Assembly: GCA_048885525.1 (NCBI GenBank)
Contig: JBHLLP010000003.1
Span: forward strand, 32,001 to 96,000
Origin: Candidatus Hermodarchaeota archaeon
GTDB lineage: Archaea; Asgardarchaeota; Lokiarchaeia; Sigyniarchaeales; SOKP01
Length of the DNA: 64,000 nt
Direction: 5' to 3'
Under the pieces are notes generated by a model. It had not been told where the DNA came from. It was given only the letters and a program-made list of their open reading frames with translations, and searched no databases. Below, piece after piece: positions 1 through 64,000 of this stretch. A program made the position numbers and the translations under genes. How positions within the stretch are numbered: position 1 is the stretch's first letter; each line of letters begins with the position of its first letter.

Positions 1-1
1 C

Positions 2-280
2 ATCATTAATCCAGCTTTCACACCAGTTACAGCTGATTTTAAAGCTGCACATTTTGATGCTCGGAGATCTATTTACAGTTATTGTTTCTTTGCGAATATT
101 GCTGAATACGGTGAATCTCATATATATACCCCAGAAAAGGATCGTACTGAAAGATTTTTACCCGCAAAAGAAGAAGGCTTAATTTATAAAGATATAGATC
201 TATTTAAATTACGCTCAGAGCGTAAAAAATGGGAAAAAGAACAAAACAAAGAGAGAATGTTTATACAAAGTACTAGATAG
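2..280 (+). CDS. 3' end of a carbon-nitrogen hydrolase (nitrilase superfamily)-like protein; partial, not in the ORF track
   Basis: Frame 2 is open from the window edge to TAG at 278-280: IINPAFTPVTADFKAAHFDARRSIYSYCFFANIAEYGESHIYTP...EEGLIYKDIDLFKLRSER, matching the typical CN-hydrolase C-terminus (N..G.S.I..P, E.GLI..DIDL..LR..R). Confidence 0.6.
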   Translation: MINPAFTPVTADFKAAHFDARRSIYSYCFFANIAEYGESHIYTPEKDRTERFLPAKEEGLIYKDIDLFKLRSERKKWEKEQNKERMFIQSTR

Positions 281-312
281 AACTGATTTAAAAAAAATTA
301 AAATAAAAAAAA

Positions 313-2292
313 TTAACCTATTTCTACATCCATTTTTTTACGTTCTTCAAGTAAAGCATCCACAACAGAAGGATCAGCTAATGTTGTAACATTTCCAATA
401 TCACTACCAGTGGCAATTGCTTTCAAAATTCTCCTCATTATTTTACCACTTCGAGTTTTAGGTAAGTCATCAGCAAATTGAATAACATCTGGTTGAAAAA
501 CAGGTCCAATTTCTGTTCTCACGTGCATTCTAATTTCATTGGATAATTTAGCTGATTTTTGAACTCCCTGAATTAAAGTCACAAAAGCCCATATTGCTTG
601 ACCTTTGATTTTATGAGGAAAAGGAGCAACTGCAGCTTCTGCAACACTTGGATGGCTTACAAGAGCAGATTCTACTTCCATAGTACCTATTCTATGTCCA
701 GATACTTTAATAACGTCATCTAATCGTCCTAAAATCCAATAATAACCATCTTCATCTCTTCGTGCTCCATCACCAGTGTAGTAATATCCTGGATATCTAT
801 CAAGATAAGTTGATTTAAATCTGTCAGTATCGCCCCATACATCTCTTAACATTCCTGGCCAAGGCGTTTGAATTGCAAAATAACCCCCTTCATTTGGTTC
901 TGTAATTTTATCTCCTTCTAAATCAAATATAACTGGTTTAATTCCAAAGAATGGCATACAGCAAGAGCCTGGTTTAGTGGGTGTTGCTGTAGCAATAGGT
1001 GTCATAATAAAACCACCAGTTTCCGTTTGCCAATATGTATCTACAATTGGGCAACGCTCTTTACCTACTACTCGATGATACCAAGTCCAAGCTTCTGGAT
1101 TTATTGGTTCTCCAACAGTTCCAAGTACTTTTAATGAACTTAGGTCGTGTCTTTTAACTGGTTCATCACCATACCTCATTAAAGCACGTATTGCAGTCGG
1201 TGCTGTATAGAAATGAGTTACTTTATGACGTTCAACAATATCCCAAAAACGATCAACATCAGGATACGTTGGAACTCCTTCAAACATTAAAGACGTTGCT
1301 CCATTTACAAGAGGTCCATATACTATATAAGAATGCCCTGTTATCCATCCAATATCAGCAGTGCAATACCAGATATCTCCCTCATGGTAATTAAATACAA
1401 CCTTATGAGTATATGATGTATAAAGTATGTATCCTGCTGTGGTATGTTTTACGCCCTTTGGCTTTCCAGTTGTTCCACTTGTATATAAAATAAATAATGT
1501 ATCTTCAGAATCCATAATTTCAGGTTCACATTCTTCGTTCATACCATCAATAAAGTCATGATACCAAATATCCTTGTCAGTATGAGGCACTTGTCTTCCT
1601 GAACGCTTTACAACAATAACATGTTCGATGGTAGGAACTTGATCGATAATTTGAACGACATCTTCTATTTTTGGATAATATTTTCCCGCTCTTAATGTTT
1701 CATCGCTTGTAAATAAAAGACGAGAATTAGAATCTTCAATCCTATCTTTAACAGCTTCTTTTGAAAATCCCCCAAAAACTATTGAATGGATAACACCTAT
1801 TCGAGCACAGGCTAGCATAATTATAGCAAGTTCAGGAACCATAGGGAGCCAAATTGTGACTCTATCTCCCTTTTTCAATCCAAGCTTTTTCATTCCATTC
1901 GCAACTTTACTGACTTCTTTCAAAAGTTCATTATAAGTAAATTCTCGCATATTTCCGGGTTCATCTGCTTCCCAAATCAAGGCAATTTGTTCTCCTTTTC
2001 CTGCTTTTACATGTCTATCTAATGCGTTATAACTAACATTTAGTTTTCCACCAACGAACCATTTACCGGGAAACAACTCTGTTTTTTCCCAGACTTTATC
2101 ATAAGGTTTGAACCAATCAATGGATTTTGCTTGTTCATCCCAGAAACCTTCTATATCTTCTATAGATTGTTTATATAGTTTTTGGTATTCTTCCAGAGAC
2201 ATTCCTGTTTTTGCAAATTCAGGATTTAGATCAACGGGATTAAATCTACGTGTTTCAGTGAGAATACTTTCCATTCTTTCTTCTTTTGACAT
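313..2292 (-). CDS. acs: AMP-forming acetyl-CoA synthetase
   Basis: YTSGTTGKPKG AMP-binding loop, TADIGWITGHSY, DTYWQTETGG, and C-terminal LPKTRSGKIMRR containing the acetylatable catalytic Lys. Confidence 0.97.
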   Translation of the reverse strand: MSKEERMESILTETRRFNPVDLNPEFAKTGMSLEEYQKLYKQSIEDIEGFWDEQAKSIDWFKPYDKVWEKTELFPGKWFVGGKLNVSYNALDRHVKAGKGEQIALIWEADEPGNMREFTYNELLKEVSKVANGMKKLGLKKGDRVTIWLPMVPELAIIMLACARIGVIHSIVFGGFSKEAVKDRIEDSNSRLLFTSDETLRAGKYYPKIEDVVQIIDQVPTIEHVIVVKRSGRQVPHTDKDIWYHDFIDGMNEECEPEIMDSEDTLFILYTSGTTGKPKGVKHTTAGYILYTSYTHKVVFNYHEGDIWYCTADIGWITGHSYIVYGPLVNGATSLMFEGVPTYPDVDRFWDIVERHKVTHFYTAPTAIRALMRYGDEPVKRHDLSSLKVLGTVGEPINPEAWTWYHRVVGKERCPIVDTYWQTETGGFIMTPIATATPTKPGSCCMPFFGIKPVIFDLEGDKITEPNEGGYFAIQTPWPGMLRDVWGDTDRFKSTYLDRYPGYYYTGDGARRDEDGYYWILGRLDDVIKVSGHRIGTMEVESALVSHPSVAEAAVAPFPHKIKGQAIWAFVTLIQGVQKSAKLSNEIRMHVRTEIGPVFQPDVIQFADDLPKTRSGKIMRRILKAIATGSDIGNVTTLADPSVVDALLEERKKMDVEIG

Positions 2293-2538
2293 TACATTTC
2301 ACGATTTTAAATTTTTCTTATATTTTAGAATTTCATAAATTTATGTTTTTAATTTTATTAATTATAGACATCTAAAATTATTATTTAATAGGCGATAGTC
2401 TTAATTCAAAAAAGCGATATATAAAATTTAAACATTTTATTTATAATTTCAAAAACATTATATTGATGATAAAACATTTAATAAAGAGATTAGAGATTAT
2501 ATTTTTATTTTAAATATTTAATTTAAACCAAAAAAATA

Positions 2539-4443
2539 GTGAAATATGTTATCATGACAGAAGATTGGAGAGTAAAGTGGAAAGACAAAGAAATTACAGC
2601 AGAAGAAGCAATTAATCAAATTATTCCCGGGAATAGAGTTTTTATTGATTCTGGATGTTCAGAACCACAGTTATTAACTGCAGAATTGATTAAACAATCA
2701 GAGAAATTAATTGATACTGAAATACTTCACTTTTTAACTATAGGCCCAGAGAAGTACTTTGAAGATAAAGCAGAAGATTTATTTAGGCATAATGCATTCT
2801 TTATTGGCAAAACTCTTAGAGAAGAAATTAATAAAGGTCAAGCAGACTACACCCCTATTTTTACAAGTGAAATTCCATCTTTATTTAAAACAGGTAGAAA
2901 ACATATCGATGTTGCACTTATACAAACTACTCCTCCTGATCCTTACGGTTTTTGCTCTTTAGGGATAAATGTGGACATTGCAAAACCAATAGCACAAACA
3001 GCTTATATAACTATTGCAGAAATTAACCCACAAATGCCTCGGACTTTAGGAAATAGTTTTATACATATGAAAGAAATTGATTTTTTTATTTATAATAACA
3101 CACCTTTATTAGAATTTATTTTCGACGAACCTGATGATATTGCAGAAAGTATTGGTCAAAATCTAGTAAATTTAATAGAAAATAAATCTACCATTCATGT
3201 TGGTTTTGGTGATTTACCTAATGCTGTATTAAAATTTCTTAAGGATAAAAAAGATCTAGGGATGCATTCTCATTATATAACAGACAATATAATACCCCTT
3301 ATTGAAGAAGGTGTTTTAACTTGTAGAAAAAAGAATTTTCATCCAGAGAAAATACTTACTAGTTTTGCTTTAGGAACTAATAAATTATATAATTTCGTCA
3401 ACAACAATCCATATATAGAATTCTATCCATCGGATTATATTTGTAATCCTAAATACATTGGAATGAATAAGAAATTAGTTTCCATTAATTCTGCTCGCCA
3501 AATTGATTTAACTGGACAAGTAAATGCTGCAACTGAAGGTTATAGTTTTTATTCAGGATTAGGAGAAACTATAGATTTTATGAGAGGAGCTGCGTTTTCT
3601 AAAGGTGGAAAGCCGATAATAATAATGCCTTCAACCTCAAGAGATGGAGAAAAATCCCGAATTGTAGCTCATTTAGATGAAGGTGCAGGAATAATGTTGT
3701 CTCGTGGAGATGTTCATTATGTTGTGACTGAATGGGGTGTTGCATACCTGCATGGTAAAACAATTCGTGAAAGAGTGCTTGAGTTGATATGTATAGCTCA
3801 CCCAAAATTTCGACAATCATTATTAGATGAAGCTAAAAAATTGAATTATATATTTTCTGATCAGATGCTTCCTTGTGATGAAGAGGGTCGAATTTGTTTA
3901 TACCCTTCTGAATATGAAACAATTTTCATAACGAGAGATAAAGAAAAAGTTAATATTCGCCCGGTTAAAACAACGGATGAACAAGCACTTAAAGAATTAT
4001 ATTATTCATTGAATGAGAGAGATAGATATTTACGATTTTTTGAGCTTAGAAAAGAATTTACACATTCAAAAACTCAAAGCGAAGTAAATATTGATTATAT
4101 TAATGTTTTTTCACTAGGAGCATTTATAGGGGAAATTGGAAAGGAAGAAATGATAGGGAGTGCAACATATTATTTAAATCCTCAAATGAATATGGCAGAA
4201 TATAGCTTTATCGTTAGGGAAGATTATCGAGGAAAAGGTATTGGTACATTTTTATATCAACATATAATTATTATCGCCAAGGAGAAAGGCATAAAGGGAT
4301 TCTATGGAAATATTCATATTCAAAATAAAGAAACGATTCGTGTTATTCATAAAGGAGGATATACCAAAATAACTCCACCAGAAATCGGAGAAAAAGAATT
4401 GTTTTACAGAGTGTATTTTGATAAAGAAGATTCAATTAGTTGA
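2539..4443 (+). CDS. Acetyl-CoA hydrolase/CoA-transferase-fold domain fused to a C-terminal GNAT acetyltransferase (likely start ATG 2554)
   Basis: N-terminal ~440 aa has PPD.YG.CSLG..VD, AEIN.QMPRT.G, ID.TGQV, SG.G...DF.RGA..S.GG.PII and V.YVVTE.G.A.L.G. C-terminal IRP..., RYLRFF and YRGKGIGT (GNAT motif A). Confidence 0.9.
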   Translation: MKYVIMTEDWRVKWKDKEITAEEAINQIIPGNRVFIDSGCSEPQLLTAELIKQSEKLIDTEILHFLTIGPEKYFEDKAEDLFRHNAFFIGKTLREEINKGQADYTPIFTSEIPSLFKTGRKHIDVALIQTTPPDPYGFCSLGINVDIAKPIAQTAYITIAEINPQMPRTLGNSFIHMKEIDFFIYNNTPLLEFIFDEPDDIAESIGQNLVNLIENKSTIHVGFGDLPNAVLKFLKDKKDLGMHSHYITDNIIPLIEEGVLTCRKKNFHPEKILTSFALGTNKLYNFVNNNPYIEFYPSDYICNPKYIGMNKKLVSINSARQIDLTGQVNAATEGYSFYSGLGETIDFMRGAAFSKGGKPIIIMPSTSRDGEKSRIVAHLDEGAGIMLSRGDVHYVVTEWGVAYLHGKTIRERVLELICIAHPKFRQSLLDEAKKLNYIFSDQMLPCDEEGRICLYPSEYETIFITRDKEKVNIRPVKTTDEQALKELYYSLNERDRYLRFFELRKEFTHSKTQSEVNIDYINVFSLGAFIGEIGKEEMIGSATYYLNPQMNMAEYSFIVREDYRGKGIGTFLYQHIIIIAKEKGIKGFYGNIHIQNKETIRVIHKGGYTKITPPEIGEKELFYRVYFDKEDSIS

Positions 4444-4492
4444 TTTATCAAAATTTTTATTTTTCTTCTTTAATTATCAATCTAGTTATTTT

Positions 4493-5287
4493 ATGAGATT
4501 TAAATTTACTGATTATCATTTACACACAAAAGGTTGGAGCGTAGATGTACCAGAAGACGGTCCTACTTTTAAAGATTATATAAAAATAGCAGAAGAGCAT
4601 CAAATTAATATCTGTTTTCTTGACCATTTTGAACTCCATTATGTGGAGAATGACAAGACTAATCCATTTTATAATGGAAAAGTAAATGATTATCTTGAAG
4701 AAATTGATATATATAAAGAATCATATGATTTCATACTCAGTGGTTTAGAGATTGAGTATTATGAGAATAAGGAGATTCAATTAATTGAATTTATGGATGA
4801 TTATGAAAGAGAATTTGATTTTATCGGAGGATCTGTTCATGAGTGGATAATCGGATATCCAATTACAACAAAAGAAGGACTATCTAAACTATTAGAAAAA
4901 ATACCGATGAAAAAGATTATAGATGATTATTTTAAAGTAAGTATAAAAATGATTAATTCCCAAATTTTCAAGAATATCTGTCATATCGACACTATTTTTC
5001 GTTATATTAATAATAATGAATTCATACCTACTGATGATTGTGATGTATCTGATAATCGAGTACTAGACTTAGGTCGTCTATGTATAAAAAACAAAATAAA
5101 AGTAGAATTGAATTTATCTGGTTTAAGATTTCCAATAAATAGAACCTTTCCATCTATGGAGATTATGGAAATATTGAAGAAAGAAGGAATAAAGTTTTTT
5201 GTTGGGTCTGATTCACATTCTTTAGATTATTTTAAAGAAAACATCCCTAAAGTAATAGATGCCTATAAGATATTAAATTCACTTTAA
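4493..5287 (+). CDS. PHP-family phosphoesterase (histidinol-phosphatase-like); start moved from 4418 to ATG 4493
   Basis: DYHLHT, LDH, GLE, GSVH, HID, ELN and GSDSH are the PHP metal-ligand motifs. Confidence 0.85.
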   Translation: MRFKFTDYHLHTKGWSVDVPEDGPTFKDYIKIAEEHQINICFLDHFELHYVENDKTNPFYNGKVNDYLEEIDIYKESYDFILSGLEIEYYENKEIQLIEFMDDYEREFDFIGGSVHEWIIGYPITTKEGLSKLLEKIPMKKIIDDYFKVSIKMINSQIFKNICHIDTIFRYINNNEFIPTDDCDVSDNRVLDLGRLCIKNKIKVELNLSGLRFPINRTFPSMEIMEILKKEGIKFFVGSDSHSLDYFKENIPKVIDAYKILNSL

Positions 5288-5310
5288 AAAAGTATGAAAT
5301 TAATGACATC

Positions 5311-6030
5311 ATGGAATTTAAAGAATTTTCAAATAAAATCGATCAATGGGACCAAAAAATTATTTTAAAATACAATGGTTTAGGAGGTAAGTCCATCACA
5401 GTTATTTTAAGAATAATTTCTTTTCTTGGCAGAGAAACTTTATGGCTTCTCTTAATTGCGTTTTATTTATTTATTTGGTATGATCCCTTTTTGCTGGCTT
5501 ATATTTCAGGAATATTTCTCACGGGGTTAATTTTAATATTAGCGATAAAACAAATTGTAAAAAGAAAAAGACCTTTCGAAAGATTTAAAAATGATAAAAT
5601 TACTGTTTTAGAGAGAATGCCTTCATCAAGAAGTTTTCCCTCTTGGCATTCTTATAATGTTATGGCACAAGGTTTATTATTCGGAATATTCTTTTTGAAT
5701 TCACTTCTTGTTACTATTTTAATTGTAATAATTGCTATAATTGTGTCCTTTTCAAGAATTCAACTTGGTGTACATTACCCTTCGGATGTTATCTTTGGTT
5801 GCATTTTTGGAATTATAGGCTTTTTAATAACTATATTTATAACTAGTCCGCTTATTTTACAAATCTTAAGATTCTTTGAACGTATTATGGAATTTGAAAT
5901 TCAGTATCGACAAATAAATTCAATGATTTTTAAAAATATAGGATATTTTTTACTGATTTTTAGTATTTTACTTACAATTTTTCTACTAGCGATTAATAAA
6001 AAAATTAAAGAGCGATTTAAGAAAAAATAG
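5311..6030 (+). CDS. PAP2-family membrane phosphatase
   Basis: KxxxxRxRP, SFPSWH and SRIQLGVHYPSD motifs with multiple hydrophobic helices. Confidence 0.92.
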   Translation: MEFKEFSNKIDQWDQKIILKYNGLGGKSITVILRIISFLGRETLWLLLIAFYLFIWYDPFLLAYISGIFLTGLILILAIKQIVKRKRPFERFKNDKITVLERMPSSRSFPSWHSYNVMAQGLLFGIFFLNSLLVTILIVIIAIIVSFSRIQLGVHYPSDVIFGCIFGIIGFLITIFITSPLILQILRFFERIMEFEIQYRQINSMIFKNIGYFLLIFSILLTIFLLAINKKIKERFKKK

Positions 6031-6038
6031 ACTAGTTT

Positions 6039-7277
6039 CTAGAGATCCAATCTACGTCTCTTCCCAAATAAATCCTTTAACTCATTTAATACTTGTAATC
6101 TAGCACTTTCTTGAGGTCTTACGGAGGGTTTATTTGGATTAGCAATTTCAATAGGGATTCCACTTTGCGCAACTTGAAATGCTCCGGATTCTATTGCTCT
6201 AAGACGATTGTCTAGTTCGTTGAGTTGAGTAGAAATACTTTCTGATAATCGTATAACCGCATTCAAAGTTTCTTCTAATGTTTTTCCAAGACCTTCAACT
6301 TTCCTAACAGTTGGATCAGTAAGAGAATAACTAGCACTCATAAGGTTCTTTATATATTTTGCGAATTGCGGTTCGCGTGAAATTAATGAGAATATAGATG
6401 TTAAATATATCTCAGTATGAAAGTCATTTTTCTTGTTTTTAAATAATTCGTTTATTTTATCCTTTAAAAGTTCCACATTTAAGAGGATTTTAGGGTCATT
6501 CTTTAAATCTGGATCGTATTTATGGATAAAGATTAATATATAAGGATTTTCTTCCAGTAAAATTATTGAGTCTATAACTTTCTCAAAATATTCAAGAGCT
6601 TCATCAAATCTATCTGGATCTTGTACATCTATTACATAAATTAACAAATCAAGCTGTACAAAATATTGTTCTGGATTCTCTAAATACCTTTGTCTATATT
6701 CTTTTTGACCACCCAAATCCCAAATAAAGAGATTTAATTTTTTGCTTCCAAATTTCATTCGAACAACGCCCTTAGTTGGATGTGTTGAGATCATATCGTT
6801 TATTCCTAAGCGTCCACTAAATTTTGATAAAGTTGCTGTTTTGCCTGCATTATCAAGCCCCGCAACAAGAATTTTTTGTCCTACTTCTTCAAATCCTTCT
6901 TTTTCTTCCTTAACACTCACAATTAGAGAGCTAATTGTTATTGTTTTCTTTAATTTTTCTTCGAAGGATGGGTATTTAATCTTTAATTCCTCAATTTTTT
7001 TTTGTAAGTTTACTGCTAATTCAATTGAATCATCAGTTTCTTCAATTTCAGTTATTGTCTCAAATGGATTTTCTTTATTTAATTTAGAAGCATCACCAAT
7101 TGTAGAAATTTCTAATAACTGCTTCATTATCGTTGATTCTTCTTTATCTATGAATTTATATGATAGAATTGGTAACTTAATAACATCATCGACATTTTGT
7201 AATTTATTAATTTTCACGGATTTGGGATCCAAGAATTTTGAAAAGACTTTTATAAAACTAGAAGCTTCTGAAGACAT
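6039..7277 (-). CDS. Multidomain Arf-like small GTPase (N-terminal ~130-aa domain, G domain, C-terminal coiled coil)
   Basis: G1 GLDNAGKT, G2 PT, G3 WDLGGQ, G4 HKYD, G5 TSI. Confidence 0.88.
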   Translation of the reverse strand: MSSEASSFIKVFSKFLDPKSVKINKLQNVDDVIKLPILSYKFIDKEESTIMKQLLEISTIGDASKLNKENPFETITEIEETDDSIELAVNLQKKIEELKIKYPSFEEKLKKTITISSLIVSVKEEKEGFEEVGQKILVAGLDNAGKTATLSKFSGRLGINDMISTHPTKGVVRMKFGSKKLNLFIWDLGGQKEYRQRYLENPEQYFVQLDLLIYVIDVQDPDRFDEALEYFEKVIDSIILLEENPYILIFIHKYDPDLKNDPKILLNVELLKDKINELFKNKKNDFHTEIYLTSIFSLISREPQFAKYIKNLMSASYSLTDPTVRKVEGLGKTLEETLNAVIRLSESISTQLNELDNRLRAIESGAFQVAQSGIPIEIANPNKPSVRPQESARLQVLNELKDLFGKRRRLDL

Positions 7278-7461
7278 ACTATTATTAATAGGTTGATTTA
7301 ATTTTTATTCTTATTTATTTTAAGATAATATTTAAAAAGATTAAGATTTAAATTTTCACAAGATAAGTTGAAATTGATCAAACTTAAATATTTATGAATT
7401 TATGTATTTCTAAGGATTATTTTATAAAAGTCAATTCCCATCCTTTATCATTTTAATAACA

Positions 7462-8385
7462 ATGCCGTCCCATTTTGAAGATAATGATTTTTTTGAGGAA
7501 AATGCAGAGGAAGGCCCCTCTTGTTGTGATAGTCCTAAAATTAGTGAGGAGGATGGGTTTTATGTATGCTTAAACTGTGGATTCGTATACTCTAGGATTC
7601 TTGACGATAGCCCTCGTAGAGCTTTTACTCAAGAAGAAATCCAAAAAAGAAAGAGTAATGAAAGAGTATATAGCCCTATTGGGCCTAGAACAATTATTCG
7701 GGGCTCTAGAGATGCTAGAGGCACATTATTAAGCCCTAAATATAAATCTAAATTTAACAGATTAGCTAAGATTCATAGATCTCTGACAACTAGTTACGAA
7801 AGGAATTTATGGATTGCTTTGCCAAACTTACAACGTTTACAGAAGAGATTAGGAATTCCTGATGCTGTAGCAGAAGATGCATTACGGATTTATACTCAAA
7901 CTGTAAAAAAGAAATTAACTATGGGACGTAGTATTGATACTTTATTATCAGCTTCGATTTTTGCTGCTTTAAGAGTTCATGGAATACCTAGAACTGCTGA
8001 AGAAATTACAAAAGTGGCACAAATTCCTAAAAAGAAAGTGATTAAAAGTTATAGATTAATTTTAATGGAAGTTCTACCTAAATTAAACCTTAAAGTTCAA
8101 CATTTCTCTGCGAATCGTTATGTGGATAAATTTAATGAAGAGTTAAAACTTTCCATGAAATGTCGGAATATAGCTGTTAAAATAATCGAAAAAGCAAAAG
8201 ATAGTGGGTTTAATTCGGCAGGAAAAGATCCTAAAGGAATTGCTGCAGCCGCTATTTATATAGGTTCAAAAATTTGTAATGAAAACAGAACACAGAAAGA
8301 GATAAGTAAGTTAGCGCGAGTTACTGAAGTAACTCTTCGCATGCGCGTGAAAGACTTGCAAAAGTACGTAAATATGGTTGATTAA
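7462..8385 (+). CDS. tfb: Transcription initiation factor IIB (TFB), probably a paralog
   Basis: N-terminal Zn ribbon (CC...CLNCG), cyclin repeats with GRSID..LSASIF and GKDPKGIAAAAIY, C-terminal HTH VTEVTLRMR. Confidence 0.92.
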   Translation: MPSHFEDNDFFEENAEEGPSCCDSPKISEEDGFYVCLNCGFVYSRILDDSPRRAFTQEEIQKRKSNERVYSPIGPRTIIRGSRDARGTLLSPKYKSKFNRLAKIHRSLTTSYERNLWIALPNLQRLQKRLGIPDAVAEDALRIYTQTVKKKLTMGRSIDTLLSASIFAALRVHGIPRTAEEITKVAQIPKKKVIKSYRLILMEVLPKLNLKVQHFSANRYVDKFNEELKLSMKCRNIAVKIIEKAKDSGFNSAGKDPKGIAAAAIYIGSKICNENRTQKEISKLARVTEVTLRMRVKDLQKYVNMVD

Positions 8386-8463
8386 TAAGATTTACTGAAT
8401 TTATTAGAGTTTAAAAGTGATTTCTAAGATCTCTTTGATGGGAGAAATTAATGTAATATGAAT

Positions 8464-11400
8464 TTATTCTTGAACATCTATCAAATGATTCTCTTCTTCA
8501 AATAAAGGAAGAATATCCAATATTTCTTTAGTTTCGGGGAGATAATCTATAAAATTATATAATTTACTGTCAATTAGAAATAATATTAGCATTACATAGA
8601 ATGTCTCTTCAATTAATTTTTTATTAACTCCTAAGTTATTCAAATAATCGTTAATACTATTTTTAATCACTATTATTGATTTTCTTGCTTTTAATAGAGC
8701 TAGTCCATGTAAATTTACCATTAAAGAACTAGTTTCGAAATCTTTTCTTTTTGAAAGAGTATTTGCTAATTCTAAGTATTTGACTGCTGCTTTTTCGTAT
8801 TCTTGTGATTTTAGCAATTCTAATATAGGTGAGTAATATCTTTTTCTCATTGGCTTTCTTTTCTTGAATATCCTTTCTTTATCTCTTTTAGCGTCTCCTT
8901 TTTTAGATTGAATTTTGCCAAATCTCTGATCCATTTCTACTTGTTTTTTAGATAATTCGCCAACTTCTTCTCTTGATAATATCTCTTTTACTGATTCTTT
9001 TGAAATTTCTATATCTTCTGCTTTTTCTAATTTTTCTACTTTTAAATAATCTTCACCTAAAAAATCCTCAAATAAGGCGATTTCTTCTTCAAATAACGGA
9101 ATATTATCTAATAATTTTAAGGATTCGTTGAATTTTTGATCATCCTGAAGAATTTTTAAATCAATAATATATTCTATCAGAGTCACTGCAAATGTGTCAG
9201 AAAAAGATTTTCCTAAACCGGACAAGTTTATTTTTGTCTCAGTTAATAACTTTTTGATATCTTCAAATTTTTTCTGTTTCATAAGTATTAGAATTGCCAC
9301 AGTTAACGAAACTCCGGCTAGATCATATTTTTTTATTAAATTTAATCGATTAGTTGTGTCCTTATATATTTCAAAAGCTTTATTATATTGTTGATTCTTC
9401 AAATGAGTCAAACCTTCGTTAAAATAAGCTCTTTTTAACCCTTTTCTTTCCCTCATTTGATTATCCTTATCTATCTTCGCTTCTTGTGCTCTTTTTTCAA
9501 TAATAGAGCCTTTTTCTTTTAATTCTTCACTTTTTCGTGTTTCGATAGCTTTTTTAGATCTAATAGCACTTTGCTCAGCCTCTAATATTTCAATTTTTTT
9601 ATGGATTTCAGTTTTAAATTCTTTATTTTCAATTTTATCATTATAAACGTGAGCTAAATGTAAGTCATTCAATTCAATATAAATTTCAGACACTTTCTTG
9701 TATATCTTGTTAAATGTGATATTTACATTTTCGTCTTTTTCTAAATATGCAGATGCTATATTTAAAACTTTTTTTACAGATATTTCTGCTTTATCAATTG
9801 CTGAAAGATTTCCCTCGCTTTCCAAAATTCTTAAAGCTTCACTTTTAATTACTTTTATAAAAATTAAACTGATTTCCTTAGATTGGTCATAAAGCATTTG
9901 ATTCCGATAAATTCTAATTGAATTTTCATATATATTTTCCTTTCTTGTAAAGTCTTCTACTTTTCGAAGTTCCTGTAATTTTTGGAAATATTTAGGAAAG
10001 ATTCTTGTTAAGTATTTTTTTTTCATAGCGGCTGAAAGTTCGTTAAAAGAAACAAAAAAATCATCAAAAAGTAAACCATCTAATAAAATATCTAAGGATT
10101 TCGTGAGGATTTGATCTCTAATATCTTCTTTACCAATTCTTTTAAGATATTCTGCTTGTTTATTTAAGATGTTTGCTGCCTTTAAATGATTTTTTTGCTT
10201 TACAAATTCATCTGCTTTAGATATTTTTTGCTTATTCATTTCTACTATTATCTCAATTTCAGCTTCAACAAAATTTCTTATTATCTCAACTCCCCTGTTA
10301 ATATAATCCTCTACTTCTTTTTTTTTTAATTTGTTATATTTATCCTCAAAATCATCTCTAATTTTGGCTAATTGTTGCTTTAATTTTCTCGAGTTTAATT
10401 TGTTTATTAAAATAGTTGCCATTCCAAAATTATTAACTTCAAAAAAAAGAGAAATAAGTTCTTCTAAAGTCGAGTCCAAATCCGTTTTTTTCACTCTATA
10501 AGAAGTCCACATATTTTCAATTTCATCATAAGTAGTCTTAGCAGCATGTTTTTTTTTTTTTTTTATGTGGTGTTTAAAAAGTATGATTAAAACTTCATTT
10601 AATTTATTAATCAAGTTCTTTAATTCTTCAGAAAGAGCTTCAAGTTGATATTTTTTAATTGCTATATATAACTGCTCTCTTGCTAATTCAAGATTATTAA
10701 TACTTACTAAATAATCTGCAGCAGCCCCAATTTTATCTGAGATTTCTTTTAATATGATAATTACATCTTGATGTGGTAAACTTTCTAAAATCCTAAGAGC
10801 ATCATCAACTCTACAAGCTGAAATCCAGGAATTTATTGCTAACTTAAAAGCCTCATAAATAAGGTTTTTATCTAGTGATTCTATACTTGACCATTGAGCC
10901 GCTCTTTCATAACTTATTGCTGCTTCTTCATATTTTCCCTTGTTAAATAGTCTGTTTCCTTCAGATACAATAGCCTCTGCGTATAACTTTTTAAAGTTTA
11001 TTGATTTTCGTTTATCTACTTTTTCTAAAATTTGACTTGCTTCTAAATAGAGATTCATTTTTGAATAAAGATACGCTGCTTGTTCACAGATTATTAAGAA
11101 TTCTTCTTTATTGTATACATCTGCGATTTGGGCTGCCTTTCTAATAGCTTGAGCAGCGTAATAATAGTTTTGATTATTGAAATATATATTTGCCATTTGA
11201 ATAAAAATTGGAAATCGCATCCAGGCATTTTCAATATTTAAAGGAGTATCGCCATTAATAATAGCTAAACATAAAGATTGAAGTACTTGATGAAAATTGT
11301 TTGGTGGGAGATTTGCAAAAGCCTCTAATCTTGGAAAATTAACCCAAATATGCTGCAATAAGTCATTAACACATACTGGTAAGATTCCATTTTGATCATA

Positions 11401-11724
11401 AAACATAACGATAGTAGGGATATCACGTTTTAATGAAAAAATGTCAGGGAGTATCATTTCAAATAACTCGGATTCTTCTTCAATTATAGGATTCAAAAAA
11501 TATATAATTCCGTCTGCCATAGGAATAATTTCGTCCAAATCTGCAGAGATACTTGTAATTGCATCAATTTCTAAGTCACATACATCATCAAAAATTTTAA
11601 TTTCTTTATACCATTCGAAATGTGTTTCTTGATCTTCCCCGGGCTCCCCAAAAGTTCGTGAAACATAGAAATGAATTGTGTCAGGTTCTCCCAGTATTAG
11701 GATTTTAAAATAATACCTTGTCAT
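8464..11724 (-). CDS. 1086-aa hypothetical protein: degenerate small-GTPase-like N-terminus followed by TPR/SNAP-like helical repeats
   Basis: Begins YYFKILILG..., DGIIYFLN, IPTIVMF (G-domain strand pattern, no GxxxxGK[ST]). Then helical repeats such as GNRLFNKGKYEEAAISYERAAQ. Confidence 0.7.
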   Translation of the reverse strand: MTRYYFKILILGEPDTIHFYVSRTFGEPGEDQETHFEWYKEIKIFDDVCDLEIDAITSISADLDEIIPMADGIIYFLNPIIEEESELFEMILPDIFSLKRDIPTIVMFYDQNGILPVCVNDLLQHIWVNFPRLEAFANLPPNNFHQVLQSLCLAIINGDTPLNIENAWMRFPIFIQMANIYFNNQNYYYAAQAIRKAAQIADVYNKEEFLIICEQAAYLYSKMNLYLEASQILEKVDKRKSINFKKLYAEAIVSEGNRLFNKGKYEEAAISYERAAQWSSIESLDKNLIYEAFKLAINSWISACRVDDALRILESLPHQDVIIILKEISDKIGAAADYLVSINNLELAREQLYIAIKKYQLEALSEELKNLINKLNEVLIILFKHHIKKKKKHAAKTTYDEIENMWTSYRVKKTDLDSTLEELISLFFEVNNFGMATILINKLNSRKLKQQLAKIRDDFEDKYNKLKKKEVEDYINRGVEIIRNFVEAEIEIIVEMNKQKISKADEFVKQKNHLKAANILNKQAEYLKRIGKEDIRDQILTKSLDILLDGLLFDDFFVSFNELSAAMKKKYLTRIFPKYFQKLQELRKVEDFTRKENIYENSIRIYRNQMLYDQSKEISLIFIKVIKSEALRILESEGNLSAIDKAEISVKKVLNIASAYLEKDENVNITFNKIYKKVSEIYIELNDLHLAHVYNDKIENKEFKTEIHKKIEILEAEQSAIRSKKAIETRKSEELKEKGSIIEKRAQEAKIDKDNQMRERKGLKRAYFNEGLTHLKNQQYNKAFEIYKDTTNRLNLIKKYDLAGVSLTVAILILMKQKKFEDIKKLLTETKINLSGLGKSFSDTFAVTLIEYIIDLKILQDDQKFNESLKLLDNIPLFEEEIALFEDFLGEDYLKVEKLEKAEDIEISKESVKEILSREEVGELSKKQVEMDQRFGKIQSKKGDAKRDKERIFKKRKPMRKRYYSPILELLKSQEYEKAAVKYLELANTLSKRKDFETSSLMVNLHGLALLKARKSIIVIKNSINDYLNNLGVNKKLIEETFYVMLILFLIDSKLYNFIDYLPETKEILDILPLFEEENHLIDVQE
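10549..10564. repeat. T16 homopolymer (A16 on the coding strand of the 1086-aa gene; encodes KKKKK)
   Basis: Counted directly from the sequence. Confidence 0.9.
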
Positions 11725-11929
11725 TTATTTAATTTTTATGATTTTTAATGGTTTATTATTTTTCTCGTTTTATGATAGGAGGTAATGATTTATCTATAAT
11801 AGATCTATTCTAAACATATAAAATTATGAATCTTATGAAATTGTTTTAAAAGAAAAAAATTCTTTTAATTATAATTAATTGAGTTTGCTAATATAAATTT
11901 TTTTTCCATAGATAAAAGGAGTATTAACG

Positions 11930-12592
11930 TTGGATTACATTGAAAGGAATTATCAACTCGTAAAACAAAGAATGATTGAACAGTTGGAAAATAGTATTGC
12001 ATTAGGAAGAAATCTCATTGATACCGAATTAGATACAGGTCTTTTAAACTTCATCATTAAACCAATTGTAAAATCTTTTTACGATTATTGGGCTCAAAAT
12101 GATGCACGAGAGGGGACTCTTAAACAAATCACACTTACATTAGAAGCAGGTAAGAAATTATTATTAAATGGTAGTTCTAATGATATATTTAATGAAATTC
12201 TTAACGATACTTTTCCTAAATATCTCGATGCAGATCAAACAGCACGACAATGCTCAAGACAACATAAAAATTATGAAAAATTAAAACACCTTACTAAAGA
12301 AACATTTATAAATTATTTAAAAGAAGTCATAAAATTCTTAGAAATAAAAGATGAAGTTGATAATTATGGAGATTTATGTCGATTAGCATTTCCTTCAAAA
12401 GAAATTGCTAAACAAAATTTAATGAATCAATTAGATTTTACAGATAAAAGTATTAAAATAGTTGAAAATGATCCTTCTATTCTTAAGCTCCCAGTTGGGA
12501 GAAAGATAATTGTAAAAGCATTAAGGAAAGGTTTTGAAGAGACTAAGGAGGAGTTTATTAAAGCACTCAATGATACTTATAATAATAAATAA
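11930..12592 (+). CDS. Hypothetical helical protein, paralog A of a tandem pair
   Basis: 220-aa ORF, TTG start after AAGGAG; aligns end to end with 12683..13354. Confidence 0.85.
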   Translation: MDYIERNYQLVKQRMIEQLENSIALGRNLIDTELDTGLLNFIIKPIVKSFYDYWAQNDAREGTLKQITLTLEAGKKLLLNGSSNDIFNEILNDTFPKYLDADQTARQCSRQHKNYEKLKHLTKETFINYLKEVIKFLEIKDEVDNYGDLCRLAFPSKEIAKQNLMNQLDFTDKSIKIVENDPSILKLPVGRKIIVKALRKGFEETKEEFIKALNDTYNNK

Positions 12593-12682
12593 TTAATTTA
12601 ATGATAGATTTTACCAATAAAGTTTGTAAGTTGTTTTTTATTATATGTTAGAATTTTAAAATTATTACAATATTAATGAGAT

Positions 12683-13354
12683 TTGAGCATAATAATGGAT
12701 TACATAAAAAGAAACTATAAGATTTTAGAGAAAAGGATGATTGAACAAATGGAAACATCTCTTAATTATGGGAAAAATCTTATTGATACTGAAATAGATA
12801 CTGGTGCTTTAAATTTTGTAGTTAAACCAATCATTAAATCATTTTATAAATACTGGAGTGATAATGAAGCAAAAGTAGGTACGCGAGAACAAATTCGGGT
12901 TACACTTGATTCTGCAAGAGAATTAGTACAAAATGGAGAAATTTCAAAAGAAATGTTTGACAAGGTTGTTAATAAAAATTTTCCTGTTTACTTAGAAAAT
13001 GATCAAACAGAACGTCAGTGTAAAAATACCCACCATAATTATAACAAATTAAAGGAAGTCACGAAGAAATGTTTTGTAACGCAAATAGAAGAAAGTATCC
13101 TTTTTCTAAATGTCAAGGATGATGTTAATGACTATAATGAATTATCTAGAGCGGCATTTAAGACAAAAGATAAAGCATATCAAGCTTTAAAACGTCAACT
13201 CGATTTTAATGAAGAAGGAATTGCAATTGTTGAAAAAGATGACTCTATTCTCAAGGTTCCTCTTGGAAAAAATATTATTCTAAAAGTGTTACGAATGGGT
13301 TTTGAAATGACTAAAGAGAAGTTAATAGATGAACTTGATGAGATTTTTAATTAA
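12683..13354 (+). CDS. Hypothetical helical protein, paralog B of a tandem pair (likely start ATG 12695)
   Basis: MDYIKRNY...NLIDTEIDTG..NF..KPI.KSFY.YW...DQT.RQC...H.NY.KLK is shared with the upstream gene. Confidence 0.85.
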   Translation: MSIIMDYIKRNYKILEKRMIEQMETSLNYGKNLIDTEIDTGALNFVVKPIIKSFYKYWSDNEAKVGTREQIRVTLDSARELVQNGEISKEMFDKVVNKNFPVYLENDQTERQCKNTHHNYNKLKEVTKKCFVTQIEESILFLNVKDDVNDYNELSRAAFKTKDKAYQALKRQLDFNEEGIAIVEKDDSILKVPLGKNIILKVLRMGFEMTKEKLIDELDEIFN

Positions 13355-13406
13355 GAACTCTTCACAATAAAAATTAGAAATATAAAATTAAAAGTATGAG
13401 TTTAAC

Positions 13407-14462
13407 TTGACTGAATCTGCTCAAATAAGGGAGCAAAAAAATGTTTTACGGATTATATTTTTAAATATTTTAATTATAGTTTTTATTACAATTTCATATG
13501 TATATATTTCTGAACCTTTTGGCTCAATTTCCACTATTTATATATCAAATGAAGAATTTTCAATACAATTTGGTATAACTCTTCTGATATTTGTTTTTTT
13601 TTCAATATTAGCGGGGGCAATACAAGGATTAATATCGGGATTTCTGGGGGAATTATTCTACCAATTAGCTTTTTATAACTCTCTCTATCTTGAATGGGTT
13701 ATTATTGTTGCCTTATTAGGATTTTTATCTGGGATCTATAAATATCATCCTTTAAAATATCAAGATGGAATTAAAGTATATTATACATTTATTGCTCTTA
13801 TCATTACTTCCTTTATAATTTTCGGTCTTATTATTGGTTTTCAGTTTTCAATTTATCCTAATCAAAATACAATTGAATTTATCATTGTAAATTATGGATT
13901 TAAATTCTTTCTTCAAACACTTATCACAGTTATATTTATTATCCCAATATTACTGTTCATCTATGATAGATTTCTGGCAAAAGAGAAAAAAGATGTATAT
14001 TATACTATCTTAACACATCATCCTTTATCTGCGAGTGATCATACTTTTTTTCTCCAATTTGGTAGAACTAAAATCTATTTTTGCACGAGGTGTTCTGGTG
14101 TAATACTTGGAGGTTTATCTGCAATGTTCACAACTTATTTAACTGCTAAAATATTCCAAGTAGAGTTTAGTGCAGAAATAGCTATACTTATGTGTATAAT
14201 CCTACCCATACCAGGTTTAATAGATTGGGGAACTCAAAGACTTTTATTGAGAAAAAGCAATACCGCATCAAGGTTATTCACAGGTTTTATAATCGGGTTA
14301 GCTTTGCACTTTATGAGCTTTACTTATAAATATTATTTCTTCACATTATTAATATTAACAATTTATTTTAGCATATTCGGACTTCTTGTATTTTTTGGCC
14401 ATAAGAAGGAAATGAGATTATGGAAAGAGGAAAATGAGCAACTTCCAGAAATAGATCCATAG
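13407..14462 (+). CDS. Membrane protein: ECF S-component-like N-terminus fused to a DUF2085-like C-terminal domain
   Basis: G...G...GFLG.L pattern in the N-terminal helices; C-terminal FCTRCSG and DWGTQR...R.SN...R..TG resemble DUF2085. Confidence 0.65.
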   Translation: MTESAQIREQKNVLRIIFLNILIIVFITISYVYISEPFGSISTIYISNEEFSIQFGITLLIFVFFSILAGAIQGLISGFLGELFYQLAFYNSLYLEWVIIVALLGFLSGIYKYHPLKYQDGIKVYYTFIALIITSFIIFGLIIGFQFSIYPNQNTIEFIIVNYGFKFFLQTLITVIFIIPILLFIYDRFLAKEKKDVYYTILTHHPLSASDHTFFLQFGRTKIYFCTRCSGVILGGLSAMFTTYLTAKIFQVEFSAEIAILMCIILPIPGLIDWGTQRLLLRKSNTASRLFTGFIIGLALHFMSFTYKYYFFTLLILTIYFSIFGLLVFFGHKKEMRLWKEENEQLPEIDP

Positions 14463-14475
14463 AAAAGATGGTAAA

Positions 14476-14982
14476 ATGCAAAAGATAATTTTTATTCATG
14501 GATTATTAAGCTCAGGTGAAGGATTTAAAGGAAAATTATTAAAAGAAATATTCACTGATTGTTTAACTCCTAATTTTACTCCATATAATCCAAAGATTTC
14601 AATTAAAAACTTATTAAAAGAACGTATGCAGCAATTAATTTCATTTTTAAAGGATGAAGCACAATGGATTGTTATTGGCTCTAGTTTTGGGGGTCTAATG
14701 GGAACACTCTTTACATTAAAATTTCCTTCTAAAGTATCTAAATTAATTCTACTTGCACCCTATTTGTCAACTGAAGTTTTAGATATTAAAGTTTATTCTC
14801 CTATAAATGTACCAGTTATAGCATTCCATGGTAAATATGATAAAGTTATTCCATTTAAGCGATCTCGGATTTTTGCAGAAAAGCTTTTTACAAATATTGA
14901 ATATAATGTAGTAGATGATGATCATACTCTTAAAAAAACAGTTCTAGCTTTGGATTGGAAAAAATTAATTTATAATAAATAA
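14476..14982 (+). CDS. Small alpha/beta hydrolase (YqiA-like esterase)
   Basis: FIHG oxyanion motif, GSSFGG nucleophile elbow, HG..D.V, DDH. Confidence 0.88.
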   Translation: MQKIIFIHGLLSSGEGFKGKLLKEIFTDCLTPNFTPYNPKISIKNLLKERMQQLISFLKDEAQWIVIGSSFGGLMGTLFTLKFPSKVSKLILLAPYLSTEVLDIKVYSPINVPVIAFHGKYDKVIPFKRSRIFAEKLFTNIEYNVVDDDHTLKKTVLALDWKKLIYNK

Positions 14983-15093
14983 CCTCACAAAATTGCTTTC
15001 TCAATTATTTTAAAAATTGGACTCCAATTTTTTTAAAATCAATTTAAAACTTCTTTTCAATAGAAATATTAAAAAAAAATTGGTGGATTAAAA

Positions 15094-15579
15094 TTGGAAT
15101 GGGAGAATTTTTTTGATACTATTGGTTTCTGGTATAAGATTTTCGTTGATTGGTTTGTTCAACAACCAGTATATGGGCAAGTACTTGCATTAATTGGATT
15201 ATTTACCTTGTTTATATTGGCTATAACTCTTGTATATTATACCATTAAAGGAATAGCATATTTAATATATTATATTTTTAAGGGTATTTATTATCTTCTT
15301 AAATATATCGGTTATGGGTTTTATAAACTATTTGAAGGTTTCTATTACCTAGTATCGGGGAATCGAAAATCTTCTAAACAGAAAGTTGAAGATATAAATA
15401 TTCAGAATAGTATGAGAAGCAATAATCCTTACATTTTAGAATATTGTAGTGAATGTGGGAGAAAACTCTCTGAAAAAATGAAAATAAATTTTAAAAAAAA
15501 AGGAATGACTTTTTGTGTAAATTGTGGAAAACAGCTAACATTAGATAATGCCCTTTGGACTCTAACTGTCTCTCATTAA
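15094..15579 (+). CDS. Membrane-anchored protein with a C-terminal Zn ribbon
   Basis: Hydrophobic and Tyr-rich N-half; CSECG...CVNCG; GGTGG SD-like sequence upstream. Confidence 0.75.
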   Translation: MEWENFFDTIGFWYKIFVDWFVQQPVYGQVLALIGLFTLFILAITLVYYTIKGIAYLIYYIFKGIYYLLKYIGYGFYKLFEGFYYLVSGNRKSSKQKVEDINIQNSMRSNNPYILEYCSECGRKLSEKMKINFKKKGMTFCVNCGKQLTLDNALWTLTVSH

Positions 15580-15656
15580 TTAATCAAAAGATCTTTTTAA
15601 ATAAAATTTTAAAGTAAACGAACAAGAATATAGTTATAAAGGTGCAGTAAAAGTAT

Positions 15657-17264
15657 ATGTCAAGTGTATATGTATGTAGAGAATGTGGGTATACATTTCC
15701 AGCAGAACTTTCTCAATTAATAGAAAGTAACGTTCAAGTATATTGTGAAAGATGTGGTTCTCCCTTTATTTTGGAAGGAGTTAAATTTAAACCAGCTCCG
15801 ACTCCTTATATAAGGAAGAAAAAACTAGATCACATAATATCTGAAAAGAAATCATCAAAACTAGAAAATTTTATTCAATTCTTAAATAAAATCTCTTCTA
15901 TACCTTTATTTATTTTCACATGTGTTTCTTTCGGATTAATCGCAGAAATTGCGGTAAATTGGGATCTTATCGGAATTATCCTGTTTGAACGAATTTCACA
16001 GGGTATGATTAGTCTAATTCTTTTAATATTTGATAGAAATTATATAGCAAAAAAAGTAAAAGAAAAAAAGTTTAATGATATTTTCCTAGATTCATTTTGT
16101 TGGGGAATATTAGGTTGTATTTTATATGGGCTTGGGGTTATAATTCTTATTAAAGGAATCTTTATTATAATCTATGTTATTTCAGATTCTAAAAATAAGG
16201 ATCTTAAACCTTTTGATTTTGGATTGTATGCAAAAAATTCTTTGAATTATATCTCAACCAAAGCTGGTTTTTTGATTATTTTATTTGGCATATACACAAT
16301 ATATTCAGATCAAATCTATATTGCTAAATATTGGGATGCAATATTAGATTTACCATTTAACATAGAGATTCCTACAACACTATTATTCTATTTTGGGTTT
16401 TTTCTAGTAACGTTAGCTATTTTAATTATTGATAGCAGGATAAAAGCAGAAATAGCGGAGAAGAAAAAATTAGAATTTAGCGATTCGTTAAAATTTTTCT
16501 TTTTGGGAATTTTTGGGTTGTTTTTCTATGCTGCAGGGATTTTTATACTCTTAAAAGGAATATTGATTTTCTTTTTATGTTTTAGAAAACCGACAGAACA
16601 AATTCAAAAAATACCAACTGTCACAAAACCAGCATATTACGCTCCAATACCTCCAATTCCTCCAACTCCTCCAACTCCCTCATATAAAAAAATAGAACCG
16701 TCAGAGATGGTAGCGCTCGAAGAGAAAGAAATTGAAATAAAAACCATAGAACCCCCGATTAAAACTCAAGTAGCTGATGAAGAAAAAATTAGGAAAGAAC
16801 CAGAAAAAGTAGAAGAAGTTATAGTTAAGGAGTTTGAGGAGATCCCGTTAATTGTAGATGAAGAAGAGAGAGCAAAAAGAAAATTAGAATATGAATTAAA
16901 ATTGCATGAATCCCTTTTACCAGTAAAAGATGATAAAGATAAGAAGTTAGTAAGAGAATATTTCTCTAAAATATTTTCAGTATTATCCAAAGATTTAAGA
17001 AAACAAATTAAAGATCTAAAAATATCTAAAGAGGAAAAAAGGGAGCTATTAGCAGAACTTGCGTTCTTAACTAAAGAGGAACAAGTTAAATATATTGATG
17101 CTATAGCAAGCCTTTATAGAGAAATACCTAAAAAATTAATCAATAGAATTAGAAAACTCCCAAATGTTAAACCTGAACATTATGATAAGATTGTAGAGCA
17201 ATTAAAATTTATGGATGTTGAAGAACAAATAAAGTTTGTTCAATTTTTAGAGGAAAACACCTAA
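15657..17264 (+). CDS. Zn-ribbon + duplicated multi-TM module + Pro-rich linker + C-terminal helical repeats
   Basis: CRECG...CERCG; two similar TM blocks ending G.I.L.KGI; APIPPIPPTPPTP; two (L/M)..EEQ.K(Y/F) repeats. Confidence 0.75.
   Translation: MSSVYVCRECGYTFPAELSQLIESNVQVYCERCGSPFILEGVKFKPAPTPYIRKKKLDHIISEKKSSKLENFIQFLNKISSIPLFIFTCVSFGLIAEIAVNWDLIGIILFERISQGMISLILLIFDRNYIAKKVKEKKFNDIFLDSFCWGILGCILYGLGVIILIKGIFIIIYVISDSKNKDLKPFDFGLYAKNSLNYISTKAGFLIILFGIYTIYSDQIYIAKYWDAILDLPFNIEIPTTLLFYFGFFLVTLAILIIDSRIKAEIAEKKKLEFSDSLKFFFLGIFGLFFYAAGIFILLKGILIFFLCFRKPTEQIQKIPTVTKPAYYAPIPPIPPTPPTPSYKKIEPSEMVALEEKEIEIKTIEPPIKTQVADEEKIRKEPEKVEEVIVKEFEEIPLIVDEEERAKRKLEYELKLHESLLPVKDDKDKKLVREYFSKIFSVLSKDLRKQIKDLKISKEEKRELLAELAFLTKEEQVKYIDAIASLYREIPKKLINRIRKLPNVKPEHYDKIVEQLKFMDVEEQIKFVQFLEENT
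16641..16679 (+). repeat. Degenerate 9-nt tandem repeat (CCTCCAAYW) encoding a polyproline tract
   Basis: gctccaatacctccaattcctccaactcctccaactccc. Confidence 0.8.
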
Positions 17265-17266
17265 AT

Positions 17267-18151
17267 ATGTCGCTTGAAAAAAGAAGAGAACCTAAACGAA
17301 GCAAGGAAAAAGAAATTTTAGAGGATAGTTCATTTAGGCGTCTTGATTTTAGACCTTTAAAAGAAATAGAGAAAAAGGAAGAAAAAAAAGAAGAGATTGT
17401 TGAAGAGCTTAGCGAAATAGAAATGGATGTATTGGAGATTGCTACTGATATACTAAAATTAAAAAGATACGAAACTGAATTTGAAATTGAATCAGAAAGT
17501 CAAATCCAAATGTTTCCAATAATAGAAAAATTATACGCTAAAAGCATCGCCAAACTCTCATACAGAAAAGGTTACAGCAAGGAGGAGATTTTTCTCGCTA
17601 TTCGAAGTCTAGAAGAGAAAAATTGGATTGTAACCAATGAAAGGCGTACTAAATTAGAGATACTTACTAATGAAAAACTAGTAAGAATACTTGATTTCAT
17701 AAAAGAAAATCCAGGAATTCATGCTAGAGATGAAAAAATCGAAGAAGAATTAGAAATCACCAGAACTCCATTTTTAAAACATGTTATGACTCTTGAACGA
17801 TTTAAGTTAATAAGATCTAAGAAAATTGGAAAGACTCTTCATTATTTTCTAAGTGATGTGCCAGAAGATTATGATAAATACAAAATTATATTTTTAAATC
17901 CCTTGATTCCTAAATTATTAGAACAAATATTTAAGGATGAAACTGTAACAATCTCAAGAATGGCTGAAATTCTTGAGATGTATTCTGGAACAATTTTATA
18001 CCATATAAAAAAATTAAAACAACTAAATCTTGTGAAGTCCACAAAAAATCAATCAGGTAAGAAAATTCATCTAGTAAATATTGAACTGCTAAAAATTTAT
18101 AATAAATTTTTCGATGAACCAGATTTCACAATACTTCTTAAAGGTCTTTAA
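17267..18151 (+). CDS. Multi-winged-helix DNA-binding protein (putative transcriptional regulator)
   Basis: ILDFIKENPGIH...HVMTLERFKLI.S.K.GK..HYF and TISRMAEIL......ILYHIKKLKQLNLV; starts 2 nt after the upstream gene. Confidence 0.75.
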   Translation: MSLEKRREPKRSKEKEILEDSSFRRLDFRPLKEIEKKEEKKEEIVEELSEIEMDVLEIATDILKLKRYETEFEIESESQIQMFPIIEKLYAKSIAKLSYRKGYSKEEIFLAIRSLEEKNWIVTNERRTKLEILTNEKLVRILDFIKENPGIHARDEKIEEELEITRTPFLKHVMTLERFKLIRSKKIGKTLHYFLSDVPEDYDKYKIIFLNPLIPKLLEQIFKDETVTISRMAEILEMYSGTILYHIKKLKQLNLVKSTKNQSGKKIHLVNIELLKIYNKFFDEPDFTILLKGL

Positions 18152-18177
18152 AGAATTATTGGTAAATTTTAATAAAA

Positions 18178-19053
18178 TTAAATTTCTCGTTTAAGACTAG
18201 GTAAGGTCTGGATTAATAGTTTAATTATTTTATCAATTCCATTCTCCATATCAGGATGGATCTCATTTGAATTAAGTAAATCATATTTTGAATGCCCTGG
18301 TAAATCCGAAACAGAGAGAACCGATACTGTTTTTAAATTGTAGATTTTACCTAGTAAAAATAAGATAGATGATTCCATATCAACAGATTGTACGTTTATT
18401 GAATTTAGTGCTCTTATGAAATCTATGCTTTCACAGAAAAGGGCGTCAGTAGTCCATAAATTAGTTTCTTTGACTTTACCTGGAAAAAGTTCAGTGCATT
18501 TATTCAAAAAAAGCTCTCTAAGTCTTTCATTGGGTTTAGATATGAAAATTGTTTGATTCCCAGTAAATAAGTTTTGAAATTTTCCCATTGGATTAGAAAT
18601 AGACTGTAATTCATTGACCAAATGAGGATATTCTCTAAGATATTGAGGACTAGTTCCATCATCACAAAAAGCTAATTTTGGGATTATGATGTCTCCAATA
18701 GTAATTGGATTATTATCGTTTTCTATTCCTCCACATACATCAATTCTTATAATAATTTTAGTTTTACATCGCCTTAAGGATTCTACCGCCATTGCGCAAT
18801 TAGGTGCACCAATTAGAGAACGCAATATAGTAACCTTGACATTATTTAATTCCCCGTTATATAGTCTTCCATAAATCCTTTTATTCTGCAATTTATTCAA
18901 TAATTTTTTCATAACCGTTTTAATAGCTGGAAGGATTACAATTTCATTTACATTCGAGGAGCTTGATTCAAGGATCATTCTAACAATCTTTTCATCAACA
19001 CTTATAAATTTTAGACCAACATTTAACAATTCGCTTTTGATTCTATTTAACAT
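18178..19053 (-). CDS. Nucleoside phosphorylase (PNP/UDP family 1)
   Basis: IGAP..AMAVE.L, GDIIIP, WTTDALF.E, VDMES and VSD motifs. Confidence 0.85.
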   Translation of the reverse strand: MLNRIKSELLNVGLKFISVDEKIVRMILESSSSNVNEIVILPAIKTVMKKLLNKLQNKRIYGRLYNGELNNVKVTILRSLIGAPNCAMAVESLRRCKTKIIIRIDVCGGIENDNNPITIGDIIIPKLAFCDDGTSPQYLREYPHLVNELQSISNPMGKFQNLFTGNQTIFISKPNERLRELFLNKCTELFPGKVKETNLWTTDALFCESIDFIRALNSINVQSVDMESSILFLLGKIYNLKTVSVLSVSDLPGHSKYDLLNSNEIHPDMENGIDKIIKLLIQTLPSLKREI

Positions 19054-19229
19054 TTTGATTCATTTTTTATTTATCGTAATTAACTAAAACCATAATTTTA
19101 GTTATATTCTAAAAGTACTGCACTAATTATTTATGTACTTATATTTTGAAAGAATATAATTTAATATCTTAATAAAACACAATTATTTATATAAACTAGT
19201 GAGAATTTTGGGTTTAAAGTGGTTCTCTG

Positions 19230-20522
19230 ATGAAAAATCGGTTTATCATCAATAATAAAATTACAAATGAATTTGTTGAAACTTACACTAAAACGACTTA
19301 CAGGATAGTTGGAGAGAATAAACATTCTTCAATTAAACCATGTCATTGGCTTGAGCAACGTTTAATGACAGGAAGAGATAATCGTAATTGTTATAAAGGT
19401 GTTTTCGGAATACAAAGTCATAAGTGTTTACAAAATACTCCTTCATTGCCCTTCTGCAATCATCAATGTGTTTTTTGTTGGAGGGATATCGAGTCAGGTT
19501 CCCTCGGAAGTGAATTTATTGTTGAACCAGATGATCCTAAGCTTCTTATTGATGAGATGTTTCGACACCATAAGGACATTATCAAGAATCACCTACCGTT
19601 GAGGAGATATCTCGACAATTATGAAATAATGCTTGATATTCTTTATTATATGCTTTTAAATGACAAGGAAATCCATAATATACATTCTCTTGGAAAAAAG
19701 ATTCATATTTCAAAGAATAAAATTGAAAGGGCAATTACTCTTTTGAAGAATCAAAAATTTATTAAACCGATTAATCGTTTATTCAATAAATTTAGTTTAG
19801 ATGATGATATCCATTGTTGCATTGGATCCAGAGAGGAATTAGAAATATTAATTAACAGAGAATTGACAACACCTGACGACATAATGCAAGCTCATAATGA
19901 AGCAATGACACCAAATCATTCAGCTATATCTCTTGATGGAGAACCAATTCTATATCCAAAAATTTCTGAATTTGTTAAAGAATTTAGAAATCGCCATATG
20001 ACAACCTTTATAGTCACTAATGGAAGTTTACCAAAAAAAATTGAAAAGCTGGAACACTTACCTACGCAGTTATATATAACATTACCAGCTCCAAATGAAC
20101 AGATTTATAAGAATGTTTGTCGTCCTATGATTAGAAATGGTTGGAATAATATAATAAGAAGTTTAGAATTGATTGAATCTTTATCTTGTAGAACATTAGT
20201 CAGGCTAACAGCAGTAAAAAATTTGAACATAGCTGATAAATATATAAATGAATATGTTAAAATTATTGAAAAAGCAAATCCTAATTTCTTTGAAATTAAA
20301 GGTTTTACATTACAAGCTAAAGCTTTATTAATAAACAAAAGATTGAAAAAAAAAACTCAAGTTAAGGAATATTTTCCGGAGTATGATTATTTAGAGGATT
20401 TTGCTTTAGAGTTCGAGAGGGTGAGCGGATTTCCATTAGTTTATAGAAATGAACCAAGTCGAGATTTTTTATTTGCAGTAAATTGGGATAATAATAAAGA
20501 TCCAAAGATAATTAGTCCTTAA
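19230..20522 (+). CDS. taw1: tRNA 4-demethylwyosine synthase Taw1/TYW1 (radical SAM) with an internal insertion
   Basis: HS.IKPCHW, CYK..FGI.SH.CLQ.TP, CNHQCVFCWR, HSAISLDGEP..YP, TTFIVTNG, PTQLYITL, FEIKG. Confidence 0.93.
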   Translation: MKNRFIINNKITNEFVETYTKTTYRIVGENKHSSIKPCHWLEQRLMTGRDNRNCYKGVFGIQSHKCLQNTPSLPFCNHQCVFCWRDIESGSLGSEFIVEPDDPKLLIDEMFRHHKDIIKNHLPLRRYLDNYEIMLDILYYMLLNDKEIHNIHSLGKKIHISKNKIERAITLLKNQKFIKPINRLFNKFSLDDDIHCCIGSREELEILINRELTTPDDIMQAHNEAMTPNHSAISLDGEPILYPKISEFVKEFRNRHMTTFIVTNGSLPKKIEKLEHLPTQLYITLPAPNEQIYKNVCRPMIRNGWNNIIRSLELIESLSCRTLVRLTAVKNLNIADKYINEYVKIIEKANPNFFEIKGFTLQAKALLINKRLKKKTQVKEYFPEYDYLEDFALEFERVSGFPLVYRNEPSRDFLFAVNWDNNKDPKIISP

Positions 20523-20533
20523 TAACTCATTTA

Positions 20534-21172
20534 TTAGTACTTCTGTAAGCTCAAATAACCCTGGATTGTTTTTTTTAACATTGAAAGATTTGTTTTTTTT
20601 AATGCTGAAAATTCTAAAAAAGGTACTTCTTGCACTTTTTCATGTTGATAATGATTTAAGTGAACCAAGTTTAATCCATATTCTATTGCTGATTTAATAA
20701 AGAGTGTGATTATTCTATCTTTATCGAGATTAGAAATCCTATCGATCTTATTAAAAATTATAAGAAGAGGAATTTTAAATTCGCTTAGAAACTGAATTAA
20801 TTCAAAACTTAATGGAATTGTTTTCCTATTTTGAATGAAATATTTTTCAATTTCATCTTCGATTCTTAAAATATTTACTACTATTAACCCAAAAAAATAT
20901 TCCTTATGGTGCTTCTCAATATGAACTACAATTTGCTTTTTAATATGTTCTCCTCTTCTACGGCTGGAATGAGTTATATATCCAAATCCTGGAAGATCAA
21001 CAATTTCATAAGGTAAATTATTTTGAGTAAACTTTTTTATCAGTAAAGTGCTACCTGGAGATTTTCCAATTTTACCTTTAAATTTTCTAGGATTTGGCAT
21101 CAATAATCTTGTTATTGAGCTTTTTCCTACATTTGAATTTCCAATAACTAATAATAAGGGTTTTTGTTTCAT
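20534..21172 (-). CDS. engB: EngB/YihA-family GTPase
   Basis: GNSNVGKSS, PGST, DLPGFGY, NKID, FSA. Confidence 0.85.
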   Translation of the reverse strand: MKQKPLLLVIGNSNVGKSSITRLLMPNPRKFKGKIGKSPGSTLLIKKFTQNNLPYEIVDLPGFGYITHSSRRRGEHIKKQIVVHIEKHHKEYFFGLIVVNILRIEDEIEKYFIQNRKTIPLSFELIQFLSEFKIPLLIIFNKIDRISNLDKDRIITLFIKSAIEYGLNLVHLNHYQHEKVQEVPFLEFSALKKTNLSMLKKTIQGYLSLQKY

Positions 21173-21196
21173 TTTATCTCTTAACTAATTCCAAAC

Positions 21197-22093
21197 TTAT
21201 ATGTCAAGAAAGTCCTCATCAAGAAAATCTTTAAACATTCTTTTTTTCTCTTCTGGTTTAATAATCGGTCTTGTGCTAATAGGTTCTCCAGATTCCTCTA
21301 AAATTTCTCTTAAGGTTTTAATATTAATATTTATTTTAAATGTTCCATCTCTAAGAAATCTTACAACTTGTTTATCATTATAATTTAACCTTAGAATATA
21401 ACCCAATCCAAAATAAAATTGATGTTCAGGGATTGGATCAATAGGAGATTTGCTGGTTACCTCTTTTAAAACATCATATAATAATGATTTCGAAGCAGTG
21501 TGGTCCTCAACATTAAACACTAAATAACAGAGAGCGTGATACCAAATCTTATCACGTTTTTCTTTGATATAATCTAAGAACATTTCAGGAGTAATAAGTT
21601 CCTTTTCTTCTGTTTCTTTTCTTTTCAATAGTTCTTCTTTAATTCTTTGTTCCAATTCAGTTGAAACTGCAGGAGTGGTTTGAATTTTATCTTCTTCATC
21701 TCCTAAAACTTCAATTTCGTCGTGTTTTACTGTTTCGATAGCTTCTTGCATTTCTCTTAATTCATCTAAATCAATTTCATCCATATCAGAAAAATCTGAA
21801 ATCATTGCTTCTTTTAATTCTTGTTCTTCTTTAAGTTCACTTATAATTTCTATTTCTTCCAATGGCGCTTCACTAACTAATTCATCTTCAAGTAATTCTT
21901 CATCTTCCTTAACTTTATCAATTGCATCTTGGATTTCTTGAAGCTCTTCCATATCTAAATCTTGAATATCTGAAAAATCAGTCTCAAGTGCTTTCATATC
22001 TCTAAGATATGCTTCTAAATCATCATCCTCTAATTCCATTTCATCTATTTCTAGTTCTTCGTTTTCTTCTTCTCGGTTTTCGTTCATTATCAA
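21197..22093 (-). CDS. Hypothetical protein: very acidic N-half with two repeats, globular C-half
   Basis: 298-aa ORF; DFSD...(L/I)D..EL.E.Q.AI..VK occurs twice. Confidence 0.75.
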   Translation of the reverse strand: MIMNENREEENEELEIDEMELEDDDLEAYLRDMKALETDFSDIQDLDMEELQEIQDAIDKVKEDEELLEDELVSEAPLEEIEIISELKEEQELKEAMISDFSDMDEIDLDELREMQEAIETVKHDEIEVLGDEEDKIQTTPAVSTELEQRIKEELLKRKETEEKELITPEMFLDYIKEKRDKIWYHALCYLVFNVEDHTASKSLLYDVLKEVTSKSPIDPIPEHQFYFGLGYILRLNYNDKQVVRFLRDGTFKININIKTLREILEESGEPISTRPIIKPEEKKRMFKDFLDEDFLDI

Positions 22094-22190
22094 CTAAAAA
22101 GAGATATTTTATAAAATTTTTAATAGTTATATAATTAAAATATTGACATTCGTATAATTAAAATTGTCCTAAATATTAATAGACTTTAAC

Positions 22191-22904
22191 ATGGAAAAAA
22201 TCAACTTAGAAAATTTTAAAGGTTTAATTTGGGACCTTGATGGGACAATATATGATATCTCTGAAGCGATAAGGAAAGCTGTCAATGATTCAATAGAGAA
22301 ATATGAAATGAGTGTTAATCCAGATGATGTCTTGGAGGAGATTGCCCATTTAATTGAAGAGATCCAAAATTATCCTGTACCCAAAATTCTTCTTAATTCT
22401 TATGAATTATTAAAAGTTAATTTCTTAGAAGGAATTAGTTTTTTCAAGAAATTACGTATTGCTATTTACTTATTCAATCAATTTAATAAATATAAGGAAG
22501 CTGAATCTACAATTTTTAAAGGTATAGATAAATTAATTGCTAAAATTTATAATAAAAAACTAAGATTGGCAATTTTAACAAACAATAAAAGTCAATATGC
22601 TGAGGATGTCTTGGAAAAATTTAATCTAACTAAATATTTTGATACTATTATTGGATTTAATGATGTTTCTGAAGTAAAACCAAGTCCAGAAGGAATTCAA
22701 ATAATCCTTAAAAAATGGAATCTAAAACCTTCAGATACTATTTTTATCGGAGATATGACAACAGATATTGAAGCAGGTAAAGCTGCGGAAGTTAAAATGA
22801 TCTGTGTAGCAAGTGGACTCGCAAAAAAGGAAACATTAAGTGAACATAAACCTGATATTCTTGTAGATAACACAGAACAATTAATTACATTATTCAATAT
22901 TTAA
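22191..22904 (+). CDS. HAD-superfamily hydrolase (phosphoglycolate-phosphatase-like)
   Basis: WDLDGT, LTN, KPSP, GD...DI.AG. Confidence 0.92.
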   Translation: MEKINLENFKGLIWDLDGTIYDISEAIRKAVNDSIEKYEMSVNPDDVLEEIAHLIEEIQNYPVPKILLNSYELLKVNFLEGISFFKKLRIAIYLFNQFNKYKEAESTIFKGIDKLIAKIYNKKLRLAILTNNKSQYAEDVLEKFNLTKYFDTIIGFNDVSEVKPSPEGIQIILKKWNLKPSDTIFIGDMTTDIEAGKAAEVKMICVASGLAKKETLSEHKPDILVDNTEQLITLFNI

Positions 22905-23109
22905 TTTAGAAATTCAAAAAATTTAATAAATTAATTATTTTGAACTTTTTATAGTGAGATTAGGATTTCTAGATATAATATAATCTCATAATCCAAATTA
23001 AATAGGAATATAGAACTGAAACATTGTAATAAAATAACGTATCATTGATGATTTAGTAAGGCTTAAAAAATCTTGTTTATACTATTAATAAAAAAAAAGA
23101 GGCTAAATT

Positions 23110-23664
23110 ATGAGTGACAAAGCTTTTGGATTTAAAATAACCATCGTGGGAGATAGCGCTGTCGGAAAAACTTCACTAATTAAAAGATATACCGTAAATA
23201 CATTTGAAAAAGACTATATTTCAACCTTAGGTATGCAATTTTCGAAGTATGAAGAAAATTTACATGGTGAATTGATTGATTTATTTTTATGGGATTTAGC
23301 AGGTCAAGAATCATTTAGTACCTTACGTGAGAAATTTTATAAAGGAAGTAGTGGTGCTATTATTGTATTTTCTCTTGCTCCTGAAGAAATTGAAACTTAT
23401 TATCATATTGACAAATGGAGGTTAAATATAAAAGAAGCTTGTGGTAATATACCAGTAATATTATTTGGAAATAAAGCTGATTTAGTAGATCAAAATGCAT
23501 TAGCTAATAGCCCAAATTATGCAACTTCAGATGTTCATGTTATGAAATTAGCTCAAGATCTCAATATTATGCAATATTTTAAGACAAGTGCTTTAACAGG
23601 TCAAGGGGTTAGAGAAGCTTTTCAGACATTAGTACACAAATTATATCAACGAGCTACCATATGA
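23110..23664 (+). CDS. Rab-like small GTPase
   Basis: G1 GDSAVGKT, G2 YISTLG, G3 WDLAGQE, FYKG, G4 GNKADL, G5 TSAL; no C-terminal Cys. Confidence 0.92.
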   Translation: MSDKAFGFKITIVGDSAVGKTSLIKRYTVNTFEKDYISTLGMQFSKYEENLHGELIDLFLWDLAGQESFSTLREKFYKGSSGAIIVFSLAPEEIETYYHIDKWRLNIKEACGNIPVILFGNKADLVDQNALANSPNYATSDVHVMKLAQDLNIMQYFKTSALTGQGVREAFQTLVHKLYQRATI

Positions 23665-23883
23665 ATTTTCTTTTTATGTCCAGCTTCAAAATATTTTTTA
23701 ATATATTGAGATAATATATATTTTTTAATTTTAAAAATTCAATTTAATTTACTGTAATTTTATCAATAACTTCTATTATAAAAATCTAAAATATCAGACT
23801 ATTACTATTTAAGAAAGTGATATTGAATTTTGAAGGATTGAGAAAAAAATTGAGTAATGATGATAAGGCATTTGGATTCAATT

Positions 23884-26136
23884 TTAGGTTCGTTTATAAA
23901 TAAAACGTTCCCAGCTTTTTCTGTTTGGTAATTCTAATGGCATGTTTTTCCGTCTTCGAATCTCCATAATAAGGTCTTCTTCCAGACTTGGTGGTACTTT
24001 CTCAAATCCTTTGAATTCATATCCAAAAAATGCTCTTCCTTGGGTTGATCCTCTTATATCATCAGCTATTCCGATTGTTTCAGCAGCAGGAATTTGACCT
24101 TGAATCCTTACATATTCACCTTCAGGGATGACATTTGTAATTCTACCTCGGCGTTTGGTAATAATGGTAGTCACTCCTCCTTCGCTTCCTTGAGGTGTTT
24201 TTATGTCTATCTTCTGTATTGGTTCAAAGAGATGAGGTTTTGCATCTAACATAGCTAATGACATAGCAGAGAAAGCCATTCCAGCAATCTGACCATATTG
24301 TGTATGTCTTGGATCTTCATGTATAGTCATATCTGTAAATACCACTTTAATTCCAGTAGCGGGTTCTTTTGCGATAATACAATTACCAAGCCAATCTCGA
24401 AAAGCAGCACTTAAATAGGACCTAACACGATCAAATCTCTGCAATCCAGTAGTACCATTTACAAGAGCACTTCCTTGATATACATCAACGATACGTCTTG
24501 CTTCTTTTGCATCCCATCCAGCTTCTTCCCTAAGTATTTGAGCTCGATCTTTTTCATTTTGTAAATCGTTGACTTTACCAGTTTCAATTAATCTTTCAGT
24601 TATTTCATCCAAAGGCTCAATATACAATAACATCCGATTGTGTGTATTTGCAGATTTAGTGTAATATTCTGGACTCTTTTCTGTTATTTTTTCTCTATAA
24701 ACGATAATTGGTTCTCCTATATTAATTTCTACTTGGTTATTAATTCTCTTAACTAAGATTTCGATTTGGAGGGGATCTATGCCTGAAAGTATAAATTCAC
24801 CTGACTCTTCATCCCTTCTATATTCTGCTGTGGGATCAGCTTTTAACCATTTGCTTACGACTTCATCTAATTTATCGATTTCGTGTGGATCTTTTGGTTT
24901 TATACTTCTTGAAACAACTGCTTCACAAGCATAATGGATTTTTTCAAAAGATGGTAAACTCTTTTTCTCTTCTTTATCTTTAGGGACATCATTTGATAAC
25001 ATAAAAGTCTCACCAGAAGGACATATAAACCCAAATAATGCAAATAAATTTCCTGCTGGAATTCTAGGAATGTCTAGTATATCTGTAATTTCCATTACAC
25101 CTAATCTTTTCACTCGGTTGGTCGAATCACTATTTATTAAATAAATTGAGTCGGCTTGATCAAATGTACCAGAAAACACTCGACCTATAAGTGTAGCTTG
25201 ATAATTTCTCTTAGGATCAAGGAAAATTTTAGTAATCATACCATATAATGGTCCTTTAGGATCACTTTTTTGGAGTGCCTGTCCAAGTTTAGAATTTAAA
25301 TCATAGCCCCAAATATGAGGAATTCTATATTTAGAAGCTGTTACTGGATCTGGAAGATGATCAACAATCATTCTTAACATAGGCTCATCTAATGGTAAGT
25401 TATCCCTTAACCATTGAATATCTCCTTCATTGTATTTTGCAAAAACATCCTGAGGTTTTAAACCTTTTTCAAGTAAAATTTCATATGTAAAACCCCATCC
25501 ATGTTTAGCTGATCCAACAGCAACTGAATTTTTTGCGAAGTCAATACCCCAATCAGATCCTTCAGGTCTGACCTTTCTTATTAAATCATTTACTTCTCTT
25601 GTAATTTTATCAATCTTAGCAAATGTTTCTTGAGGGCTAAGTTTTAATTCACTAATTAATCTATCAACTTTATTGATAAAAAGAACAGGTTTACAGAATT
25701 CTTCACCAACTGATAACCTAATATTAGTTTCAGTTTGTGTCATAACTCCTTCAAGGGCATCTACTAATATTATAGCGCCATCACTAGCTCTAAGCGCCCT
25801 TGAGACTTCACCAGTGAAAGAGATATGGCCGGGAGTATCATTAAGCTGAATAATATAAGGTTCTTCATCATCTGTTTTTCTTGGATCTTGAAAAGCAAGT
25901 AATACAACAGATGTAAAAATCGTGATTCCTCTTTCTTGTTCTTCATCATCTGAATCGGTCATTTGAAGTTGACCTGCATCTTCAGGTCTCATAAGTCCAG
26001 CTCTGCGTAATAAGTAATCAGTAGCAGTTGTTTTCCCATGGTCAATGTGGGCAGTAATACTAAAAATTCTCTTCTTTTCATATGAACCAGAAGTAACCAA
26101 TCTAGCGATTTCGTCTGGGTTTTTCACTTTAACCAT
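23884..26136 (-). CDS. fusA: Translation elongation factor 2 family GTPase, likely the Asgard aEF-2 paralog
   Basis: AHIDHGKTT, EQERGITI, DTPGH, NKVD and GST.GRA are present. The diphthamide loop reads HEDPRHTQ instead of HED..HRG. Confidence 0.9.
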   Translation of the reverse strand: MVKVKNPDEIARLVTSGSYEKKRIFSITAHIDHGKTTATDYLLRRAGLMRPEDAGQLQMTDSDDEEQERGITIFTSVVLLAFQDPRKTDDEEPYIIQLNDTPGHISFTGEVSRALRASDGAIILVDALEGVMTQTETNIRLSVGEEFCKPVLFINKVDRLISELKLSPQETFAKIDKITREVNDLIRKVRPEGSDWGIDFAKNSVAVGSAKHGWGFTYEILLEKGLKPQDVFAKYNEGDIQWLRDNLPLDEPMLRMIVDHLPDPVTASKYRIPHIWGYDLNSKLGQALQKSDPKGPLYGMITKIFLDPKRNYQATLIGRVFSGTFDQADSIYLINSDSTNRVKRLGVMEITDILDIPRIPAGNLFALFGFICPSGETFMLSNDVPKDKEEKKSLPSFEKIHYACEAVVSRSIKPKDPHEIDKLDEVVSKWLKADPTAEYRRDEESGEFILSGIDPLQIEILVKRINNQVEINIGEPIIVYREKITEKSPEYYTKSANTHNRMLLYIEPLDEITERLIETGKVNDLQNEKDRAQILREEAGWDAKEARRIVDVYQGSALVNGTTGLQRFDRVRSYLSAAFRDWLGNCIIAKEPATGIKVVFTDMTIHEDPRHTQYGQIAGMAFSAMSLAMLDAKPHLFEPIQKIDIKTPQGSEGGVTTIITKRRGRITNVIPEGEYVRIQGQIPAAETIGIADDIRGSTQGRAFFGYEFKGFEKVPPSLEEDLIMEIRRRKNMPLELPNRKSWERFIYKRT

Positions 26137-26201
26137 TTTATGTTCACATCGTTCTAATAATAGTTAAATTTCAAGTTATAATTGAAGAAAAGAATACAAG
26201 A

Positions 26202-26222
26202 AATCATAAAAGTTTTATGATT
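26202..26222. promoter_or_regulatory. Perfect inverted repeat AATCATAAAA-G-TTTTATGATT upstream of the EF-2 gene; possible operator or leader hairpin
   Basis: 10-bp arms with a 1-nt spacer, 66-86 nt upstream of the ATG at 26136. Confidence 0.35.
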
Positions 26223-26471
26223 CTATAAGATAAATCAACAATTTCATTTAAAACAGATTATAGGGAGGATATAAATATTCAAATTTATTTAAGTAGATTT
26301 GATCCTATTATAATTTTAATAGTGAGAAGATAATGTTTTTTTTATAAGGTCATAAGATTTGAGTGAATTTGTTCTTCTTGAATTAGCAAGAACTACTATG
26401 TTTCTTATTGGAACATTAAATTTTGCAATTGTATGTATTAAAAGATGTGATTTAATTTCTTGGCTTCCTGC

Positions 26472-26630
26472 TTACATTGCTGGTTCTACTACTGGTTTTA
26501 CTATCTCTAATTTTTCTATAGCTTTAGCTAAAGAATTTCCAAAATTTAGCATTTTCTCAGCTGTATCTTTTAAGAAAATAACTATTTCTTTTAAAATACT
26601 CAAATCTTTAGTATCTATACCAGAATCCAT
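26472..26630 (-). CDS. Small 52-aa ORF, or the 5' part of a nonsense-interrupted gene; not in the ORF track
   Basis: GGTGGA SD-like sequence, then ATG 26630: MDSGIDTKDLSILKEIVIFLKDTAEKMLNFGNSLAKAIEKLEIVKPVVEPAM*. The frame stays open after this TAA until 26316. Confidence 0.45.
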   Translation of the reverse strand: MDSGIDTKDLSILKEIVIFLKDTAEKMLNFGNSLAKAIEKLEIVKPVVEPAM

Positions 26631-26710
26631 TTAATTTCCACCAATTTTAAACTGGATCTTAAGATTTTTTAATTAAAATAAGAAAATCATCTATAAATTT
26701 ATTTATAAAA

Positions 26711-28168
26711 TTATAAAGCAAAAGGTAAAATCATATCTTTTAGAACACTTATAGTTATTCTTCCTGGAGCGCTAATAGTTTCAAAAGCAGGAGAAATATT
26801 GTTAATTCTAAAATTATCGGGAATTTTTTGAATAACAAAGTTCTTTAAGAAATTATTAAAGTCTATATATTCTCTTTTTGTTTCTACCCAGAAATAACCT
26901 TCTTTTTCGAAATATTTTGGATTTTTTTTTTTAAAACTGGCGACATGCTTTTTTTCTCCAATAGGAGGTCCTCTTCGAATGTAAGTTTTGGAGATCTGAG
27001 GTTTTTCGCAATAAACAGCCATATTATATTGATTTATATCATCTTCGAAATAAACTTCGAAAATTATCTTTCCAAAACGTTCAACATGAGAAAACTCTTT
27101 CTCTCCATTCACTATAAGGCTTTCACATAAAGAGTATAACTTGTCTCTATTAATAGTATAATGAATTTCTTTGTTGGTATTTAGTAATTCAACTATATAT
27201 ATGTGTGAAAGGAGAGGATCTTGTTTATTGGTTATGTCTGCTTGGGGAATTGGTTTAACTTTAAAAAATTTAACGCTTGGCTTTTTTAAAAATTCACTAA
27301 TTTTATAATTACAATAATTATATGCTCTCTGGGATATTGCTGAGGCAACATTTCGGTTTTTATCTATAGGATCAATAATTATAAGATAATCATTCTGAAA
27401 GTGAGTAATTTTTCTTAATTTTTTCGTTGGTCTATTAAAATAATCCAATGGCTTTGATTGTAATTCATTAAAATTTTCAAATAGATTTTTTAGAGATTTA
27501 AAATAAAAAATTAATAATTCAGCGCTGTATCCTATAAAACCTACTTTCCCTATAGGACTTTTATCACCATAACTATAACAAGATTTAAAGAATTGCTTTA
27601 AAAGTCTTACATCATTTTTTTGATTAAGATTAAGTTTATCTCTAATAAAATAGCCATGCCAAGGAGATCTATCAACCGCTGTAATAGGCCCATTCTTATT
27701 TATATATTCTAAATCCAAATCAAAATATAATACAATATCAATTTTAAGTTCTATATCATTTAAAAGATAATCCACTGTAACATATGGATGTTCAGCATAT
27801 AAAAGCCGTGGGTTATGAAATTCATCTAAAGTTAAACTTGGCAGAATCCAATTATTACACAATGTCAAAAAATCTTTTTTTGAATCTTTTTTTAACTTAC
27901 TCCTACTTAAACCTTTATATTTATCTTTATAATCATTAAAATCTAATCCTATAAAGAGATCTATGTCATAATCATCTTTTAATTGTGTTTGCTTGATTCC
28001 AGTAGAACCTTGAGGTTCAATCTTTATATAATTTATATATAATTCCTTAGCTTTTTTAGCTAACAATTTTTGTAGTTTAATAGTAATATTCTCAATCAAA
28101 GTTACCTCTTGAGCAGTAGGAATGATTTCCTTTAAAACATTGATAAAAACATCGTTAATTGAAGCCAT
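26711..28168 (-). CDS. cca: Archaeal (class I) CCA-adding enzyme
   Basis: GST..K.T.L..D.DIDLF, YAEHPYV, TAVDRSP.H, DVRLLKQF.K, GF.GY..ELL, DPID..RNVA, GPP. Confidence 0.93.
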   Translation of the reverse strand: MASINDVFINVLKEIIPTAQEVTLIENITIKLQKLLAKKAKELYINYIKIEPQGSTGIKQTQLKDDYDIDLFIGLDFNDYKDKYKGLSRSKLKKDSKKDFLTLCNNWILPSLTLDEFHNPRLLYAEHPYVTVDYLLNDIELKIDIVLYFDLDLEYINKNGPITAVDRSPWHGYFIRDKLNLNQKNDVRLLKQFFKSCYSYGDKSPIGKVGFIGYSAELLIFYFKSLKNLFENFNELQSKPLDYFNRPTKKLRKITHFQNDYLIIIDPIDKNRNVASAISQRAYNYCNYKISEFLKKPSVKFFKVKPIPQADITNKQDPLLSHIYIVELLNTNKEIHYTINRDKLYSLCESLIVNGEKEFSHVERFGKIIFEVYFEDDINQYNMAVYCEKPQISKTYIRRGPPIGEKKHVASFKKKNPKYFEKEGYFWVETKREYIDFNNFLKNFVIQKIPDNFRINNISPAFETISAPGRITISVLKDMILPFAL

Positions 28169-28289
28169 TGAATTGGTTTTAAAACTAGGTTTATTGTAAA
28201 ATTTAATGGTATATTATAAAATTATTTCGATTTTTCAAAAAAATCTTATGGATGATAATTTGAAAAATTATAATTAATTTTAAAGTTGT

Positions 28290-30095
28290 TTACATTCCCC
28301 ACCAAGGATGTTCATGAGTTCTTTTTAATTTAATAAACTCCCTAAGAGCTTCTTTTTGATCAGTAGTTAATTCATCTATGAACTTTCCCATTAATTGTCG
28401 AACATGAGATTCTGGGATATTAACATAAAGAGTTTCATCTTTTTCTAAATCTCGTCCTATTTCAATACCACGGATAGAAATTGCTACATCTGAATCTTTA
28501 GGTGCTTTCTCTATTGTTTGGCCTTTATCTTGAATTTGATGTATTCTTCTAACTCTTTTACCTTTATCAGTTATTATAGGAACTTTTGGATATAATGTTC
28601 CAGCTTCAACATGTACACCAAAAACCGCCGGATCTGAATTCCGAAATATAAATTCTGGAAACATTTTCATCTTTGCTGGTAAAATTAGTTCACTTAATCC
28701 TTTAGCAGTATCTTCTGCTTTCCTTGTTTCTGCATACTCGATATATTCTTCTAGTAACCGATAAATAACGTTATTTGTGAAAATTCTAATATTATCATTA
28801 ATTGCTTGTTCATTAGCTTCTGGTAATATTGGAACATTAAAACCTAAAACTGTGGCAGAGTATGGATCCAATTGTTTAACGATATTCGCATTAATGATGT
28901 CTTCTTTTTTTATAGGTCCAACATCAGCAACGCTAATTTTTACACCATTTTTTGTGAAGTGATTTTCAAGTGCTTCAAGGGACCCTAAAGTATCTGCTTT
29001 TAAAACGACTCCTGCTTTATCAGTTTTTATCCTTATACTTTCAACTTCCGCAGCAATTTCCTCATATATAGATTCTTCTTCAGAAGGATCCGCAACACCT
29101 CTAAATGGAGATCCTGCTACAACATCATCGATATTAGGTGCTAAAATTTTAATTCCTGCTGCAGCACTGATAAAAGCGACAGAATCAAATTTTTGTCTTG
29201 GATCTCTTATTTCATCTAAAGGTTTAGGAATCAATAATGCTCTTACTTTCGATTTAATAGGTTTTTCTAGTCCTCCAACAATAAATTCATCCCCTTTTTT
29301 AATCATCCCATCATATATTAGAACATCCATAGTTTTTCCTTGTCCTTTTTCCTTTTTTACTTCTAAAACAACTCCCTTTGCAGATCCTTCAGAAAATCTT
29401 AGATTTTTTGTCAAGTATTGTTGGACTAATCCCATCAAAATTAATAAAAGAGTTGAAATACCCTCTCCCGTTTTACCACTCGTAGGTACAATTGCGATTT
29501 TTTTAGTAAAATCCTTAATTTTATCATAACGATCAATTCCTTTGAATCCTTCTTCTAAGAAATTTCCAATAATTTGTAAAATTTTATCATCTAAAAAGTC
29601 CTTCACATGTGGTTTTTGAAGATTATATGAATCGAGGAAATCCGCATCTTTTTTTGATTTCCATCCAGAAATTCTATCTATTTTATTAGCAGCAATAACA
29701 AAAGGAGTCTTTCTTTCTCTTAAAATCCGTACTGATTCCCAAGTTATAGGCATTGTTCCAGCAGTGACATCTATAACCAAAATTGCAATATCTGCAACAG
29801 CACCTCCTCTTCTTCTTAAGTTTAAAAACGCAGCATGACCAGGTGTATCTACAACTAATAACCCCGGAAGCCTAATATCCTTTTCAGCAAATTCTTTTTT
29901 AGATTTACTTAAAAATTCTTTTAGATCCTCAGTTGGAAAATAGGAAGCACCTATATGTTGGGTAATTCCCGCCGCTTCTCTTTGTTGAACTACAGTACCT
30001 CTAACATAATCTAGGATTGTGGTTTTTCCGTGATCAATATGACCAAGAATGCTCACAATTGGAGCTCTAATTATCTTGTTTTCAACCACAGTCAT
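28290..30095 (-). CDS. infB: Translation initiation factor aIF5B (IF-2)
   Basis: IRAPIVSILGHIDHGKTT, EAAGITQHIGA, DTPGH, NKID, KADTLGSLEA. Confidence 0.97.
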   Translation of the reverse strand: MTVVENKIIRAPIVSILGHIDHGKTTILDYVRGTVVQQREAAGITQHIGASYFPTEDLKEFLSKSKKEFAEKDIRLPGLLVVDTPGHAAFLNLRRRGGAVADIAILVIDVTAGTMPITWESVRILRERKTPFVIAANKIDRISGWKSKKDADFLDSYNLQKPHVKDFLDDKILQIIGNFLEEGFKGIDRYDKIKDFTKKIAIVPTSGKTGEGISTLLLILMGLVQQYLTKNLRFSEGSAKGVVLEVKKEKGQGKTMDVLIYDGMIKKGDEFIVGGLEKPIKSKVRALLIPKPLDEIRDPRQKFDSVAFISAAAGIKILAPNIDDVVAGSPFRGVADPSEEESIYEEIAAEVESIRIKTDKAGVVLKADTLGSLEALENHFTKNGVKISVADVGPIKKEDIINANIVKQLDPYSATVLGFNVPILPEANEQAINDNIRIFTNNVIYRLLEEYIEYAETRKAEDTAKGLSELILPAKMKMFPEFIFRNSDPAVFGVHVEAGTLYPKVPIITDKGKRVRRIHQIQDKGQTIEKAPKDSDVAISIRGIEIGRDLEKDETLYVNIPESHVRQLMGKFIDELTTDQKEALREFIKLKRTHEHPWWGM

Positions 30096-30217
30096 TAAAT
30101 ATCACGAATTTCTATTTATAATTTTAAAACTTACTATTCTTTACTTAGTTAAATGTTATCCACCATTTGTTTAGAACTTTATTTTAAACTTAAGAATATC
30201 TTAAGAAAATTTAAGAA

Positions 30218-33091
30218 TTAATTGTTAAAAAGATATTTTTTTAAATATTGGGCAGTAAAGGATGATTTATTCTTAATAATTTCTTCTGGAACACCCTCTG
30301 TAACAATATTTCCACCTTTTTCTCCACCCTCAGGTCCAAGATCAATAATGTAATCAACAGATTTTATAATATCCATATTATGCTCAATTATAATTACTGT
30401 ATTGCCTTTATCTACTAACTTTTGAAGAACCTTAAGTAAGAAATTAATATCATATGATGATAATCCTGTAGTAGGTTCATCTAAGATATAAAGAGTGTTT
30501 CCTGTACTGGTTTTTCTCAATTCCCTTGCAATTTTTAAGCGTTGAGATTCTCCTCCACTTAAAGTGGTTGAGGATTGACCTAATTCTAAATAACCTAATC
30601 CAACATCTACCACAGTTTTTATTGTTCTTTTTAAATTTGGAAAACTATCAAAGAATTCTAAGGCTTGATGGAACGTCATTTTCAAAACATCATAGATTGA
30701 CTTTTCGCGGTATTTAATCTCTAAAGTTTCAACATTATATCTTTTACCCTTACATAAATCGCACTTAATATATACATCAGGTAAAAAATACATTTCTTTT
30801 AAGATATATCCCGTTCCTTTACACTTTTTACAGTGTCCTGCTTTTGTATTGAAACTAAATCTACCTTTTTTATACCCTCTCTCTCTCGATTCAGGTAATC
30901 CAGCAAAAATTTCTCTAATATAATCCAAAGCTTTTGTATAAGTTGCAGGAACAGATCTGGGTGTTCTACCTATTGGTGATTGATCGATATTAATAATTTT
31001 ATCTATTTTCTCATAACCAACAATTTTTTCAAACTTACCTTGATTAATTTTTGAACTCCGTATATTTATTAAATTATGGAGTCCTTTATATAAGCAATCA
31101 ATTATTAGGCTAGTTTTTCCAGCTCCTGAAACTCCTGTTATACAAGTAAATAAACCAAGAGGAATTTTTACATCAATTCCTTTTAAATTATTTTCTTCTG
31201 CTCCAACTAATTCTATAAATTCATTATCTATTGATCGTCTATTTTTTGGGATCAAAATTTTACGTTTTCCTGATAAATATTCTCCTGTTAAAGTCCTCGA
31301 ATTGATAATAACATCAATAGGTCCTTCAGCTACAATCTCCCCTCCCCTTTCACCAGCTAAGGGCCCTAAATCTATAATATGATCTGCATTACGCATTATT
31401 GCTTCATCATGCTCAACTACAATAACAGTATTCCCTAAGTCTCTTAACTTTTTTAGCATATTGATAAGACGATTGATATCTCTTTGATGTAACCCTATAC
31501 TTGGTTCATCTAATACGTATAATACTCCTACTAAGCTAGAACCTAATTGAGTAGCTAATCTAATTCTTTCTGCTTCCCCAACTGATAATGTGTCTGAACG
31601 TCGGTTTAAGGAGATGTAATCTAATCCAACATTTTCAAGAAAAGAGAGTCTATCTAAAATTTCTTTTAACACTTCCTTAACTATTACTTTTTCAGTTTCA
31701 TTTAAATTTAATTCTTTGAAAAATTTTAAAGAATCCTTAACAGCTAAAGCAGATAATTCAGCAATATCTAGTGAATTTATAGTTACAGCTAAACTTTCTG
31801 GCTTTAACCTCTTTCCATTACAATGTGGGCAATCTATCCGATTCATAAAACTTTCATAGGTATCACGTGCCCATTCTGAACGAGTTTCCATATATCTCCT
31901 ATGGAGTATTGGAATTATACCCTCAAAAGGTCTAGAGACTTGCCATGAAGATTTAAATTCTCCATTATGATTTCTATAGTCATTATTTTCACTTTCAAAA
32001 TGAAAATCAATCGATTCATTTTCAGATCCGAATAATATCTTATGAAGGTTATTTGGATCAATTTCTTTAATTGGAGTCTTATCAGTGTCAAATTCATAAT
32101 GTTTCGCAACTTGAACAATTGTTTGCCATGAATAACCACTTTCAGATCCAAATCCAGGGATTTCTCGAATTGGTGTTTCTTCTAGAGTAAGATCTAAATC
32201 AGTGCCTAAGAGTAATCCATAATCAAATTCCATAACATTCCCTAAACCGCTACAATATTTACAGCTTCCATGAGGAATATTAAATGAAAACATTTTATGA
32301 TCCAAAGGAGGAAATGATATTCCACAATCAATACAAGCGAGATGTTCAGAAAAAATCTGTTCTCCTTGTTCTATAACCTCAACAGTAACTAACCCATTTG
32401 ATAATTCCAAGGCAGTTTCAATAGAATCAGCCAATCTTGTTCTAATATCCTTTCGCATTACAAGCCGATCTATAATAACATTGATATTGTGTTTCACATT
32501 TTTTTCCATAGAGATATCTTCGTCTAAGGTATATTGAATCCCATCTACTTCTACTCTAACATAACCTTGCTTTTTTAAATCTTGTAAAAGCTCTTTGTAT
32601 TCTCCTTTTCTATCTCTAATCAGAGGTGCTTTAACAATAAATTTTTGATTTTCCTTTATAGAAGTTAATATTTGCTGAATAATTTGCTGAGGTGTTTGTG
32701 GTTTTATTTCTTTACCGCAGTTAGGGCAATGAGGGATGCCAATATTAGCATATAATAGTCTATAGTAATCATATATTTCAGTTACAGTCCCAACTGTACT
32801 CCTTGGATTTTTTGAAAGTGGTTTCTGCTCAATTGCAATTGCAGGAGATAATCCCTCAATTGAATCCACATCGGGTTTATCCATCTCTCCTAAGAATTGT
32901 CTTGCATAGCTAGAAAGAGATTCGAGAAATCTTCGCTGTCCCTCAGCATATAACGTATCCATTGCCAAACTGCTCTTTCCACTTCCACTAATCCCTGTTA
33001 TCACAACAATCTTATTACGTGGGATTACAACATCAATATTTTTAAGATTATTTTGTCTTGCTCCTTTTATAATAATAGAGTTATCGTTCAT
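30218..33091 (-). CDS. uvrA: Excinuclease ABC subunit A
   Basis: Two ABC ATPase halves (GISGSGKSS, GVSGAGKTS), EGQRR, Zn fingers, LSGGESQR, LDEPTTGL. Confidence 0.98.
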   Translation of the reverse strand: MNDNSIIIKGARQNNLKNIDVVIPRNKIVVITGISGSGKSSLAMDTLYAEGQRRFLESLSSYARQFLGEMDKPDVDSIEGLSPAIAIEQKPLSKNPRSTVGTVTEIYDYYRLLYANIGIPHCPNCGKEIKPQTPQQIIQQILTSIKENQKFIVKAPLIRDRKGEYKELLQDLKKQGYVRVEVDGIQYTLDEDISMEKNVKHNINVIIDRLVMRKDIRTRLADSIETALELSNGLVTVEVIEQGEQIFSEHLACIDCGISFPPLDHKMFSFNIPHGSCKYCSGLGNVMEFDYGLLLGTDLDLTLEETPIREIPGFGSESGYSWQTIVQVAKHYEFDTDKTPIKEIDPNNLHKILFGSENESIDFHFESENNDYRNHNGEFKSSWQVSRPFEGIIPILHRRYMETRSEWARDTYESFMNRIDCPHCNGKRLKPESLAVTINSLDIAELSALAVKDSLKFFKELNLNETEKVIVKEVLKEILDRLSFLENVGLDYISLNRRSDTLSVGEAERIRLATQLGSSLVGVLYVLDEPSIGLHQRDINRLINMLKKLRDLGNTVIVVEHDEAIMRNADHIIDLGPLAGERGGEIVAEGPIDVIINSRTLTGEYLSGKRKILIPKNRRSIDNEFIELVGAEENNLKGIDVKIPLGLFTCITGVSGAGKTSLIIDCLYKGLHNLINIRSSKINQGKFEKIVGYEKIDKIINIDQSPIGRTPRSVPATYTKALDYIREIFAGLPESRERGYKKGRFSFNTKAGHCKKCKGTGYILKEMYFLPDVYIKCDLCKGKRYNVETLEIKYREKSIYDVLKMTFHQALEFFDSFPNLKRTIKTVVDVGLGYLELGQSSTTLSGGESQRLKIARELRKTSTGNTLYILDEPTTGLSSYDINFLLKVLQKLVDKGNTVIIIEHNMDIIKSVDYIIDLGPEGGEKGGNIVTEGVPEEIIKNKSSFTAQYLKKYLFNN

Positions 33092-33133
33092 CCTATATTC
33101 TACATAATTTCAATTAAAAATATTACAAAAATT

Positions 33134-35140
33134 TCACGCTTTTATTTTGTTAGTTTCCTTTATTTCCTTGATTTTATCTCTTAAGTAAGCAGCATCTTCA
33201 AATCTTAATTCTCTTGCTGCCAAAAACATTTTGTTTTCTAAATACTCAATAACTGTCTCCAAATCTCCTTTTTTTTCTAATTGTTTAATTTTATCTTTTA
33301 CTTTTTGTTTTAATCGTTTAACTTCCCTATCTTTGAACTCTTTTTCTTCAGATAAGGACTTTAAAATATTTTTTTTAATAGTGTGAGGAGTAATTTTATT
33401 TTCTTCATTATACCTTATTTGTTTATTTCTTCTTCTATTTGTTTCGTCAATCGCTGCTTTCATGGCGGGAGAAATCCGATCTCCGTATAAAATTGCTTTT
33501 CCCTCGATGTTTCTAGAGGCTCTGCCAATAGTTTGTATTAGAGAACGAGTATCTCTTAAAAATCCTAATTTATCAGCATCTAGAATTGCTACTAACTGGA
33601 CTTCCGGTAAATCTAAACCTTCTCTTAATAGATTAATTCCAACAAGCACATCAAAAGTACCATCTCTCAATTGACGCAAAATTTCAAATCTTTCGACAGT
33701 ATCTACTTCTGAGTGTAAGTATGTTATTTTCAATCCTATTTCATTATAGTATTCAGCAATATCTTCAGCCATTCTCTTTGTAAGAGTTGTTATAAGCGTT
33801 CTACCATCTTTTTTAATTACTTTTCTTATCTCACCTAATAAATCGTCAATTTGATTTTTAGCAGGTCTTACTTCCACCAATGGATCAACGAGACCAGTTG
33901 GTCGAATAATCTGTTCTGCAGAAATTTCTCCACTTTTCTCTAACTCATAATCTCCTGGAGTTGCGCTCATAAAAATAATGTATTTAATTTTACTCTCCCA
34001 TTCTTCAAATGTAAGTGGCCTATTATCATAAGCACTTGGTAAGCGCCACCCATAATCTACAAGATTTTTTTTACGAGATCGATCTCCACCAATCATTCCA
34101 TGGATTTGTGGTATTGTTATATGAGATTCATCAACAACTATCAGAAAATCATCTGGAAAGTAATCCATTAAAGTCATGGGAGGAGTTCCCGGTGGTCTAC
34201 CATCCAAAGGTCTCGAATAATTTTCTATACCTTTACACCAACCCATTTCTTTCATCATTTCCAAATCAAATTTAACCCTTCTCTCAATCCATTGTGCTTC
34301 AGCAAATTTCTTCTGACTTTTAAAAAATTCAATTCTTTCTTCTAATTCTTCTTTTATTAACTCTAGAGCTCTTTCTTTATTTTCATCTGGAATGATAAAA
34401 TGCGTTGCGGGGAATATTCTATAATTAGGCACTTTATTTATTGGATTATTGGTTATCGGATGAATTTCTGTTATAGATTCAATTTCATCTCCAAATAAAG
34501 AAATTCTGACGCCATTATTTAGATACGCGGGATAAATGTCAATTATATCTCCTTTTACTCGTACATTTCCCGGTTTGAATTCAATTTCCGTTCGTTCATA
34601 ATTCATTTTTATAAGTTTCTTTAAAATTTCAGATCGTTTTATTTGTGTACCTACTTCTACATAGAGCGCAATTTTTTCCCAAAGATCTGGATTCCCCAAT
34701 CCATAGATACAGGACACAGTTGCAACTATGATAACATCTCTTCGAGTTCTTACAGCATGAGCAGCTGCTAGTCTTAGACGTTCAATTTCCTCGTTAACAC
34801 TAAAATCTTTTTCAATGTATAAGCCAGTAATTGGCATATATGCCTCTGGTTGATAATAGTCATAATAAGAAACAAAATAATGAACTGCATTTTGAGGAAA
34901 TAGTTCCTTTAGTTCATTATATAATTGAGCAGCTAATGTCTTATTAGGTGCCATAACTAAGGTTGGTTTTTGAATTTTTTGAATTATATTAGCAATTGAA
35001 AAAGTTTTACCTGTACCGGTGGCTCCTAATAATGTTTGAAACCTTCTACCTTTCTGAATATTAGTAGAAAGAATTTCTATTGCTTCGGGTTGATCTCCTG
35101 CTGGAAGAAAATCTGATTCTAATTTAAATTTAGCTATCAT
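33134..35140 (-). CDS. uvrB: Excinuclease ABC subunit B
   Basis: PAGDQP, GATGTGKT, YFVSYYDYYQPEAY, DESH, QTIGRA, C-terminal UVR domain FEDAAYLRD. Confidence 0.98.
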   Translation of the reverse strand: MIAKFKLESDFLPAGDQPEAIEILSTNIQKGRRFQTLLGATGTGKTFSIANIIQKIQKPTLVMAPNKTLAAQLYNELKELFPQNAVHYFVSYYDYYQPEAYMPITGLYIEKDFSVNEEIERLRLAAAHAVRTRRDVIIVATVSCIYGLGNPDLWEKIALYVEVGTQIKRSEILKKLIKMNYERTEIEFKPGNVRVKGDIIDIYPAYLNNGVRISLFGDEIESITEIHPITNNPINKVPNYRIFPATHFIIPDENKERALELIKEELEERIEFFKSQKKFAEAQWIERRVKFDLEMMKEMGWCKGIENYSRPLDGRPPGTPPMTLMDYFPDDFLIVVDESHITIPQIHGMIGGDRSRKKNLVDYGWRLPSAYDNRPLTFEEWESKIKYIIFMSATPGDYELEKSGEISAEQIIRPTGLVDPLVEVRPAKNQIDDLLGEIRKVIKKDGRTLITTLTKRMAEDIAEYYNEIGLKITYLHSEVDTVERFEILRQLRDGTFDVLVGINLLREGLDLPEVQLVAILDADKLGFLRDTRSLIQTIGRASRNIEGKAILYGDRISPAMKAAIDETNRRRNKQIRYNEENKITPHTIKKNILKSLSEEKEFKDREVKRLKQKVKDKIKQLEKKGDLETVIEYLENKMFLAARELRFEDAAYLRDKIKEIKETNKIKA

Positions 35141-35271
35141 ACGGGAAGATTACTAACTTTATCACTCATTAAATATTAGAATTGAATTAATTTATTAAAG
35201 GTAAGACTTATGAAATTCTAATATATCATAACTTAAGATTTTTATTAATATATAAATAAAGATTTGGAAAT

Positions 35272-38200
35272 TTATGCCACTACTATTTCTTCTTGAGTAT
35301 CCTCAGCGCCTTCTAATGTTCGAGCAAGAATTATGAATTTATCATCTGGAGAGATCGAACCAATGAAGGATTCAAGATTATTAAGATAAATTGTAATTGA
35401 ACCTCCAAGATTGCCGATTACAAAAGAATCACCAATTTGAAATGTAAAACTGGAAAGAGGAATATATGTACTATTTATATATATTGAATCTACTGTTACA
35501 TTCAATTGTCCATCGTTTACGATTTTTATAGTAACTCTATTATCACTATCATCAATTCTAGAGGCTGGATCAACCGTAATACTATATAATTCTGAATCAA
35601 CGATTGCATTAAATACTGTTTCATACTCAGCGGTGGAATTAGTTGTTATTTTCGCAATAACTTCATTTGATTTGTTTATTTGAAAACCTGGAATATCAAA
35701 ATAAATCAAAGCACATTCTTGAATGCCTAATGAAGAATCTCCATAGAGGAATTCAATTTCATTAGGATTTGAAAAATCGAGTGACAAAGTACTATTAATG
35801 GTAACATTTACTAGGGTTATTGGGGCATTTCCAGTGTTCTTAATTAATAATGTACCTGTTTCATTCGCATTTATGTATGATACTGCGGATCCATCAATAT
35901 TTTCAATAATTTGAATATCTTCTTGATCTCTTATAGTGTGAATATATCCTATATCCGAAGTAACTGTAGTTCCATAACTTCCGGTGATGCAAACCAATAT
36001 TTCTTCATTGATATCTCCCCCCACATAATCAGTTGCATCTATAATAATTACATCTTCCGTATTACTTTCCAAGTTTATAGCTGTTGAAATCGTATGCCAC
36101 TTTTCGAAGTCAACTTCAGTTAAAGACTCCGTTAAATATACAGAATCTAATCCAAAAATAAGGTCTCCTGTATTTTTTACTTTTATGTTTAAAATTGTGC
36201 TTCCATTATCATACCGATATGCATAGGAGTTACTGAAATCTATTGGAATATGTTTTCTAAAATTTCTATCAAGAGCTGCTAATACTTCTGGGGATATTAT
36301 TCTTTCTTCACTCAATATCGAAAGAGAATAACTTTCTATATTAGATGTAAATAAAATTTCATCTCGTATATCATTTGGAGTAGCTACTCCTATCTTATTA
36401 TACAGTATAGGATAAGTAAGAGAAAAGATAGCTGATACGTCTGGTAAATAAACATTTGCTATTTCTCCAGGTTCGAGAATTAGGGCCCCACTTAGATATT
36501 CAATATTGGTTTCATTTATTCTATTTTCAATAGTGTCGTCGTTTAAATAAAATCTATCTAAAACTGTAGTAGTATCACCAATATTTTCCACCTCAAGGAA
36601 TATATCGACGTGAGACTGATTTTTTTGAATAACTATACTATTTTGCTTATTAATTCTAATTTCTCCGGGTATTGCTTCTTTAACAAAAAAATTGCTAGTA
36701 TGATTAGAGAAAGAATATGGTCCGTATGTCGCTACTGATTCAGCATCGACTTCAATAGAAACAACATCATCTTTTTGGAATGTGGTTCCTTGTGATTCTA
36801 TATCTATCCAAACCATATCTTCTTCTCCTTGTTCTATTGTATTACTTTCATTACTCATGACATAATCATACTCCAATCCATTGATTTTAACATTTGTAAT
36901 TGTTAAATCTTTTTTACCAGTATTTTGTAATTTAATGGTACCGTATCCACTATCAAAAACTTCTGCATTTCTAATAGTAAAACTAGAATCTAATGCAGTA
37001 TAATCTATTTTATATAACTTTACCATATGAAATCTGGAGAAGTATGTTGGAACAAAAACTATTGTATTATAAAGTCCATTATCAGGAATATGAGATTTCC
37101 ACGTTTGTCCATTGTCATCTGCTCGCCTATTAATCTCTTGAGCGTAATTCTTATCAAATTGATGATTAGCTTCATCAGGATTAGTTTTTTCACCAAAAAA
37201 CATTAACTTAACCAACTGACTATCAAACCAACTATCTTCCATCCTTCCATTTGTCAGATTATGATATTTACTTTCATCAAAAACTGCATTATCTGCCCAA
37301 TTATCTTCTTCCCAACCAGAATTTTTGTAACTAACATAGTGGTTATTGCAAATTTGAAGCATCCAAGTCCATTTTCCTTCATCTCCTCCTAATCCAGAAT
37401 ATAGAAAACCAAAATAAACTAAGACATAATCAGCCCCTAACCTACGAAATGCTTTTGCACTATAAATTTCATTAGTTTGCATCAAAGCCATACCAGTTAA
37501 GCCTATTCTAGTTCCATTTTTTGTAGCATTATCGTTAACAGTTGTCACATTACCAATTGGAGTAAGCCAATAACCATAATCCCACCAGGAAACTACTACA
37601 TCAGTTCCTTTTAGATTAGCTTTCATCCATGTTAATGTTTCTTCCCAATCATGAATAACTCCACCAGGTACCATCTGAACATATGAATGTTGTTGAATAG
37701 CAATTAACGACGTATGAGTAACTTGAGAATACAATAAAATCCCAATAACTAAATAGACTATTAAAACTTCTGTGTTTCCTACGGTACCTTTTAACTGCCT
37801 TCTCCTTTTTCTACTAACACCAACTTTTTTTTCTCCGGTGAAGCTACCAAAAATTTTCAAAATATTTACTAGTCCATATGCCCCAATTAATGCTGCTGCT
37901 GGAGCAAATATTAGAATTATACGAATCATACTTCCTGTAAAATAGTACATTAATAATATAAATGCGATTAAAAAGATATCTGCAGCGTTTAACCTCTTAA
38001 AACAAAAAAATATTCCTAAAGAGATTAATAATACAGGAATTAATGTATCATAGTAAAATACACTCCATGCGCTGGGCATTTGCTCTGCAATTGAAGCAAC
38101 TAACGCCATATCCCTACGTAATAAAGGGCTAAGAATAGTATTAAATCGAGCTCCAAAACCAAAAGGAATCACATCAGGAGCGATCCAAACAATCACTGCT

Positions 38201-39162
38201 AATATTAGAATTCCTGGAATAAGAGCCCATTTTATAATGTTTATTAGATTTTTATAAAAGTTGGGGTGATCATTTTTTTTTATTTGAATGATATGAAAAA
38301 TTATCAATATAATTGTAAAGAGAAAAATACCTCCTATTTCTAAACTTGAGAACAAAGATTCATGTCTAAATAATGTATATAAAGAAAATACTAATAAACC
38401 AGTACCTTGTACACCAGCATAAGAAATTAAAACATTTTCATTATATTTATTTGTTAAAACTAGTACTATACTAATTATTGGGATTATCAAAAAAACAAAT
38501 TGATACCCGCCCCAACTAAGAGACAAATAGCCTAAAAAAATTCCCCCAATTACGGAATGTGTAAACTTTCCATGTTTTACTGCCTTTAGAAAGAATAAGA
38601 ATGTCATTAAAGAAGCAAAAACACCAATAGTTTCATTATCGAAAAATCCTGCGGTAGTTCGTTGTAGGAACCCCGGATTAAATGCCAAGAAAAATGCCGC
38701 AAGCAAACCAGTTGAGCGATTTAAAACTTCCTTTCCTAAAAAATAAATGACTAATACGGTTAAACCACCCATAATTGCAGGAAAGAAGTAACAAATATAA
38801 TATAATGATATAGGAATCCCAAAAAAATGAAGAATTTTATAAATAGCTACCACAGTAAAAGTTAATCCCGGTCTTAACCCTCCTCGGTAAATACCTTGAG
38901 GATTCCAACTTTTAAGATCTACCCAATTAAAATATTCATAAATAGTGTGTGTGTTTAGGTACTCCGCATTATACCATTGGATCCAAGGGTCAAAAGCTTT
39001 AATTAGAAAAGTCCCTCTTAAAATTGGACTAATTCTTAATAGGATAGTTAAAAAGACAACTAAGAATATAGCTATAAAGAACAAAATATTACGTACTTTC
39101 AATGATATTGATGTTCTGAGACGATCACGGAAATTTCTTATTGAAGCGAGGATCTTGACCAT
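35272..39162 (-). CDS. aglB: Oligosaccharyltransferase AglB/STT3 with a long extracellular C-terminal extension
   Basis: FDPW, RT.AGFFDNE, SWGGY, SIAEQ, SWWDYGY, DNAT; then ~570 aa of beta-rich repeats. Confidence 0.93.
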   Translation of the reverse strand: MVKILASIRNFRDRLRTSISLKVRNILFFIAIFLVVFLTILLRISPILRGTFLIKAFDPWIQWYNAEYLNTHTIYEYFNWVDLKSWNPQGIYRGGLRPGLTFTVVAIYKILHFFGIPISLYYICYFFPAIMGGLTVLVIYFLGKEVLNRSTGLLAAFFLAFNPGFLQRTTAGFFDNETIGVFASLMTFLFFLKAVKHGKFTHSVIGGIFLGYLSLSWGGYQFVFLIIPIISIVLVLTNKYNENVLISYAGVQGTGLLVFSLYTLFRHESLFSSLEIGGIFLFTIILIIFHIIQIKKNDHPNFYKNLINIIKWALIPGILILAVIVWIAPDVIPFGFGARFNTILSPLLRRDMALVASIAEQMPSAWSVFYYDTLIPVLLISLGIFFCFKRLNAADIFLIAFILLMYYFTGSMIRIILIFAPAAALIGAYGLVNILKIFGSFTGEKKVGVSRKRRRQLKGTVGNTEVLIVYLVIGILLYSQVTHTSLIAIQQHSYVQMVPGGVIHDWEETLTWMKANLKGTDVVVSWWDYGYWLTPIGNVTTVNDNATKNGTRIGLTGMALMQTNEIYSAKAFRRLGADYVLVYFGFLYSGLGGDEGKWTWMLQICNNHYVSYKNSGWEEDNWADNAVFDESKYHNLTNGRMEDSWFDSQLVKLMFFGEKTNPDEANHQFDKNYAQEINRRADDNGQTWKSHIPDNGLYNTIVFVPTYFSRFHMVKLYKIDYTALDSSFTIRNAEVFDSGYGTIKLQNTGKKDLTITNVKINGLEYDYVMSNESNTIEQGEEDMVWIDIESQGTTFQKDDVVSIEVDAESVATYGPYSFSNHTSNFFVKEAIPGEIRINKQNSIVIQKNQSHVDIFLEVENIGDTTTVLDRFYLNDDTIENRINETNIEYLSGALILEPGEIANVYLPDVSAIFSLTYPILYNKIGVATPNDIRDEILFTSNIESYSLSILSEERIISPEVLAALDRNFRKHIPIDFSNSYAYRYDNGSTILNIKVKNTGDLIFGLDSVYLTESLTEVDFEKWHTISTAINLESNTEDVIIIDATDYVGGDINEEILVCITGSYGTTVTSDIGYIHTIRDQEDIQIIENIDGSAVSYINANETGTLLIKNTGNAPITLVNVTINSTLSLDFSNPNEIEFLYGDSSLGIQECALIYFDIPGFQINKSNEVIAKITTNSTAEYETVFNAIVDSELYSITVDPASRIDDSDNRVTIKIVNDGQLNVTVDSIYINSTYIPLSSFTFQIGDSFVIGNLGGSITIYLNNLESFIGSISPDDKFIILARTLEGAEDTQEEIVVA

Positions 39163-39316
39163 AAGTTTTCAATCTTTACTTAATTAATAAGTATTTTTAT
39201 AACCATAATTCAATTTTGTTTATAAAAAAAATCCTTAAGATTAAAATTTATCTAACATTTTTTCTAACATTTTGTATAATTCTAAATAATCTAAAAAGAG
39301 TACTGAAAATTTTAAT

Positions 39317-40189
39317 TTGATTAAAAAAAAAGATATGATATATATGAGAAAATCAAGATTTCTCTTTAAAATTTATTACATCGGAGGTCAACAGTATCAT
39401 GGTTCTCAAAGACAAAGTGATGTTATAACAATTGAGCATTGCCTTTTAAATGCTTTAATAGAAAAAAAATATATTCAAAAACCGAATAATTCGGAATTTG
39501 AATTCGCAAGTAGAACAGATCGATTTGTTTCAGCGAGAGGGGCTTGTTTTACATGCGTAACTCAAAAAGAACCAAAATTAATGGAAATTAACAGTGTTTT
39601 ACCAAAAGATATAGGCATTTGGGCGTATTCAGAAGTACCCTTGGAATTTTCTTCAAGATATAATGCTATCTTGCGTCATTATGTATATATCGTTTCCACT
39701 CCAATATCTTATCTTCAAAATACATCGGGTTTGAACGTGGAGATAATGAAAGAAGCTTGCAAACAATTAGAAGGTCGTCATAATTTTGTTAATTTCTCAA
39801 AAAAGGAGATCGATATGATTAATACTATAAGAGATATGGATTCAGCTACACTATCAACAAAAGATGATTATCTAATTTTCCAATTTAAAAGCAAATCATT
39901 TCTTAGGCAACAAATCAGACGAATAGTTAAAAAGGTTTTGGAATTAGGAAAATACGAGATTACATATGATGATTTTTTAGAACTCTTTAATGATTCAAAA
40001 GCATTTTCTTATCAACCAGCAGATCCTAGAGGTTTAATTCTGTGGGATATAAAATTTAATGATGAAATTATGTTTATAGAAGATCAAAAATCAAAAGAAA
40101 GAAGAAATAATTTTTTCCAAACCAAGGAGCTTGAATTTGGTTTTAAACACCAGTTATTCAGAGCTTTGCAACAAAACGATTTTAGCTAG
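39317..40189 (+). CDS. truA: tRNA pseudouridine(38-40) synthase
   Basis: Y.G..YHGSQRQ, ASRTDRFVSA, RHY.Y, GRHNF..FS, SFLRQQIR. Confidence 0.92.
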   Translation: MIKKKDMIYMRKSRFLFKIYYIGGQQYHGSQRQSDVITIEHCLLNALIEKKYIQKPNNSEFEFASRTDRFVSARGACFTCVTQKEPKLMEINSVLPKDIGIWAYSEVPLEFSSRYNAILRHYVYIVSTPISYLQNTSGLNVEIMKEACKQLEGRHNFVNFSKKEIDMINTIRDMDSATLSTKDDYLIFQFKSKSFLRQQIRRIVKKVLELGKYEITYDDFLELFNDSKAFSYQPADPRGLILWDIKFNDEIMFIEDQKSKERRNNFFQTKELEFGFKHQLFRALQQNDFS

Positions 40190-41125
40190 CAAAGCTTGAA
40201 GTTGTATTTCCTCAGTCCCACCTTGACTTAATCTATATTCAAATTCAGCTAATAATTTTGATAATTCAATTTTTAAATCCTCTGGAATTTTTAGATCATA
40301 GATTTCTCTATGTAAATTCTTGATAATATTTTGTCCAGACAACCCATATTCTTTTATTAAATCATTTAAAAGCTTGATTGATAATTGTAATTGCCCTTCT
40401 ATTGCAGTGTTCAAAATTTCTTTTATTTTATCAGGAGGAACCTCTCCAGCAACGCGAAAAACGATCTCTTGATCAATTTTTTTAGATATTGTACCACATG
40501 ACTGCAAATAATTGATAGCTCGTCTACAATCACCTCGAGAAACATCTACTATAGCATTTAAGCCTCCTGGTGTTAAAGTAATACCTTCTTGTTTTGCTAC
40601 ATATTTTACTCTACTTTTTATATCATCGCCATTTAAAAAACCAAATCTGAATACAACACATCTGGATTGAATTGGTGGGATTACTTTATTAGAATAATTG
40701 CAAATTAAAACCATTCTACAGTTCTTTGTATATTTTTCCATAGTTCTTCTTAATGCTTGTTGAGCAGGTGCTGTCATATTATCCGCTTCATCTAAAATCA
40801 ATACCTTAAAAGGAATATCTATTGGAGGTCGTGCTTTCGCAAAATCTTTAATATAAGTTCTAATAACATCAATACCACGAGCATCACTAGCATTTAGTTC
40901 CAAATAAGTTCTATTTACTGCCATTTTTTGCCCATATAATTCTCTTACCATTGCTAACGCAGAAGTTGTTTTTCCTGTTCCTGCAGGACCAGCAAAAATG
41001 AGATGAGGCATAGATTTGTCTTTTATAAATTGCTTTAAGCGTTTAATAATTCCCTCTTGATTTACAACTTCATCCAACACTCTTGGTCGATATTTCTCAA
41101 CCCAAGGTCTATTCTCAAAAGACAT
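40154..41125 (-). CDS. rfcS: Replication factor C small subunit
   Basis: PWVEKYRP, GPAGTGKT, ELNASD.RGI, LDEAD, AQQALRR, IQSRC. Confidence 0.97.
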   Translation of the reverse strand: MSFENRPWVEKYRPRVLDEVVNQEGIIKRLKQFIKDKSMPHLIFAGPAGTGKTTSALAMVRELYGQKMAVNRTYLELNASDARGIDVIRTYIKDFAKARPPIDIPFKVLILDEADNMTAPAQQALRRTMEKYTKNCRMVLICNYSNKVIPPIQSRCVVFRFGFLNGDDIKSRVKYVAKQEGITLTPGGLNAIVDVSRGDCRRAINYLQSCGTISKKIDQEIVFRVAGEVPPDKIKEILNTAIEGQLQLSIKLLNDLIKEYGLSGQNIIKNLHREIYDLKIPEDLKIELSKLLAEFEYRLSQGGTEEIQLQALLAKIVLLQSSE

Positions 41126-41226
41126 ATTATTTGAGTGTGATTTAAATTTTATAAAATTATATTAAAAATTAAATTTTCTTAATTCTTTATTAATATTCAT
41201 ATCTGATAAAAAACAATAAGATTAGT

Positions 41227-42531
41227 ATGACTGATTTTAAAATAACAAAAATAAAATCCAGATGGATCCTAGATTCAAGAGGAAATCCTACTGTCGAATC
41301 AGAGGTTTTCGCAGGAAAACTCCATTCTAGAGCTGCTGTTCCCTCTGGAGCATCAACAGGTGTTTCAGAGGCACTCGAACTACGTGATGGTGGAAAATCA
41401 TTCATGGGAAAACATGTATTAAAAGCAGTTACTAATGTTAACGAAATATTAGGAAAAAAATTAATCGGATTTGATGTGAGAGAACAGACTAAAATAGATG
41501 AGGAAATGATTTCCATTGATGGAACTGAAAATAAGAGTAATTTAGGCGCTAATGCGATTTTATCTGTCTCATTAGCAATAGCTAAATTAGCTTCCCAATT
41601 ATCAGAAGTCCCATTATTTGTTCATCTCTATAATATAGCATACAAGAAGACTCGAAATGATTATTTACTCCCCCTTCCATGTTGTAATATTATTAATGGA
41701 GGTGAACATGCGGGAAACAATCTATCTATACAAGAGTTTATGGTTTTACCAGTCGGTGCCAAATCTTTCTCCCAAGCTATACAAAATGTTGCTGAAGTAT
41801 ATCAAACCTTAAAGAAATTATTAGGAAAAAGATATGGACCTTCTGCAATCAATGTGGGTGATGAAGGAGGATTTGCTCCAAATTTATCTTTCACATCAGA
41901 GGCTGTGGAGATAATTGTTGAAGCAATTGAAACAGCAGGGTTTCTTATAGGCACAGATTTTGTATTGGGAATGGATGCTGCTGCTAGTGAGTTTTTTGAG
42001 GAAGGATCTTATAATATTGATGGTAAAAAGCTTTCTGAGGAAGAATTATTAGAATATTATATGGATCTAATCCATGAATATCCTTTCAAATCAATTGAGG
42101 ACCCTTTTGATGAAAAAGATTTTAGGAACTTCTCTAATATAACTGCAAAAGTTGATAAATCTATTCAAATTGTTGATGATGATTTAACTGTTACAAATAT
42201 AAAGATTCTCGAAAGAGCAATAAAGGAAAAAGCGGGAAACGCATTATTATTAAAAGTAAATCAAATAGGAACATTAACTGAAGCTATAAAAGCTGCAAAA
42301 ATGTCTTTCGATAATGGGTTTAATGTGATGGTTTCACATCGTTCTGGTGAAACAGAAGATACATTCATTGCAGATTTAGCTGTAGGATTATGTACAGGTC
42401 AATTAAAAACCGGTGCCACATGTAGATCTGATCGAACGTCTAAATTCAATCAATTATTAAGAATCGAAGAAATCTTAGGAGATAATGCGATTTACCCTAA
42501 TAATTTAGATTCATGGAAAAAGTTTGTCTAA
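41227..42531 (+). CDS. eno: Enolase
   Basis: LDSRGNPTVE, VPSGASTG, NGGEHA, GDEGG, LLKVNQIG, SHRSGETED. Confidence 0.98.
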   Translation: MTDFKITKIKSRWILDSRGNPTVESEVFAGKLHSRAAVPSGASTGVSEALELRDGGKSFMGKHVLKAVTNVNEILGKKLIGFDVREQTKIDEEMISIDGTENKSNLGANAILSVSLAIAKLASQLSEVPLFVHLYNIAYKKTRNDYLLPLPCCNIINGGEHAGNNLSIQEFMVLPVGAKSFSQAIQNVAEVYQTLKKLLGKRYGPSAINVGDEGGFAPNLSFTSEAVEIIVEAIETAGFLIGTDFVLGMDAAASEFFEEGSYNIDGKKLSEEELLEYYMDLIHEYPFKSIEDPFDEKDFRNFSNITAKVDKSIQIVDDDLTVTNIKILERAIKEKAGNALLLKVNQIGTLTEAIKAAKMSFDNGFNVMVSHRSGETEDTFIADLAVGLCTGQLKTGATCRSDRTSKFNQLLRIEEILGDNAIYPNNLDSWKKFV

Positions 42532-43193
42532 ATAAAAATTTCATTTCTATTTATTTTTTTAATAAATCTATAAACATCAACATCAATTTCTTTTGCTTTT
42601 TTCTTATGAAATGGGAATGATTTTTCTAGAATCATTCTAAAAGGAAGAATGTTATCAATTTTCCAATTGGACTTTTCAATATAGTTTGCAATAAACTTTT
42701 TGACCTTTTTATTCGCCAAATGAATAGAATATACAATATCTGAAAAATAAAAGGCTTTTTTTAAAAATATCCTATCTGCATACTTAGTCTGTACTCCAAA
42801 TGGAGGATTCATAATAGTTGTTACTTTCATATTTTTTGGGATATGTTTATTTGAAATCTCTAAATATTCAATATCGGCACATAGAGGAAATATCCGATTT
42901 AAATCAAGTGTAAATTTATTTCGAGTTAAAATTTTTAAAGCTTTAATATCAATATCTACACTTAAAACATAGCTAGCATTGAAAAAAGCACTCACGATAG
43001 ATAATCTTCCTGTTCCAGCACCTAAATCTATAATAAATGCTTTATTAATATCATTATATTCAAATCCAGCATAATAAATTATATCTACAGCACATCTTGC
43101 ATCAATGGTATATTGTTCTAATTCAATTTTGGGATGGCTAAATGATTCGGTTTTTTGAATAATAGAGACTAATTCTTTTTTTTTAAATTTCAT
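42528..43193 (-). CDS. METTL5-family N6-adenine RNA methyltransferase
   Basis: PKIELEQY, DLGAGTG, MNPPFG, VYSIH, FHKK. Confidence 0.9.
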   Translation of the reverse strand: MKFKKKELVSIIQKTESFSHPKIELEQYTIDARCAVDIIYYAGFEYNDINKAFIIDLGAGTGRLSIVSAFFNASYVLSVDIDIKALKILTRNKFTLDLNRIFPLCADIEYLEISNKHIPKNMKVTTIMNPPFGVQTKYADRIFLKKAFYFSDIVYSIHLANKKVKKFIANYIEKSNWKIDNILPFRMILEKSFPFHKKKAKEIDVDVYRFIKKINRNEIFI

Positions 43194-43295
43194 CCTAAAA
43201 AATGTTTGCTCTTTTTAAATTAATACATTAAATTTATTTATCTTATTTAATAATATTTACTTAAGGTAGAAAGAGTTTGAGAAATTAAAAAACTA

Positions 43296-43907
43296 TTGTT
43301 GATATTATTGAGTAAGAAATCCCTCAAAAATAAGGATATTGTTTTAACTGGCCAATATTTGGGTGTAGTGGAAGAATTCCTTCCTGATAAACAATCCACA
43401 TTTACTAAGGATGGCAAAATATTCGCCAGTAAAACAGGTATGATTACTATTAATGATAAAGAGAAGAGAATTGAAATAAGTACCCATCAAGAAAAAGATA
43501 GGAAGACTGTTAAAATAGGAGATACTGTTATTGGTGTAATTCTTTTTTTAAGACAATATTCAGTTGGTATTAATTTTTTTACTATAAATAGGAAAATACA
43601 TTTCAATTCAAGTTATTTTGGAAACATACACGTATCACAGATTTCAGATAGGTACGTTGAGAAAATAAACGATGCCTTTCAAATAACAGATATAATACGT
43701 GCGAGTGTTGTAGATCAGGAGTATAATGAATACAAATTAAGTACCATTGGAAAAAATTTTGGAGTTATATATGCTGATTGTGTAATCTGTGGAAATAATC
43801 TTACAAAAATCGGATATAATAAACTGAAATGTGAACGTTGTGGAAATGTGGAGAGTAGAAAACTTGCGAATGATTTTGGAAATGTAACGAATAATTTAAG
43901 ATTTTAA
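43296..43907 (+). CDS. csl4: Exosome RNA-binding subunit Csl4
   Basis: V..G..L...EE, S1-like IHVSQI...F...DII.A, GVIYA.C..CG...C..CG..E.RKLA. Confidence 0.92.
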   Translation: MLILLSKKSLKNKDIVLTGQYLGVVEEFLPDKQSTFTKDGKIFASKTGMITINDKEKRIEISTHQEKDRKTVKIGDTVIGVILFLRQYSVGINFFTINRKIHFNSSYFGNIHVSQISDRYVEKINDAFQITDIIRASVVDQEYNEYKLSTIGKNFGVIYADCVICGNNLTKIGYNKLKCERCGNVESRKLANDFGNVTNNLRF

Positions 43908-43945
43908 AAATTATTTTTACTTCTAAAAAATTCAAGTGTATATTA

Positions 43946-44164
43946 GTGAGAAAAGTCGGGAAAAAAGTTATTTATTTTTACAATAATAGTGGTTCATTAG
44001 ATAATACAATCCAATTTCTTGAAAACATTCAGAAGAAAGTGAATTACCTCAATCTAAATGTCTCCGTTGAAGGTAAAAACATTAAAGTCACACTTTTTGG
44101 CTCAAAAGATCTCCAAAATTTGGCAACAGAAAGATTGAAGGATCTAGCAAATCGGTATTTGTAA
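43946..44164 (+). CDS. Small hypothetical protein between csl4 and rpoL
   Basis: 72-aa ORF, co-oriented in the csl4-rpoL cluster, with a beta-alpha-beta-beta-alpha pattern. Confidence 0.6.
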   Translation: MRKVGKKVIYFYNNSGSLDNTIQFLENIQKKVNYLNLNVSVEGKNIKVTLFGSKDLQNLATERLKDLANRYL

Positions 44165-44259
44165 GAAATCAGTTTTTTTTATAAAACCATAAAAAATTTA
44201 TTATATTTTATATAATTTTTATTAATGTTATCAAATCTGTAGCATTAGGAATAATAATA

Positions 44260-44754
44260 ATGGCAAAAAAAAAAGCTGTTAAACCAGAAGAAAAAGAAGA
44301 AGAGGAAATGGATGAATTTGCAGAGGAATTACTAGAAGATAGTGAAATGGATGATATTTACCCCAAATTAAAAGAAAAAAAAGAAACAAAATCAAAACCT
44401 ACTTCTCTTGAAGAAACTATTGATGAGGAAGAATTAGAATTTGAACTAGAAGAAGAAGCGAGATTTCCAGATTATAAATACCTCAATTTGAGAATTAAAA
44501 AGGGAAGTGGTGAAAATGATTATGAATTATTCATTGAAGGCCAATCACATGGATTTTGTAATATACTTATAAAACATCTATTAGATATTGAAGGTGTTAA
44601 CATAGCAGCATATAAATATACTAAAATTGAACCGGCAACAATATTCATCCGTCTTGAGAAAAAATGTGAAATTAAAGATATTTTACATAAAGGAATTGAA
44701 TTATTACGAGAAGAAGTTAGCGAGGTTCAAAAATTATTTAAAAAACTAACCTAG
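44260..44754 (+). CDS. rpoL: RNA polymerase subunit L (Rpo11) with an acidic N-terminal extension
   Basis: IEGQSHGFCNIL...LL...GV..AAY in the C-terminal half; position downstream of csl4. Confidence 0.85.
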   Translation: MAKKKAVKPEEKEEEEMDEFAEELLEDSEMDDIYPKLKEKKETKSKPTSLEETIDEEELEFELEEEARFPDYKYLNLRIKKGSGENDYELFIEGQSHGFCNILIKHLLDIEGVNIAAYKYTKIEPATIFIRLEKKCEIKDILHKGIELLREEVSEVQKLFKKLT

Positions 44755-44805
44755 CATTTTACTCTTTTTATAAAACTTTATAAGAATCCTTAATTCCATA
44801 TCTTA

Positions 44806-45258
44806 ATGGATTACGATTTTTTAATATCGGATTTAAATATTAATAAGTCACAAAAGATTATTGGGACCGATAAAGGCTTGGCTAAAATCGGAGATGCTAT
44901 TGTTAATTTAGTTTATTCTGTTGCAAAATCTGTTTTTTTAACTAAAAATAATCCAAACAACAAAATTGTTAGAACAGGAAAAAAAGTAAGTAAAAGTGTT
45001 TTAGAAGTAGCATTAAAACATGCTAATATGAAAAATTATGCAAAAACAAGAGCTGATGCTCATGATCTTGCTGATACAGTTGAAGCATTAGTAGCCTATG
45101 TTTGGTTAAGTAATAAAATGACCTTAAAGGAAATAATTAATTTTTTGGAAGAAAATCTTACTGGGGATTTATATAATAGATCTGAAGAACTTAAAAATGC
45201 AACTATAGCTTTTACAAATCTTTTAAATTATATTAAAAAATTTTTGCCAGAAAAATAA
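44806..45258 (+). CDS. Archaeal RNase III-like domain protein
   Basis: DKGLAKIGDAIVNLVYS.A, R.D.H...D.VEALVAY.WL. Confidence 0.8.
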   Translation: MDYDFLISDLNINKSQKIIGTDKGLAKIGDAIVNLVYSVAKSVFLTKNNPNNKIVRTGKKVSKSVLEVALKHANMKNYAKTRADAHDLADTVEALVAYVWLSNKMTLKEIINFLEENLTGDLYNRSEELKNATIAFTNLLNYIKKFLPEK

Positions 45259-45262
45259 AAAG

Positions 45263-45823
45263 ATGAAAGATAATCCCATAACAATTGGATTCGATGATGC
45301 AAATTTTGATTTTCAATCAGAAATCAAATATACTCAATTAATTGGGGTTATTTGTCAAGGTACAAGAATGGTTAGTGTTTTACGAGATAAAATCATGATA
45401 GATGGGGATGATGCAACAGAAACCTTAATAAATTTGGCAAAAAAAAATGAAAAACACCTACAATATATTTTAACCCACACAATAACCTTTGGTGGATTTA
45501 ATCTTATAAATCTAGAGAAAATAAATTCTGAAATCCAAAAACCTATTATTGCTATAACTGAAAGAGAAGTAGATATTGACATAGTAACAAAGGCTCTTAA
45601 AAGCAAATTCCCTAAAACATATAAAAACAAATTTAGATGCATTATTGATGCTGGAAATTTATATGAAACGGAAATAATTACTGCAGGGGGGATGTCAAAA
45701 TTATTTTTCCATTGTAAAGGTATTGAAATTAAAGAAGTGGAATCTCTTTTAAAAAAAATTTGTATAGACTCCAAATTACCAGAATCAGTCAGAATGGCAC
45801 ATCTAATTGGAAAACTATTTTAA
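45263..45823 (+). CDS. DUF99/UPF0215 family protein (endonuclease V-like fold)
   Basis: IGFDD, IDGDDAT, ITFGGFN.I, KPI.A, PE..R.AHLI. Confidence 0.85.
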   Translation: MKDNPITIGFDDANFDFQSEIKYTQLIGVICQGTRMVSVLRDKIMIDGDDATETLINLAKKNEKHLQYILTHTITFGGFNLINLEKINSEIQKPIIAITEREVDIDIVTKALKSKFPKTYKNKFRCIIDAGNLYETEIITAGGMSKLFFHCKGIEIKEVESLLKKICIDSKLPESVRMAHLIGKLF

Positions 45824-45839
45824 ATTTTAAAATTGGGCT

Positions 45840-46313
45840 TTAATCTTCCTCAATTTCATACTCTAAAATTTCACGGATTCTATCTCGTAAATCCGATCTT
45901 ATTGCAGACATTCCATATGTAGTAACACCCAACTTCTTCTGAACTTTTTTTGCGCTTAAAGCCTGAGGAAGATCTTGTTTATTTGCTATAGCAATAATTT
46001 TAGTGTTCATATAGCGTGAAAACTTATCATATATTTCTTTAGTCCTTTCAATGTTATCTTCTGTAGAATCACATACTAAAACCGCTAAACCCGTTCCCCT
46101 AATAAAATCTTGCCACATGAACCTAAACCGTTCTTGGCCTCCAAAATCCCAAATATTTACTTTTTTGCCATTAAGAACCGAGTCTTCAATTTCTAACCCT
46201 ACTGTTGGATTTGTATCTTTCGATATTTCTCGACCTTGGAGCAAGCTTAACAGTGATGATTTTCCAACACTACTCAACCCTAAAAAGCAAATTTTTGTTT
46301 TAGTTGAAAGAAC
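45840..46313 (-). CDS. Arf-like small GTPase; true 5' end uncertain (see findings)
   Basis: KICFLGLSSVGKSS (G1), PTVG, WDFGGQ.RFR.MW, ANKQDL, SA. The ORF-track start at 46277 lies inside the P-loop. Confidence 0.8.
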   Translation of the reverse strand, partial: VLSTKTKICFLGLSSVGKSSLLSLLQGREISKDTNPTVGLEIEDSVLNGKKVNIWDFGGQERFRFMWQDFIRGTGLAVLVCDSTEDNIERTKEIYDKFSRYMNTKIIAIANKQDLPQALSAKKVQKKLGVTTYGMSAIRSDLRDRIREILEYEIEED

Positions 46314-46569
46314 TTTAAATCAACCTTCTCTAAATAGAAGTTTCTTAAGTAGAAAAGGCAAATTAAGCTTCAAAAAAGATAATAATATTCGTATATCATA
46401 AGAATACTATAATATAATACAAAGAAAATGTAATTTGAAATCAAAAAGGTTAACATTAATGTTGTTTTAAATATGCTTTTTGATTCATTTAATGAACTTA
46501 ATAAATAGACTTAAAAAAATAATCAATTAAAAATAAGAATATAATAAAAAATTTCAAGATAGGATTAAT

Positions 46570-47877
46570 TTAGGCTCCTGTGTTAATTTCCTTGACAATT
46601 CCCACGGCTACGGTTCTTCCCATATCACGGACAGCAAACCGACCCATTTCTGGAAAAGCTTCATATTTTTCAAGACACATTTTCTTGATAGGACTTAACT
46701 CTACAAGAGCAGATTCATTTTTCTTAAGAAACTTTGGTGAATCCTCAATCACAGCCCCTGTCTTTTGATCCATCTTTTTAAGTAGGCTGGTGAATTTAGC
46801 AGCAACCTGTGCTGTATGTGCGTGAATTACGGGAGTATAACCTTGCGCAAGTGCTGTGGGGTGCCAAATAACAATAATCTGTCCAGTCCATTTCCCTTTA
46901 GGGGTAATCACTGTTGGTGGATCACTTGGATGACCTAAACAATCTCCTCTACTTGCATCTGCCATTGTAATTCCTCGGATACTAAATCCTACGTTGTCTC
47001 CTGGTATGGCTTGTGGAATCTCTTCATGATGCATTTCAATACTTCGAACCTCCCCCTGAAAACCAGTTGGCATTATTATTATTTTATCTCCCTTCTTTAA
47101 AATTCCAGTTTCTACTCGACCAACAGGGACAACTCCTGTTCCTTTAATTCTATAAGCATCTTGAATGGGAAGCCTTAGGGGTTTACCAGTTGGCTTTTCT
47201 GGAAGAACAAATTGATCTATAGCATCAATCAGGGTTGGACCATCATACCAAGGCATCTTGTCACTTTTCCTTGAAAGGTTTTCCATTTGCATACCAGAAG
47301 TAGGGACAAAGGGTACTTCCTTAAGCTTAAAACCAATGTTTTTTAGAAGATCTCCAACAGCATCCTTACATTCATTGAATCTTCCCTCAGAATAATCATA
47401 AACATCAGCTTTATTAACTGCAACAACCATTTGTTTTACACCTAATGTTTGTGCCAAGTAAGCATGTTCACGAGTCTGTCCATTAGCAGCGATCCCAACT
47501 TCCATTTCACCTTTCTTCCCAGAGACAACTAAGATAGCAGCATCTGCCTGAGACGCACCAGTTATCATATTTTTTACGAAATCCGCATGGCCAGGTGCGT
47601 CAATGATGGTGAAATATTTTGATTTAGTCTCAAATTTTCTAAATGCTAAGTCAATTGTGATACCTCGTTGCCTCTCCTCTTTTAATCTGTCAAAAACAAA
47701 GGCATAAGACCAAGATTCTCTATCATATTCCTTAGCTAATTTTTCTAACTCACGTGCTTCTCTATCAGTAACTGCTCCTGTCTCAATAAGCATTGCTCCC
47801 ATCATGGTTGATTTACCGTGGTCAATGTGTCCAATAATCACAAGATTCAGATGTTCCTTTTCGACCATTTTCATCAA
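46570..47877 (-). CDS. tuf: Translation elongation factor 1-alpha
   Basis: GHIDHGKST, ERQRGITID, DAPGHADFVKNMITG, NKAD, GRFAVRDMG. Confidence 0.98.
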   Translation of the reverse strand: MMKMVEKEHLNLVIIGHIDHGKSTMMGAMLIETGAVTDREARELEKLAKEYDRESWSYAFVFDRLKEERQRGITIDLAFRKFETKSKYFTIIDAPGHADFVKNMITGASQADAAILVVSGKKGEMEVGIAANGQTREHAYLAQTLGVKQMVVAVNKADVYDYSEGRFNECKDAVGDLLKNIGFKLKEVPFVPTSGMQMENLSRKSDKMPWYDGPTLIDAIDQFVLPEKPTGKPLRLPIQDAYRIKGTGVVPVGRVETGILKKGDKIIIMPTGFQGEVRSIEMHHEEIPQAIPGDNVGFSIRGITMADASRGDCLGHPSDPPTVITPKGKWTGQIIVIWHPTALAQGYTPVIHAHTAQVAAKFTSLLKKMDQKTGAVIEDSPKFLKKNESALVELSPIKKMCLEKYEAFPEMGRFAVRDMGRTVAVGIVKEINTGA

Positions 47878-48330
47878 TTTCCTTAATTTTTTTTGAATTA
47901 AATTTTCTAATTTTTAATTATCAAATAAAATAATTTTTATTAGATGTTAATTGTAAATGTTGTTGAGTTTATATTTTTTACTATATTTCAGCGTAATCAT
48001 CGAGTTTTAATAAGTATTACAATGAATAAATATCAATCCTTATATAGATAATTTTTAATTAAGATTTCTAATAATCTCACCGGATAATTAAATGGTTTTA
48101 TCCGATTAGAGTCTTATATTTTATCAATAAAATAAATAAAAGAAACTTAATTTTGTATTAGTTTAGTTTAAATTTGGACTTCAAGTGGAGTTCAATATTT
48201 CAAACTATATATTAATAAAGTTCATAATAATATTTTAAAAGAAAAAGTAAGCTTAACTAATTTAATTACATTTTTAACTTAATTTATATAAAAGAATTCT
48301 TCTATTGAGAGGTGATTTTTTATAAAACGG

Positions 48331-49287
48331 ATGCTAAAGGGGATTAATAAAACATTAAGTGCTTTAGGAATGGGATGTTTTGGTATTGGAGGTCCATTTA
48401 TGCGCTCCAATGGTTCTTATCTAGGATATGGAAAAGTAAATGATGAAGAATCAATAAAGACAATCCATAGGGCTATAGAACTTGGAATTACTATTTTTGA
48501 TACAGCAGATATATACGGAGTGGGCAGAAGTGAAAAAGTTCTTGGAGAAGCATTAAAGGAATATAGAGATGATGTTGTAATTGTTACAAAATTTGGTAGT
48601 GTTTTTGAGGAAGGAAATCCTCGTACTCTAGATAAGAAAGATACAAGTCCTAAATATATTCGCAATGCCCTTGAATCTAGTATGAGGCGACTTCAAACAG
48701 ATTTTATCGATGTCTATCAATTACATTCCAGTGGCCATGATATTAATGACGCAAGAAAAGTACAGATAATTTTAGAAGAATTAGTAGAAGAAGGATTAAT
48801 TGGTGGATATGGATGGAGTACAGATGATCCAAACCGAATGGAAGTATTCGCAAAAAGTGAAAAATGCAATTCAGTAGAATATACTATGAATATTACACTT
48901 ATAAATGATCAAATGATACAACTCTGCGAGAACAGCAATTTAATTGGATTGATAAGGAGTCCCTTAGCTTCTGGTATACTTACTGGGAAATATAATGAAC
49001 ACACTGAGATCCCAGCTGATCATATGTTAGCTGGAGTTGATTTTTCTCAAGATCAATATAAAAAAATAAATAGTAAGTTTCAAGAATTAAAAGAAATAAT
49101 AAGGCAGGATGGTAGAACACTAATTCAAGGACAACTTGGCTATCTTATGACTACCAGTGAAACTACAATCCCTATCCCTGGAGCAAAAACGGTTGAACAA
49201 ATTGAAGAGAATGCTAGAACTCTAGAATTTGGGCCTTTACCTACAGATATTGTAAAAGAAATTAAAACACTAATAGCAGATCTTTAA
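48331..49287 (+). CDS. Aldo/keto reductase
   Basis: GMG, FDTADIYG...SE, VTKFG, LQTD.ID.YQLH, SPLASG.L, PIPG. Confidence 0.93.
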   Translation: MLKGINKTLSALGMGCFGIGGPFMRSNGSYLGYGKVNDEESIKTIHRAIELGITIFDTADIYGVGRSEKVLGEALKEYRDDVVIVTKFGSVFEEGNPRTLDKKDTSPKYIRNALESSMRRLQTDFIDVYQLHSSGHDINDARKVQIILEELVEEGLIGGYGWSTDDPNRMEVFAKSEKCNSVEYTMNITLINDQMIQLCENSNLIGLIRSPLASGILTGKYNEHTEIPADHMLAGVDFSQDQYKKINSKFQELKEIIRQDGRTLIQGQLGYLMTTSETTIPIPGAKTVEQIEENARTLEFGPLPTDIVKEIKTLIADL

Positions 49288-49438
49288 TTATATTAATAAT
49301 ATTCGAAGAATTATCATAGCATATTAGAAATGTTTTTGAATTGATGGAAGTTAATTTTATTCAAATTTTTAGATAATATTGATTTGATTCAAATAAGAAA
49401 TATAAACGAGTTGAAATTTAACTAAATAACAATTAATA

Positions 49439-51319
49439 TTGGTCGATAAAAAAGGGATTAAAATGGGAAATGGATATACTGGAAATATTTTAAGAATAGA
49501 TCTAGGGAATGAAAGGACCTCAATAGAAAATCCCGACGATATTTTCTACCGTAGATATATTGGAGGTGAGGGCATTGTAGCCTACTATCTCTTAAAGGAA
49601 TTAAAAGCTGGTATTGATCCACTAGGCCCAGAAAATAAATTAATCTTTGCAGCGGGGCCTTTAACAGGTTTGACTATTCCAGGAACGGGTAGAAATAGTG
49701 TTGGAGCGAAATCACCTTTAACAGGAGGTTTTGGAGAAGCAGAAGTAGGAGGTTATTGGGGTGCAGAATTAAAGCATACCGGATATGACGCTATAATTAT
49801 TGAAGGAAAAGCAAAAAATCCTGTTTATCTCTGGATAAACAACGGAGAAATTGAAATTAAAGATGCTGGCCATCTCTGGGGCAAAATTACAGGTGACACA
49901 CAAAAAATTATACAGGATGAATTGAATAATAAAAATATTCGTATTGCACAAATTGGTCCTGGGGGTGAAAAGTTAGTAAGATATGCTTGTATTATTAATG
50001 AATTAAGAGATGCTGCCGGAAGAACAGGGATGGGATGTGTAATGGGATCAAAAAATCTTAAAGCTATTGCTGTTAAAGGGAACAAAAAACCTGAAGCAAA
50101 AGACAAGGAGAAGCTTCGAGAATTAATAAAAATGTATAATGAAGTTTATCAAGAAACTATTGCTGGTTATTTTGAATTTGGTACTGGAGGTGATTATATG
50201 GAAAGATCTGCTTCTTCAGGTAACCTTCCTTTTCGAAATTTCAGAGACGGAGGATTCACTAATGCTAAAGCATTAGACCCCATAAATATTAAAGAAACGT
50301 TTGGTATGGAGAAAGATGGTTGTTATGCTTGTTCTATTCGCTGTAAAAAGATCATTAAGATTGAAAATCCTTGGACTATAGATTCCATTTATGGAGGTCC
50401 TGAATATGAAACATTAGGAGCGTTAGGTTCAACCTGTGGTATCGATGATGTAGCAACGGTATGTAAAGGCAATGAACTTTGCAATAAATATTCACTAGAT
50501 ACAATTTCAACTGGGGTTTCAATTGGATTTGCAATGGAATGCTATGAAAATGGAATTTTATCAGATAAAGATACTGATGGGATTAAGCTTAACTTTGGAA
50601 ATTCGGAAGCAATGATTCAAATGATAGAAAAGATTGCCCATCGACAAGGATTAGGAGATATATTAGCAGAAGGTGTTAAAAAAGCTGCTGAAAAGATAAA
50701 AAATGGTTCAAATAAATATGCTATGCATGTTAAAGGTGTTGAGATTCCAATGCATGAACCTCGCCTCAAACAAGGATTAGGTATTGGGTATGCACTCTCA
50801 CCAACTGGTGCAGAACATATGACTAATCTCCATGATGATTCAATTTCTCATAGTAGAGTTATGGCACGCCACGGTCCTATAGGAATATTAGAACCTTTAG
50901 AAATGAATGATTTAAGTCCAAAGAAGGTAAGAGCAGTACTATATCATACAAATTGGCAATATCTATCTAATGCATTGCTCATGTGTTACTTCCTTTCTTG
51001 GTCATATCATCATCTCACTGAAGTAGTACAAGCAGTGACTGGATGGAATACTTCAATATGGGAATTAATGAAAGCAGGAGAGAGGATTTCTACAATGGCA
51101 AGGGTATATAATACCCGAGAAGGATTAACTGAGAATGATGATTGGTTACCAGAAAGATTTTTCGAACCACATACTTCAGGAGCTCTGTCTGAAGTCTCTA
51201 TTGATCCTGAAAAGTTGAAAAGCGCAATTAAGACATATTATAAAATGATGGGTTGGAATGAGAATGGGATACCTACTAAAGCAAAACTTGAAGAATTAGA
51301 AATTGATTGGATTATCTAA
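49439..51319 (+). CDS. aor: Aldehyde:ferredoxin oxidoreductase family tungstoenzyme (likely start ATG 49463)
   Basis: GY.G.ILR.DL, KSPLTG, AAGRTG.G.VMGSK.LKA, CYACSIRC, PEYET, DTIS, D.LP.RF. Confidence 0.93.
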   Translation: MVDKKGIKMGNGYTGNILRIDLGNERTSIENPDDIFYRRYIGGEGIVAYYLLKELKAGIDPLGPENKLIFAAGPLTGLTIPGTGRNSVGAKSPLTGGFGEAEVGGYWGAELKHTGYDAIIIEGKAKNPVYLWINNGEIEIKDAGHLWGKITGDTQKIIQDELNNKNIRIAQIGPGGEKLVRYACIINELRDAAGRTGMGCVMGSKNLKAIAVKGNKKPEAKDKEKLRELIKMYNEVYQETIAGYFEFGTGGDYMERSASSGNLPFRNFRDGGFTNAKALDPINIKETFGMEKDGCYACSIRCKKIIKIENPWTIDSIYGGPEYETLGALGSTCGIDDVATVCKGNELCNKYSLDTISTGVSIGFAMECYENGILSDKDTDGIKLNFGNSEAMIQMIEKIAHRQGLGDILAEGVKKAAEKIKNGSNKYAMHVKGVEIPMHEPRLKQGLGIGYALSPTGAEHMTNLHDDSISHSRVMARHGPIGILEPLEMNDLSPKKVRAVLYHTNWQYLSNALLMCYFLSWSYHHLTEVVQAVTGWNTSIWELMKAGERISTMARVYNTREGLTENDDWLPERFFEPHTSGALSEVSIDPEKLKSAIKTYYKMMGWNENGIPTKAKLEELEIDWII

Positions 51320-51378
51320 ACTTAATAAAAAGAGAGAGAAATATTCTTTATTATTACCTCCAAAAAATTTTTCTATTC

Positions 51379-51825
51379 TTAGAGTTTTAAATCCTTGAAT
51401 AATTTATCTTTATTTTTTCGTATTAAATCAAAGATTTCATTAATTTCTTCTTGGAAATTTACTTTTTCCCCGTCTAAATCATTAATTTCAACTATAACTT
51501 TGTTTTTTAAAAATTTCTCGAAAACTAGATCAATATCATAAATATTTACATGAGTCTCTTTAAAAAAATCTAAGAGATGATGTAAATAAAGAGCTTTAAT
51601 ATAACCTTTCTTATTTGAGTCCTTTTCATAAAAATATTTAAGTTGCTGGAAAATGATACCCTCATCGTTATCTTCTAATTTTATATCATCTTGATGATGA
51701 ATCGCCCATTCAAATCCATAATCAAGTGCTTTATTAATCAAATACGCAATATTATTTTTAATTCCGGCTTTTTTAGCCCATTTATTATGAATATACCAAT
51801 TTGGAATTTTTGAATCACTTCTCAA
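51379..51825 (-). CDS. Hypothetical protein with a putative metal-binding H...D...HH..D pattern
   Basis: PNW..H.KWA, ALD, LYLHHLLD. Confidence 0.6.
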   Translation of the reverse strand: MRSDSKIPNWYIHNKWAKKAGIKNNIAYLINKALDYGFEWAIHHQDDIKLEDNDEGIIFQQLKYFYEKDSNKKGYIKALYLHHLLDFFKETHVNIYDIDLVFEKFLKNKVIVEINDLDGEKVNFQEEINEIFDLIRKNKDKLFKDLKL

Positions 51826-51930
51826 ATACCTTCTTTATTTGAATGATGAAAAAAATAAAAAATTATAGATTATTAAATTAAATTAAGAATTTATAAAAGT
51901 AATATAATAAATTATGGTGTTCTCAATACA

Positions 51931-52752
51931 ATGGTAAAAAGTAAAACGAAGTTTCCAAGGGAAGGAGAATTTGTAGTTGCTAAAGTGACAGAGGTGCAAG
52001 ATCAATATGTTTACGTTGATTTAATTGATTTTGAGGGTTTAGACTCTGAAGAATGTGCTAGAGGAATGATACATATATCAGAAATAAGTTCTCGATGGAT
52101 CAAAAATATACGTAATTATGTTCGAATTGGTCAAAGAGTAGTTTTACGAGTATTAAGGGTAGATACAGATAAGGGACATGTAGATTTGTCATTAAGACGA
52201 GTAAATTCTGCTCAAAGAAAAAATCGAATAAAAGAATGGAAATATGCATTAAAATTTGAAAATTTACTACAATTTCTTACAGAAACAGAAAATATTGGTA
52301 TAACACTAGATAAGGCATATGAGACAATAGGATTTCCTATCCTTGATTATTTCGATTCATATCAAGAAGCTGTTGAAAGTCTTAAAGAAAGTGGAGATGA
52401 ACTTCTATCTGAATTACCTGGAATGACGGATGGAACAAAATCGTCTTTATTAAAGATAATTAATGAAAATGTAAGTATTTCAACAGTGAGCATATCTGGT
52501 AAGGTTAAACTATCAATTCCTTCAGAAAATGGGATAGAAGAGATTAAAGATTCATTATTAAAAGCAATAAATGTAATAGAGCCAAAGCAAACCAGAAATA
52601 TTAATATTGATTATATTGCAGCACCATATTATCGATTAGAAATTGTTTCAAAGGATTATTTAGATGCAGAAAATATTTTATCTGACGCTTTAGAAATTAT
52701 TGAACAAAATGCTGAAAAATATAATGGATCTTTTGAATTTATTAGAGACTAG
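51931..52752 (+). CDS. eif2a: Translation initiation factor 2 alpha subunit
   Basis: P.EGE.V, S1 domain IHISEIS.RWIKNIR, VLRVD..KG.VDLSLRRV, AP.YR. Confidence 0.96.
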   Translation: MVKSKTKFPREGEFVVAKVTEVQDQYVYVDLIDFEGLDSEECARGMIHISEISSRWIKNIRNYVRIGQRVVLRVLRVDTDKGHVDLSLRRVNSAQRKNRIKEWKYALKFENLLQFLTETENIGITLDKAYETIGFPILDYFDSYQEAVESLKESGDELLSELPGMTDGTKSSLLKIINENVSISTVSISGKVKLSIPSENGIEEIKDSLLKAINVIEPKQTRNINIDYIAAPYYRLEIVSKDYLDAENILSDALEIIEQNAEKYNGSFEFIRD

Positions 52753-52763
52753 AAATTCGAGAT

Positions 52764-52961
52764 TTGATATTAGATATGACAAAATACCTTCAAAAATGTA
52801 GTAATTGTAATAAATACGGATTACAAAATCCTGAATCAAAGTGCCGTTATTGCGGAGGTCAGCTAATTAATCCGAGACCTCCAAAATATTCTCCAATAGA
52901 TAAATATGGAAAATATCGACTAAAATATTTTAAAGAAAATTTCGATAAGAAGTTTAAATAA
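52764..52961 (+). CDS. nop10: H/ACA RNP protein Nop10
   Basis: C..C..Y......C..CG....PPKYSP.DKYGKYR; follows aIF2alpha. Confidence 0.93.
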   Translation: MILDMTKYLQKCSNCNKYGLQNPESKCRYCGGQLINPRPPKYSPIDKYGKYRLKYFKENFDKKFK

Positions 52962-52963
52962 AA

Positions 52964-53632
52964 TTAACTAATTTCTATTTCTTCAGCAAATTTTTCATAT
53001 ATAAGGATTTTTGCGTTTTTTTCGGGCAAATTTGCAATGTCGTCTTCTTCAAATGGTCCATAATTTATAAGATCAATACCAACTAATGGAGGCGCTCCTT
53101 TTAAAAATCTTACGAGAACAAATTTAATTTTTTCTTTATCAGATGTAATCTTTGAATCCCCAATAATTAATTCTACTTCATTTTTCGATTTTGATTCTTC
53201 TAAAACAGGGCTTTTGGGTTCTAATACAGATTCAATAAGATCTTCAAATTTGGATTCCCCTTCTTCTCCATAAAGTGAAATTGCTTTCACTTTGTTATAG
53301 CCTTTTATAGAGCTTATTAAGTTCTGATATAATAACTTTTCTGCTTCAATAACATTATTCAAATTTATTTCCCCCATTAATAAAGCAGAATTTATTATTT
53401 TTATTTCCCGAATCTTTAAAAAATCTTTAAATAGAAAGGTAATATTTTCCTTGTAAGTGTTTAGTATATGATTTTTTAGATCATCTCTATTTTCTAATTT
53501 ATATTCATTAATAAAATTCAAAATTCTTTTATAATATTTAAAAAGTTCTTCTTTTAATTCGGTTAAATCTGTTTGTTGGAACTCTTCAAGCCAATGCTGA
53601 TAAAGTTTCTCATAATCTTTCTGCAAATCCAT
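52964..53632 (-). CDS. GINS subunit (Gins51/GINS15 type)
   Basis: Helical A domain (W.EE....L..L...F, R..KI) and C-terminal B domain VRFL...P..VG.D...YGPF...DIA.LP..NA..L; follows priS. Confidence 0.9.
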   Translation of the reverse strand: MDLQKDYEKLYQHWLEEFQQTDLTELKEELFKYYKRILNFINEYKLENRDDLKNHILNTYKENITFLFKDFLKIREIKIINSALLMGEINLNNVIEAEKLLYQNLISSIKGYNKVKAISLYGEEGESKFEDLIESVLEPKSPVLEESKSKNEVELIIGDSKITSDKEKIKFVLVRFLKGAPPLVGIDLINYGPFEEDDIANLPEKNAKILIYEKFAEEIEIS

Positions 53633-53697
53633 AAATATCGAATTTTTAGTAGAAGGTTTATATTATAAACAGTGATTTTAAGTTTAAATTTTTTAAC

Positions 53698-54987
53698 TTA
53701 TTTAGTTTTTGCTACACTTCTGCATAGCAGAAAAACAGCAATATGATGCGGGACCTCAACTATTTCTCCTTGTTTGTAAGGTCCATATGAAACACCCTTA
53801 ATTTTTGTTAACGGCACTTCACGTTCGATTATTTCTATCTTTTGAGTAAAAGCCTTATCACTTTGAAATACTATTGGATCTAATTTATCAATTGATTCGT
53901 CTAAAGGATTAAACATATCAAGATCATCATAATATATTTCTTGAGCTTTAAATCCGGTTTTCCCGTGCAAAGAGCCAGGATATCGAATTAATCGATGTAT
54001 ATCAATAGTAACAGGAATATCTACTTTGATTCCTATTTCTGCAACCATAGCTGATAAGAATTTGTGCCAAGCATTTAAACTAAAACCTACTAGTGTCCAA
54101 TTATTATTAAAATCACCCTTGATAATATTGCGAAAATTTTCTTTAAAGTTTATAAAATTCTCGATAATGTTTTGGCTTAAATTGAAGGTTTTTTTATCTG
54201 ATAGTATAGTTTCTATTTCGATATTTGGTTTTATTAATAATTTTTCAATTTCTTTAATTAATTTTTGAGACCATCCTATTGTATCTTTAGATAGCCCAAA
54301 GATATTTCCTCCTTTTTCTTGTAAACCTAAAATTTCAAATGAAATATTCTCTCCAGTGATATAATCAATAATTTCCCTACGTTCATCACTAGATAAAGTT
54401 CTAATTTTTTCATCTTCGATTTTCAAATGATACCCTCGGTGTCCTGAAAACGCTATTTTCATTTTTTCACGGCTAATATTAAAATCTTGATCCAAAAACT
54501 CATCAATTAATCTAATTATTTCAATTTTAGCAGTATTCAAACAATTTTCACAAATCCAATTTAATTTTTTTAACTTTAATTTACCGCATTTAGGACATTT
54601 ATCTATCATACCTTTTCCATTTTCTCCACACTCCTTACAATACCAGATATCATGATCTTCTTTACATGGAGTGTAGAAGTGATCAACGTCGATATCAATA
54701 ATCAAATCACAGCCAAGATAATCTTTTCCTTGCATATCCTGATATTCGGGTTGTAGGTAGAGTGCGCCACTAACATAAGCGTGTTTTGGAGGATTACTTA
54801 TGAAATATTTTTTCAAATTCATCGGAGAGTTAAATCCAATATGCCTATTCATTATTTTTTTCTCCCAAGGAATAAACCCAAATTCTCTTTGTTCAAAAAG
54901 ATTAACTATTGGAATTTCAGATTGATTTTCTTTATAGTAAGCTTGAAAAAGTCTTTTCAAATATTTCTCGTTAGTCATTTTTTTCAT
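53698..54987 (-). CDS. priS: DNA primase small (catalytic) subunit
   Basis: REFGF, DLIIDID.DH, FSGHRGYH, D..VT.DIHRLIR.PGSLHGKTG. Confidence 0.96.
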   Translation of the reverse strand: MKKMTNEKYLKRLFQAYYKENQSEIPIVNLFEQREFGFIPWEKKIMNRHIGFNSPMNLKKYFISNPPKHAYVSGALYLQPEYQDMQGKDYLGCDLIIDIDVDHFYTPCKEDHDIWYCKECGENGKGMIDKCPKCGKLKLKKLNWICENCLNTAKIEIIRLIDEFLDQDFNISREKMKIAFSGHRGYHLKIEDEKIRTLSSDERREIIDYITGENISFEILGLQEKGGNIFGLSKDTIGWSQKLIKEIEKLLIKPNIEIETILSDKKTFNLSQNIIENFINFKENFRNIIKGDFNNNWTLVGFSLNAWHKFLSAMVAEIGIKVDIPVTIDIHRLIRYPGSLHGKTGFKAQEIYYDDLDMFNPLDESIDKLDPIVFQSDKAFTQKIEIIEREVPLTKIKGVSYGPYKQGEIVEVPHHIAVFLLCRSVAKTK

Positions 54988-56157
54988 TCATTTCTTTTCG
55001 GAATTTTGTTTTATTGAATGATTTTTGGTTTTAAGATTAATATAAAATAAGGGGTGAGATATTTGCCTTTGTTCTTGTAATTTTTTAGAAAAATAACCTT
55101 CTAAGCATAATTTATCTTTATATTTACTCGCCATGCATAGAGTATATGATTTTAAAGATTTGCATGAATATGGAGTATATCCTTTCTTAATTGCATATCT
55201 CACTTGATATGCAGTTTTTTCTCGATCAAAATCTGGTAAAGTTGAAAAAACATTGATAATTTCTTCTTCAGGATACTCGAGTGCATTTAAAATCCATAAT
55301 ATAAACAACCTTTCTGTATGTATTAAATTCTGGCCTTCTTGCGCTTTTGTAAGTATTTCCTTTATACAAGGGGGAAAAGATTCTGATATATCTTTCCCTT
55401 CCACATATTTGATATCTAATGAATATTCAAATTCTTCTTTCTTGAATTCCCATATTGCTGTTATAGAATCATGTAAATCCTTAAATTCTTGAACTTCAAA
55501 TAATTTTTGTTTAAATTTGTTTAAATTTGTAGAATCAACTACGTTTTGAATTAATAATTTCATCCTAACGTGTTCTTGTAATAATCTATTTATATTTTCA
55601 GGTTTGAGATATATATAACCATTCAATAAGGCATTATTCACTAATCTTCGATATTCATCCTTCAAATTAGATGTTAGTTTTAGGTAGTCTATGTAAGAAA
55701 TCTTAAAATTTGTTTTATACAATTCTTTCTGGTCTTTTACAACAATTTTTTTGTAAGTAATTTGGTTTTTTTCATAAATTACATCTAACTCTAAATCTCT
55801 ATAAATGTAGTATAAATTATACTCATTTTCTTTATTTAATTCACTGTAGGTGGTTTTGGAGTATATATTTGCTACGCGATTTGCAAGAATTTTATTATTC
55901 AAAATATAAAGTAAGATTCTTAGTATTAAATAAATAAAAATATTGGACTCATCAAAATCGTAATCAGTCACTTTTTCAACGTTATTGAAAGCATCATTGA
56001 ATAAATTTAAGATTTTGAGTTTAAGATTTTCATTTTTTTCAGATGTCATGATTTCATTAATAAAACTGAACGGATCTTCTGAAGCAATACCAGAATAGTA
56101 CTTTTTTAATGAAGGAAGCCATGGATACCGCTTTAATAAATCATAGATGTCACTCAT
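54988..56157 (-). CDS. priL: DNA primase large subunit
   Basis: YPWL, W/R-L-VN-like LVN..L..GY.YL, FPPCI, H.ER, PDFD...T.YQV, Y.C..L....LC...C...HPL (Fe-S domain). Confidence 0.92.
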   Translation of the reverse strand: MSDIYDLLKRYPWLPSLKKYYSGIASEDPFSFINEIMTSEKNENLKLKILNLFNDAFNNVEKVTDYDFDESNIFIYLILRILLYILNNKILANRVANIYSKTTYSELNKENEYNLYYIYRDLELDVIYEKNQITYKKIVVKDQKELYKTNFKISYIDYLKLTSNLKDEYRRLVNNALLNGYIYLKPENINRLLQEHVRMKLLIQNVVDSTNLNKFKQKLFEVQEFKDLHDSITAIWEFKKEEFEYSLDIKYVEGKDISESFPPCIKEILTKAQEGQNLIHTERLFILWILNALEYPEEEIINVFSTLPDFDREKTAYQVRYAIKKGYTPYSCKSLKSYTLCMASKYKDKLCLEGYFSKKLQEQRQISHPLFYINLKTKNHSIKQNSEKK

Positions 56158-56587
56158 TACCCAAAATTTCTCTAATATTAAATATAAATAATTAAAGTTT
56201 AAAAAACATGATGAGAATAAACTTTAATAGATTAAGAGTAAATTAATTTACTGATAATTTTAATAAATCTATTAATAAACTAATAAGTAATAAGTAAAGA
56301 GAAATTTTTTTAAACTACCACTAAATAATGAAAAAATTTTCTTTGAAATTTAATGTTAAATGCATTTTCTGACATTCAATCATATATTTTGAGAAATTTT
56401 TGGCTATGATGTTTTAAAGAACTTATATCTTGTTGAAAAATATTGACAATAGGAATTAATTAGTTTTTGAATGAATATAATTTCATATGATACATCTAAT
56501 TACTTCCTCTTCGATTGTTTTCTAATTTTTAACCGCAATTCGGATAAAAAATGTCCCTCCCTGCCTAGATAATTTTTTAAACTCAGG

Positions 56588-57190
56588 ATGAATACTATGA
56601 TTATGCGCAAGCCACCAATTACTGCATTCAAAAAAGATTTGTCACCAGAACAACGTGAAGAACTACTCAGAGCATTGAAAGCCCGTTTTGAGAAAAATAT
56701 GAACCGCCATAAAGGTCTTGAATGGGTTAAAGTACAAGTAAAACTGGAAGCTTTTACTGAAAAACTGTGGTCACTCAATGAAATGGAAAGAACTGGCGGT
56801 GAACCGGATGTTGTTGGTCATGATAAAAAGACGGGTGAATACATTTTTTATGATTGTTCAGCGGAAAGTCCTAAAGGCCGCAGAAATGTTTGTTACGACC
56901 GTGAAGGGCAGGAGGCGAGGGAAAAGAAAGGGGTGCATCCAGAAGGTAACGCTATTGATATGGCAGCTACCATGGGCATTGAACTTTTAACAGAAGAACA
57001 ATATCGAGAGTTGCAGAAACTTGGAAATTTCGATACGAAGACGTCGAGTTGGGTGAAAACACCTTCTAATATTAGAAAACTTGGTGGTGCCATCTTTTGT
57101 GATCGCCGCTACGACCATGTCTTCGTGTATCATAATAGTGCACCCTCTTTCTATGGCGTTAGGGGGTTCCGTGGCTCGCTAAGGGTCTAA
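56588..57190 (+). CDS. DUF4256-family protein, bacterial-like
   Basis: LKARFEKNM.RH...W, EMERTGGEPDV, DCSAESP.GRR..CYD, LL.E.QYR.LQ, D.KTSSW, GGA.F.DRRY..VF.YHN, RGFRG; GC is visibly higher than the flanks. Confidence 0.85.
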   Translation: MNTMIMRKPPITAFKKDLSPEQREELLRALKARFEKNMNRHKGLEWVKVQVKLEAFTEKLWSLNEMERTGGEPDVVGHDKKTGEYIFYDCSAESPKGRRNVCYDREGQEAREKKGVHPEGNAIDMAATMGIELLTEEQYRELQKLGNFDTKTSSWVKTPSNIRKLGGAIFCDRRYDHVFVYHNSAPSFYGVRGFRGSLRV

Positions 57191-57461
57191 ATTTGTACTT
57201 TGAATTTTAAAATTTCTATGATTTTTGCTTTTGTTTTTTACGAGATGCATTTTGTGTTTGCACCCATTGTCCTTAAATTATTGATTGGGAAAAAAAAGTT
57301 CTATTTAATTTTCATTTAACTCGATTTGGTTTAATTTTAATCGATTCAGAAGAGAAACATGGAAAAATCGATAGAATTAAAATCTATTTCCCAAAAGTGT
57401 TAAAAGGAAAGACCAAATTGTTAGAATCTGATATTTTTTTTATGATTCCATCGTAGTTAAA

Positions 57462-58265
57462 TTAAAATTCGTCCATATCTTCATCTTCATCAAATTCTGC
57501 TTCTTCAACTCTAGGTGCTAAGAAGTAGCTCAATTCGCCACCTTCAAGAAGATTAAATATCATTTTTAAGGGGTGATCCGTTTTTAGAGATATTTCTAAC
57601 TTTTCCGTGATAGAAGCAATTTTTAATATGGCTTTTAAAAAAGTTAATGAATATGCTCCACTACTGGTTCCATTAATATCCGTCTCTATTAAGTCATCTT
57701 CGCTTAGATTATATTCCATTTCACCAATTTGTCCCGTTGAACTAAATATCAACCCCTGACCTTCTGTTGAGGTCATGTTAAGGATTTCTGAATATATTTC
57801 AGCATCTTTTATTGCTTCAACTAAAAACTCTGGTTCAATTACCCATTTTGAAGGATATTCGATTTTTAATAAGTTATCCATAGGAATTTCTTCAATGTCG
57901 ATATCTAATAACGCTAGGCTAAATGTTCTAGTACGTGTCATACCCTCGCGTTGCATTTTAATTTTTATTTTCTGATCAGCTTCATTAAAATCAATTTCAA
58001 CGGAGTCATTCGCGGCAGATCTCTTCAAAATTTTATCTAAATCATCTAAATTTAATCCAACTTTTGACTCCTTCGCACATTGATATTCATCAAAATTATC
58101 CTTTTTAATAGACAATTTTAATAAACAAATTCTACTAGGATCCATCGCTGAAATTGTAAACTCTTTAGGAGTAACTCGGAATTCCGTTTCATCAATAATA
58201 CTTGCTAGAGTTTCAACAATTCCTTTCAATATCCGACTATTTTCTAATTTTAGTTTAAAACTCAT
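57462..58265 (-). CDS. pcn: DNA polymerase sliding clamp PCNA
   Basis: AMDPSRICL, F.EY, Y.L..L, PL, YFLAPRVEE, acidic tail. Confidence 0.96.
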   Translation of the reverse strand: MSFKLKLENSRILKGIVETLASIIDETEFRVTPKEFTISAMDPSRICLLKLSIKKDNFDEYQCAKESKVGLNLDDLDKILKRSAANDSVEIDFNEADQKIKIKMQREGMTRTRTFSLALLDIDIEEIPMDNLLKIEYPSKWVIEPEFLVEAIKDAEIYSEILNMTSTEGQGLIFSSTGQIGEMEYNLSEDDLIETDINGTSSGAYSLTFLKAILKIASITEKLEISLKTDHPLKMIFNLLEGGELSYFLAPRVEEAEFDEDEDMDEF

Positions 58266-58444
58266 ATTCTTTCAGCAAAATTATTCAATTATAAATAAGA
58301 TAATATTATGTAATTCACATTATTAATAATGATTGATATTAGTCTTTTAATAATATCAACTTTAGGTATTAAATTAATTATTTATACTTATCCTAAATTT
58401 TTCAATTTGAACTAAATAAAAAAATGATTCATATTTAAAAAAAA

Positions 58445-58765
58445 ATGTCAATTCAGCACGCAAAACAAAGAATAGTCAAAGATATTACAATTAATGATGA
58501 ACGAATCCAAGTTACTGGGTTCATTAAAACTAGAGTTAATGAAAGTCAAATAATTCTAAATGATGAAACTGGGGAAATAAAAGTTAACATCTTAAGGATT
58601 GAGAATTTTGATTTTAAGGAGAATGATTTAATTAATGTTATTGGAGATCTAGAACTTCAATCTACAGGAGAAAAACTGATTAACGCAGATATAATTCAAG
58701 ATATGAATAAATTGAATTTTAAATACTATCAAAAATTGTATCAGCTTAAAAAGGACCTTGATTAA
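58445..58765 (+). CDS. Single OB-fold protein (RPA small-subunit-like)
   Basis: RI.VTG, IL.D.TG.I.V, D.I.VIG, I.A.IIQD, C-terminal helix; divergent from PCNA. Confidence 0.7.
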   Translation: MSIQHAKQRIVKDITINDERIQVTGFIKTRVNESQIILNDETGEIKVNILRIENFDFKENDLINVIGDLELQSTGEKLINADIIQDMNKLNFKYYQKLYQLKKDLD

Positions 58766-58788
58766 GATATAAATTTTTAAAGGTTGGT

Positions 58789-59158
58789 TTATCGATCTAA
58801 AAATTTTTGTATTTCAAGGGTGTACCCATTAGGATCTTTTAAGAAAAAATGATAAATGTTGAATTTATGATTCATTTTAGGTTTATCTTTAATTTCTAGC
58901 CCTAATTTGATAAATTTATTATAAGTTTCATCTACATTATCCGCTATGAAAGTGATTATTGGACTTTTCTCTTTATAGATCAAATCCATATGCTCACAAA
59001 AAACCAATTTTACTTTGTTTATTAACATCGAATATCAAAAAAATAACTTGGTCTTTATACAAGGTTAAGCCTATGATATTTTGATAAAAATTAGCTGTTT
59101 TTTCATGATCTTTAGTTCCCAAAAAAGTGATAAGTTGCTTAAATTTCATAAAACTCAT
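58789..59158 (-). pseudogene. VOC/glyoxalase-family gene split by a 1-nt frameshift in a T6 tract
   Basis: 5' part 59158..58994 reads MSFMKFKQLITFLGTKDHEKTANFYQNIIGLTLYKDQ...SKIGFL*. Removing one T at 58998-59003 joins it to CEHM...HFFLKDPNGYTLEIQ. Confidence 0.8.
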
Positions 59159-59311
59159 TCTTTAAAAATTGGTTATTGGATATAGCTAAAATTTTCAAAC
59201 GATTTCACATTCATATAAAAATTTTATATAGTTTTATAATTAGGATAAAATTTTTTAAAGTTTAATATTTTTAAAAGTTAATTTTTTCAAATTTATTGGT
59301 TAATAATCAAT

Positions 59312-59647
59312 ATGGTGGAATTTTGTCCTAAATGTTCAAATCTTTTACGTAAAAGAAGAATAGATGACAAATTATTTTTAATATGTAAATGTGGTTATCA
59401 AAAGGAGTCATTAACAGATAATTACATAATAGAAAATCGTATCCAAGAGAAGAAGGACGAATTAGAAAAGAATTTACTAATTATTTCGGAAGAAGATAAA
59501 ATTATGGTACATCCTATAACAAAAAAAAATTGTCCTAAGTGTAATAACAAAGAAGCTGAAACCTGGCAAATCCAAATAAGAAGTTCTGATGAACCAAGCA
59601 CTCACTTCTTTAAATGTATTAAATGTAAACATACATGGCGTGAATAA
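59312..59647 (+). CDS. tfs: Transcription factor S (TFS, RPB9/TFIIS-like)
   Basis: FCPKC...C.CGY and CPKC...QIRSSDEP.T.FF.C..C...WRE with the catalytic DE intact. Confidence 0.93.
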   Translation: MVEFCPKCSNLLRKRRIDDKLFLICKCGYQKESLTDNYIIENRIQEKKDELEKNLLIISEEDKIMVHPITKKNCPKCNNKEAETWQIQIRSSDEPSTHFFKCIKCKHTWRE

Positions 59648-59784
59648 TTTCTCATTTTATTAGGAACCAAATGTCCATTTAAATATATTAATAACTCTCA
59701 TTTTAGAAAAAGATTAAAAATTTTATTAATTCTGGGATATAACATCAAATTATTCTAATTTACTCTAATTTTCTACAGAATTGT

Positions 59785-60918
59785 ATGAAACGTTTAAAAA
59801 GCCTCGATACGTTTCGAGGATTAGCAATGTTATATATGTTAGTAGGGCACTTGATTACATGGTGGCCAGTTCCTGAAATAAAAGTTATTATGATGAGTTT
59901 TTATATTTCCATTCTTTCTCCATTAGGTGCCGCAGGATTTACTTTCACATCCGGAATAAGTACTTTTATATCTTATAGAAATCGGCTTATAAAAGTAGAA
60001 AAACTTGATAATTATAACCTTTCTCAAGTAAAATATGAATACTTATTTAGAGCATTGTTTATAATAATTCTTGGTTTAATTTATAATATATTTGTGGCAA
60101 TATTATACATGGATCCCTTACAAATTTGGGCGTGGTTCATATTATTAACTTTAGGAGTATGTCTATTAATATCATGGCCATTATTAAAGACATCAAAAAT
60201 ATTTAGATTAGTCCTTGGAGCGTTAATTTGGATATTTAATCAGATATTTTTAATTTTATTAACTCCATTTGAAGGGCAATTCAACTTATTCGGTTTTTTA
60301 TATCATGGTTTATATCATCCTATAGACCAAAACATTATTTTGTCATTTTTACCATTTTTTTTAGTTGGAACAGTTATAGGTGACATAATCTATGACCTTT
60401 CTCTCATTGATAATGATTTAGAAAAGAGGAAATCTGTAAAAACTAAGCTTTTATATCCCTTTATGTTAATAGGCACCATTTTAATTGTGATTGGGTTTTA
60501 CTTTTTGTATCCTTCTTTATTTACAGAAAAAGTTTTATCAATAAAATCAAATATATGGTGGTTAATGTATTCTTTAGGGATTGAAGTAATCTTAGTTTCT
60601 GTGTTCATTACTGTTGAAACTTATGAAATTTTTAAACCAGAAAAAAGTTATAGATTTTTATATTATTTTTCTTACTATTCTCTAACTGTTTTTTTATTAC
60701 AGAATATTAATTACTTCTTTTTTTATCAATCCTTATATTTTTATAATATTTGGTTTTATATTCTAATAACAGTTATAATCTATGGGCTTTTTTTGAGGTT
60801 TGCTTATAATAAATGGGGACTAAAATTTTCTTTGAAGATACAGATCGGGAGGTTGGCCTCTGGAGCAACCGAAAAGGTTATGAATAGATCTAGGAAAAAT
60901 TTGAGTAAAATATCTTAA
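59785..60918 (+). CDS. DUF1624/HGSNAT-like polytopic membrane acyltransferase-family protein
   Basis: RL.SLD.FRGLAM..M...H, F.F.SG.S, about 10 TM helices, YSL..F. Confidence 0.75.
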   Translation: MKRLKSLDTFRGLAMLYMLVGHLITWWPVPEIKVIMMSFYISILSPLGAAGFTFTSGISTFISYRNRLIKVEKLDNYNLSQVKYEYLFRALFIIILGLIYNIFVAILYMDPLQIWAWFILLTLGVCLLISWPLLKTSKIFRLVLGALIWIFNQIFLILLTPFEGQFNLFGFLYHGLYHPIDQNIILSFLPFFLVGTVIGDIIYDLSLIDNDLEKRKSVKTKLLYPFMLIGTILIVIGFYFLYPSLFTEKVLSIKSNIWWLMYSLGIEVILVSVFITVETYEIFKPEKSYRFLYYFSYYSLTVFLLQNINYFFFYQSLYFYNIWFYILITVIIYGLFLRFAYNKWGLKFSLKIQIGRLASGATEKVMNRSRKNLSKIS

Positions 60919-60983
60919 TTCAGATTAAATAATTGTATTTTATATGCCTTTCTATTTTAAAATTTAGAGAATAAATAATCTCT

Positions 60984-61187
60984 TTAAGAAAGAACTTCTA
61001 GAATCTTAGTAAGAATTCTTGCTTTACCACCTGTAGATTGAAGTAAAGTTTTCCCACACACTAAGCATTCTACATCTGTGGCAGAACAACCAAATATGAT
61101 TTGTTGATTTCCACAGTTTAAACATTTAACGCGTAAAAACCTGCTTTTTGGTTGTGGAATAAGTTCTTTCTCTTTTTTATTAGTCAT
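60984..61187 (-). CDS. rps27e: Ribosomal protein eS27
   Basis: [14 protein letters not shown]......V.C..CG..L...TGGKA. Confidence 0.97.
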
Positions 61188-61201
61188 AAGTATTCACATT
61201 T

Positions 61202-61483
61202 TTATACTTCAGTTAATTCAAGGCGCTTAACGCGATATGATTTAGCATATTGTTTTTTACCGCATTCAGTACATTCTAATAATGGAGTTGATTTCCTATT
61301 TAATTTTGCATTTTTATGGAAAATCTCCTTAGGAAATGAGCCGTATCCCGCCTTTTTCCTTTCTAATCTTCTCCTTCCATGATTGAGCATTCTTTCCTTC
61401 CCTTTTTTATAAAGCGAGACACTTTGCCTCGTATGTGATCTACAAGATGGACAATAACGGTTGACTGTTTTAGGGTACTTCAT
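61202..61483 (-). CDS. rpl44e: Ribosomal protein eL42 (L44e)
   Basis: PK....YCP.C..HT...V..YK.G, G.RR..RK..GYG, L.C.ECG. Confidence 0.96.
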   Translation of the reverse strand: MKYPKTVNRYCPSCRSHTRQSVSLYKKGKERMLNHGRRRLERKKAGYGSFPKEIFHKNAKLNRKSTPLLECTECGKKQYAKSYRVKRLELTEV

Positions 61484-61644
61484 TTATCAGTAATCAACAA
61501 TTTTAAGTATATTTTTAGTAATTATTTATAAATTTTAAATTTTATTAGTTCAGATGGTTCTTTTTGTATAGCCATGGTGTAATAAAAAATAATTTAAATC
61601 TTATTTACATAATGTTAATAAAAACATAATGAATGAGGTTTTAA

Positions 61645-62562
61645 ATGTTCAAAGAGAAATTTAGTGAAGGAATAATTAGTGCTAAGCAATTTGATAGAGA
61701 AGATATTGAATATATTTTGAAAAAGGGGAAGGAAATGATTAATACTAAAAATTCAAATCTTCTTCAAGGAAAAATCTTAGCAACATTATTTTTTGAACCT
61801 TCTACTCGTACTCGTCTAAGTTTTGAATCTGCAATGTATAGATTAGGCGGAAATGTAATCGGATTCCATTCAGGAGATGTTTCTTCAATTAAAAAAGGTG
61901 AGAGTATTGCTGATACTATAAGAACAGTAGAAAATTATAGCGATTGTATAGTAATGAGACATTCGCTTGAAGGTGCTGCGAAGATGGCAGCGAAATTTAC
62001 GAGAATTCCGATTATTAATGCTGGTTCTGGAAGTGGAGAACATCCTACTCAAGCATTATTAGATTTATTGACAATAACAGAAGAATTAGGTCAATTAGAC
62101 GGATTGAATATAGGATTAATGGGTGATTTAAAATACGGTAGAACCGTACATTCACTAGCAATACTTTTATCAAATTTTGAAGTTAATATTTATTTCATAA
62201 GTCCAGTAGAATTAAAAATGAGAAATAGGGATAAAGATTTTTTACAGCAACGACATGTTAAATACAAAGAGATTACAGATTACAGGAAAATATTGAACAT
62301 TTTAGATGTTCTTTATATGACGAGAATTCAAAAAGAAAGGTTTGTTGATTCAGAAGAGTATGAAAGAATTAAAGGTTTTTACATATTTCAACAGGAAGAT
62401 CTTAAAGAAACAAAAGATGATTTTAAGTTATTACATCCATTACCAAGAATCACAGAGATTTCTCCTGATGTTGATAATTCAGAAAAAGCAGTTTACTTTA
62501 AACAAACTTTCTATGGAATTCCAATGAGGAAGGCACTCCTAGCGGAATTATTGACAGAATAA
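61645..62562 (+). CDS. pyrB: Aspartate carbamoyltransferase catalytic subunit
   Basis: FFEPSTRTRLSFE, KGES, HPTQ, GDLKYGRTVHSL, TRIQKER, HPLPR. Confidence 0.98.
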   Translation: MFKEKFSEGIISAKQFDREDIEYILKKGKEMINTKNSNLLQGKILATLFFEPSTRTRLSFESAMYRLGGNVIGFHSGDVSSIKKGESIADTIRTVENYSDCIVMRHSLEGAAKMAAKFTRIPIINAGSGSGEHPTQALLDLLTITEELGQLDGLNIGLMGDLKYGRTVHSLAILLSNFEVNIYFISPVELKMRNRDKDFLQQRHVKYKEITDYRKILNILDVLYMTRIQKERFVDSEEYERIKGFYIFQQEDLKETKDDFKLLHPLPRITEISPDVDNSEKAVYFKQTFYGIPMRKALLAELLTE

Positions 62563-62580
62563 TTTCTGAAATTCTATTTC

Positions 62581-63999
62581 TTAGATTAAGCATTCACTTA
62601 AAGAAATTGTACCTATTTTCGAATGAAATAACGTTTGTATAAATTTTTGAAACGACATTTCTTTTGGTTTTTTTTCAATAAATAAAGTCCCACCATTAAA
62701 AATTTCATCAAATTTTTTGATTAAAGTAATTCTTCTAAGCAGGGAAAGATTTGATTCTCTTCTGATTATCCTTGTGGAATATGCATTAATCTTTGGATTA
62801 GTTTTTACCATATTATTATACCAACAGTCCTTTAAATAGGTATCTTTATGAGGTTGACTTAGGATATAATTACTATTCTCAGCTTGATTTTTCTCATCGA
62901 TAATTTTTCTCATTAAAATTAAGATTTTTAATGCGAAATCTTCGCTATTTTCTGTTCTGTCAAGTTCTATTCCACAATGGTTTAAAATTGCTTCATTTAA
63001 ACCAAAAAAGCTAATGGATTTTATTGCATCTTTAAATATTTCAATCGAACTTTTGTTATAAATCCTTGTAGCTATGGATTCCCATTGTTTAAGAGAATTT
63101 AATTTCTTTTGTACCAATGACTCCTTAAATTTAAACAATTCGAATACAGAGTTTAATTTATGTTGTAATAGATCGAAAAATAAATCGTCATTTTGCTTTG
63201 CTTCTACTGAAATCAAGTGTAAATTAACTAAAATCTTATCTAAAATAACTATATCATTCTTGGGATTTTGTATCTGAATTAGAGATGAATTTAATAGACT
63301 AGAATAATCCTTATTGTAAATAATTAGCTGATCTTTATTATCATTACTGAGAAGATTTTTTATGATAAAGCTACTCAAATCTGATGAAAAAATTTTAGAA
63401 CACTCAAAAATAAGTAGTGGTTTTATGTGATTATTCTTCTGTTTTTTTAAAGAATTAAGAAAAATTTTATCTAATTTAATTTGATTTAAAAATTCCTCTG
63501 ATGATTTTTCATTGTAATTAAACTCTAATGATAAATGTGATTTACCATCATTATAGAGGGTATTAAATACGAGAATTTGAGAAGTAAAGAAATTATAATT
63601 GGATGATTGTATTTCTGGGAATTCTAAATAAGGAATAAATTGAGTATTAAAATCACTCAGAAGTAAATCCTCAGAATAAAACTGTTTTAATTTTTGTAGT
63701 AAATCTAAAAAATTCATGATTAAACTTGTATATTCTGTAGCATTTTTAATTCTCTGTGGCTCATTTGAATAAATTTTTGAAAGATAATTAATCAAGGTTT
63801 TTGAATTTATATACAAACTTAATGGTCTTAAACCCCAGTAATTTAAATGAAGTAAAGCAATTTCTCCCGTTAAATATAAATCTGCCAGGTTTTTTGGTAA
63901 GAGGTTTAAAAGTAAAAATTGCTCTGAAACGTCAGAACCTAATTTTTTAATAAATTCTTCTGGAGTAATCTCAGAATTTTTCGAATTAAATAGTTTAAA
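62581..63999 (-). CDS. Degenerate class III (anaerobic) ribonucleotide reductase NrdD-like protein; 5'-partial
   Basis: The frame is open from the window edge: LLNLLPKNLADLYLTGEIALLHLNYWGLRP, DFN...IPYL, VNL, ISFFGLNEA, FALKIL, FNGG. No C-terminal CxxC or RxxGY. Confidence 0.7.
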   Translation of the reverse strand, partial: FKLFNSKNSEITPEEFIKKLGSDVSEQFLLLNLLPKNLADLYLTGEIALLHLNYWGLRPLSLYINSKTLINYLSKIYSNEPQRIKNATEYTSLIMNFLDLLQKLKQFYSEDLLLSDFNTQFIPYLEFPEIQSSNYNFFTSQILVFNTLYNDGKSHLSLEFNYNEKSSEEFLNQIKLDKIFLNSLKKQKNNHIKPLLIFECSKIFSSDLSSFIIKNLLSNDNKDQLIIYNKDYSSLLNSSLIQIQNPKNDIVILDKILVNLHLISVEAKQNDDLFFDLLQHKLNSVFELFKFKESLVQKKLNSLKQWESIATRIYNKSSIEIFKDAIKSISFFGLNEAILNHCGIELDRTENSEDFALKILILMRKIIDEKNQAENSNYILSQPHKDTYLKDCWYNNMVKTNPKINAYSTRIIRRESNLSLLRRITLIKKFDEIFNGGTLFIEKKPKEMSFQKFIQTLFHSKIGTISLSECLI

Positions 64000-64000
64000 T

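Follow-up and report, generated by a model that had tools for sequence, protein, structure and literature searches.

In a 64,000-nucleotide stretch of DNA from a Loki-type Asgard archaeon (hereafter the window), the gene for an AMP-forming acetyl-CoA synthetase (acs) lies divergent from a gene coding for a fusion of a CoA-transferase-fold domain to a GNAT acetyltransferase domain. On balance, we lean towards reading this pair as a variant of the Pat/Acs acetylation switch, in which a Pat-like acetyltransferase would inactivate Acs and the CoA-transferase-fold domain would serve as a ligand-responsive gate. The standard example of lysine acetylation controlling metabolism is the reversible modification of Acs, and in bacteria Pat/PatZ inactivates Acs in this way, using a dead acyl-CoA-synthetase-like domain as a sensor. 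Our analysis establishes the architecture of the fusion, its substitutions and their fixation, its phylogeny, the order of the genes and the conservation of catalytic residues in the GNAT domain, and provides a supportive docking model. A first-pass annotation of this DNA had proposed a regulator built on a "dead" CoA-transferase domain. That interpretation was supported in part: the substitutions, the Pat-type GNAT, the adjacency to acs and the presence of candidate erasers were all recovered, but "dead" proved too simple a description and the adjacency proved to be weak evidence.

The acs-fusion locus

Open reading frame calls place the two genes 246 bp apart, in agreement with the gap of about 250 bp first noted, and all of the motifs originally quoted (KDLGMHSHY, SGLGETIDF, RYLRFF and YRGKGIGT in the fusion, PKTRSGK in Acs) were found in the translations (Table 1). 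The intergenic region carries TATA-like boxes near acs and near the fusion gene, together with a strongly conserved 46-nt block (2424-2469) that is almost invariant in 11 of 12 aligned loci. Since a GGTGA-like box precedes ATG 2554 in relatives, this codon is probably a likelier start for the fusion than GTG 2539, giving a product of 629 aa.

Table 1. Features of the acs-fusion locus, in window coordinates; residues of the fusion are numbered from GTG 2539.
Feature	Position (nt)	Strand	Residues	Remarks
acs, AMP-forming acetyl-CoA synthetase	313-2292	minus		659 aa; NF001208 and TIGR02188
Acs Lys617 codon (PKTRSGK)	442-444	minus	617 (Acs)	counterpart of S. enterica Acs Lys609, which is acetylated by Pat
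Divergent intergenic region	2293-2538	no strand		246 bp, AT-rich
CoA-transferase-fold::GNAT fusion gene	2539-4443	plus		634 aa from GTG 2539
4-hydroxybutyrate-CoA-transferase-fold N-domain	2560-3858	plus	8-440	Pfam, alignment, Foldseek
His220	3196-3198	plus	220	replaces conserved Gln (AarC Gln267); His in 65/66 clade members, Ser in L055
KDLGMHSHY	3250-3276	plus	238-246	in N-domain
His245	3271-3273	plus	245	replaces catalytic Glu (AarC Glu294, RipA Glu249); His in 65/66 clade members, Tyr in 1/66
Cys302	3442-3444	plus	302	replaces internal oxyanion-hole Asn (AarC Asn347); Cys in 66/66 clade members
SGLGETIDF		plus	339-347	in N-domain
Glu343-Thr344	3565-3570	plus	343-344	replace second Gly (external oxyanion hole, AarC Gly388) and Gln of GGQ
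Pat-type GNAT domain	3943-4413	plus	469-625
RYLRFF	4024-4041	plus	496-501	in GNAT domain
Catalytic Glu554	4198-4200	plus	554	aligns with PatA E123 / PatZ E809
Motif A, YRGKGIGT	4225-4248	plus	563-570	in GNAT domain

The synthetase itself scores 988 bits against NF001208 (cut-off 657) and 959 bits against TIGR02188, and is the sole true Acs gene found in this 99%-complete genome, the next-best AMP-forming ligase being 31% identical. As originally noted, it retains the acetylation-site lysine (Lys617, within PKTRSGK), which is invariant among 22 aligned orthologs.

A Pat-type GNAT domain and its predicted complex with Acs

The assignment of the C-terminal domain to the Pat-type GNATs was borne out by its nearest solved relatives, namely the S. 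lividans PatA GNAT (4nxy, 3e-16), E. coli PatZ (5e-12), Sulfolobus Pat and mycobacterial (Mtb) Pat, and by the match of Glu554 to the catalytic glutamates of PatA and PatZ. Motif A conforms to the acetyl-CoA-binding consensus R/Q-x-x-G-x-G/A (R564-G-K-G567-I-G569), and Glu554, Arg499 and Arg564 are invariant in the 66 orthologs of the acs-linked clade described below. Against the curated model of mycobacterial Pat (NF058543) the fusion scored 49.5 bits, far below the cut-off of 460, a value that shows relatedness to Pat, not equivalence.

We modelled GNAT residues 445-634 with Acs residues 520-659, alongside three controls. The pair reached an ipSAE of 0.83 (best control 0.00); 58 of 80 solved complexes attained this mark, as did 2 of 110 mismatched pairs. 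Contacts agreed between runs by at least 93%, and partner pLDDT was at least 88. In the model, Lys617 of Acs occupies the GNAT cleft, touching GNAT residues 499-501, 556 and 591, and Acs residues 613-615 touch Glu554. Because a similar complex, that of the S. lividans PatA GNAT bound to S. enterica Acs (4U5Y), has already been solved, the model may simply have reproduced that structure, and its score demonstrates likeness only.

A CoA-transferase fold with an altered catalytic centre

Pfam places AcetylCoA_hydro at residues 23-187 of the fusion, AcetylCoA_hyd_C at 279-432 and GNAT at 509-605, the N-domain showing both lobes of the CoA-transferase fold (PF02550, 106 bits; PF13336, 196 bits). 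Alignments to four solved 4-hydroxybutyrate CoA-transferases gave E values of 1e-115 to 1e-97, and Foldseek searches with an AF2 model of the fusion (pLDDT 91.5, pTM 0.88) matched 3gk7 and 2oas at TM 0.93-0.95 and rmsd 1.5-2.3 Å. Neither Pfam nor Foldseek found in the fusion the NDP-forming acyl-CoA-synthetase-like domain of type I/II enzymes. The N-domain is 32-40% identical to the 4-hydroxybutyrate CoA-transferase/AarC/RipA family, with which it shares its fold and 67 of 72 family-conserved positions; it differs in being joined to a GNAT domain and in having other residues in place of the catalytic Glu, of both members of the oxyanion hole and of the Gln residues nearby. Pairwise identity among fusion orthologs averages 82% over the N-domain and 79% over the GNAT.

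The only changes among the 72 conserved positions are the five in the catalytic centre. In class I CoA-transferases the catalytic Glu (AarC Glu294) forms the acyl-anhydride and the CoA-thioester, and the GxGG external oxyanion hole (AarC Gly388) is described as strictly conserved in the superfamily (PMC4876117). In the alignment to solved 4-hydroxybutyrate CoA-transferases, His245 falls on the glutamate of the HTE motif, confirming the Glu-to-His exchange first proposed; the alteration of the GGQ loop likewise held up, with Glu343-Thr344 aligning with its second Gly and Gln. The fusion thus lacks the class I catalytic Glu, position 245 being His in 67 of 68 aligned loci and Tyr in the other; its external oxyanion hole departs from GxGG through Glu343, and Cys302 stands in for the internal oxyanion-hole carboxamide. 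Near-uniform residues at 245 and at 343 (Glu or Asp in 68/68 loci) indicate that the substitutions are not chance or sequencing noise. At position 343, 44 members of the 66-member clade have Glu and 22 have Asp, and 63 have Thr344. Calling the domain "dead" overlooks the conserved set of His220, His245, Cys302, Glu or Asp343 and Thr344 that has replaced the original centre. Since only five of 72 conserved positions have changed, and each replacement is fixed or nearly so across the acs-linked clade, the centre looks rebuilt rather than decayed.

Phylogeny, synteny and deacetylases

The acs-linked fusions form a monophyletic clade of single origin (66 members, support 0.98) that is nested among fusions keeping the Glu and GGQ and, within the Asgard phylum, was found solely in the family to which the window belongs. 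One of the Glu/GGQ fusions is a 52% paralog encoded by this genome, which retains the ancestral residues and is not located beside acs. The linkage to acs noted at first is widely retained, with acs divergently upstream of the fusion in 52 of 57 informative orthologous loci and absent from that position in five. It is nonetheless weak evidence, because it arose once in a clade found in one family only and because unrelated neighbours are about as syntenic (among 68 loci, HisJ-like 60, PAP2 58, GTPase 56 and TFB 49), so that the retained adjacency may reflect mere relatedness. No ligase genes were found among the neighbours of paralogous fusions, and neither ligase nor deacetylase genes among those of distant fusions.

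Fusions make up 84 of the 150 best cluster representatives, and across this broader family the same residues have been lost repeatedly. This suggests that regulated acetyltransferases of the kind form a large class, apparently found mainly in bacteria, that has gone unstudied.

A search of the genome for a sirtuin or HDAC partner, as the first-pass annotation had recommended, found three SIR2 and four HDAC loci. In the relatives L055 and L065 the fusion ORF is followed, after 42-134 nt, by a gene for a class-I-type HDAC, and in L059 one lies about 60 nt after the fusion match; these three loci make up one deep subclade and are the only ones seen with an HDAC adjoining the fusion. The ortholog of this HDAC in the present genome lies on another contig, unlinked (G000:C16:54250-55152), and is the best candidate for the putative eraser.

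Proposed mechanism and alternatives

In the mechanism we propose, the fusion is a Pat-like protein lysine acetyltransferase of type III-like organization, in which a regulatory domain of about 440 aa precedes a C-terminal GNAT. The most likely substrate of the GNAT would be Acs, encoded next door, at Lys617, with other AMP-forming ligases as possible further targets; acetylation would turn off acetate activation, and the modification would be undone by a deacetylase of HDAC or Sir2 type whose gene lies elsewhere in the genome. We infer this target and eraser, and likewise the ligand binding and allostery assigned to the N-domain. Given that the fold and nearly all family-conserved positions are kept, the N-domain probably still binds a CoA compound; with the nucleophile and both oxyanion-hole residues replaced, it should be incapable of glutamyl-anhydride/thioester chemistry. 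It is most likely responsive to a ligand (acetyl-CoA, CoA or another acyl-CoA) and would gate the GNAT in the manner of the inactive NDP-forming-synthetase domain of Pat/PatZ.

The conserved His/His/Cys/acid set argues for more than a passive binding pocket, and it is possible, though we think unlikely, that the N-domain has become a new active or metal centre with the GNAT still acting on Acs. Such a centre might be a Cys302-His245-Glu/Asp343 triad that takes an acyl group from acyl-CoA onto Cys, resulting in self-acylation, thioesterase activity or acyl relay; or it might be a His/His/Cys/carboxylate metal site, for example one holding a Zn able to ligate the CoA thiol. At each of the five positions the replacement is of one conserved type: every clade member has Cys302 and an acid at 343, and all but one have His245. 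The AarC counterparts of these residues surround one point, Gln267 CG, Glu294 CG and Gly388 CA each being some 4 Å away from an atom of a bound ligand (PMC4876117). In AarC, Glu294 is flanked by the side chain of Asn347 and the amide of Gly388 (PMC4876117), so that the counterpart positions would set the middle His between Cys and a carboxylate, as in a triad. Among relatives, 343 is acidic in 9 of the 36 that lack Glu245 and in none of the 108 that have it, through at least five changes on the tree, and similar sets have appeared in other lineages (P0219, H-A-C-D; P0263, H-D-H-E). Against a defined centre stand the free interchange of Glu and Asp at 343, the Ser220 of L055 and the Tyr245 of one locus, and the sister protein P0123, which has Phe245 and Ser302 yet Asp343; moreover, an independent-pairs test of the association between 343 and 245 lacks power. 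The restriction of acidic 343 to proteins that have lost Glu245, in several lineages, could also be read as migration of the catalytic carboxylate from 245 to 343 with CoA-transferase activity retained, a possibility that the first-pass annotation had raised. We judge this very improbable, because 343 is the external oxyanion-hole Gly described as strictly conserved in class I CoA-transferases (PMC4876117), the internal Asn is gone as well, and alternation of Asp and Glu is not expected of a precisely placed nucleophile.

The synteny data bear on whether the gene pair is regulatory at all. Were it metabolic, the fusion would be an enzyme that handles acyl-CoA, its GNAT acetylating either a small molecule or proteins unrelated to Acs, and would sit beside acs merely by inherited gene order or shared acetate/acyl-CoA metabolism. 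The equal synteny of unrelated neighbours, the finding of the clade in one family only, the lack of ligase neighbours around paralogous and distant fusions and the missed NCBIfam Pat equivalog cut-off all fit such a role, which we nevertheless regard as improbable: the machinery for CoA transfer is gone, the nearest solved GNAT relatives are all protein lysine acetyltransferases whose catalytic Glu is kept here, one subclade has gained an HDAC gene immediately behind the fusion, and Lys617 lies in the modelled GNAT cleft, though a similar complex (4U5Y) was already solved.

Relation to known acetylation systems

Seen as a Pat/Acs-type switch, the fusion shares its GNAT subtype and its presumed target, the A10 lysine of Acs, with type I/II Pat enzymes (S. 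enterica Pat, E. coli PatZ/YfiQ and S. lividans PatA, with CobB). Whereas their regulatory domain has an NDP-forming acyl-CoA synthetase fold, that of the fusion has a CoA-transferase (AcetylCoA_hydro) fold, its centre appears rebuilt and not just missing a residue, its host is an archaeon and its gene is linked to acs. The architecture also fits the type III plan of an N-terminal effector domain and a C-terminal GNAT (mycobacterial cAMP-Pat, actinobacterial ACT-GNAT, NADP-binding MxKat), the effector role here being predicted; Acs is a shown substrate of several type III enzymes. It differs from these in sensor fold, in the size of the domain (about 440 aa) and in presumed ligand, putatively a CoA compound. 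In B. subtilis, acsA is likewise divergent from an operon beginning with a GNAT (acuABC, AcuC being a class-I-type HDAC), so that L055, L059 and L065 resemble it in having target, writer and eraser at one locus. However, AcuA consists of a lone GNAT domain belonging to another subtype, and its model gave no match to the fusion in the NCBIfam scan, and in the window the HDAC is unlinked and AcuB is missing.

Writers of Acs acetylation are classified by their sensor domain, and a CoA-transferase-fold sensor is absent from the review classifications consulted. The five-residue exchange offers a tractable model of an active site repurposed into a sensor or a new centre, for which the paralog with ancestral residues in the same genome provides a ready comparison. 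Should the site have been converted, into an acylated triad or a metal site reading the CoA thiol, it would constitute a new acetylation regulator, acyl-CoA/CoA-responsive or acyl-relaying, specific to one Asgard family and coupled to Acs, a prospect that we hold to be slightly more doubtful than the existence of a new centre as such. If the Pat/Acs-type reading is true, these archaea would possess an Asgard acetylation switch with the genes for target and writer side by side, joined in some relatives by that for the eraser.

Results

Divergent acs and fusion genes

The first-pass annotation of this region had described a gene for AMP-forming acetyl-CoA synthetase (acs) lying head-to-head with a gene for a CoA-transferase-fold::GNAT fusion protein, and had read the fusion as a regulator of Acs built on a catalytically dead domain. 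The observation as a whole was borne out, with all the quoted motifs found where they had been placed. The interpretation stood in part: the catalytic site is indeed altered and the GNAT domain is of the Pat type (Pat, PatZ and PatA being known Acs-acetylating enzymes), but the centre is not simply 'dead', as its new residues are conserved. The ATG at 2554, which is preceded in relatives by a GGTGA-like box, is a likelier start for the fusion than the GTG at 2539, from which residues are numbered here.

Coordinates of the genes, domains, inserts and exchanged residues discussed in the text (window positions, unless a locus handle or residue is named; L-handles denote loci of relatives).
Feature	Position	Strand	Details
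acs	313-2292	-	659 aa; NF001208 988 bits, TIGR02188 959 bits, both over cut-off
acs/fusion spacer	between the two genes		246 bp, AT-rich
Fusion ORF	2539-4443	+	634 aa; divergent from acs
Fusion, AcetylCoA_hydro (Pfam)	residues 23-187		
Fusion, AcetylCoA_hyd_C (Pfam)	residues 279-432		
Fusion, GNAT (Pfam)	residues 509-605		
HisJ-family ORF right after fusion	4418-5287, likely start 4493	+	TIGR01856 85.7 bits (cut-off 90.2); missed by Pfam
HDAC gene, L055	8013-9209		ORF start 134 nt past fusion stop
HDAC gene, L065	7911-9110		ORF start 42 nt past fusion stop
HDAC gene, L059	2486-3655		match start about 60 nt past fusion match
acs region with insert, L050	4379-4444	-	relative, outside the window
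acs region with insert, L060	3490-3555	-	relative, outside the window
acs region with insert, L067			relative, outside the window
Fusion N-domain	residue 220		ancestral Gln; clade His, 65/66
Fusion N-domain	residue 245		ancestral Glu; clade His, 65/66
Fusion N-domain	residue 302		ancestral Asn; clade Cys, 66/66
Fusion N-domain	residue 343		ancestral Gly; clade Glu or Asp, 44 + 22 of 66
Fusion N-domain	residue 344		ancestral Gln; clade Thr, 63/66

Within the spacer, a 46-nt block (2424-2469) is almost unchanged in 11 of the 12 loci aligned, in contrast to the drifting remainder of the spacer, and the motif AAACATT(T)WAT is repeated at about 2430, 2453 and 2472; judged from sequence, the block or the repeated motif may represent a shared operator or promoter element. 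On the other side of acs, and convergent with it, window positions 2-280 (+) form the end of a gene (G000:C3:29803-32280) for an 825-aa TPR protein with a C-terminal carbon-nitrogen hydrolase domain, beyond which lie genes for 2-oxoacid dehydrogenase E1 alpha and beta and for a 280-aa GNAT.

The catalytic centre of the N-domain has been exchanged

When compared with solved structures using phmmer, the N-domain of the fusion matched 4-hydroxybutyrate CoA-transferases (E 1e-115 to 1e-97), and an AlphaFold2 model of the fusion (pLDDT 91.5, pTM 0.88) gave TM scores of 0.93-0.95 on 3gk7 and 2oas. Pairwise alignments place His245 on the catalytic Glu of the H-T-E motif, in agreement with the Glu-to-His replacement proposed earlier, and Glu343-Thr344 on the second Gly and the Gln of the GGQ motif.

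To delimit the change, 66 full-length orthologs of the fusion (the acs-linked clade) were compared with 74 relatives keeping both Glu and GGQ, at the 72 positions that are at least 85% conserved among the latter. The clade departs from these relatives at just five of the 72, each time with another conserved residue instead (see table). With E. coli ScpC as an alignment bridge, positions 220, 245, 302 and 343 correspond to Gln267, Glu294, Asn347 and Gly388 of AarC, a class I CoA-transferase of solved structure. In AarC, Glu294 is the nucleophile, Asn347 provides the internal oxyanion hole and a buttress for Glu294, and the Gly388 amide, reported to be strictly conserved across the superfamily, provides the external oxyanion hole; Gln267 CG, Glu294 CG and Gly388 CA each lie ~4 A from a bound-ligand atom (PMC4876117). 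Thus the exchange took in the whole catalytic centre and almost nothing else.

On this sequence evidence, canonical CoA transfer by the N-domain is very unlikely. Asp and Glu alternate freely at position 343 and both oxyanion-hole residues have been lost, which speaks against a nucleophile relocated there. Because the new set of His, His, Cys and carboxylate is conserved across the acs-linked clade, we term the centre rebuilt rather than dead; the same conservation speaks for the main rival reading, which concerns the N-domain only and in which this set would itself be catalytic or metal-binding. The published AarC geometry, from which both versions of that reading derive, would put His245 between Cys302 and the carboxylate at 343 in a triad-like layout, and a metal site at the new centre is equally conceivable. 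We regard a catalytic or metal-binding role as possible but rather doubtful.

Evolution and distribution of the fusion

A scan of species-representative genomes recovered 80 loci, comprising 68 orthologs (70-93% identity) and 12 more distant fusions (48-54% identity), the latter from Asgard genomes, often ones that also possess an ortholog, and from bacteria. The ancestral Q-E-N-G-Q is kept in all 12 distant fusions, as it is in a 52%-identical paralog within this genome (C1:54488-56311). A FastTree phylogeny built on the N-domain recovers the acs-linked clade as monophyletic (support 0.98), with P0123 as its sister, a homologous protein with residues H-F-S-D-S whose gene does not adjoin acs; together the two are nested inside the Glu/GGQ fusions. 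Across 301 sampled genomes of the phylum, matches of at least 69% identity were confined to the window's own family, where roughly 57 of the 69 genomes sampled had one; other families yielded matches at 44-53% only.

Among the best 150 representatives of 50%-identity clusters, 84 are fusions, of which 48 have Glu and 16 have Asp at the catalytic position, the rest having other residues there, and only 23 retain GGQ; the standalone enzymes have Glu in 50/66 and GGQ in 53/66. With Glu and GGQ both rarer in fusions than in standalone enzymes, the site appears to have degenerated repeatedly where a GNAT is joined to the domain. An acid at 343 is present in 9/36 relatives without Glu245 versus 0/108 with it, with five changes on the tree by minimal count; this comparison, like that of fusion with Glu245 loss, is one of raw counts and minimal changes, with only six independent pairs. 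A clade of standalone CoA-transferase homologs without a GNAT (P0217, P0226, P0228, P0235, P0236, P0239, P0245, P0247, P0251 and P0259) has Gly at the catalytic Glu (H-S-G) and mostly keeps GGQ; from its sequences, it is apparently another Glu-less lineage.

The GNAT domain and its probable target

Among solved structures, residues 445-634 matched best to the S. lividans PatA GNAT (3e-16), E. coli PatZ (5e-12), Sulfolobus Pat (4e-8) and mycobacterial Pat, all of them protein lysine acetyltransferases. The Pat-type assignment is further upheld by Glu554, which lines up with E123 of PatA and E809 of PatZ, both identified as catalytic residues (PMC12184503); like Arg499 and Arg564, it does not vary within the clade. 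The domain falls far under the cut-off of the curated model for mycobacterial Pat, and we therefore treat it as a relative rather than an equivalog. Acs Lys617, the counterpart of the lysine acetylated by Pat, lies within PKTRSGK and is invariant in 22 orthologs. The genome encodes one true acs and about 15 further AMP-forming ligase loci; of Pat-type GNATs, it has none beyond the fusion and its paralog.

A complex prediction for GNAT 445-634 with the Acs C-terminal domain (520-659) scored 0.83, as against 0.00 for the best of three controls; this mark was reached by 58/80 solved complexes and 2/110 mismatched pairs. Runs agreed in at least 93% of contacts, with partner pLDDT of at least 88, and in the model Lys617 contacts residues 499-501, 556 and 591, while Acs 613-615 contact Glu554. 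Because a similar complex, 4U5Y, has already been solved, the model indicates Pat-Acs likeness rather than binding of this particular pair. Clade-specific GNAT residues were not enriched at the predicted Acs interface (3/19 overlap, about 3 expected by hand count).

Gene order around the fusion

Adjacency to acs was largely retained: of the 57 loci with enough flank, 52 have an oppositely oriented acs upstream (gap <500 bp in 37 loci, 0.7-2.8 kb in 15). We nevertheless discount it, because the link arose once, the clade was found in one family, and unrelated downstream neighbours are equally retained (of 68 loci, HisJ-like phosphatase 60, PAP2 58, Arf-like GTPase 56, TFB 49). A candidate third component, the downstream ORF of 264-289 aa, proved to encode a histidinol-phosphatase-like PHP protein of the HisJ family, and its retention was put down to ordinary synteny. 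Neither an AMP-forming ligase nor a Sir2 or HDAC gene was found in the neighbourhoods of the paralog, P0123 or four distant fusions, so that the acs link is not generalisable to the whole fusion family; the paralog's neighbours were uninformative.

Many fusion genes in the family's genomes are situated at contig ends. On one metagenomic contig (L100), an ATP-grasp_5 gene (63-938) directly precedes a canonical Glu/GGQ fusion (941-2824). The ATP-grasp_5 domain is also a component of NDP-forming acetyl-CoA synthetases and occurs within the regulatory region of Pat.

A deep subclade of the fusion (L055, L059 and L065; support 1.0) has a class-I-type HDAC gene closely 3' of the fusion gene, with Pfam scores of 279-293 bits and HDAC2, HDAC1 and HDLP as best solved relatives. 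This placement is a second, independent gene-order event, and more telling than the acs adjacency. The arrangement of acs, GNAT fusion and then HDAC follows the same logic as acsA / acuA...acuC in Bacillus. The present genome likewise holds candidates for the sirtuin or HDAC partner envisaged in the first-pass annotation: an ortholog of the subclade HDAC (C16:54250-55152, 66% identical), three other loci of the HDAC family and three SIR2 loci.

Interrupted acs genes in relatives

The acs gene of some relatives is interrupted, precisely within the conserved YWQ|TETGG motif, by a 30-nt insert that includes an in-frame stop; a stop within acs is seen in about 12 of 58 genomes of the family. Both ends of the insert are conserved (AAAATG...ATTGG[CT]TA), its central hairpin differs from genome to genome by compensatory changes, and the exon flanks CUG/CAG are able to pair. 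In a layout drawn by hand, a 4-bp helix is flanked by two 3-nt bulges, one on each strand, which resembles a bulge-helix-bulge, and on these sequence features the insert could be a mini-intron spliced from the mRNA.

Discussion

Reviews and the PatZ structure paper class bacterial acetyltransferases by their regulatory domain, as NDP-forming synthetase-like, cAMP, ACT or NADP-binding, and a CoA-transferase domain is not mentioned in those classifications. Our full-text literature searches, which were not exhaustive, brought up no work on an acetyltransferase of the CoA-transferase-GNAT type, and databases name the fusion just 'GNAT family N-acetyltransferase' or 'acyl-CoA hydrolase/GNAT'. With moderate confidence, we favour as most likely the reading that the fusion is a Pat-like acetyltransferase whose GNAT domain would acetylate Lys617 and so control Acs, and whose CoA-transferase-derived N-domain would gate that activity by binding a CoA compound that it does not transfer.
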